32,000 nt of DNA from Candidatus Odinarchaeota archaeon (GTDB lineage: Archaea; Asgardarchaeota; Hermodarchaeia; Hermodarchaeales; Hermodarchaeaceae): NCBI GenBank assembly GCA_048885185.1, contig JBHLQC010000004.1:1-32000 (forward strand). The letters are read 5' to 3'. A program made the translations under genes and the position numbers. The stretch's first letter is position 1. Each line of letters opens with the position of its first letter. The notes below the pieces were generated by a model. That model was given only the letters and a program-made list of their open reading frames with translations. It did not search any database and was not told the DNA's origin. Below, piece by piece: positions 1-32,000 of this stretch.

Positions 1-3
1 GAT

Positions 4-972
4 CTATTCTGCCTCGTGATTCGAAACTTTTTCACCCAATAGTTCCCCTAAGCGGATGTATCCGGGTCCAACAAAGTATTTTTGTGGTCGAAATATCTCT
101 GAGCGAACTTTCTTGGCGAATGAGGCTTTTTTCGTGATGTTAGTAATATCGGTAATTGTTTGGATATTTTCAGCTGTGCAGAAATGCATGAGAGTAGGTT
201 TGTTAGCAAATAGCCAGGCATTCCAATATGCATCTGGGAATTTCTCATAAACCCATTTAACTGCATCATATGGTTCGGTGTTGTTTTCATCATATTCAAT
301 GATAAGCCAAAACGGAATGGAGCCCATCATACTCGGTCGCTGGTGGACCATGAAGTATAAACCGCCTCCAGTTTGAAGTTCATGGAGAATTTGGCCAACT
401 CGTCGTGCGGAGTAGTTCGTCTGTTTGGCGATCTCCTTTGCGGACATCCGTGCATTCTGCCATAACAATCTAAGGACCTTAAGTTGCGGCTTTGTGAAGG
501 TCACTCTTTGCCCGCGATAGACGTATAGCTGACTGGGTGGTACTGGTGAGGGACCTACAGGTCGGACAAATTGGATATCCACATCTTGAACACAACTAAA
601 TCCCCGGTAAAATCGCCCCAATTCAAAAAGCTCTGTGGGACCAGCAACGTTTCCACCCGATGCAAATTTATGCGGTCCAATCCGAGTAGCGCCAATTACT
701 GATGGATGAGTACATATTTCATTGATAAATTTCTCATCGTGTTCAGCCCCATCGGTGGTCAAGTTGGCATGGCAAATCTCAGAATCACGCATGGCTAAGG
801 ATAGCTGCACATAGGGTCGGCTAATGACTTTATTCTCCCATAGTTTTGTAACGCGTTTTTTGATACTTGTTGCAGTTAACCCGGTTTTCTTTGCCATCTG
901 TCGATATGTGATGCGGCAATTGCCCATTAACTCTTGTATGATCTTTTTACTAATTGGATCCACAAGAAACAC
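4..972 (-). CDS. Lrp/AsnC-like transcriptional regulator with two tandem winged-helix HTH modules
   Basis: 322-aa ORF with a GTG start. N-terminal KKIIQELMGNCRITYRQMAKKTGLTATSIKKRV and a second copy LKVLRLLWQNARMSAKEIAKQTNYSARRVGQIL both look like AsnC-type HTH segments. Confidence 0.65.
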   Translation of the reverse strand: MFLVDPISKKIIQELMGNCRITYRQMAKKTGLTATSIKKRVTKLWENKVISRPYVQLSLAMRDSEICHANLTTDGAEHDEKFINEICTHPSVIGATRIGPHKFASGGNVAGPTELFELGRFYRGFSCVQDVDIQFVRPVGPSPVPPSQLYVYRGQRVTFTKPQLKVLRLLWQNARMSAKEIAKQTNYSARRVGQILHELQTGGGLYFMVHQRPSMMGSIPFWLIIEYDENNTEPYDAVKWVYEKFPDAYWNAWLFANKPTLMHFCTAENIQTITDITNITKKASFAKKVRSEIFRPQKYFVGPGYIRLGELLGEKVSNHEAE

Positions 973-1103
973 CTAGAAGCCCAAGCTTGAACTACTGCTA
1001 CTCTTAACGATAAATATCCATCGTGTAGATTCTATATTGTTCATACTTGACCGCGGACTTATTAAAAAGAGAATATTAGGAAACAATATTCAAGGTTTAT
1101 TGT

Positions 1104-2327
1104 TTATTTTTCTCGTAGTAGGAAAATTGGAATTAATGTAATTACTAAAATCAATGACAGAAAAATGAAGCCAAGGGTAAGGGCGCCGGTCAATTCGACT
1201 AAAAACCCTACCATCAATGGTCCGATAAACCCGCCACTTGCCCCAAAAGTGGACAAGAGCCCAGTTGCAGTGCCCATGTACTTTGCGCCAATGGTTGGAA
1301 AATCCATGAGTATTACGAGGAGCAGTGGCCATATTCCTGCGTAACTGAATCCGTACAAGATTAAAACTATAATTAAGGGTACCTCAAAAGCCCATATCAC
1401 AAGATATACCCATAGGCCTTGAATCAGAAAAAGGATGAAGAGGATTAGCCTTCTCGAACTGGGTTTTCCGAGTCTAGGTATGGTAATACTACCAAGGATT
1501 CCAATCCAAGGGGGAATCGACGCGATTACTCCAGCACCAGCTGGTGTCATGCCCTTTGTTTCAAGAAACGTTGGAAGCCAACCACTGAAAGCAAAGCTTG
1601 TAATAGAAAGCAGAAAGGCGATGCACCCGATTAACCAGATATATTTCTCTTTCACCAATGTCGTCGTACTCTCTCTCAGGGCATCAAGGAAAGGTTCTTC
1701 GACTTGCGTCCGCGTAATTTCTTTACAAAATATGAGCCAAAGGGTAGCGAAGAGGAAGCCGAGAAGCCCATAAAATAAGAACACATTTTGCCAGGTTCCT
1801 AAAAGTTGTAGAATTAGACTATTGGTTATCATGAGAACTATTCCACTTCCTATGGCAAATCCTGTGACATAGATACCCGAAGCAGTTGCTCGTTCATTTC
1901 CAGCAAACCACAACGCGATGATTTTTGCTATGCCAACGACAATCAACGTATTCCCAATTCCAAAAATGGCCACAAATAACATCATGGTTTCAAAACTTAT
2001 GGCGAAGGTTCGTAAAAACGCCGATAACCCAATGAATAGCAGTCCTGTGAAGGTTGCCCATTTAATGTTAATTCGATCAAATAGAAGACCAACTGGAATC
2101 GCTAAAGGGACCACCGTTAATGTCCCTATTCCGAGAATCACTCCTATTTGGATGCCTGATAACACCAAATCGGCTGCTATCTGAGAAACCAAGGGAGGCA
2201 GAGCAGAGGCAACCATACCAGCACTAAAATAACCAAGCCACGCCAGGCACAGTATTACCCACCGATAAGCGAAAGGTTCCACACCGCTCTCATCGTTCTT
2301 CACTTGTAATGGATACCCCTCCGCCAA
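1104..2327 (-). CDS. Major facilitator superfamily (MFS) type transporter
   Basis: 407-aa ORF, hydrophobic throughout with roughly 12 predicted TM segments and a central loop (KEITRTQVEEPFLDALRESTTT), typical of MFS architecture. Confidence 0.7.
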   Translation of the reverse strand: MAEGYPLQVKNDESGVEPFAYRWVILCLAWLGYFSAGMVASALPPLVSQIAADLVLSGIQIGVILGIGTLTVVPLAIPVGLLFDRINIKWATFTGLLFIGLSAFLRTFAISFETMMLFVAIFGIGNTLIVVGIAKIIALWFAGNERATASGIYVTGFAIGSGIVLMITNSLILQLLGTWQNVFLFYGLLGFLFATLWLIFCKEITRTQVEEPFLDALRESTTTLVKEKYIWLIGCIAFLLSITSFAFSGWLPTFLETKGMTPAGAGVIASIPPWIGILGSITIPRLGKPSSRRLILFILFLIQGLWVYLVIWAFEVPLIIVLILYGFSYAGIWPLLLVILMDFPTIGAKYMGTATGLLSTFGASGGFIGPLMVGFLVELTGALTLGFIFLSLILVITLIPIFLLREK

Positions 2328-2372
2328 TACAGATGAACATTTACTATATTAAATAATACAAAAAAGTGAAAG

Positions 2373-2411
2373 TGGAGCCTCGGACGGGGATTGAACCCGC
2401 GACCAGCAGCT
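2373..2411 (-). other. Orphan tRNA 3' half (nt 38-76 with CCA), with no 5' half nearby
   Basis: The reverse strand reads A GCTGC TGGTC GCGGG TTCAATC CCCGT CCGAGGC T CCA. That is a 3' anticodon-stem strand, 5-nt variable loop, full T arm, 3' acceptor strand, discriminator and CCA. No GCCTCGG acceptor, D arm or GCAGC strand occurs in the 100 nt upstream on that strand. Confidence 0.6.
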
Positions 2412-2515
2412 TAGTGAATATCAAAACATTTTTGTGTAATCTTAGAGGGTAGCGACTCGAAGACCTGCACATCTTCCGAATAATTAATCAATAATACCAG
2501 TATAACAACAAACGA

Positions 2516-2590
2516 GCCTCCGTAGCATAGTGGTGGTGCATTGGCCTTGTAAGCCAACGGTCCCGGGTTCAAATCCCGGCGGAGGCTCCA
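2516..2590 (+). tRNA. tRNA-Thr (anticodon UGU), intron-less, CCA encoded
   Basis: Hand-folded cloverleaf: acceptor GCCTCCG/CGGAGGC, D arm GCAT-AGTGGTG-GTGC, anticodon arm TTGGC-CTTGTAA-GCCAA, T arm CCGGG-TTCAAAT-CCCGG, discriminator T, CCA. Length 75 nt. Confidence 0.9.
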
Positions 2591-2637
2591 ATTCTTTATT
2601 TGAGTTTTAATATTGTCTAGAACTGTTCATTATTGAA

Positions 2638-3285
2638 ATGAGAACCGTTGACATTCTTACTGTTTCACGGATCCTGAACCAAGCTCAAGTATGGCATAAA
2701 ATTCAAAATGATTTTATCTGCACCAAAAAAACACGAATTAAAATCCCGAAACTTTGTGAAAAAGTTGCATACTTTGCAGGTGTTGTTGCAGGTGATGGTA
2801 ATATTAACAAATGCAAACGAAAGAAAGGCGGTTACTATTATCGAGTAAATGTTGTGGGTCGAAGAAAATTCATGGAAAAGTTGTCATTATTAGTCAAAGA
2901 CCTCTTTCATCATCATCCTCGGGTTCTACGAGATAAAAGAAAGGAAAACTGTTACGCAATTAATATCAACTGTGCAGCAGTATACTTCTTTTTCATCAAA
3001 TTAGGTTTTCAATCAGGAAAGAAAAATAAAATTAGAGTTCCTTCGTTGATTGCGGAAGATGCTTCACTGTTCAAGTATTACATGTACGGATTAATTGATA
3101 CTGATGGATATATTGACAAAAAGAGAGTGCAGCTAAAACAGCGTGATGAGAATTTTCTCAAAGAACTTGTGCGTCTCTTGAAGAAACATTTCGATATTAT
3201 ATCAACTACCCCAAAGGTCAATTACACTAAGGGGAAACCCTACTATTACATTCGATTCCCAATCGGTAAATTAACTGAGGCATAG
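2638..3285 (+). CDS. Free-standing double-motif LAGLIDADG homing-endonuclease-like protein
   Basis: 215-aa ORF with two LAGLIDADG-type motifs, YFAGVVAGDGNI and YMYGLIDTDGYI. It is lysine-rich and visibly more AT-rich than its neighbours, and sits between tRNA-Thr and tRNA-Pro. Confidence 0.8.
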   Translation: MRTVDILTVSRILNQAQVWHKIQNDFICTKKTRIKIPKLCEKVAYFAGVVAGDGNINKCKRKKGGYYYRVNVVGRRKFMEKLSLLVKDLFHHHPRVLRDKRKENCYAININCAAVYFFFIKLGFQSGKKNKIRVPSLIAEDASLFKYYMYGLIDTDGYIDKKRVQLKQRDENFLKELVRLLKKHFDIISTTPKVNYTKGKPYYYIRFPIGKLTEA

Positions 3286-3351
3286 TAAATAGTGACAGAA
3301 GTAGTGGGGGGAAGGATTTTTCAATCCCTCTTGTTACCACTATCAGGCATT

Positions 3352-3428
3352 GGGCCGGTAGTCTAGTTCGGTATGATGCGAGGTTTGGGACCTCGTGGTC
3401 CCGAGTTCAAATCTCGGCCGGCCCACCA
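3352..3428 (+). tRNA. tRNA-Pro (anticodon UGG), intron-less, CCA encoded
   Basis: Acceptor GGGCCGG/CCGGCCC, anticodon arm CGAGG-TTTGGGA-CCTCG, T arm CCGAG-TTCAAAT-CTCGG, discriminator A, CCA. Length 77 nt. Confidence 0.92.
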
Positions 3429-3456
3429 CGTTTTCTTACCCAAGGTTTCACAACAC

Positions 3457-3463
3457 TTTTATA
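3457..3463 (+). promoter_or_regulatory. TATA-box-like element upstream of the 5S rRNA
   Basis: TTTTATA lies about 22-26 nt upstream of the first nucleotides of 5S helix I, which is archaeal TATA-to-start spacing. Confidence 0.5.
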
Positions 3464-3481
3464 GCGGGGGCGATTGGTGCT

Positions 3482-3606
3482 GGGTGGCGCGGTCATAGAA
3501 GCTGGGTCACACCCGGTCTCGTCAGATCCCGGAAGTTAAGCCGGTTTCGTCGCCGTGAGTACTGATATCCGAGAGGCGTCGGGAAAATGGTGAACTGCGC
3601 CACTTC
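3482..3606 (+). rRNA. 5S ribosomal RNA, not linked to 16S/23S in this window
   Basis: Terminal helix GTGGCGC (3484-3490) pairs with GCGCCAC (3597-3603). The internal string CACACCCGGTCTCGTCAGATCCCGGAAGTTAAGCC matches the conserved archaeal 5S core. Ends are approximate to a few nt. Confidence 0.9.
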
Positions 3607-3616
3607 TTTTCCTTTA
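3604..3616 (+). terminator. Oligo-T tract after the 5S rRNA
   Basis: TTCTTTTCCTTTA follows the 5S 3' helix directly. Archaeal termination commonly uses T-runs. Confidence 0.35.
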
Positions 3617-3704
3617 ATCTGCTGTGTGAGTTCGTGTAACGGTAAGCAAAGGTTTTTATGGCACGCGGAAACCGTTCCGGCAGCACGCGTAATTCCCGTG
3701 ACCG

Positions 3705-4808
3705 ATGATGATGCAGATTACGGATTTTAATTGGATTTTCCAAATAGCGTTCCTTGTCATATTCATGTTCATTTATCTGTATGGCCAGAGGTTACAGACG
3801 TACATTTGGACTCGCCAGGCAGAGGCGGGAGTTCGTCAAATTGAAGCCCTGTCCACGCAGGGAAAGCAGATTGCGATGCGAGCCTTCAAAGATCTGAAGG
3901 TAAAAGAGCAGGATATCAAATCAACCCTCGAAGATTTTTTGGAATTCTTTATTATTGAGCCGGTGAGTGTTGATCCTGCTGGTGTCTTAGGTCGGTTGGA
4001 ACACCTTTTGGACGTGCGGACTGACCGGTACGAAAAATACATCCAAAGAATTGCTCCTGATGCATCGCCGGAAAAACAAGCTAATGCGGAAAATGTGTTA
4101 GCAGGTACTATGGCATTGTATTATGTTTTCCGAGTAGTTCGTCATTTCTTGATTATGGGTAAGAAGACGAAGAGCATCTATTGGGTCATGCAGCTTCAAA
4201 TGCAATTGCCAATGATTATTCAAATGGCTAAAGCCTATTTTGAAGCAGTCCGAGCTTTCGCCGATGGCAAGCCGATTGGCGATGGAATGGGACCATTAGC
4301 CGTTGCCCATTTCGCGCGGGAAATCAATGCAGGTGAACCTGAAGTAATCGCAAAGCACACTACAGCTGCTTCTGGAGAATTTGAGGGGCGGAATTTGTGG
4401 TTTATTCGAGCCAAGGGTTATGGCGGTCATGTCGGAAAACCTGGTGAAGGCATCAAAATCTTGGTGGACCGACATAAGAAGAAGATAACACGAATCATTA
4501 CCGTTGATGCCGGCTTGAAACTGGAAGGCGAAGAAAGTGGACATGTCATTGAAGGCGTTGGTGCAGCTATTGGAGATCCTGGACCTGAGAAATTCAAGAT
4601 GGAAGACTCGGTTGTTAAATATGATATTCCCATTGATGCCATAATTATCAAAGAGTCTATAGAGGATGCACTGGGTCCAATGAAGAAATCCCTCGTGGAT
4701 GCAGTTCCTAAGGTCGTTGAAAAAATGAAAAACGCAATCCTACAACGCACGATAAAAGGTGATACTATTATTATCGCTGGAATCGGAAATACAAGCGGGA
4801 TTGGTTAA
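3705..4808 (+). CDS. Conserved archaeal membrane-anchored protein (DUF1512-like)
   Basis: 367-aa ORF with a single N-terminal TM segment (FNWIFQIAFLVIFMFIYLYG) followed by a soluble domain. The family assignment is from memory of archaeal DUF1512 architecture and is unverified. Confidence 0.5.
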   Translation: MMMQITDFNWIFQIAFLVIFMFIYLYGQRLQTYIWTRQAEAGVRQIEALSTQGKQIAMRAFKDLKVKEQDIKSTLEDFLEFFIIEPVSVDPAGVLGRLEHLLDVRTDRYEKYIQRIAPDASPEKQANAENVLAGTMALYYVFRVVRHFLIMGKKTKSIYWVMQLQMQLPMIIQMAKAYFEAVRAFADGKPIGDGMGPLAVAHFAREINAGEPEVIAKHTTAASGEFEGRNLWFIRAKGYGGHVGKPGEGIKILVDRHKKKITRIITVDAGLKLEGEESGHVIEGVGAAIGDPGPEKFKMEDSVVKYDIPIDAIIIKESIEDALGPMKKSLVDAVPKVVEKMKNAILQRTIKGDTIIIAGIGNTSGIG

Positions 4809-4836
4809 ATTCACTGAATACCTCTAATTTTGACTC

Positions 4837-5382
4837 GTGGTAAAGCTTTTTCAGCAGTACGTTAGAGCAAGGAATGAGGACTGCGTCTTGTCTGAAGAAC
4901 CGTATGACTGGGTGGCTATTGGTGGAACTTTCGACCGCCTTCATAAAGGACACAAGACGCTCCTACGCCGAGCTTTTGAATTGGGTAAACAGGTTCTCAT
5001 CGGGCTAACGACACAGGAGATGGTGGAACATAAACCCGATTGGGAAATCATCGCAAGTTATGACGAACGTAAAAGTGAGCTAGAAAAATGGCTGGAAGGT
5101 GAGGGCTATAGTGATCGATATATCATCCGACCACTCCACAATAAATACGGACCCGCTATTACAATGCCTGAGCTCGAACTCATTGTCGTAAGTGAAGAAA
5201 CTTGCCCTGTTGCCAAGGAAATCAATGAAATCCGACGAGAACATAAGCTCCCTCTTTTACATATTGCAGTTCTTACTATGGTGATGGCGGAGGACCGAAT
5301 CTCAATTTCTTCTACGCGAATTCGTGCAGGACAAATTGATCGTGATGGGCGTCTCATTTATCATGAGGTCGCAGCGCAGTAG
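4837..5382 (+). CDS. coaD: Archaeal-type phosphopantetheine adenylyltransferase (cytidylyltransferase family)
   Basis: GGTFDRLHKGH (the (T/H)xGH nucleotidyltransferase motif) and C-terminal ISSTRIR. GTG start, 181 aa. Confidence 0.8.
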   Translation: MVKLFQQYVRARNEDCVLSEEPYDWVAIGGTFDRLHKGHKTLLRRAFELGKQVLIGLTTQEMVEHKPDWEIIASYDERKSELEKWLEGEGYSDRYIIRPLHNKYGPAITMPELELIVVSEETCPVAKEINEIRREHKLPLLHIAVLTMVMAEDRISISSTRIRAGQIDRDGRLIYHEVAAQ

Positions 5383-5399
5383 TGAAAGCTTTTATGAGG

Positions 5400-5760
5400 C
5401 ACCGTTTCCGTTTTGGTGCTAGCAATGAAAGGATAATGGCTGTAATCGAGGACGAATCTGAAGAAATTTTTCTGATGAGGATTCGTGCAAAATCGCAGGC
5501 ACACTGGAGCAGCGTTGAAGGTTATGCGGCATGTGACAGGCTCCTGCTTGATCTATGACGTGTCGTCAAGAGGTGATTGTGGGGGCAACCCACGATGTCC
5601 ACACTTCGACGCCGGGTCGTCCTGTGTTCAATACGCTCGGCATATTAAGAGAGGACCTGTCGGAGGTATTACGGCGTTCCGCCCACCAATGATGATGGGG
5701 CGTTAGTGTATCGATCTACAGAACATCGGCGACCCTCCACTTCTGGACAATTACTTAGAG
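5400..5760. ncRNA. Unassigned G+C-enriched non-coding region, a candidate structured RNA of unknown family and strand
   Basis: No credible ORF in any frame. Several clean helices are present: 5506-5510/5540-5544, hairpin 5579-5593, 5609-5614/5672-5677 and 5680-5684/5698-5702. A TATA-like CTTTTATG sits at 5388-5395. Confidence 0.3.
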
Positions 5761-5764
5761 CCGG

Positions 5765-6628
5765 GTGAAAAAAATAGCTAATCACCGCCATATCACGTTC
5801 TCCCAGTTTCTTCAAAAACGACTAGGAGCGAAAATTCCTCCAGACCTTCTTCCTCGCCGCCTACGCATATTAGGTCACGTTGCCATTCTCTGGTTGCATC
5901 CAAAAGTCGTTGAGCATAAGAACTTGATTGGTAACACCGTATTGGAGTATGATTCAAAAATTCAATCCGTTTTAAGAAGAACTGCTGCGATTTCCGGTCC
6001 CTACCGACAACCTGCAGTTGAAATAATTGCAGGTTCACATGAAACTGAGACAGTTTTCAAAGAAAATAATGTCATTTTTCATCTTGACCCGATGAAAGTC
6101 ATGTTTTCCGTGGGGAATAAAGCGGAGCGCCTCAGGATGAGCCAACTTGGATCTGATGAATTAGTTATTGATATGTTCGCAGGAATTGGACAGTTTTCAA
6201 TGCCGATGGCAGTACATGCTCGCCCTAGATTAATTCACGCGATCGAATGGAATCCCGATGCCTTTCATTATCTGTCACAAAATATCAAGGCAAATAGGGT
6301 TCATGATTTAGTTCATCCCCACCTAGGTGATACTGGCATAATAACACCAAAACTCGGGCAAGGAATAGCAGACCGGGTTCTAATGGGATTAATCCAGGGA
6401 ACGACCAAATATCTCGAACAAGGCATTTTGTGCTTGAAACCTAGCGGTGTAATGCATATTCATGAAATAGGTCTGAAAAATGACTTAGAAACTAATCTCC
6501 TAACAATGTTGGAAAAGACGGCGTTTTCTTTGAATCGCCAAGTAAAGCTCCTAAATATGCATACAATAAAGACCTATAATCCGAGTTTTGACCATTTTGT
6601 GCTTGATGTCCAAGTTACCGAAAAGTGA
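5765..6628 (+). CDS. Trm5/Tyw2 (Met-10+) family tRNA methyltransferase / wybutosine-pathway transferase
   Basis: 287 aa. SAM-binding VIDMFAGIGQFSMPMA, and overall Met-10+ layout (LP.R..ILGHVAIL, then the class I Rossmann fold). Confidence 0.75.
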   Translation: MKKIANHRHITFSQFLQKRLGAKIPPDLLPRRLRILGHVAILWLHPKVVEHKNLIGNTVLEYDSKIQSVLRRTAAISGPYRQPAVEIIAGSHETETVFKENNVIFHLDPMKVMFSVGNKAERLRMSQLGSDELVIDMFAGIGQFSMPMAVHARPRLIHAIEWNPDAFHYLSQNIKANRVHDLVHPHLGDTGIITPKLGQGIADRVLMGLIQGTTKYLEQGILCLKPSGVMHIHEIGLKNDLETNLLTMLEKTAFSLNRQVKLLNMHTIKTYNPSFDHFVLDVQVTEK

Positions 6629-6638
6629 TTTTCCTTAG

Positions 6639-7745
6639 TTAGCGTGTGACCTGATATTCAATGATTTCTTCATATAATTTTGTTGCTTCCGGATTTTCTT
6701 CAAAATATTTCCGGACTGGTTCAAGAAAATCTGAGAAGGCAACAGTTGCAGCTTGTTTAAGGTCAAGCGGATGAATCGCCCCAGCGGCAAATAATTCTTC
6801 GAGTTCATCTGCACTCGTTAAACTTAACGGACCACCGTATTTTTCAGTCCGCTCAATATGCAAAGTGAAGCCATCTTGAGTGAACAAAATGTTGCGAATA
6901 TAGCTCAATACGGGATTATTCTCAACGACTTGAGCGGGGCAGTATGCGTTCTTAATTTTCTTTTTGATTTCACGCGGTGAATCATGAATGAAAATCGCAT
7001 CGCCTGGTTTTGACTTCGACATTTTCGTTTGTATGGCTAATTCTTGAGCGGAGAACTCAGCAGCAGCATCCATACGAGATGTTCCAGTTAACCCTGGGAG
7101 AAGGGGTGTGTGAACACCAACTGGTTTCCAACCGAGTTTCATTTTATCTGCAACTTCACGTGCTAGGACGTGGGCACGTCGTTGATCCATTCCTGAAAGA
7201 CAAATTTCATATTTTTGATCGAGAATATCAGTTACTTGTAAAAGGGGATAGACGAGTTTCGAGAAGTCGATAACGGCTTCTTCTTCAGTACGTCCCATGA
7301 TATCGGTTGATCGCCGAACTCTTGCTAGAGTGAGATTTTTTGCGACCCGAAGCACTTTCTCCCAATAGTCAAGGCGTCGCATCAAATCTTCTGCAGTGAT
7401 GATGTGTACTTTATGGGTGTCTACTTTTAGGGCAGTAAAACAGTGACGGAGATATTCGGCACAACGTCGGATTTTTTCGATGTTTCCACCAAATTTGTCA
7501 TTAATTTGGGCATGCCAGGTGGCCAAGAGAATTTCCATGCGAACTCCTAATTCTACTAGTTGATTGAGTTTCTGTACCCAGCCAATCCACCCTATGTGAA
7601 ATAATCCACTTGGTTCAACACCTATGTAGCCCCGAGGTTTCTCTTGGCGAGAAAATAGTTCTGATAAATCCTCGATAGTAAGCACTTCTTGGGTATGCTG
7701 TGAAATTTTCTCTACGCTAGGTGGAATGTCATTCAAAGGAAACAC
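6639..7745 (-). CDS. tyrS: Tyrosyl-tRNA synthetase
   Basis: YIGVEPSGLFHIGW (HIGH region), KMSKSKPG, AYCPAQVVENNPVL, TEKYGGPL and IHPLDLKQA are colinear with archaeal TyrRS. I place the start at GTG 7745, preceded by GAGGTG and a TATA at 7773-7783, rather than at the upstream end of the ORF track (7868). Confidence 0.85.
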   Translation of the reverse strand: MFPLNDIPPSVEKISQHTQEVLTIEDLSELFSRQEKPRGYIGVEPSGLFHIGWIGWVQKLNQLVELGVRMEILLATWHAQINDKFGGNIEKIRRCAEYLRHCFTALKVDTHKVHIITAEDLMRRLDYWEKVLRVAKNLTLARVRRSTDIMGRTEEEAVIDFSKLVYPLLQVTDILDQKYEICLSGMDQRRAHVLAREVADKMKLGWKPVGVHTPLLPGLTGTSRMDAAAEFSAQELAIQTKMSKSKPGDAIFIHDSPREIKKKIKNAYCPAQVVENNPVLSYIRNILFTQDGFTLHIERTEKYGGPLSLTSADELEELFAAGAIHPLDLKQAATVAFSDFLEPVRKYFEENPEATKLYEEIIEYQVTR

Positions 7746-7772
7746 CTCTAAGTGTCTCGGGCTTGTTCTGCG

Positions 7773-7783
7773 ATATATAAAAG
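7773..7783 (-). promoter_or_regulatory. TATA-box-like element for tyrS
   Basis: The reverse strand reads CTTTTATATAT about 30 nt upstream of the proposed GTG start at 7745. Confidence 0.45.
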
Positions 7784-7866
7784 TACACCGATAAAAGTCA
7801 CCTAGATTCGGTAAAATTAAGAAATACAACTGCCTTCTACCCAAAGAACAATTCAGGCGAACTGCC

Positions 7867-8286
7867 ATGTGTCCACATCAAAAAAACCCCCAATCTAAAA
7901 AAGAAAGATTAGAGGAGCGCTTTGAGAAGGGTATTCGTCTATTACTTGAACTCTCCAAAGAAGGTGTTCCAATAGTAGTGGAGGGTATCAAGGATATCAC
8001 GGCATTACGTGGATTGGGTTTAACAGGACCCATTCATGCATTAGCAGGCCATAATATTGTCAGTTTGGCTGATGAATTAGCAGAGGCCCAACGTTTGTTG
8101 ATATTATTTGATTTTGATAGAAGAGGAGGCCAATTAACTCGTCACTTGATTAACCAATTAGAAGGACGAGGAGTCACATTGCTTCACAATGAACGGCACC
8201 AACTAAGGCGAGCTTTTAGTTGGCGTGTTCGGGTTATTGAAGGCTTAAAAGAGATGGATAATTGTTCGAAAGGCACAAAGTTTTAA
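7867..8286 (+). CDS. Small stand-alone Toprim-domain protein (COG1658-like)
   Basis: 139 aa. The pattern IVVEGIKD...LILFDFDRRGG fits a Toprim acidic motif (E ... DxD). Confidence 0.7.
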   Translation: MCPHQKNPQSKKERLEERFEKGIRLLLELSKEGVPIVVEGIKDITALRGLGLTGPIHALAGHNIVSLADELAEAQRLLILFDFDRRGGQLTRHLINQLEGRGVTLLHNERHQLRRAFSWRVRVIEGLKEMDNCSKGTKF

Positions 8287-8429
8287 TGCCGTTTCTTCGT
8301 GAGGCTAATTACATTACGCTTACCAAATTACATAATCATCATCAATGATCCTATTGGAAAAAAATTGGCGCACTCAACATCACGCGCTACTGATAAATCA
8401 TCATAAATCACTCTTACTAGGTGGCGATT

Positions 8430-9756
8430 ATGGGAGCAAATGAAGAAAGTACTGGTACTACTAAATATTGTATTCGTGGAAAAATCGAAATAGATGGAGT
8501 AGTTGAGACCCCCGATGTCGTAGGCGCGCTCTTTGGTCAAACAGAGGGCCTACACTTCATATCACAGATGTGAAGGGGTAATCGGTGAAGATTTGGATCT
8601 TAGAGAGTTACAACAATCGGGGCGAATTGGTCGAATAAAAGTAGAACTGAATTCAGAGGGCGGTAAATCACAAGGCACCATTACTATTCCCTGTAGTCTT
8701 GATCGGACTGAAACCGCAGTTCTCGCAGCTGCAATGGAAACTGTAGATCGAGTTGGTCCTTGCGCAGCGAAAATTACCCTGCAAAAACTAGAAGACGTTC
8801 GCGAAGAAAAACGAAAACGAATCATTGAACGAGCCGTGGACCTTCTACGAGATTGGGAAGGAGAAGTATCACCGGATTCGCAGGAAATGACAGACACTGT
8901 CATGAGAGAAACACGTACGGCAGGGATTGTGAAACTAGGGAAGGAAAAACTTCCCGCTGGACCAGATGCAGAAACTTCTAACACAATCATTGTTGTTGAA
9001 GGTCGTGCAGATGTGTTATCTTTGCTTCGTTCAGGTGTGAAAAATGCTGTTGCAGTAGAAGGTACTTCGATTCCAAAATCAATTGTTGATTTGATCAAAT
9101 CAAAAACTGTGATTGCCTTCCTTGACGGAGACCGGGGAGGAGATTTAATTCTCAGAGAGCTTTCTCAACTAGCAAAAGTAGACTACGTTGCGAGAGCACC
9201 AACAGGAAGAGAAGTAGAGGAACTAACTCACAAGGAAATCACAAAAGCCCTTCGAAACAAAATTCCAGCAGAACAGGTGCTGAGAAAGCCCATCAGAAAA
9301 GCCAAAACCTTGACCAAAGTCACTCCAAAAACGAAACGGCGAGGGCGGCGACCCACGACACAGAAACCGAATGAAACCCGTCAAAGGACAACACGTTCTA
9401 CAAAGCGGGACACACCCCGAACTAAGGAAGCCCCAAAGGACAAGAAGAAACCGAAAGATCTCGGAATTCCTAAAGCTGTTCTTGATTCATCTCAGAAAAT
9501 TCAACAGACAATGATGGCTTCAATTCTTGATAAAGATTTGAAACAACTTAAGGAGACACATGTCGGAGAGATAGCCAACGAGTTGCAGAAACAAAAAAAT
9601 GCACAAGTCCTCATCTTAGATGGAGTTGTAACACAACGGCTTATCGATATTGCCGAAGAACGTGGCATCGAACTAATCATTGGAGTCCGCATTGGAAATA
9701 TCGTCAAGAAGCCAGCAAAAATGCGCATTCACACATTCGATGAATTGCAGCAGTAA
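8430..9756 (+). CDS. dnaG: Archaeal DnaG primase/exosome-associated Toprim protein, coding sequence interrupted by a 28-nt insert: join(8430..8553,8582..9756)
   Basis: Exon 1 from ATG 8430 encodes [41 protein letters not shown]. Left unspliced, this frame stops at TGA 8571-8573. The +1 frame continues [22 protein letters not shown]... with the Toprim core [14 protein letters not shown] and FLDGDRGGD. The joined length of 1299 nt is divisible by three. Confidence 0.8.
8554..8581 (+). other. Candidate BHB-type intron within the dnaG mRNA (28 nt)
   Basis: Hairpin 8555-8562/8568-8575, 3-nt bulges 8552-8554 and 8580-8582, and a 4-bp central helix 8548-8551/8576-8579. Excision restores the reading frame and the GLLGEDLDL consensus. 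Confidence 0.6.
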
Positions 9757-9841
9757 TATACTGCTTGTCAAGGTAGCAAGGCTTATATAGCGAGCATCCT
9801 CAGTTTCGCCTCGACTCTATACAATCCGCGAGCGTGTTTCC

Positions 9842-10126
9842 GTGGCTGAAACCAACAGTAAGCTCATTCGCATTCTTCAGGTTCTCGGGCTTCTATTCAT
9901 GATTGGTGCTGGATTTGTAGCTGTAACCAATCTAGTGTTTGACATTCCCTGGGACCAGATTGCAGCAATTTTATTTCTAGCTAACTTACTGTTATGTGGG
10001 CTCAGTTTTGGAATGGCAGGTTTGATGGCAGAAAACCCTGATAAAATTCGAAAATACTTTGCCGAATGGTTGGTTGTGGTTGGAGCGATCCTAATATGGG
10101 TAGTCTGTGTGTATGCTTTACTTTGA
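9842..10126 (+). CDS. Small hypothetical membrane protein (about 3 TM)
   Basis: 94-aa hydrophobic ORF with a GTG start, ending 9 nt before atpD on the same strand. No recognisable family. Confidence 0.45.
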   Translation: MAETNSKLIRILQVLGLLFMIGAGFVAVTNLVFDIPWDQIAAILFLANLLLCGLSFGMAGLMAENPDKIRKYFAEWLVVVGAILIWVVCVYALL

Positions 10127-10135
10127 GGGATAATC

Positions 10136-10789
10136 TTGTCTGAGTCAGCAGGAATTATTGCAGGTGTTCGCCCAACTCGGATGGAACTTCTAACTCTTAA
10201 AGAACGACGTGAATTAGCTGCACGAGGTTATGAACTTCTTCGAGAAAAACAAGATGCCCTAGTTCGTGAGTTTTTCGCTATTTTGTCAGAAGCTAAGAAA
10301 TATCGAGAAGAAATGGAAACCACTTTAACTGAAGCCTTTGCTTCCTTTATGGAAGCTAAGTTAGTTGAAGGCGGAGCTAAATTAGAAGAACTCGCTTTGG
10401 GAGCAAAAAGCCCAATTGACTTTGATGTGGAAACTCGAAACATGATGGGAGTGACTGTACCCATCTTTCGAGTTACTCAACAAGAAGAAGAAGCTCAATT
10501 GCATTACAGTTTAGCGGGAACGTCAGCTGCCGTGGATAAAGCTGCTCAAAAAGTACGTACTGCACTTGATAAGATTGTAAGGCTTGCAGAAATTGAAGCC
10601 ACAGTAAAACGGCTTGCTGCAGAAATTGAGAAGACAAAACGCCGTGTAAACGCGTTAAATTACGTAGTTCTTCCTCGAATTAACAATACTATTCGGTATA
10701 TTGAGCTCATGCTTGAAGAACAGGAACGAGAAGATCTCTTCCGCATGAAACGCGTGAAGGCGATGATGGAGCGTAAAGCAAGCTCCTAG
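10136..10789 (+). CDS. atpD: A/V-type ATP synthase subunit D
   Basis: RPTRMELLTLKERRELAARGYELLREKQDALVREF, together with a C-terminal coiled coil (KRRVNALNYVVLPRI), is the subunit D signature. Confidence 0.88.
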   Translation: MSESAGIIAGVRPTRMELLTLKERRELAARGYELLREKQDALVREFFAILSEAKKYREEMETTLTEAFASFMEAKLVEGGAKLEELALGAKSPIDFDVETRNMMGVTVPIFRVTQQEEEAQLHYSLAGTSAAVDKAAQKVRTALDKIVRLAEIEATVKRLAAEIEKTKRRVNALNYVVLPRINNTIRYIELMLEEQEREDLFRMKRVKAMMERKASS

Positions 10790-10793
10790 AGTT

Positions 10794-11186
10794 CTAGTCT
10801 TCAGTTAGTGTGATAATTGCTCTAGCAAGGTTACCATCCGCGGTCCGTAAGGCTTCGCGGGCTTCTTCTTCAGAAACATTGGCTTGAGTTGCTACAAGTT
10901 GGACATCTTCTTCAGAAAATGTTGCGGTTACAGCCGGGGGAGCCTCTTCTGCTGCTTCGCTGGAGACTGTAAGGCTTCTTTCTTCGGCTTGCCCAATTAT
11001 CTGGTAGACGTTGTCTCCTTGTCCTTGCATGGTTACTACTTGGGGTTCGGTAAGAACTAATTCCCGATCCGGAAACCGTATGAGCACCTCAGTGACAGCG
11101 TCCAATTGCTGGAAATCCATACCCATCCGTCGCATCTGACGCTCCATTGCGCGTTTTTTGGATTTCACTTTTTTTACTTTGACCAA
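10794..11186 (-). CDS. nac: Nascent polypeptide-associated complex protein (archaeal NAC)
   Basis: NAC domain (MGMDFQQLDAVTEVLIRFPDRELVLTEPQVVTMQ) and C-terminal UBA-like SEEDVQLVATQANVSEEEAREALRTADGNLARAI. The start could be TTG 11186 or a downstream ATG. Confidence 0.85.
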   Translation of the reverse strand: MVKVKKVKSKKRAMERQMRRMGMDFQQLDAVTEVLIRFPDRELVLTEPQVVTMQGQGDNVYQIIGQAEERSLTVSSEAAEEAPPAVTATFSEEDVQLVATQANVSEEEAREALRTADGNLARAIITLTED

Positions 11187-11232
11187 ATCGTATCCCTCAT
11201 ATTTTCTGCAATTCGTAGTTAGTCGTTATCAT

Positions 11233-11616
11233 TTAGGTTTTCCGTTTATCGATTGAATGGCGTGTTTTAACGGCTACTCCTCTTGTGAGTTCAAGCATTT
11301 CTTGAGGACTTAATTGAGCCACTCCAACAGCAAGTAATTCATCCTTACTATCCACTACGAGTACTTCATCACCTGCACGAAGTTGGGGATCCACTTCTTC
11401 CACATGCTTTGCAAAAAGACTGCGACCTTCAGCAATAAAATGGGCGACCTCTTGATGAACTACTACGCGGAGTCGTGGATATTTAACCGCAGCATGCAAG
11501 CATTTAGCACCCCAGATTGTCAGAACAATACGCCCATCAGTTGCGCGAATTGTCGCAAGGACTTTGGAAGCCAATAGTACTCTTCGAAGACGCCCAGTTC
11601 GTTTGGACACTTCCAC
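11233..11616 (-). CDS. PUA-domain RNA-binding protein (ArcTGT C2/PUA-like)
   Basis: 127 aa. C-terminal LRAGDEVLVVDSKDELLAVGVAQLSPQEMLELTRGVAVKTRH is a typical PUA domain. Confidence 0.65.
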   Translation of the reverse strand: MEVSKRTGRLRRVLLASKVLATIRATDGRIVLTIWGAKCLHAAVKYPRLRVVVHQEVAHFIAEGRSLFAKHVEEVDPQLRAGDEVLVVDSKDELLAVGVAQLSPQEMLELTRGVAVKTRHSIDKRKT

Positions 11617-11742
11617 CTTGCAGGTATCGGGGAATATCTTATGTCCTACTTGTGAGTTGAATTGATAGTTAGCAATGCCTCTTACTCTGTGTAAGCGTTC
11701 ATTATTTTGCGATTTGGCTCGCCTCGCCTTTTCTACAATAAC

Positions 11743-12969
11743 CTATCCATAAATGTCTGTCGCGTCGCTTCGGTCCCCAATGTTACCTAATACCTTGGCT
11801 ATGGCTTTAGTGAAATCCTCTCGATCAACTATGTCCCGGAGTTCTCGGATTGCAAACATTCCAGCTTCTGTACATATCGCTTTTAGATCTGCTCCAGATG
11901 CCCCTGTAGTTTTTGCCGCAAGCATACTAACATCAACGTCAGAATGGATGTTCATGTTTCGCATATGTATCTTGAGAATTGCCACTCTTGCTTCTTTGTC
12001 TGGATATGGAAACTCGATGATTCGATCGAAACGCCCAGGACGAGTAAGGGCACTATCAAGTATATCTGGACGGTTTGTCGCCGCAATAATTCGAACATCA
12101 CCACGCGGATCAAATCCGTCAAGCATGCTGAGAAGTTGCATGAGGGTTCGTTGTACTTCACGATCCCCACTTGTTGCGATGTCAAGACGCCGACTGGCAA
12201 CTGCATCGAGTTCGTCTATGAAAACAATGCTTGGAGCGCGTTTACGGGCCATATAGAAGATCTCTCGAACGATGCGAGCTCCTTCCCCAATGAATTTTTG
12301 GACCAGTTCAGAGCCAATAACTCTAATGAACGTGGCTTTGGTTTCATGTGCCACCGCTCGCGCAAGTAGAGTTTTTCCAGTGCCTGGAGGTCCACAAAGC
12401 AGAACTCCTTTAGGTGGTTCAATACCGACTTTCTCGAAAAGTTCAGGATGAAGTAAGGGAAGTTCGACCGTTTCCCGAATCTCTGCAATTTGATCTTCTA
12501 ATCCACCGATGTCATCATAAGTAACATCAGGACTTTCTTCAACATTCATTGCTTGTACAAATGGATCGATAGATATGGGTAAGATATCAACAACGGCAAG
12601 AGTCCGTTGATTTAGTGCTACTTTTGCTCCGGATTCTAATTTGCTTCCTATAATGGATTCTGGATAATTAACGACAAATTGAGGGCCGGTACTGCTTTTT
12701 ACTATCACTCGGCCATCATCTAGAACATCAATTACGGTAGCTGAAACAAGTGGTGGTTGTCGGAGTTTATTCAGTTCCGCTTGAAGAATTCGTACTTCAT
12801 TTTCAAGTCGTGTCCGTTCAGCTACAATTTGTTCCCGTTCTAATTCGAGTTCACGGACTCGCTGCTCTAATAGTAGGGTACGCTCTGCTAGAGTCACATA
12901 GTCATCAGGTGATATTGGCTTCTTGCGGAAATCCGTAGAATCGGTCATTGCATGCTCTCTGAGTGACAC
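11743..12969 (-). CDS. pan: Proteasome-activating nucleotidase (AAA+ ATPase)
   Basis: N-terminal coiled coil ([36 protein letters not shown]), Walker [12 protein letters not shown], Walker B VFIDELD, and a C-terminal I-Y-G that fits an HbYX motif. Confidence 0.92.
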
Positions 12970-13063
12970 GCGCTAAAAGCTTTTTTTATTCCCCGACCAA
13001 AATTGCCTAATCCTACTAAAAGAAGGTTAGAATGTAAGTAAATTTTTAGATATTGGCGGGTAA

Positions 13064-13612
13064 ATGATAGACTGGTGGCGAAAAGGCTTCATGGTAACTT
13101 GTGAAATCTGTGGTCGTGAATGTTATTCAACAAGGGAAATATCGCTTGAAGGGGCACTGCTCCAAGCATGTAATCGCTGTGCTGAACTGGGAAAACCTGT
13201 TCCTCGAACAAAACCAACAAGTTCGAGACCGTCATCCATTCCTAGAACCCGGTCTCATTCAGTATCACGTTCATCATCTACAGGTCGTTATCCGTCTACA
13301 CGATCTCGACCTCAACGACGCGAGTTGGTTCCAGTTGAGGATTTCACCAAACTGATTCGAAAAGCACGAGAACAAAGAGGAATGGCACAAAAAGACGTAG
13401 CCCGTCAACTCCATGAAAGGACCTCCGTTATCACGAAAGTTGAAAGTGGCAAGATGGCGCCCACGATCAGTCTAGCGCGGAAGTTAGAACGGTTGTTTAA
13501 ATTGACTCTGCTTGAAGAGGCAGAATCTGTGGATCTCTCACCTGGTACTTCGCAAAGCTCAGCAACTTTAGGTGACGTTGTACAAATAAAACGCAAGAAA
13601 TCAACTTCCTAA
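13064..13612 (+). CDS. mbf1: Archaeal multiprotein bridging factor 1 (zinc ribbon plus XRE-type HTH)
   Basis: CEICGRE...CNRCAELG zinc ribbon and the HTH LIRKAREQRGMAQKDVARQLHERTSVITKVESGKMAPTISLARKLERLF. The true start may be ATG 13091 (MVTCEICG). Confidence 0.85.
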   Translation: MIDWWRKGFMVTCEICGRECYSTREISLEGALLQACNRCAELGKPVPRTKPTSSRPSSIPRTRSHSVSRSSSTGRYPSTRSRPQRRELVPVEDFTKLIRKAREQRGMAQKDVARQLHERTSVITKVESGKMAPTISLARKLERLFKLTLLEEAESVDLSPGTSQSSATLGDVVQIKRKKSTS

Positions 13613-13660
13613 GCAACCCTAAATGGTTCCGAAACATATTGAGAAGACGAGATTATTTTC

Positions 13661-14209
13661 ATGAAATCATCTGAGTGGCGAATTGTAGTTTTAAAACTGG
13701 ATCACCGTCCAGAACGTGATAAACGACTTACAACTCATATCGGATTAACTGCTCGTGCATTCGGAACCTCAGAACTACAGACCTCTGGTTTGAAGGACCC
13801 AAAAATCGTTGAAACAATAGAACAAGTGTGTGCCCAATGGGGTAACCAAGAATTTAGAGTAACGACTGGGGTTCAGTGGAAAAAACAAATCAAAAAATGG
13901 AAAGAAGAAAATGGAGAGATCATCCATCTCACTATGTATGGTCTTCATGTTGACGAGGTGATATCCGAAATTCGAGAGTCTCCCAAGTCAAAACTTATTG
14001 TCGTTGGAGGTCCCAAAGTTCCGTTTGAAGTATTCAAAACAGCCGACTATAACATAGCAATCGGACATCAACCACATAGTGAAGTTACCGCCCTCTCAAT
14101 ATTTTTAGACCGCCTTTTTCAAGGGAAAAATCTGTATACGAAATTCCAAGATGCAAAACTTGAGATTCTTCCTTCAGCGCATGGAAAACAAGTAAGAGAA
14201 TCTGAATGA
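13661..14209 (+). CDS. trm56: tRNA (cytidine56-2'-O)-methyltransferase aTrm56 (SPOUT)
   Basis: LKLDHRPERDKRLTTHIGLTARAFG, HLTMYGLHVDEV and ADYNIAIGHQPHSEVTALSIFLDRL are colinear with Pyrococcus aTrm56 as I recall it. Confidence 0.88.
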   Translation: MKSSEWRIVVLKLDHRPERDKRLTTHIGLTARAFGTSELQTSGLKDPKIVETIEQVCAQWGNQEFRVTTGVQWKKQIKKWKEENGEIIHLTMYGLHVDEVISEIRESPKSKLIVVGGPKVPFEVFKTADYNIAIGHQPHSEVTALSIFLDRLFQGKNLYTKFQDAKLEILPSAHGKQVRESE

Positions 14210-14282
14210 TTTTATTAACTTCGAAATCAAATAAAGCGTCTTTGTTTAACAAAAAGGTCTTTATTCCATGTAAGGACTAGTT

Positions 14283-14804
14283 ATGTGTAGATTTATGTCA
14301 GGACGTGAGATGCTAATTAAGCAGGTTGTCATTGAATTCGCCGGTGAAGAAGCGTTTGAAGTAGTGTCACGTTTGAAAGAGGATGAAGAAACGACAGATG
14401 AGGAAATTGCCAATGAAACAGGTATGCGCCTTAATGCCGTTCGAAAAATTCTCTATAAACTCTATGACCTTCATTTAGCCTCATATCGCCGTACCCGCGA
14501 CAAACAAACCGGTTGGTTTGTCTACTACTGGATATTAGAACCAGAACGTATTCACGACCTTCTCCGAGAGAAAAAGAACAAGGTGTTAGAAAGACTGAAC
14601 CAACGCCTTCACTACGAAACTGAAAATACCTTCTACCATTGCAATCATGACGGATGTCCGCGACATACATTCGAAGAGGCAATGGCTAACGCTTTCAAAT
14701 GCCCAACCTGTAGTAACCAACTTGTTCATGTGGACAATCTACAGATCATCAACTGGTTGAAAAAACAAATCCGAATATTAGAAGAAGAAATTAAACCCAA
14801 TTAG
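14283..14804 (+). CDS. tfe: Transcription factor E (TFIIE-alpha homologue)
   Basis: Winged helix (TDEEIANETGMRLNAVRKILYKLYDLHLASYRRTRDKQTGWFVYYW) followed by a zinc ribbon (YHCNHDGCPRH...FKCPTCSNQL). Confidence 0.82.
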   Translation: MCRFMSGREMLIKQVVIEFAGEEAFEVVSRLKEDEETTDEEIANETGMRLNAVRKILYKLYDLHLASYRRTRDKQTGWFVYYWILEPERIHDLLREKKNKVLERLNQRLHYETENTFYHCNHDGCPRHTFEEAMANAFKCPTCSNQLVHVDNLQIINWLKKQIRILEEEIKPN

Positions 14805-14872
14805 AGTCTCTCAGCTTTTTTGACTTTAAGGAGACCCTTTTTAGGGAAGCGTTGATTATTTGAAAACGAAGC

Positions 14873-14981
14873 GGGCCGATGGTCTAGCTATCTGTTTGGA
14901 AATTCTTCAGACAGACTAGAAGGCTATGATACCGCGCTTACACCGCGGTGGTCGGGGGTTCGAGTCCCTCTCGGCCCACCA
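14873..14981 (+). tRNA. tRNA-Val (anticodon UAC) with a 32-nt BHB intron in the D loop; exons 14873..14889 and 14922..14981
   Basis: Acceptor GGGCCGA/TCGGCCC, anticodon arm CCGCG-CTTACAC-CGCGG, T arm GGGGG-TTCGAGT-CCCTC, A73, CCA. Removing 14890-14921 gives the D arm GTCT-AGCTGGCTA-TGAT and a 77-nt mature tRNA. Confidence 0.88.
14890..14921 (+). other. BHB intron of tRNA-Val (between nt 17 and 18)
   Basis: Central helix CTAG 14884-14887 / CTAG 14916-14919, bulges CTA 14888-14890 and AAG 14920-14922, inner helix TCTGT 14891-14895 / ACAGA 14911-14915, and an outer helix of 3 bp (14881-14883/14923-14925). Confidence 0.75.
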
Positions 14982-15056
14982 TAGAACTTTTTTCTATGAT
15001 AACCATTCAAAAGGTTGCTCGTATTGTCCACAAACCGCCTCGTGGAGTAGAGTAGC

Positions 15057-15461
15057 TTGAAAATATGGTTTTCCCGTTTAATCTTAATTTCAGGACTTTA
15101 TGATCTCATCATGGCAATTGTGTTTATCTTCGCTACGCCGTTAGTATCAGTATTAGTGAGTTATTCATTAACACCTCTTGAGGGGGCACTTTTACAGATT
15201 ATTGGAGCCTTTTTTCTCGGATTTGGAATTGCCCTCGTTGCTGCTTCACGCAACCTGGACCAGCTGCTCATAATTCCAGTTTCAAATATTCCAGCGCGTC
15301 TTATTGCATCGATAATCGTAGTTTATTATGTCTTGGTCTGGGATATTCCATTTTCTCTTATCTGGTTTGGAATAATTGATGCGATGTTAGCAATTTTGTT
15401 CGCTAGCTTTATCCTTGTTTCAAAAGACTACAGTTTCAGTAGGGCTTTTCAAAGGAGTTAA
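15057..15461 (+). CDS. Hypothetical integral membrane protein (about 4 TM)
   Basis: 134-aa hydrophobic ORF with a TTG start. No family recognised. Confidence 0.45.
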   Translation: MKIWFSRLILISGLYDLIMAIVFIFATPLVSVLVSYSLTPLEGALLQIIGAFFLGFGIALVAASRNLDQLLIIPVSNIPARLIASIIVVYYVLVWDIPFSLIWFGIIDAMLAILFASFILVSKDYSFSRAFQRS

Positions 15462-15505
15462 CATAAACTTATTAAAGCGCGTCATTTTACTTGAAATCAA
15501 TCCGT

Positions 15506-15591
15506 GCCGGGGTATCCTAGCCTGGTAGGGAGCAGGCCTGCTAAGTCTGTGTCCATTGGACTCACGAGTTCAAATCTCGTCCCCGGCGCCA
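15506..15591 (+). tRNA. tRNA-Ser (anticodon GCU), long variable arm, CCA encoded
   Basis: Acceptor GCCGGGG/CCCCGGC, D arm TCCT-AGCCTGGTA-GGGA, anticodon arm CAGGC-CTGCTAA-GTCTG, variable arm TGTCCATTGGACTC, T arm ACGAG-TTCAAAT-CTCGT. Confidence 0.92.
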
Positions 15592-15625
15592 TATCAATCA
15601 GCACCAAGCATTAATTCAACGGTGA

Positions 15626-16129
15626 TTGCTTATGCCCTTTACGCCGTTCCATCTTGGTCCTAGTCTGCTTATTGGTTTGATTTTCTTTCCTCTGCTGTAT
15701 CTGCCTGCAATCTTGTTTGGAAGTGTAATTGTGGACTTAGAACCGCTATCGTTCTATCTTCTTGGGTTACCTGTACTCCACTTATTCTTTCACACATTCT
15801 TAGGAGCCACAATCTCTGCACTAATTCTTGCGTTTTTTGTTTATCTATTGCGAGGGGTTTTAGGAGCAATTATGACGGCGTTCCAGCTTCCGCAAATAGC
15901 CTCTCCGCTGAATATCACGTTTGCGGCTCTTTTGGGAGCGTACTCGCATATATTGTTGGATGCCTTCTTGTATCCGGAAATGCAGCCGTTTTGGCCTTTA
16001 TTGGGAAATCCCTTTCTCGGGCTTGTAGCATCTTCTACTGTGTATCTCTTTTGTATTCTCTGCTTCGTTGTGGCTATTCCAGTTTACATTTTCCAGATTT
16101 GGCGTATAAAAAAGCAGGCGAAGAAATGA
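15626..16129 (+). CDS. Hypothetical membrane protein (possibly DUF4184-like)
   Basis: 167 aa with several TM segments. The N-terminal MPFTPFHLGP resembles the start of DUF4184-type membrane proteins, from memory only. The start may be ATG 15632. Confidence 0.5.
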   Translation: MLMPFTPFHLGPSLLIGLIFFPLLYLPAILFGSVIVDLEPLSFYLLGLPVLHLFFHTFLGATISALILAFFVYLLRGVLGAIMTAFQLPQIASPLNITFAALLGAYSHILLDAFLYPEMQPFWPLLGNPFLGLVASSTVYLFCILCFVVAIPVYIFQIWRIKKQAKK

Positions 16130-16139
16130 TTAAATACCG

Positions 16140-16510
16140 CGAGGTTGTGGAGCTGGTTGGACGGTGAGCCTAGGCGGGGGGCTAGAAGCCCCGCAGCGCC
16201 GCTTCGGGCTGGCTAAGGCTCCCCTGTACCGCAGATGCTCTATACGGCGGGCTGAATGCCGACGTTAGGCTTTCTGACCTGGTGTACGACTCGCTGTTCG
16301 TGGCTGTGACGATCCGCCTCGGAGGATCGCTGGTGGTGGTAGGCTTTTCGTAGGAAGGGCTGAATCGCCTTTAGCAGGTGAACCCAGCGAGACCCGGGAG
16401 GGAGCAGCGTAAGCCTGTACTGTAGATGCTTCCGAGATCCGGGTCCGAGACCTGGCTGTGAGTACGGCACCAGAAAGGGTTGACGACCGTCGGGGCTCCC
16501 GTCCGCCCCT
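16140..16510 (+). ncRNA. Signal recognition particle (7S) RNA
   Basis: The helix-8 core CAGCGAGACCC-GGGA-GGGAGCAGCGTAAGCC parallels the bacterial 4.5S CAGGUCC-GGAA-GGAAGCAGCC motif. Terminal pairings GGAGC 16149-16153/GCTCC 16495-16499 and GACGGT/ACCGTC are present, the region is very G+C-rich, and a TATA-like TTAAATA lies at 16130-16136. Ends are uncertain by about 15 nt. Confidence 0.85.
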
Positions 16511-16512
16511 TC

Positions 16513-17454
16513 TCATTTTATGCCATTCAGCTTGCTTAGAGATTCACGATGAATACAGACTGCACAAATTGCCTGAGATGTCAATTCGCCGCATCGTTGG
16601 CACTTTTGGAATGGCATTTCTGTTTCATTCTGAAGTATATTAATAATTTTCATGAAGCTTGCATGGAGGTTAAACTTTGATCCTGGGTGTTGATTTTCAA
16701 AGGTATTCAGCCATTCCCGAATTTCATTACGAAGAGAGGTTTCTTTGTATGGACACGGAGGATGATGAACGGGAAGACCGAGAAGTTGCGAATACAGTAG
16801 GAGATCCTTCTCAATTATGTGGTAAAGAGGTTTAACGCGAGGGACTAACCATCCGGGCATGCCTTTAAGGAAAGGTGTGATGCGAGATAATCTTTTCACA
16901 TCCCCCCTGATGAGGTTCATGAGCATGGATTGAACTTCGTCATCCAAGTTATGGCCTAAAGCAAGCTTGTTAGCGTTAATTTTTCGAGCAAGGATATTGA
17001 GTCCTTGTCTTCGAAGAGTTCCACAAAAAGCACAAGGTGAAAGGGGGGAATCCGTTTTTTGTGCCCTGTCAGCAATTTCGTCTAATGTTAAAGAAAATAG
17101 CTCTTGGTAGGTGGAGGTAATATGCTCAACTTTGAGCTGATTCGTCACATTAGCTAATACTTCTCGGCGTTCATTATCTTGTTTACTTCCCTCTTGCAAA
17201 GTTATAGCGACAACTTCAGATTCAGGAAAGCGTTGTTGAATCTCGACGAGGAGCGAAAGGAGAACTGTACTGTCTTTACCTCCTGAATATGCAACCGCAA
17301 TTCGATCCGTTCGTTGAAGCATCTTGTATTTTGAAATGGCGGTTCGTACCGCGTTCATAATGGACTCGCGGAAACAGGCTTCACAGAGCACTTCACCAGA
17401 ATAAGGTCGGGAAATTACAGATGGCTTTCCACACAAGCATCGTTCAACGGTCAT
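16513..17454 (-). CDS. ncsA: tRNA 2-thiolation PP-loop ATPase (NcsA/TtuA, Ncs6/Ctu1 family)
   Basis: PP-loop AYSGGKDS, N- and C-terminal CxxC zinc fingers (CGKP...CEAC; CQRCG...CAVC), central CAFCGTLRR and GHNLDDEVQS. Confidence 0.85.
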   Translation of the reverse strand: MTVERCLCGKPSVISRPYSGEVLCEACFRESIMNAVRTAISKYKMLQRTDRIAVAYSGGKDSTVLLSLLVEIQQRFPESEVVAITLQEGSKQDNERREVLANVTNQLKVEHITSTYQELFSLTLDEIADRAQKTDSPLSPCAFCGTLRRQGLNILARKINANKLALGHNLDDEVQSMLMNLIRGDVKRLSRITPFLKGMPGWLVPRVKPLYHIIEKDLLLYSQLLGLPVHHPPCPYKETSLRNEIREWLNTFENQHPGSKFNLHASFMKIINILQNETEMPFQKCQRCGELTSQAICAVCIHRESLSKLNGIK

Positions 17455-17501
17455 TTGAGTCCATAAATGGAGAGGACTTTGACCAATAAATTTCCATTCA
17501 T

Positions 17502-18692
17502 TTACCTAAAGAACATAGCTAACAGACCGGGATTGAAAATGGTAAAGATGACATTAATGATAAGAATTGAGAGCGCAGTAATCCGAAGACCCCAAAGTAG
17601 CGCTTTTGCACTCCTTCGTTCCAGGGAAATGGTTCGATCAATAAGTTCCTTCCAAATCCTATCTCCGTCTAGTGGTGGGATGGGTAGCAGATTGATTAGT
17701 CCGAGACTCAATGTAATCGTAAAGAACCAGAAGAGACCTTCTTGTAATTGGAGCTCTTGAAGGGATCCTAGAAGACTAAAGGGGAAGATGAGAGGGTGAT
17801 ACGTTGATAAGAATATTCCAATATAGGCCACAGAGGCATTATACGGATTGGCTCCAACGTTAAAGGATATATTAACTCCTGGTTCCACGGTGAATATGAG
17901 AAAGTCACCGGGTTGAGTATTTTCCATGAAGAGTTGGAGATCTTGAGATGTATGTATTGTTGTTCCATTCATACCAGTTATTATCATACCTGGTTCAAGA
18001 TTTCCTTCCGCTGACTGTTCAGGTACAATACCTTGGATGAGAACACCACTTGGTATAGGAACCACGATGAGTTGGAAGAAGACTAGAACAGCTAGGGCTA
18101 AGGTGAGATTTGCTCCAGAGCCAGCCGCATAAAGGCGTGCTCGTTGACTTCGTGTTGCCTTGGTTTTGACGTATTCCTCATCAGGTTCGACGAAGGCGCC
18201 GAAAAAGATTAAGAAGGCGAAAATTCCAGAACTTTTCACGGGAATATCATCAGCCCGTGCAGCAATTCCGTGCGCGAGTTCATGCACAATGACAGCAATG
18301 ATGAGGGGAATGAGAATCATCAAGAAGAAAGTGTAAGACATGGTGATACCTGGAAGGAGTGGTGCAATTGCACCAGGGCTCCCAGTCTGACCAGTCATCT
18401 CTTTGATGAATTCCCAGATATTACTTCCTAGAGCGTAGATAGCATAAAGCGAGAAGAAAAAGCCAACTCCAATGAAGCCTGACCAGATGTATCGCCAAGC
18501 GCGAGGATGCCAACGACCTATGCGATTCAAGAAATTATTGAATTTTTCAGTTCGGGCGAAGAGCATGAAGGGACCAACATCAATTCCGTATTTTTCTAGA
18601 TTGAAGTATGAGGCTAAAGCGATGATTATCATCCAGACTAAAAGTATCAGGAGCCAGGGTAGAAGGGGGAGAATAAATTCGAATTGAAGCAT
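17502..18692 (-). CDS. Site-2 protease family (M50) membrane metalloprotease with PDZ domain
   Basis: HELAHG (HExxH) and NLLPIPPLDGDRI (NxxPxxxLDG), with a PDZ-like insert (IQGIVPEQSAEGNLEPGMIITGMNG). I prefer the start at ATG 18692 (MLQFEF), with a TATA-like TTTATAT upstream. The longer ORF-track extension to 18866 overlaps cutA. Confidence 0.85.
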   Translation of the reverse strand: MLQFEFILPLLPWLLILLVWMIIIALASYFNLEKYGIDVGPFMLFARTEKFNNFLNRIGRWHPRAWRYIWSGFIGVGFFFSLYAIYALGSNIWEFIKEMTGQTGSPGAIAPLLPGITMSYTFFLMILIPLIIAVIVHELAHGIAARADDIPVKSSGIFAFLIFFGAFVEPDEEYVKTKATRSQRARLYAAGSGANLTLALAVLVFFQLIVVPIPSGVLIQGIVPEQSAEGNLEPGMIITGMNGTTIHTSQDLQLFMENTQPGDFLIFTVEPGVNISFNVGANPYNASVAYIGIFLSTYHPLIFPFSLLGSLQELQLQEGLFWFFTITLSLGLINLLPIPPLDGDRIWKELIDRTISLERRSAKALLWGLRITALSILIINVIFTIFNPGLLAMFFR

Positions 18693-18809
18693 TAGTGCTA
18701 TCGCCTCAGGAGTCTTCACAATTTTTTTATCGATATAAATGTGTGCTGCACCGATGAGGGAGAAGCTTTTAAGAGATGCGGTTGGGGCTCGTTTGGTGAG
18801 TGTTAACCT

Positions 18810-19133
18810 ATGACACCGAAATTTGTGGTCGTGTTTGTAACAGTGGGTGATTACACCGAAGCACAATCCATCGCCCGAAAGCTTGTAGAAGATTCATTGG
18901 CTGCTTGTGTTGGAATGGTTCGCCAGAGTTCAATCTATTGTTGGAAGGACGAAATTGTTGAGGATAATGAAATCTTGTTAATCATCAAAACAAGACAAGA
19001 TCATTTTCACAAACTTCGTGACGCAGTATTGAGTGTGCATAGCTATGATGTACCTGAAATTATCAGCCTTGAAATTCAAGAGGGACACGAAGCTTACCTC
19101 AACTGGATTACAGAGAATGTTGGAGTGAAGTGA
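18810..19133 (+). CDS. cutA: CutA1 divalent-cation tolerance protein
   Basis: 107 aa. The string VFVTVGDYTEAQSIARKLVEDSLAACV...SIYCWKDEI...LLIIKT...SYDVPEII fits the CutA fold. Confidence 0.85.
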   Translation: MTPKFVVVFVTVGDYTEAQSIARKLVEDSLAACVGMVRQSSIYCWKDEIVEDNEILLIIKTRQDHFHKLRDAVLSVHSYDVPEIISLEIQEGHEAYLNWITENVGVK

Positions 19134-19159
19134 TAAGCCCTGACTAGGTTCGATTAGCA

Positions 19160-19873
19160 ATGCCTCGAGAAAAAACGGTTCGTCGCGATACAGGAAGTCA
19201 AGAAGTAATCTATGAAGAACATCATTGGTTACTACTTTCTCAGTTACGTCAGAGAGCAATTGTTGTTATGGCGGTTCTAGAACAAACAGGAATTGAGCCA
19301 CTAATTCATGGAAGTATTTGTCGTGGTGATGTATCAGAACACAGTGATGTTGATGTATACATTCCTCAGGTCGTACCCTCCTTTTCTGTCGAATTTGCTT
19401 TAACTCAGGCAGGTTATCAAATCATCCATCGTGAGTTAGTGCATGCAACTCCCTTCCACGCCATCAAGGCACACATCTTCTTACCGAATAATTCCGTTGT
19501 AACATTTCCATTAACTAATCCTGCGCCCATTGAACTCGAATTTTATCAATTTGGAGGATGCTTAACAAAAGACTATCTTGAGAAAGGGCAGCGTGTACCA
19601 GGTGTTGATAAACGCCTTATTCTAATTGAACCGATAGATGCAGGTCATATTGAAACAGCGGTTGTGGGTAATGAGACCGTTGTAGCGAAAAAAGTCGGCG
19701 TCAATCAAAAAATTGTCGAGGAGCGAGTAAAAATATTAATGCGCCGTGACGAGGTCGGTCGAACAGGTGTGTATCTGAAACGCCCACTATCGCCCAATGA
19801 TACATTCGAATCTCTCCTTAAACACATTGGCGACCGAGATCCCGTTGTCCGCCGCAGGATACAAAAGGGGTAG
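19160..19873 (+). CDS. Predicted nucleotidyltransferase (Pol-beta superfamily) with an uncharacterised C-terminal domain
   Basis: HGSICRGDVSEHSDVDVYI matches the G[SG]...DxD minimal NTase motif. The remaining roughly 150 aa are not recognised. Confidence 0.6.
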   Translation: MPREKTVRRDTGSQEVIYEEHHWLLLSQLRQRAIVVMAVLEQTGIEPLIHGSICRGDVSEHSDVDVYIPQVVPSFSVEFALTQAGYQIIHRELVHATPFHAIKAHIFLPNNSVVTFPLTNPAPIELEFYQFGGCLTKDYLEKGQRVPGVDKRLILIEPIDAGHIETAVVGNETVVAKKVGVNQKIVEERVKILMRRDEVGRTGVYLKRPLSPNDTFESLLKHIGDRDPVVRRRIQKG

Positions 19874-19879
19874 TCAGAA

Positions 19880-20965
19880 ATGACCCGCGAAATTCAACTT
19901 TCACAGGGAAATTCTCCATTTGTGGGTCGTTTGGTGAAAGGCTGCCGCGAATGTATAAAAGGTGCAAAATTAGTTCTTTTCATTACCGGAAACTGTTCAA
20001 AAGCGTGTTTCTACTGCCCGATATCTGAGGAAAGACGAAATCTTGATGTTATATATGCCAACGAAGTTGCGGTAAATGATCTCAATCAGGCATTGGAAGA
20101 AGCTCGCTTAATTGATGCCACGGGGATGGGAATAACAGGAGGGGAACCCCTACTTGAACCGGAAAGAACCCATCAATTCATTAAAGCTTTCAAAAGGAAG
20201 TTTGGACCAGGTTTTCATATTCACCTTTACACGGGCATGGAGCCAGTTCCATTAGAAACAATTGAGCGCCTATTGGATGCTGGGCTTGATGAGATACGGC
20301 TTCATCGTTTTGATGTAGGACCTGACTATCCTGAATTACGCAAAAAAACAAAGGGTCGCGCTAAACTTGGAATCGAAATCCCAGCGATTCCAGGTATGTT
20401 GAAGCAACTAAAGAAGTTGTTACGCGCTTTTGAAGAAAGGGGCATAGACTTTGTCAATATTAACGAGTTAGAATTCACACCATTAAATGCTAAGATGTTA
20501 AAGCAACATGGATTAAACCTGGAATCGGATACAATTGCTTCAGTTCAGGGAAGTGAAAATGAAGCCCTAGAGCTGGTCGAATGGGCAGCTGCCGAAACTG
20601 AGTTGCATGTTCATTTTTGCCCACTTTCCTTAAAGGATGGAACTCAACTTCGAAACCGATTCCGACGGCGTGCTAAGAACGTGGCACAACCCTTTGAGCA
20701 AATTACCAAAGAAGGATTACTGAAAAAAGGAATTATCACTCTACCTGCCGGTACAACACTCACTGAAGTTCGGAATAGTCTTCAATCTGAGTATCAGATT
20801 CCTCAAGACAAGCTCTGGATTAATGAAAAACAAAAACGGATCGAAACGTCTACTAGTATTATCAAAAAACTAGCTAAACCACTGAAAGCAAGGGGCTTTC
20901 AAGTTGGAATCGTTGAAGAATATCCCATAGCGAGTCGATTCCAGGTTTCCTATACTCCACTCTAG
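19880..20965 (+). CDS. Radical SAM protein (pyruvate formate-lyase-activase-related, COG2108-like)
   Basis: CSKACFYCP is a CxxxCxxC cluster motif, followed by GITGGEPLL (SAM-binding GGE). Confidence 0.78.
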   Translation: MTREIQLSQGNSPFVGRLVKGCRECIKGAKLVLFITGNCSKACFYCPISEERRNLDVIYANEVAVNDLNQALEEARLIDATGMGITGGEPLLEPERTHQFIKAFKRKFGPGFHIHLYTGMEPVPLETIERLLDAGLDEIRLHRFDVGPDYPELRKKTKGRAKLGIEIPAIPGMLKQLKKLLRAFEERGIDFVNINELEFTPLNAKMLKQHGLNLESDTIASVQGSENEALELVEWAAAETELHVHFCPLSLKDGTQLRNRFRRRAKNVAQPFEQITKEGLLKKGIITLPAGTTLTEVRNSLQSEYQIPQDKLWINEKQKRIETSTSIIKKLAKPLKARGFQVGIVEEYPIASRFQVSYTPL

Positions 20966-22056
20966 CTCTCAGGCAACGCAAACCGCAGAAGGGCTGCTAT
21001 TCCTCCAAGACCCTCAAGCAGTTTCCCTGCTTGGTGTTCAGCACTGAATATTTCTACGGTTCCTGCTTGCTTTTCGACTTGTCGCATAATAGCTTCCATT
21101 TTACGCCGTTGTTCAGGTTCCGCTTCGCGAAACATTTTATCGAGAATGAGTAAAGTTTCAACAGCACCAAACTGAACTGCCCGGTTAATCTCTGTCCACC
21201 CATATGCCGTTTTCCCTGTATCTTTTCCTAAATGGCGCATTATATCATCCATAAGTTGGATTTCCCGGTTTAGCCGAATTTCACTAGCGATCCGTTCGAT
21301 TATCCCTCGATTAAGTGCTTCGTAAATTCCACTAACCGTACCTGTACTTACATGTTCTAAGAGGATGAGATTCTTACTTTTGGGAACCTTATTCTTCAGT
21401 ACCTCAGCAAGTTTTTCTTTCGTGGAACCGGGTCCAACGATTACAATACGAGTGACTTCTGGTAATCTTTCAAGTAGTTCATGAAGTTGGGTTGCAATCC
21501 CAGAAAACATTTGATCCATGGCGCCTGCTGTTTGAATATATTTTCCGTATTTGCCCCTTGCTCTTCCATGGATTTCAACACGGACGTCAATCCCCGAATC
21601 ATCAATGATGCCAATTACCGCTTGATCCTCTTCTACAGCAATAATTATCAGTCGTTGTCCCTTTCGAGAAACAGCGTCTTCTAGTCGGCGTAGAAGAGGG
21701 CGTGGCCAAGTTTCTTTGATAATTTCGACTTTCAGTCCTGGCTCGATGTTGATAGTGTGATAGGTTCCAAGAGAAACAAAATCTTCTGGGCCTTCCAGTA
21801 TTTTCCCCTTTACACGAAGACGATTTGAGTATTTGTGCAAAGCAACCTCTTCGACTTTTAATCGAATGAACATACGACGCCGTTCACCTTTATCAGGGCG
21901 GGAGGTATCGTCCATATCACGTCGTACGCGCCGAACTGTCCGTGCGGCCACTTGATCGTCCGGGAGGATGATATTGTATAGGTGCCATAAGTCATCCATA
22001 TCTTCAGGAACAACGACGACGAGACCGATTTTTAGTTTCTTAGTCACAATTTTCAC
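20962..22056 (-). CDS. pelA: Pelota (Dom34) ribosome-rescue factor
   Basis: KIVTKKLKIGLVVVVPEDMDDLWHLYNII is a typical Pelota N-terminus, and the eRF1-like domains follow. I prefer the start at GTG 22056 rather than the ORF-track 22098. Confidence 0.88.
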   Translation of the reverse strand: MKIVTKKLKIGLVVVVPEDMDDLWHLYNIILPDDQVAARTVRRVRRDMDDTSRPDKGERRRMFIRLKVEEVALHKYSNRLRVKGKILEGPEDFVSLGTYHTINIEPGLKVEIIKETWPRPLLRRLEDAVSRKGQRLIIIAVEEDQAVIGIIDDSGIDVRVEIHGRARGKYGKYIQTAGAMDQMFSGIATQLHELLERLPEVTRIVIVGPGSTKEKLAEVLKNKVPKSKNLILLEHVSTGTVSGIYEALNRGIIERIASEIRLNREIQLMDDIMRHLGKDTGKTAYGWTEINRAVQFGAVETLLILDKMFREAEPEQRRKMEAIMRQVEKQAGTVEIFSAEHQAGKLLEGLGGIAALLRFALPES

Positions 22057-22129
22057 GAACAGCCGCCTCAGCAATTGATTAGACCAACATCCACACAAAT
22101 ATTTCTATCCACTGTAAGGAAATAAGTCA

Positions 22130-22600
22130 ATGATTAGAATTAGATCCATACAGAAGCATGATTTCGAGCAACTAATCCAGATTGAGTTTGAATCTTTTAC
22201 AGATCCTTATCCAAAAGAGTTATTCCAATTTCTGGCGGGAACTCAACCGGATCAGTTCCTTGTGATCGTTGAGAAAAAAGAAGAAACTGAATCCATCATA
22301 GGTTATGCAGTGGCGGATATTGAAAGAAAGAAGCAATCGAAGGTTGGACATATTCTCTCTATCGCGATTGGTAAACAATATCGGAGAAGGCGTTTTGGTT
22401 CCAGATTACTTTCAAAACTCATTAATGTCTTGAAATCAAAGGGTTGCAACGGAGTAGTTCTTGAAGTTCGGGTTTCAAACGATGACGCACATTCGTTTTA
22501 TCAAAAAATGGGTTTTCGAGAAGTCAAGCGAAGTCGTAGGTTCTATGATGATGGTGAAGACGCATTGATAATGGCTCTAAACTTGGAGGAGGCGTCGTGA
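22130..22600 (+). CDS. rimI: GNAT N-acetyltransferase (RimI / archaeal Nat-like)
   Basis: ILSIAIGKQYRRRRFGSRLLSKLI is acetyl-CoA motif A (Q/RxxGxG/A-like). 156 aa. It overlaps the next gene by 4 nt. Confidence 0.8.
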   Translation: MIRIRSIQKHDFEQLIQIEFESFTDPYPKELFQFLAGTQPDQFLVIVEKKEETESIIGYAVADIERKKQSKVGHILSIAIGKQYRRRRFGSRLLSKLINVLKSKGCNGVVLEVRVSNDDAHSFYQKMGFREVKRSRRFYDDGEDALIMALNLEEAS

Positions 22601-23655
22601 AACAATCACAGGAACAACGGTGCCTGTTCATTTTATCTGGCGAACATGAAACACTTCCTCAAGCAGAATTATGTGCAATTTTAGAAGCAGAAGGATTCCC
22701 CTACGAAGTTGAGGGGCATCAAAATCAGGTTTTACTCCTTGAAGTTGATCCTAAAGGCGCCAAAATTGCCACAGAACGTTCTGGCTTGGTAAATCATGCA
22801 AGCGTTGTATTCTTTGAATCCCTCGCAGATGAGAGGCAAATATTGGAGAGGGTAAAGAACTGTGACTTTACTGGGTGGATTAAACCCAAAGGTCGGTTTG
22901 GTGTAAAAATAACCCGGGTTCAACGAGAACCTGCTGTGTTTGATGTAGACGAATTAGCGAGCAAAGTGGGTTCGCAAATCTGGCAGGCTCTGAAAGGACA
23001 AGTCGCGGTTGATTTAACGAATCCAGATGTGCTATTTTTAGGTGTGATAAATGGTAACCAATTCTTTTTCGGACCATATCTAGCGTCGCGTGATAGAGCT
23101 GGTGTTTATCAAAGACGTAGTCCACTCCGCCCATTCTTTGTCCCCAGTGCGATTCACCCCAAATTTGCACGAGTCATGGTCAATCTTAGTCGAGTTAAGA
23201 GGGGTGATCTTCTCCTTGACCCATTTTGTGGAACTGGAGGCCTTCTCTTAGAAGCGGCTGATATCGGTTGCGTTTCCCTCGGATTTGATATTGATGTCTC
23301 AATTCTCACTGGATGCCAACAAAATCTAAAACACTACAAGGTTCCGTTCAATGGAGCTCTCGCAGATGCACGTATAATCCCGTTATGCCCTGAAGGATTG
23401 AATGCCATCGCCACTGATCCACCCTACGGAAGATCGAGCTCCACAAAAGGTTCCGAGGTTGTCGAACTCATTCAAACAAGTCTAGAAGTCTTGGCAAATC
23501 ACCTGAAAAAGGGCGGTTATCTTTGTCTGGCCCTTCCAGAGAAATACTTTGGAAAAGAAATCATACCTACAGACAGTTTTTCTATTGTTGAAACGCATAC
23601 CATGCGGATTCACCGTAGTTTAAATCGTCTAATTGTGGTATTACAACGACAGTAG
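22597..23655 (+). CDS. trm11: THUMP-domain tRNA (guanine10-N2)-methyltransferase (aTrm11/TrmG10)
   Basis: N-terminal THUMP-like region, then LLDPFCGTGGLLLEAADIG (SAM motif I) and ATDPPYG (motif IV). Confidence 0.8.
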   Translation: MKQSQEQRCLFILSGEHETLPQAELCAILEAEGFPYEVEGHQNQVLLLEVDPKGAKIATERSGLVNHASVVFFESLADERQILERVKNCDFTGWIKPKGRFGVKITRVQREPAVFDVDELASKVGSQIWQALKGQVAVDLTNPDVLFLGVINGNQFFFGPYLASRDRAGVYQRRSPLRPFFVPSAIHPKFARVMVNLSRVKRGDLLLDPFCGTGGLLLEAADIGCVSLGFDIDVSILTGCQQNLKHYKVPFNGALADARIIPLCPEGLNAIATDPPYGRSSSTKGSEVVELIQTSLEVLANHLKKGGYLCLALPEKYFGKEIIPTDSFSIVETHTMRIHRSLNRLIVVLQRQ

Positions 23656-23660
23656 TATCG

Positions 23661-24596
23661 ATGGATGAAATGATGAAGATTTATTTTCTTGGAGTAGGTG
23701 GCGGAATTCCTTCACAGAACCGAGCATCGCCTGCGACAGCCATCTATTTCAAAGGAAAGATTTTGCTCTTTGACTGTGGAGAGGGGACCCAGATTCAGTT
23801 AAAACGTTCTGGTCTCAGCCCTCAGCGAATTATCGAGGTTTTCATCTCCCATCTTCATGGCGATCATGTCTTGGGATTGCCTGGGTTACTATCAACCATG
23901 GCTATGCTTCAACGTACAAAACCTTTGACTATTTATGGTCCTCCCGGCATCAAAACCTTCATCGAAACCAACCTAGAGCTAACTCACACTCAACTCGACT
24001 TCGATTTTGCTATAAAGGAAGTAGAAAAAGGAACGATAACTCACCAAAAACAGTACTGGGTGGAATGTCTTCCTGCGATTCATAATATCCCTACATTTTC
24101 ATACATCCTTCGTATGGCAGATATTCCGGGGAAATTCTATGTTTCTAAGGCTAGAAAATTAGGGATCCCATCAGGTCCTCTACGTAAGCGCCTACAGCAA
24201 GGTCATACAATAACAACTGCAGGAGGAAAGCGAATAAAACCAAGTGAAGTAATAGGTCCCATTCGAAAGGGTCCTGTTATTGTTTATTCTGGTGATACTG
24301 CCCCCAATCCAAAATTGACCACAAAGGCAAAGAATGCAACTCTTCTCATCCATGATGCCACCTTTTCGGAAGGACACAAAGATAAGGCCAAAGAATTTCT
24401 CCATTCTACTGCTTCGCAGGCAGCACAGATCGCTTCTAAGGCAAAAGTAGAACACCTTGCATTGGTTCATATTAGTCCACGATACGTTTCATTTGAAACA
24501 CATGAAAAAGAGGCACGAGAAATTTTTCCTAACGCTTTTGCTCCCAATGATTTGGACGTCTTGGAACTGAATCCTTGTCTAAAATTCCTGGCTTGA
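23661..24596 (+). CDS. rnz: Ribonuclease Z (tRNA 3' endonuclease)
   Basis: FLGVGGGIPS, FDCGEGTQ and ISHLHGDHVLGLPGLL (the HxHxDH metallo-beta-lactamase motif). 311 aa. Confidence 0.9.
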   Translation: MDEMMKIYFLGVGGGIPSQNRASPATAIYFKGKILLFDCGEGTQIQLKRSGLSPQRIIEVFISHLHGDHVLGLPGLLSTMAMLQRTKPLTIYGPPGIKTFIETNLELTHTQLDFDFAIKEVEKGTITHQKQYWVECLPAIHNIPTFSYILRMADIPGKFYVSKARKLGIPSGPLRKRLQQGHTITTAGGKRIKPSEVIGPIRKGPVIVYSGDTAPNPKLTTKAKNATLLIHDATFSEGHKDKAKEFLHSTASQAAQIASKAKVEHLALVHISPRYVSFETHEKEAREIFPNAFAPNDLDVLELNPCLKFLA

Positions 24597-24640
24597 TCTT
24601 CCTAAAGAAGCGTTTTCCAGGTTACAAAATGCCCATCAGA

Positions 24641-25063
24641 TTATTCGAGTTTGAGATTGTTTCGAAACTTTGGTCTTCCCTTAATGGTTGGGGGGCTGAT
24701 ATAATCGATAACATCTTGGATGTTGTTGGCTTGTATTTCAATACGAATTGGTCCAGTAGCAGTATAATCAGTTAAGTCACAGAGATGAAAGCGGTTCACA
24801 AAGGCAGCCTGGCGCTGTACAGCAAAAACTAATTCATTATTTTGAAGCGATTTGAGAAGCTGTTGTCTAACCGCTTCGAGAATCCGTAGTTCACGGAATT
24901 TTTTCGCGAACGTTGCTATTGATTCTGGCCCCGTAGCATAACCTTTCATAGTTGTCGTTTTTTCAGGTTCCTGAAATACTTCGATTGATGCAGGAGGACA
25001 CAGATTCAATAGAGCCTGTTTGACTTTTTCGATGTCCTCTGTTGGTTTGACATCAGCCCACAA
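24641..25063 (-). CDS. Conserved archaeal UPF0201/COG1931-like protein
   Basis: DVKPTEDIEKVKQALLNL matches the PTED..KV N-terminal signature as I remember it. It lies directly downstream of a UPF0200-type kinase, the usual archaeal pairing. The true start may be upstream at 25078 (see findings). Confidence 0.6.
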   Translation of the reverse strand: MWADVKPTEDIEKVKQALLNLCPPASIEVFQEPEKTTTMKGYATGPESIATFAKKFRELRILEAVRQQLLKSLQNNELVFAVQRQAAFVNRFHLCDLTDYTATGPIRIEIQANNIQDVIDYISPPTIKGRPKFRNNLKLE

Positions 25064-25097
25064 AGTGACGGAGATTATCTAACAGCCCTCCAGTCAA

Positions 25098-25664
25098 TTA
25101 GTCTATTTTGAATTCTTCTTTTAGAATCCGAAGAGTCTTTACCTTCAACTCTTCAGGGTCGCCCTCATTAACAATTACTAGATCTGCTTGAGCAATCACA
25201 CGCCCTATTCCAATGTCAAGTTCGCGAGCATCTCTTTCATGGAACGCTTCTTCAGTTAAGGCATCATCTTCTCGACCGCGCTCTTGAAGACGAGCGAACC
25301 GAATTTTGGGAGAGGCATGAACCGCAATTACTTTGACATAATCAATAACTCGTTTAAATGCAGAAACTTCGGCCTCGCTCCTTGCACCGTCAATTACAAT
25401 ATGTGGATTGGAAACTTGTTGTAATTTTTCAATACATCTTTCTGCAACCACAGCAGGGCCATACTGATCTCGAAGTTCAATCATTATTTGACCTAATGAT
25501 TGAGGAGATGCTTGGAGCTTTCGACAAGCGACTTCTTCACGAATCACGTCACCCATCACGATCACAGGAATAGCCAAATCCGAGGCGACGGTGAGCCCAA
25601 TGGACTTACCCGAGCCTGGCATTCCACAAAAAATGACAGCAGTTTTTACTTGCAAGGCAACCAC
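25098..25664 (-). CDS. UPF0200-family P-loop kinase (dephospho-CoA-kinase/adenylate-kinase-like)
   Basis: Walker A GMPGSGKS, then IPVIVMGDVIREE, VIDGARS and AVHASPKIRFARLQERGREDD, a pattern typical of archaeal UPF0200 proteins. Confidence 0.72.
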   Translation of the reverse strand: MVALQVKTAVIFCGMPGSGKSIGLTVASDLAIPVIVMGDVIREEVACRKLQASPQSLGQIMIELRDQYGPAVVAERCIEKLQQVSNPHIVIDGARSEAEVSAFKRVIDYVKVIAVHASPKIRFARLQERGREDDALTEEAFHERDARELDIGIGRVIAQADLVIVNEGDPEELKVKTLRILKEEFKID

Positions 25665-25682
25665 GATGCTTGAATTAGGATT

Positions 25683-26837
25683 TTACTTATACAGGCGCTT
25701 TTCTTTCGTGGAACGAATTGCTTCTACATGTTTGAATGTAGATTCATCTATGGATGAAAGCCCCTTTGAAAGCGCGTGGTGAAGAGCCCCTTTGAGTACC
25801 CTGTCTTTCAAATCACGCCCTGAATAGCCTTCAGTTCGTCGGGCAATCGCATCCAAGTCAGCTTCAACAGGCATTGGAAGAGTAGATGTATATTTTTTAA
25901 GAATTTCAAGGCGTTCATCGTAATCGGGAAGCGGAAATTCGATTTCTTCTTCAAAACGGCTTCGTAAAGCAGGGTCTAAAAAGTCTTGACTGTTGGTTGC
26001 GGCAATCACAACAACGCCTTCTTGGTCTTCTACAAGGTCAAATTGCGAGATGAGAGAGTTCACTACTTCGGTTACATCTCCACGAACCGATTGAAAACCT
26101 CGATCGAGCCCAATTGAATCGATTTCATCAATAAAGACGATACAGGGTTTATTCCGTGCAATGTCCTCGAAAAGTTTGTTGACCTTATCTGCTCCTGCCC
26201 CAACATGTTGTCCAATAAGTGATGTTGCCTTGATGTAGAAGAACTCAGCTTTTGTTTCTCCAGCTAGTGCTTGGGCTAACATGGTTTTTCCAGTTCCAGG
26301 GGGTCCGTGAAAGAGGACGCGTCGTGGGGCCCATTCAGCGAAGCGGGAGGGGTTGGCAATGTACTTTTGGATAATGAGGCATTTGGCCTTGGCGTTTTCA
26401 TGTCCGATGACATCATTAAATTTAATTTGCCGAGTCTTAGCTGTACTAATTCTTGGAGATTCGATTAGGCGGACTTTTGTATCAGCCACGATGTGGGCTT
26501 CAGTTGGCGAAACTGAAACAACTTCGAACGCGAAATCAGGAAGGAGCAATTGGTCGAAGAGATAGTCATTGAGTTTGACTTTCATTCCCTGCCATTGATC
26601 GACGGCATATGCGCTGAATAATTTTTCATCTCGAATTCTGAGCAGCGGATTAACTGAGGTATTATTTACTTCTAATGGATAACCAGCGGGTCGCAGAACA
26701 ACTTCTCTTGCTGGGATAATTTGTTGTGCAAGAGGGTCAGCGTGTGTTCGAGAAATTTCAGCTAGCGGTTTTCGTGTGCGTGATGATTTCTTTGTCTTCA
26801 ACCAAGCAATGCCTCCCAAAAGCAAGCTGTTCGCCAT
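25683..26837 (-). CDS. Single-module AAA+ ATPase (COG1223-like, Cdc48/Vps4-related)
   Basis: Walker [12 protein letters not shown], Walker B CIVFIDEIDS, second region of homology ATNSQDFLDPALRSRFE. 384 aa, with a distinct N-domain of about 130 aa. Confidence 0.85.
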   Translation of the reverse strand: MANSLLLGGIAWLKTKKSSRTRKPLAEISRTHADPLAQQIIPAREVVLRPAGYPLEVNNTSVNPLLRIRDEKLFSAYAVDQWQGMKVKLNDYLFDQLLLPDFAFEVVSVSPTEAHIVADTKVRLIESPRISTAKTRQIKFNDVIGHENAKAKCLIIQKYIANPSRFAEWAPRRVLFHGPPGTGKTMLAQALAGETKAEFFYIKATSLIGQHVGAGADKVNKLFEDIARNKPCIVFIDEIDSIGLDRGFQSVRGDVTEVVNSLISQFDLVEDQEGVVVIAATNSQDFLDPALRSRFEEEIEFPLPDYDERLEILKKYTSTLPMPVEADLDAIARRTEGYSGRDLKDRVLKGALHHALSKGLSSIDESTFKHVEAIRSTKEKRLYK

Positions 26838-26903
26838 TGGTAATGGAGAATGATATAAAGTTTCCCCATATCTTTAGAGTAGAAAATCATGAGATGAGTA
26901 CTA

Positions 26904-27473
26904 ATGGCAGGAATCCGCTGCTTTATTGCTGTTGAGGTTGATGATCCCATAGTAACTAGACACATTCGAAAAAAACAACAAGATCTTCAATCAAGTAGAG
27001 CCAAGCTAAAACTAGTTGAAGAAAAAAACCTCCACTTTACTTTACACTTTCTTGGAAATGTTGACGAGGGACGAATCCAGGACCTTACTGAATTACTTGA
27101 AAAGGTGGAAGGTGATTCGTTTAAAGTTGAACTGGTTGGTCTCGGTTGCTTTCGACCTCAGCGACCTCGAGTGATATGGATTGGATGTACATTGGGTGCA
27201 GACCAACTCATTCACCATCAGCAGTTCCTTGGAAAACAACTTAGGACACATGGATTCCCATCTGAGAAGCGAAAATATACACCTCATCTTACGATTGCTA
27301 GAGTCCGGAGTGGGGAAAACCGTTCCCAATTAATGAAGCTTGTTGATGAACACAAAAACTATGAATTCGGTAGGTTTCGAGTCAAAGCAATCAAGTTGAA
27401 GAAAAGCACACTTACACCGAAAGGTCCTATTTATGAAGACTTGGCTGTGGGAGAACTAAACGAGGTTGGGTAA
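26904..27473 (+). CDS. RNA 2',3'-cyclic phosphodiesterase / 2'-5' RNA ligase (LigT/ThpR, 2H family)
   Basis: Two HxT/S motifs, HFTLHFLG and PHLTIARV, at 2H-family spacing. Confidence 0.85.
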   Translation: MAGIRCFIAVEVDDPIVTRHIRKKQQDLQSSRAKLKLVEEKNLHFTLHFLGNVDEGRIQDLTELLEKVEGDSFKVELVGLGCFRPQRPRVIWIGCTLGADQLIHHQQFLGKQLRTHGFPSEKRKYTPHLTIARVRSGENRSQLMKLVDEHKNYEFGRFRVKAIKLKKSTLTPKGPIYEDLAVGELNEVG

Positions 27474-27510
27474 GAGCAGTTCACACGTACTATTTTAGAG
27501 GAAAAAGGTA

Positions 27511-28512
27511 ATGAAAATTCTTGTAACAGGTGCAACGGGATTCATAGGGCGTAATCTTGTAAAAGCGCTAGTAAGAGAGGGGCATGATGTTGCCGCCTTG
27601 GTAAGAAGGACGAGTAACGTTAAAGAACTGCCCAAGAAAATTCGATTAATAGAAGGAGACCTGCATGATCTTTCTTCTTTGAAGAAGGCAGTTGAGGGAA
27701 GGACTGTCGTAATTCATTTAGCAGCCTATTTTGAATTTTACCCAAAGGACGTAGATATGCTTTATCAGGTTAACGTTGAGGGAACTCGTAATTTACTCAC
27801 TTCTTGTATCGGATCAACAGTGAAGCGATTCATTTATTGTTCAACCACTGAAACAACCGGAACAGTTGCGAATCCTCCAGCAACGGAGGAAACCGAACTA
27901 CAGCCAATGTATGAATATGGAAAAAGCAAGATTCAGGCAGAAAATGCAGTACGAGAGTTTTCAGAAAAAACAGGATTCGAATACGTTATTCTTCGTCCTG
28001 TAGGAGTAGTAGGTCCAGGAGAGTTTTACATAGGATTTGAAACCATCAAGGCAATTGCCAATCGAGAAATCTCGATGATTCCTGGTGACGGACAAAATCA
28101 TATCATGTATATTCATGTTGATGATGTTGTGAAAGCATTTCTCATTGCATTGGAATCTAAGTCAGCAAAGAATGAAACCTTCATTATTTGCCCCGATGAA
28201 CCTTTGACCTATGAAGAAGTCTTCAATGTTGTTGCTGAAATATTGGGTGTAGAGCCACCGACAAGGAAAGTTCCAGTAGGTTTTGCAAAAATGGGCGTTG
28301 GATTGATTAGCTTCTTCAAACACAGGGGAAAAAGAACTTTTCTTTGGCATATGAAAACAGTCGATGCATTGAACAGCGAACGTTGGTATTCCAACGAAAA
28401 GGCCAAGCGAATGCTAGGATGGAAACCAACTATGACAATGGAAGATACCTTTAGAAGTGCAATTGATTGGTACATATCAGAAGGACACCTTGAGAAAAAA
28501 GAGACGGACTAG
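27511..28512 (+). CDS. NAD-dependent epimerase/dehydratase (extended SDR)
   Basis: ILVTGATGFIGRNL (GxxGxxG Rossmann motif) and a YxxxK catalytic pair (YEYGKSK). Confidence 0.85.
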   Translation: MKILVTGATGFIGRNLVKALVREGHDVAALVRRTSNVKELPKKIRLIEGDLHDLSSLKKAVEGRTVVIHLAAYFEFYPKDVDMLYQVNVEGTRNLLTSCIGSTVKRFIYCSTTETTGTVANPPATEETELQPMYEYGKSKIQAENAVREFSEKTGFEYVILRPVGVVGPGEFYIGFETIKAIANREISMIPGDGQNHIMYIHVDDVVKAFLIALESKSAKNETFIICPDEPLTYEEVFNVVAEILGVEPPTRKVPVGFAKMGVGLISFFKHRGKRTFLWHMKTVDALNSERWYSNEKAKRMLGWKPTMTMEDTFRSAIDWYISEGHLEKKETD

Positions 28513-28572
28513 GAAAAGGAATTAAAAGGGCTTGAGTGTTAAGAGACCAGCCCGTGGGCCGGTGGTCTAGAT

Positions 28573-28600
28573 CCCAACTGGTGACTACCACAGGCTAGAA
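28573..28600 (+). other. BHB intron 1 of tRNA-Pro(GGG), D loop, 28 nt
   Basis: Central helix CTAG 28567-28570 / CTAG 28595-28598, bulges ATC 28571-28573 and AAT 28599-28601, inner CC/GG plus hairpin TGGT-GACT-ACCA. The outer helix is weak, with one G-U pair. Confidence 0.7.
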
Positions 28601-28623
28601 TGGTATGATGCCTGCCTGGGGCG

Positions 28624-28654
28624 CGGTTTACTTGAATTGAAGTAATCCCCCTAT
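28624..28654 (+). other. BHB intron 2 of tRNA-Pro(GGG), between nt 39 and 40, 31 nt
   Basis: Inner helix 28625-28633/28640-28648, bulge CGC 28622-28624, central helix GGGG 28618-28621 / CCCT 28649-28652, bulge ATC 28653-28655, outer helix 28613-28617/28656-28660. Confidence 0.8.
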
Positions 28655-28707
28655 CAGGTGATCCCGCGTTCAAATCGCGGCCGGCCCACCACTTTTCTAT
28701 TCTTAGA

Positions 28708-29772
28708 TTAGAGACTGATCTTCCACCAAGGTTTGAGATTCTTTTTCATTTCTGATAATAACTTGTCCAGATATTTTCCGATGCGGGGATCCTCCTCGGG
28801 AGGGATTTCATTGACAGGTTTACCTTTTCCGCTTAAACCGACAAGGGTGTTATAGATTGATTCTGCCAAGGCTTGAAGATCGTAACCTCCTTCGAGAAAC
28901 ATAACAACTTGTCCTTTACAGTGCTTTTGCGCTACTTCGACGATAAGTTTTGTAGCTTTGAGAAAGGCTGTGGCGCTGAACTGGAGTCCTGTGAGATAAT
29001 CGCGGAAATGGCCATCATAGCCAGCAGAAACTAGAATAGCTGTCGGTGCGAATTGCTCAGCGATTTGAGGAAGAAGGACATTGAGTCCGTGAAGAAAAGA
29101 TGAATCAGTGGTTCCGGGAGGGAGGGGGAGGTTGATGTTGTAACCTTTACCGGGACCTTCTCCAACTTCTTCGATATAACCGGAATAGCCGGGATATAAT
29201 GTTCGTCCGTCCTGATGAAAGCCAAGATACAGGATGCGGGATTCAGCGTAATGGATTTCTTGGGTTCCATTACCATGATGGGCATCAATGTCGAGGATTA
29301 GAACCTTGCTATCAGGAATGGTTTCAGTGATATGCCGGGCAAGCACCGAGATGTTATTGAAAAGACAAAACCCACGTGCCATCTCCGCATTGGCATGATG
29401 TCCGGGAGGACGAACTAGAGCAAAAGCATTATCAAGATTTCTTGCTTGGATTTCTTGCCAGGCATTAATTCCAGAACCAGCCGCTAGAAGTGCGGCATTC
29501 CATGATCCCTTTGATGCACGTGTATCAGAATCAAATCGACTCTCTCGATCCGAAGCCGTGTGAACTAGGTCAATGTACTCTTTAGGATGGACTCTTTCTA
29601 ATTCGGGAATTGTTATTGCGAAGGGTGTTTCTAGTGTGATATTTGAATTATCGAAGACGTTACGTTCATTTAAATATTCAATAACTGCAGTGAGTCGTTC
29701 AGGGCGTTCGGGGTGCCCAAACCCCATGTCATGTTTTAAACAGTCAGGATGATAGAACAGCCCAGTAGGCAT
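28708..29772 (-). CDS. Histone deacetylase / acetoin-utilisation (AcuC) family deacetylase
   Basis: RPPGHHA, DIDAHHGNGTQEI and EGGY are the class I/II HDAC zinc-site motifs. Confidence 0.88.
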   Translation of the reverse strand: MPTGLFYHPDCLKHDMGFGHPERPERLTAVIEYLNERNVFDNSNITLETPFAITIPELERVHPKEYIDLVHTASDRESRFDSDTRASKGSWNAALLAAGSGINAWQEIQARNLDNAFALVRPPGHHANAEMARGFCLFNNISVLARHITETIPDSKVLILDIDAHHGNGTQEIHYAESRILYLGFHQDGRTLYPGYSGYIEEVGEGPGKGYNINLPLPPGTTDSSFLHGLNVLLPQIAEQFAPTAILVSAGYDGHFRDYLTGLQFSATAFLKATKLIVEVAQKHCKGQVVMFLEGGYDLQALAESIYNTLVGLSGKGKPVNEIPPEEDPRIGKYLDKLLSEMKKNLKPWWKISL

Positions 29773-29799
29773 GACTGAAACCCCATTATTTGAAGAGTG

Positions 29800-32000
29800 C
29801 TAGTCAAGTGTCAGTTGTGTTTGCCGGGTAGTTTGACGCCGTGTTGCCTTTAACGCTTGTTCTTCTTCGGTGTCGATAACCCCACCACATTGTTGTTTAA
29901 TTGATTGAGCAATTTGAGGACCAATTGTAGGAATAGTAGCAAGTTGAGCAATGGGCGCATCTCGAATACGCTTCTTCGACACGAAGCCAGCACGAAAGAG
30001 AAATCGAGCACGTACACGCCCAATTCCTTGGAGTTCAACCAGTTCTGCTAGTTCTCGTTTTACACCATATCTGACTCGAAGTTCTAACTCTTCTAATTCA
30101 GGAACAACTTTTCGACAGTCAAAAAGTGGAGCAATCTCTTTGCAGGCATAGAGAAGCCAAGCCTGTGTGTCCACAAGCCGAAGGAGATCACCTGATCCTA
30201 TCTTGAATTGGTTAATGAGCTGATCCTCAGGGAGTTCTTCAACCCAAGCTTTGGCAAGAAGGGCAGTTTTAACTTCAGCTAAAAAGAACTCGTAACGATC
30301 TCGGTGATACCGGGGGTCTGGAACAGCCACTAAGAACTCATCGATATGTTCGATTACATAGTCATGGAATCGTTCATCTTCTCCGCGTCGAAGGTAGAGA
30401 TTTGCCATATCTGGTGTATGGCTAATTAGATGGAGGAAGGAAACATCTGTTGTTTGGTCTATCTGTTTGGATGCTTTCAAAAGACCATCGCGAATTATAA
30501 CAGCGGATTTGGGGTCAATATAAAGTTGTGAAGTGCGTCGACCGAACTTTGTAGCACGTAATCGAGAACCAGATTGTGCTAAGAGATCTTCATCTTTGAG
30601 GAATTTCACAATCAAATCAATCATATATTCGACTTCATCTGGGTCCCGTTGGTGCCCAAAGAAAGTTTGCCGAATGAAGTTCATGATGCCTTCCTTGTCA
30701 GAAGCGTAGTTCATGGCGATTGTTGAGAGCACATGGCTCCGCAGAGCAGATTCGCTTGCGAGTTTTGAAATTATACTTTCAGGTGAACCAAGAATGTAGT
30801 AGTCTAATAGAAAATCTCGTTCGCTCTCATTGCGCGAGATGAGGATTGCTGTTCCTGTGGTATCGTATTTTGGTCGACCCGCCCGACCAGCCATTTGCTT
30901 GTATTCAAGTACCGGAATGGGTTGATAGCCTTCTATCCTGTCAAAACGCCGATATTCCCGAATAACAACAACCCTTGCAGGAAGGTTTACCCCAGCCGCA
31001 AGAGTTGGTGTCGCACAGATTACTTTGATGAGAGTATTCTTGAACGCTTCTTCGATTAGTTTGCGTTCAGAATATCGTAGACCGGCATGATGAAAGGCAA
31101 CGCCTGCTCTAATCAAACGGGCGAGTGTATCTGTTACTTGTGTGACTTCGCCAAGTTGAAGCAATTTCTCTGCAATATCCCCCAATTGTTTTTGTTCACT
31201 TCTTTTGAGTCGGGGGGCGACAATTGAACCTAGCTTTTGAGCGGTTCGAACCGCAGAGCGGCGCGTGTTGAGAAAAGCTAGGAGTTGTCCCTTTTTTCGA
31301 ATTACACTTCGAACTATATCTCCTATTGGAAAAGAGGTGGCAGGAGCATAACTATCCTCTTCACCGTCACCAAAGAACACTTTGCCCTCATGATACACTC
31401 CTTCTTGAAGGGCGACGGGGCGCCAGTCACTAATGACTGCTGTCCCTTCAAGCCATTCAGCAAGTTCTTCGGCATTATCCACTGTTGCACTTAGTGCAAG
31501 AATTTGGGCATTTGGTGCGATTTGCCGTAATCGGGCAAGAACCACCTCGAGTGTGGGTCCACGTCCAGGATCGTTGATGAGGTGGACTTCGTCAGCTATT
31601 ACGACGGCAATCTTTGCCATCCATTTCGCCCTGTGACGTAGCAGTGAATCAGCACGTTCGTTAGTACAAACCAGAATGTCATATGTTCCATACTTTTCCT
31701 CGGCTGTATCATAGTCCCCAGTCGTGATTCCAACATTCACTCCAAGCTTTGAATAAGAACGAAATTCTTCGAATTTCTCTGAGGCTAGCGCTCGGAGGGG
31801 GCAGAGGTAAAGTGCTGTGCCTCCTTGTTCCAGAATTGATTTCAACATACATATTTCAGCAATGAGCGTCTTTCCCGATGCAGTTGGTATTGCCAAGACT
31901 ACGTTTTTGCCGTCAAGTATTCCAGTTTTTATCGCTTTTTGTTGAGGGGGATAAAGTTTTGTTATGCCTTTTTCCAAGAAATAATCCTTAACTCGTTTTT
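29800..32000 (-). CDS. hel308: Hel308/Hjm (Ski2-like) DNA helicase, 5' end runs off the window
   Basis: Walker A AIPTASGKT, DEVH box ADEVHLINDPGRGPTLE, QMAGRAGRP motif VI, and a C-terminal HhH-like domain. The reading frame stays open upstream of the ORF-track TTG at 31977 (KRVKDYF...), so the N-terminus is truncated by the window edge. Confidence 0.9.
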   Translation of the reverse strand, partial: KRVKDYFLEKGITKLYPPQQKAIKTGILDGKNVVLAIPTASGKTLIAEICMLKSILEQGGTALYLCPLRALASEKFEEFRSYSKLGVNVGITTGDYDTAEEKYGTYDILVCTNERADSLLRHRAKWMAKIAVVIADEVHLINDPGRGPTLEVVLARLRQIAPNAQILALSATVDNAEELAEWLEGTAVISDWRPVALQEGVYHEGKVFFGDGEEDSYAPATSFPIGDIVRSVIRKKGQLLAFLNTRRSAVRTAQKLGSIVAPRLKRSEQKQLGDIAEKLLQLGEVTQVTDTLARLIRAGVAFHHAGLRYSERKLIEEAFKNTLIKVICATPTLAAGVNLPARVVVIREYRRFDRIEGYQPIPVLEYKQMAGRAGRPKYDTTGTAILISRNESERDFLLDYYILGSPESIISKLASESALRSHVLSTIAMNYASDKEGIMNFIRQTFFGHQRDPDEVEYMIDLIVKFLKDEDLLAQSGSRLRATKFGRRTSQLYIDPKSAVIIRDGLLKASKQIDQTTDVSFLHLISHTPDMANLYLRRGEDERFHDYVIEHIDEFLVAVPDPRYHRDRYEFFLAEVKTALLAKAWVEELPEDQLINQFKIGSGDLLRLVDTQAWLLYACKEIAPLFDCRKVVPELEELELRVRYGVKRELAELVELQGIGRVRARFLFRAGFVSKKRIRDAPIAQLATIPTIGPQIAQSIKQQCGGVIDTEEEQALKATRRQTTRQTQLTLD

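Follow-up and report, generated by a model that had tools for sequence, protein, structure and literature searches.

A predicted bulge-helix-bulge intron interrupting dnaG in an Asgard clade of the Hermodarchaeota type

How can a dnaG gene specify a full-length protein when its reading frame is broken inside the conserved N-terminal domain? The product, DnaG, is a subunit of the RNA exosome as well as a primase, with a role in RNA decay and in replication. In the 32-kb stretch of DNA analysed here (hereafter the window), an ORF that opens at ATG 8430, with a further in-frame GTG at 8421, encodes the conserved DnaG N-terminus, reads on as HFISQM and then ends at TGA 8571-8573. The body of DnaG is encoded by an ORF in the +1 frame (8533..9756), where archaeal DnaG sequence is found from 8584 on. 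The coordinates that a sequence-only reading of the window had put forward were all reproduced.

The same reading had proposed that excision of 8554..8581 yields G-L-L-G-E. Deleting this 28-nt insert, within which the exon-1 stop codon lies, indeed joins GGC CTA C/TC GGT GAA (the slash marks the join), restores the frame and gives a protein of 432 aa; among all frame-restoring 28-nt deletions, it is the only one that produces G-L-L-G-E. The junction of the spliced protein reads FGQTEGLLGEDLDL, which is the near-universal archaeal consensus. Moreover, the spliced protein matches the DnaG equivalog model NF003108 of NCBIfam over profile positions 1-419 of 419, with a score of 527 bits for a cut-off of 300 bits. 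The gene can be divided as follows.

8430..8553, + strand: dnaG exon 1, 41 codons and 1 nt, beginning at the ATG and ending with base 1 of the junction Leu codon
8554..8581, + strand: predicted BHB-type intron of 28 nt, phase 1, ACTTCATATCACAGATGTGAAGGGGTAA; its removal restores the frame and GLLGE, and relatives carry an insert at the same site
8582..9756, + strand: dnaG exon 2, from the TC of the junction Leu codon to the stop codon

A spliced transcript would carry the exon-exon junction CAAACAGAGGGCCTAC/TCGGTGAAGATTTGG, and a circularized intron the junction ...GAAGGGGTAA/ACTTCATATC....

The insert in related dnaG loci

An insert is present at the identical phase-1 site in 26 of the 26 related loci recovered, which represent 20 distinct sequences and come from independent assemblies. 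This set consists of the window, three species genomes, twelve metagenome contigs and ten loci reached by exact-protein look-ups; the contigs were recovered with a clade-specific alignment, and the species genomes with conserved-peptide patterns, which matched at least three clade members in the genome collection. DnaG identity among the insert-bearing relatives goes down to 61-64%. The length of the insert is 28 nt in most of them and 31 nt in locus L161, and is never a multiple of three; a length of 29 nt is seen in a single metagenome-assembled genome (L003, JABXGV010000209.1), where an indel error is possible. Excision according to the bulge rule, that is, after the second nucleotide of each bulge, restores the frame and GLLGE for the 28-, 29- and 31-nt inserts alike, and it gives a continuous ORF of 414-433 aa at every insert-bearing locus for which the whole gene is assembled.

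Alignment of related dnaG loci, which the sequence-only reading had named as a way to find intron-less forms, showed a conserved junction site and placed the intron-less form only outside the clade. The insert is absent from 120 loci across Archaea, where the junction reads G-L-L or G-L-F, and no insert-free allele was seen within the clade among the 26 recovered loci and close homologues. In a protein search with the spliced product, the closest matches were 53 clusters (P0001-P0053) with 64-95% identity, covering 63-94% of the query. Each of these is a gene call truncated at its N terminus; some run straight through the insert (for example MAKQRAYTSHHRCEGVFGEDL), and several open with insert sequence read in the exon-2 frame (for example MAKQRAYTSHHRCEGVFGEDLDL). 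At about 50% identity, homologues labelled Lokiarchaeota, Thorarchaeota, Jordarchaeia, Freyarchaeota, Baldrarchaeia and Atabeyarchaeia are full length (97-100% coverage) and read ...FGQTEGLLGxELDLRELQ... uninterrupted.

The gene order around dnaG is also conserved, with a class I Trp/Tyr tRNA synthetase (-), a small Toprim protein, dnaG, a 94-aa protein, ATP synthase subunit D and NAC (-). A covariance model of the intron had a single hit at each dnaG locus, and neither the window nor 19 related loci contained another; hence, nothing points to an intron family that is repeated or mobile. Overall, comparison of these loci identifies the insert as a conserved feature of a deep Asgard clade of the Hermodarchaeota type, for which it would make a clean marker. 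Members of this clade live in sediments such as those of the White Oak River (SMTZ), the Guaymas Basin and mangroves.

Fold of the insert and constraint on its sequence

RNAfold applied to 8536-8595 returned a 4-bp helix, a 3-nt bulge and a 9-bp hairpin (-15.7 kcal/mol, z = -2.3). This is in line with the fold first drawn from the letters alone, namely a helix 8548-8551/8576-8579, a bulge at 8552-8554 and a relaxed motif with one outer pair. The elements, from 5' to 3', are as follows.

8548..8551, + strand: 5' strand of the central 4-bp helix H, GCCU; exonic, paired with 8576-8579
8552..8554, + strand: 5' bulge of 3 nt, ACA, with the predicted cut at 8553/8554; unpaired in the fold of the window and in those of all seven variants
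8555..8575, + strand: inner hairpin h', in which 8555-8563 pair with 8567-8575 (9 bp including one G-U) around a 3-nt loop
8576..8579, + strand: 3' strand of the central helix H, GGGU; intronic
8580..8582, + strand: nucleotides AAU of the 3' bulge or internal loop, with the predicted cut at 8581/8582; the sole clear closing pair is G8547-C8583

The central helix, the 5' bulge and the inner hairpin are present in the minimum-energy folds of the window and of 7/7 divergent variants. On the 3' side, a 2x2 or 1x1 internal loop is preferred over a clean AAU bulge in the minimum-energy folds, and the same looseness is found in all seven variant folds. In these models, the 5' half is a textbook helix-bulge-helix and the 3' half is the weak half of the motif. 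As modelled, the motif fits the relaxed HBh' class rather than the canonical hBHBh' class. The relaxed form has been described for non-canonical archaeal introns (PMC5829648).

A custom BHB scanner for relaxed motifs, which required 8 bp or more in the inner helix, counted 9 in the window; shuffled sequence gave 7.5 on average. Because relaxed motifs are about as frequent by chance, the presence of a motif alone is no evidence, and the scanner was dropped as a means of discovering further mRNA introns. What makes the dnaG motif significant is that it coincides exactly with the frame break and that relatives have kept it.

When 17 distinct sequences are aligned, standard pairs fill 97.5% of pair cells, a count that leaves out the compensatory pair of L161, whose inner stem was misaligned by MAFFT and was read by eye and from the fold, and that does not include L170 either. 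None of 500 shuffles reached this value, and controls with slid partners gave 37-54%. Most stem changes are one-sided yet preserve pairing (U-G to C-G or U-A; G-U to G-C opposite G8548). Opposite G8548, position 8579 can be U, C or A, which gives 10 G-C pairs, 6 G-U pairs and 1 mismatch. At 8561-8569, A-U is replaced by G-C in L003, L165, L161 and L170; in the counted alignment, double changes occur at one pair only. Covariation is thin because the sequences are very similar, and the support that it lends to the stem is modest.

Other parts of the motif show different degrees of freedom. The hairpin loop varies freely among relatives, and the middle base of the 3' bulge can be A, U or G. The codons GGC, CTA and C(AC) within the motif are invariant in all distinct sequences, with synonymous variation in the neighbouring codons. 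Across the 40 codons of exon 2 that were examined, one is invariant and 29 vary only synonymously; in exon 1, synonymous-only variation is found at 13 codons. Such variation in both exons indicates that both are translated. From this pattern, both exons are under strong purifying selection, and the bases of the motif are held by something other than coding. The comparative evidence (same phase, varying length, frame always restored, pairing kept) is in favour of the BHB-intron interpretation that the sequence-only reading had advanced.

Predicted splicing and competing explanations

Two tRNA genes of the window carry introns in the size class of the dnaG insert. Manual inspection and pattern searches located them; neither Rfam nor ARAGORN in its intron-search mode picked up the intron-bearing tRNAs in the window.

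About 14873-14985: tRNA-Val(TAC), with one 32-nt non-canonical intron in the D-loop (14890..14921) and a full helix-bulge-helix-bulge-helix motif
28556..28691: tRNA-Pro(GGG), with two non-canonical introns, at 28573..28600 (28 nt) and at 28624..28654 (31 nt)

The cut rule, between the second and third nucleotides of the bulge, was taken from published work on cbf5 (PMC2738675) and checked on these tRNAs. Cutting after the second bulge nucleotide makes both tRNAs canonical and recognizable by ARAGORN, which bears out, for all three introns, the earlier claim that the rule restores tRNA-Val and tRNA-Pro(GGG). Since three excisions are needed to obtain these tRNAs, their sequences imply that the host must process relaxed motifs at unusual, non-canonical positions. 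The dnaG insert resembles the non-canonical tRNA introns of TACK and Asgard archaea (hBHBh' or HBh' motifs, not at position 37/38) in its geometry, its cut rule and its size class (28, 31 and 32 nt for those in the window), and the same enzyme presumably processes the dnaG intron and the tRNA introns of the window. Unlike these, the dnaG substrate is an mRNA, with no tRNA body for recognition, and its outer helix is reduced to about one pair. As a separate observation, an element resembling a tRNA 3' half lies at 2373..2410 (-); a 5'-half partner was searched for and not found.

We propose, with a probability of about 0.85, that the dnaG pre-mRNA carries a relaxed HBh' BHB intron at 8554..8581, which would be removed by the splicing endonuclease and an RNA ligase. 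EndA would cut each bulge between its second and third nucleotides, which puts the cuts at 8553/8554 and 8581/8582, and an RtcB-type RNA ligase would join the exons. The mature mRNA, GGC CUA C/UC GGU GAA at the junction, would then be translated into full-length DnaG of 432 aa and about 48 kDa with its N-terminal domain intact. Cleavage and ligation of the transcript, as well as the enzymes responsible, are predictions from sequence. Asgard EndA is a heteromeric (alpha-beta)2 enzyme with an L1 loop, of the type that cleaves relaxed motifs (PMC5829648).

Full-length DnaG might instead be made from unspliced mRNA by translational recoding, either through a +1 shift within the insert or through a ribosomal hop over it. 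Bypass elements (T4 gene 60; byp of Magnusiomyces mitochondria; those of yeast mitochondria) are hairpin inserts of 27-55 nt with matched take-off and landing codons. Like them, the dnaG insert is short, forms a stable hairpin with an in-frame stop codon and breaks the frame without abolishing the protein, and GGC (8547-8549) and GGU (8584-8586) could act as take-off and landing codons. However, GGC to GGY is the only matched pair, and a hop between these codons would delete three residues, LLG, that are conserved in all 120 insert-free homologues; the insert was not classified as a bypass element for this reason. In addition, the codon that follows the take-off codon is not a stop, the codon that precedes GGY varies among loci (AUC, UUC or GUC), and the fold and the cut sites fit EndA. 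A programmed +1 frameshift site was also considered and rejected. In L165 there is no open path, with an exon-1 TAG at intron nucleotides 9-11 and an exon-2-frame stop that ends at nucleotide 15 (overlap of -7 nt). At eight other loci the shift would be confined to a 2-nt window, L003 (29 nt, a single assembly) would need a shift in the opposite direction, and no slippery run is found. Recoding in either form is, in our estimate, highly improbable. We also regard it as very unlikely that the gene is split, with the 47-aa exon-1 peptide and an N-terminally truncated DnaG made separately and either cooperating or, if the short peptide is dispensable, not. Gene callers and public annotations do yield exactly these two products, and in the window the exon-2 frame contains a TTG at 8533. 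Against this, no start codon for exon 2 is conserved: ATG, GTG or TTG first occurs at codon 84 in L003, at codon 86 in L092 and at codon 21 in L167 and L170, and at eight loci the first possible start lies 3 codons downstream. The exon-2 codons that would be skipped are nevertheless conserved as protein, with synonymous variation, and a split gene leaves unexplained both the kept BHB fold and a length that is never a multiple of three.

That the insert is a disabling insertion in a dead gene, or a misassembly, we consider scarcely credible. In favour of this are the broken frame and the fact that metagenome assemblies are the source of all data. Against it, the same insert recurs at 26 loci that trace back to many independent samples and assemblers, the neighbouring genes keep their order, purifying selection on both exons is strong, and no insert-free allele was seen among the clade members compared. 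Finally, the insert could be removed from the RNA by a route other than EndA, such as another nuclease-ligase pair, editing or a self-cleaving activity. The weakness of the 3' half of the motif leaves room for this, as does the fact that endA was not seen in the window (nor was rtcB). On the other hand, the 5' half has the textbook form, the predicted cuts match the EndA rule exactly, and this rule works on the three tRNA introns of the same size in the window; to our knowledge, 28 nt is too short for any known ribozyme intron. Such a route therefore seems quite improbable next to removal by EndA.

Relation to known systems and to public annotation

Work on the cbf5 pre-mRNA intron of Crenarchaeota includes Watanabe 2002, Yoshinari 2006 and Yokobori 2009. 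This intron of Desulfurococcales and Sulfolobales measures 16-44 bp, has an unconventional BHB motif and depends on a heteromeric endonuclease; its cuts fall between residues 2 and 3 of the bulge, and it separates the first base of a codon from the second, which makes it a phase-1 intron (PMC2738675). In dnaG, an insert of comparable size (28-31 nt), likewise within the coding sequence and too short to hold an ORF, has a relaxed BHB motif, the same cut rule and the same phase. The host lineages would also be alike in having a heteromeric EndA of broad specificity, and each intron is a conserved feature of one clade that is missing from archaea beyond it. The differences are in the gene (dnaG) and in the lineage, which is Asgard of the Hermodarchaeota type and not Crenarchaeota. 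Moreover, cbf5 splicing is supported by cDNA and in vitro data, whereas splicing of dnaG is predicted from sequence, and the cbf5 intron has been both gained and lost, whereas no loss events are seen in the dnaG clade. Since the host gene differs, the dnaG intron is an analogue of the cbf5 intron and not a homologue.

As of the 2020 Haloferax study, cbf5 was the only other archaeal mRNA example (PMC7714728), and a 2025 structural paper cites the cbf5 work alone where mRNA is concerned. The earlier statement that cbf5 is essentially the sole precedent in a coding sequence agrees with these sources (PMC2738675, PMC7714728). A literature search, with most subscription journals outside its scope, found no report of a BHB intron in dnaG or of mRNA introns in Asgard archaea. 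If the proposed splicing takes place, dnaG would be the second archaeal protein-coding sequence known to need endonuclease splicing, after cbf5, and the tRNA-splicing machinery would have been recruited to mRNA more than once, in this case for a different essential gene and in an Asgard lineage. The insert also offers a defined 28-nt substrate on which the specificity of Asgard EndA could be studied. These points should be of interest to the fields of archaeal RNA processing and Asgard biology.

In Haloferax volcanii, the HVO_1309 mRNA carries a BHB intron in its 5' UTR, the removal of which matters for expression (PMC7714728). The dnaG transcript would similarly be an mRNA substrate of the archaeal splicing endonuclease. 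In contrast, the HVO_1309 intron lies in an untranslated leader and leaves the frame intact, its host is euryarchaeal, and it combines a homodimeric enzyme with a canonical motif.

In eukaryotes, HAC1 and XBP1 mRNAs are spliced through cleavage by IRE1 and ligation by Trl1 or RtcB, under regulation by stress. With these systems, the splicing proposed for dnaG would share the spliceosome-independent, protein-catalysed removal of a short, frame-shifting mRNA intron with stem-loops on its flanks, and the use of a tRNA-splicing ligase. It would differ in that the nuclease there is IRE1 rather than the tRNA endonuclease, and regulation is a feature of HAC1 and XBP1. That the dnaG intron is itself a regulatory switch, with EndA- and RtcB-dependent splicing setting the level of full-length DnaG, is conceivable and, in our judgement, unlikely. 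If it were one, DnaG expression would be tied to the tRNA-splicing capacity of the cell. It would then provide an archaeal counterpart of HAC1/XBP1-type splicing in Asgard archaea, the closest prokaryotic relatives of eukaryotes, and might be one of several such mRNA introns in Hermodarchaeota.

The proposed intron also bears on annotation. The sequence-only reading had predicted that ordinary gene callers would give a truncated DnaG, and the public records agree: the exact products of the window are present as a 407-aa 'DNA primase DnaG' beside a 47-aa 'hypothetical protein', under the adjacent accessions MDO8123337.1 and MDO8123338.1 and with the label Candidatus Hermodarchaeota. None of five spliced proteins is on record in the protein collection by exact look-up, and a query with the N-terminal junction retrieved from that collection only other archaea, at no more than 72% identity, and no spliced member of the clade. 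All of the public records examined split dnaG in this way, and the opening 41 residues of the conserved N-terminal domain are missing from the truncated call, which the intron model would correct. Other members of the clade are labelled inconsistently, as Thorarchaeota, Odinarchaeota, Hodarchaeota or Promethearchaeota, and form one DnaG group.

Intron-containing tRNA genes

The cut rule applied to the predicted intron of dnaG (cleavage after the second nucleotide of each bulge) is calibrated on two tRNA genes of the window.

14873-14985, forward strand: tRNA-Val(TAC), with a 32-nt D-loop intron at 14890..14921
28556-28691, forward strand: tRNA-Pro(GGG), with two non-canonical introns at 28573..28600 and 28624..28654

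The tRNA-Val(TAC) intron displays the full helix-bulge-helix-bulge-helix motif, with a CTAG/CTAG helix and the bulges CTA and AAG. With this intron in place, the gene was detected in the window neither by ARAGORN nor by Rfam; it became detectable once the 32 nt were taken out. In tRNA-Pro(GGG), the first intron (28 nt) lies in the D-loop and the second (31 nt) at about position 39/40, and excision of both yields a canonical tRNA-Pro(GGG) that is recognised by ARAGORN. The inner helix of the first intron comprises only 2 bp, and its motif is therefore a relaxed one.

Upstream neighbor and exon 1 of dnaG

7867-8286, forward strand: small, conserved Toprim-domain protein of about 139 aa, directly upstream of dnaG

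This protein occupies the same position in all examined members of the clade, that is, Hermodarchaeota-type Asgard loci carrying the dnaG insert at the same site. In one related insert-bearing locus (L083, metagenome contig SMTZ1_10036733), the sequence agrees with the window at the intron and differs in dnaG exon 1. Judging from the sequence, this difference looks like an internal deletion or a frameshift, and the L083 exon 1 may come from an allele that is damaged or from a variant that arose during assembly.

Other RNA-related genes and elements

26904-27473, forward strand: LigT / 2'-5' RNA ligase (2H phosphoesterase) family ORF
11233-11616, reverse strand: stand-alone ORF of 127 aa, in which archaeosine tRNA-guanine transglycosylase (ArcTGT) is represented solely by its C2 and PUA domains
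2638-3285, forward strand: LAGLIDADG_3 homing-endonuclease-domain ORF, 215 aa
2373-2410, reverse strand: element resembling the 3' half of a tRNA, with a T-arm, the 3' strand of the acceptor stem and CCA, GGTCGCGGGTTCAATCCCCGTCCGAGGCTCCA

Enzymes of the LigT / 2H phosphoesterase family act on 2',3'-cyclic phosphate RNA ends, and such ends are carried by the products of the splicing endonuclease. Beside the C2 and PUA ORF, the catalytic part of ArcTGT is absent, the next gene encoding a proteasome-activating ATPase, which suggests a split ArcTGT.

The LAGLIDADG_3 ORF is flanked by tRNA-Thr(TGT) (2516-2590) and by tRNA-Pro(TGG)/5S rRNA (3352-3603), and may be either free-standing or a mobile-intron remnant. 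The tRNA 3'-half-like element duplicates the 3' end of the adjoining tRNA-Thr in inverted orientation and has diverged from it. A search of the window for a corresponding 5' half gave none; the element may be a scar left by integration or may belong to a split tRNA.
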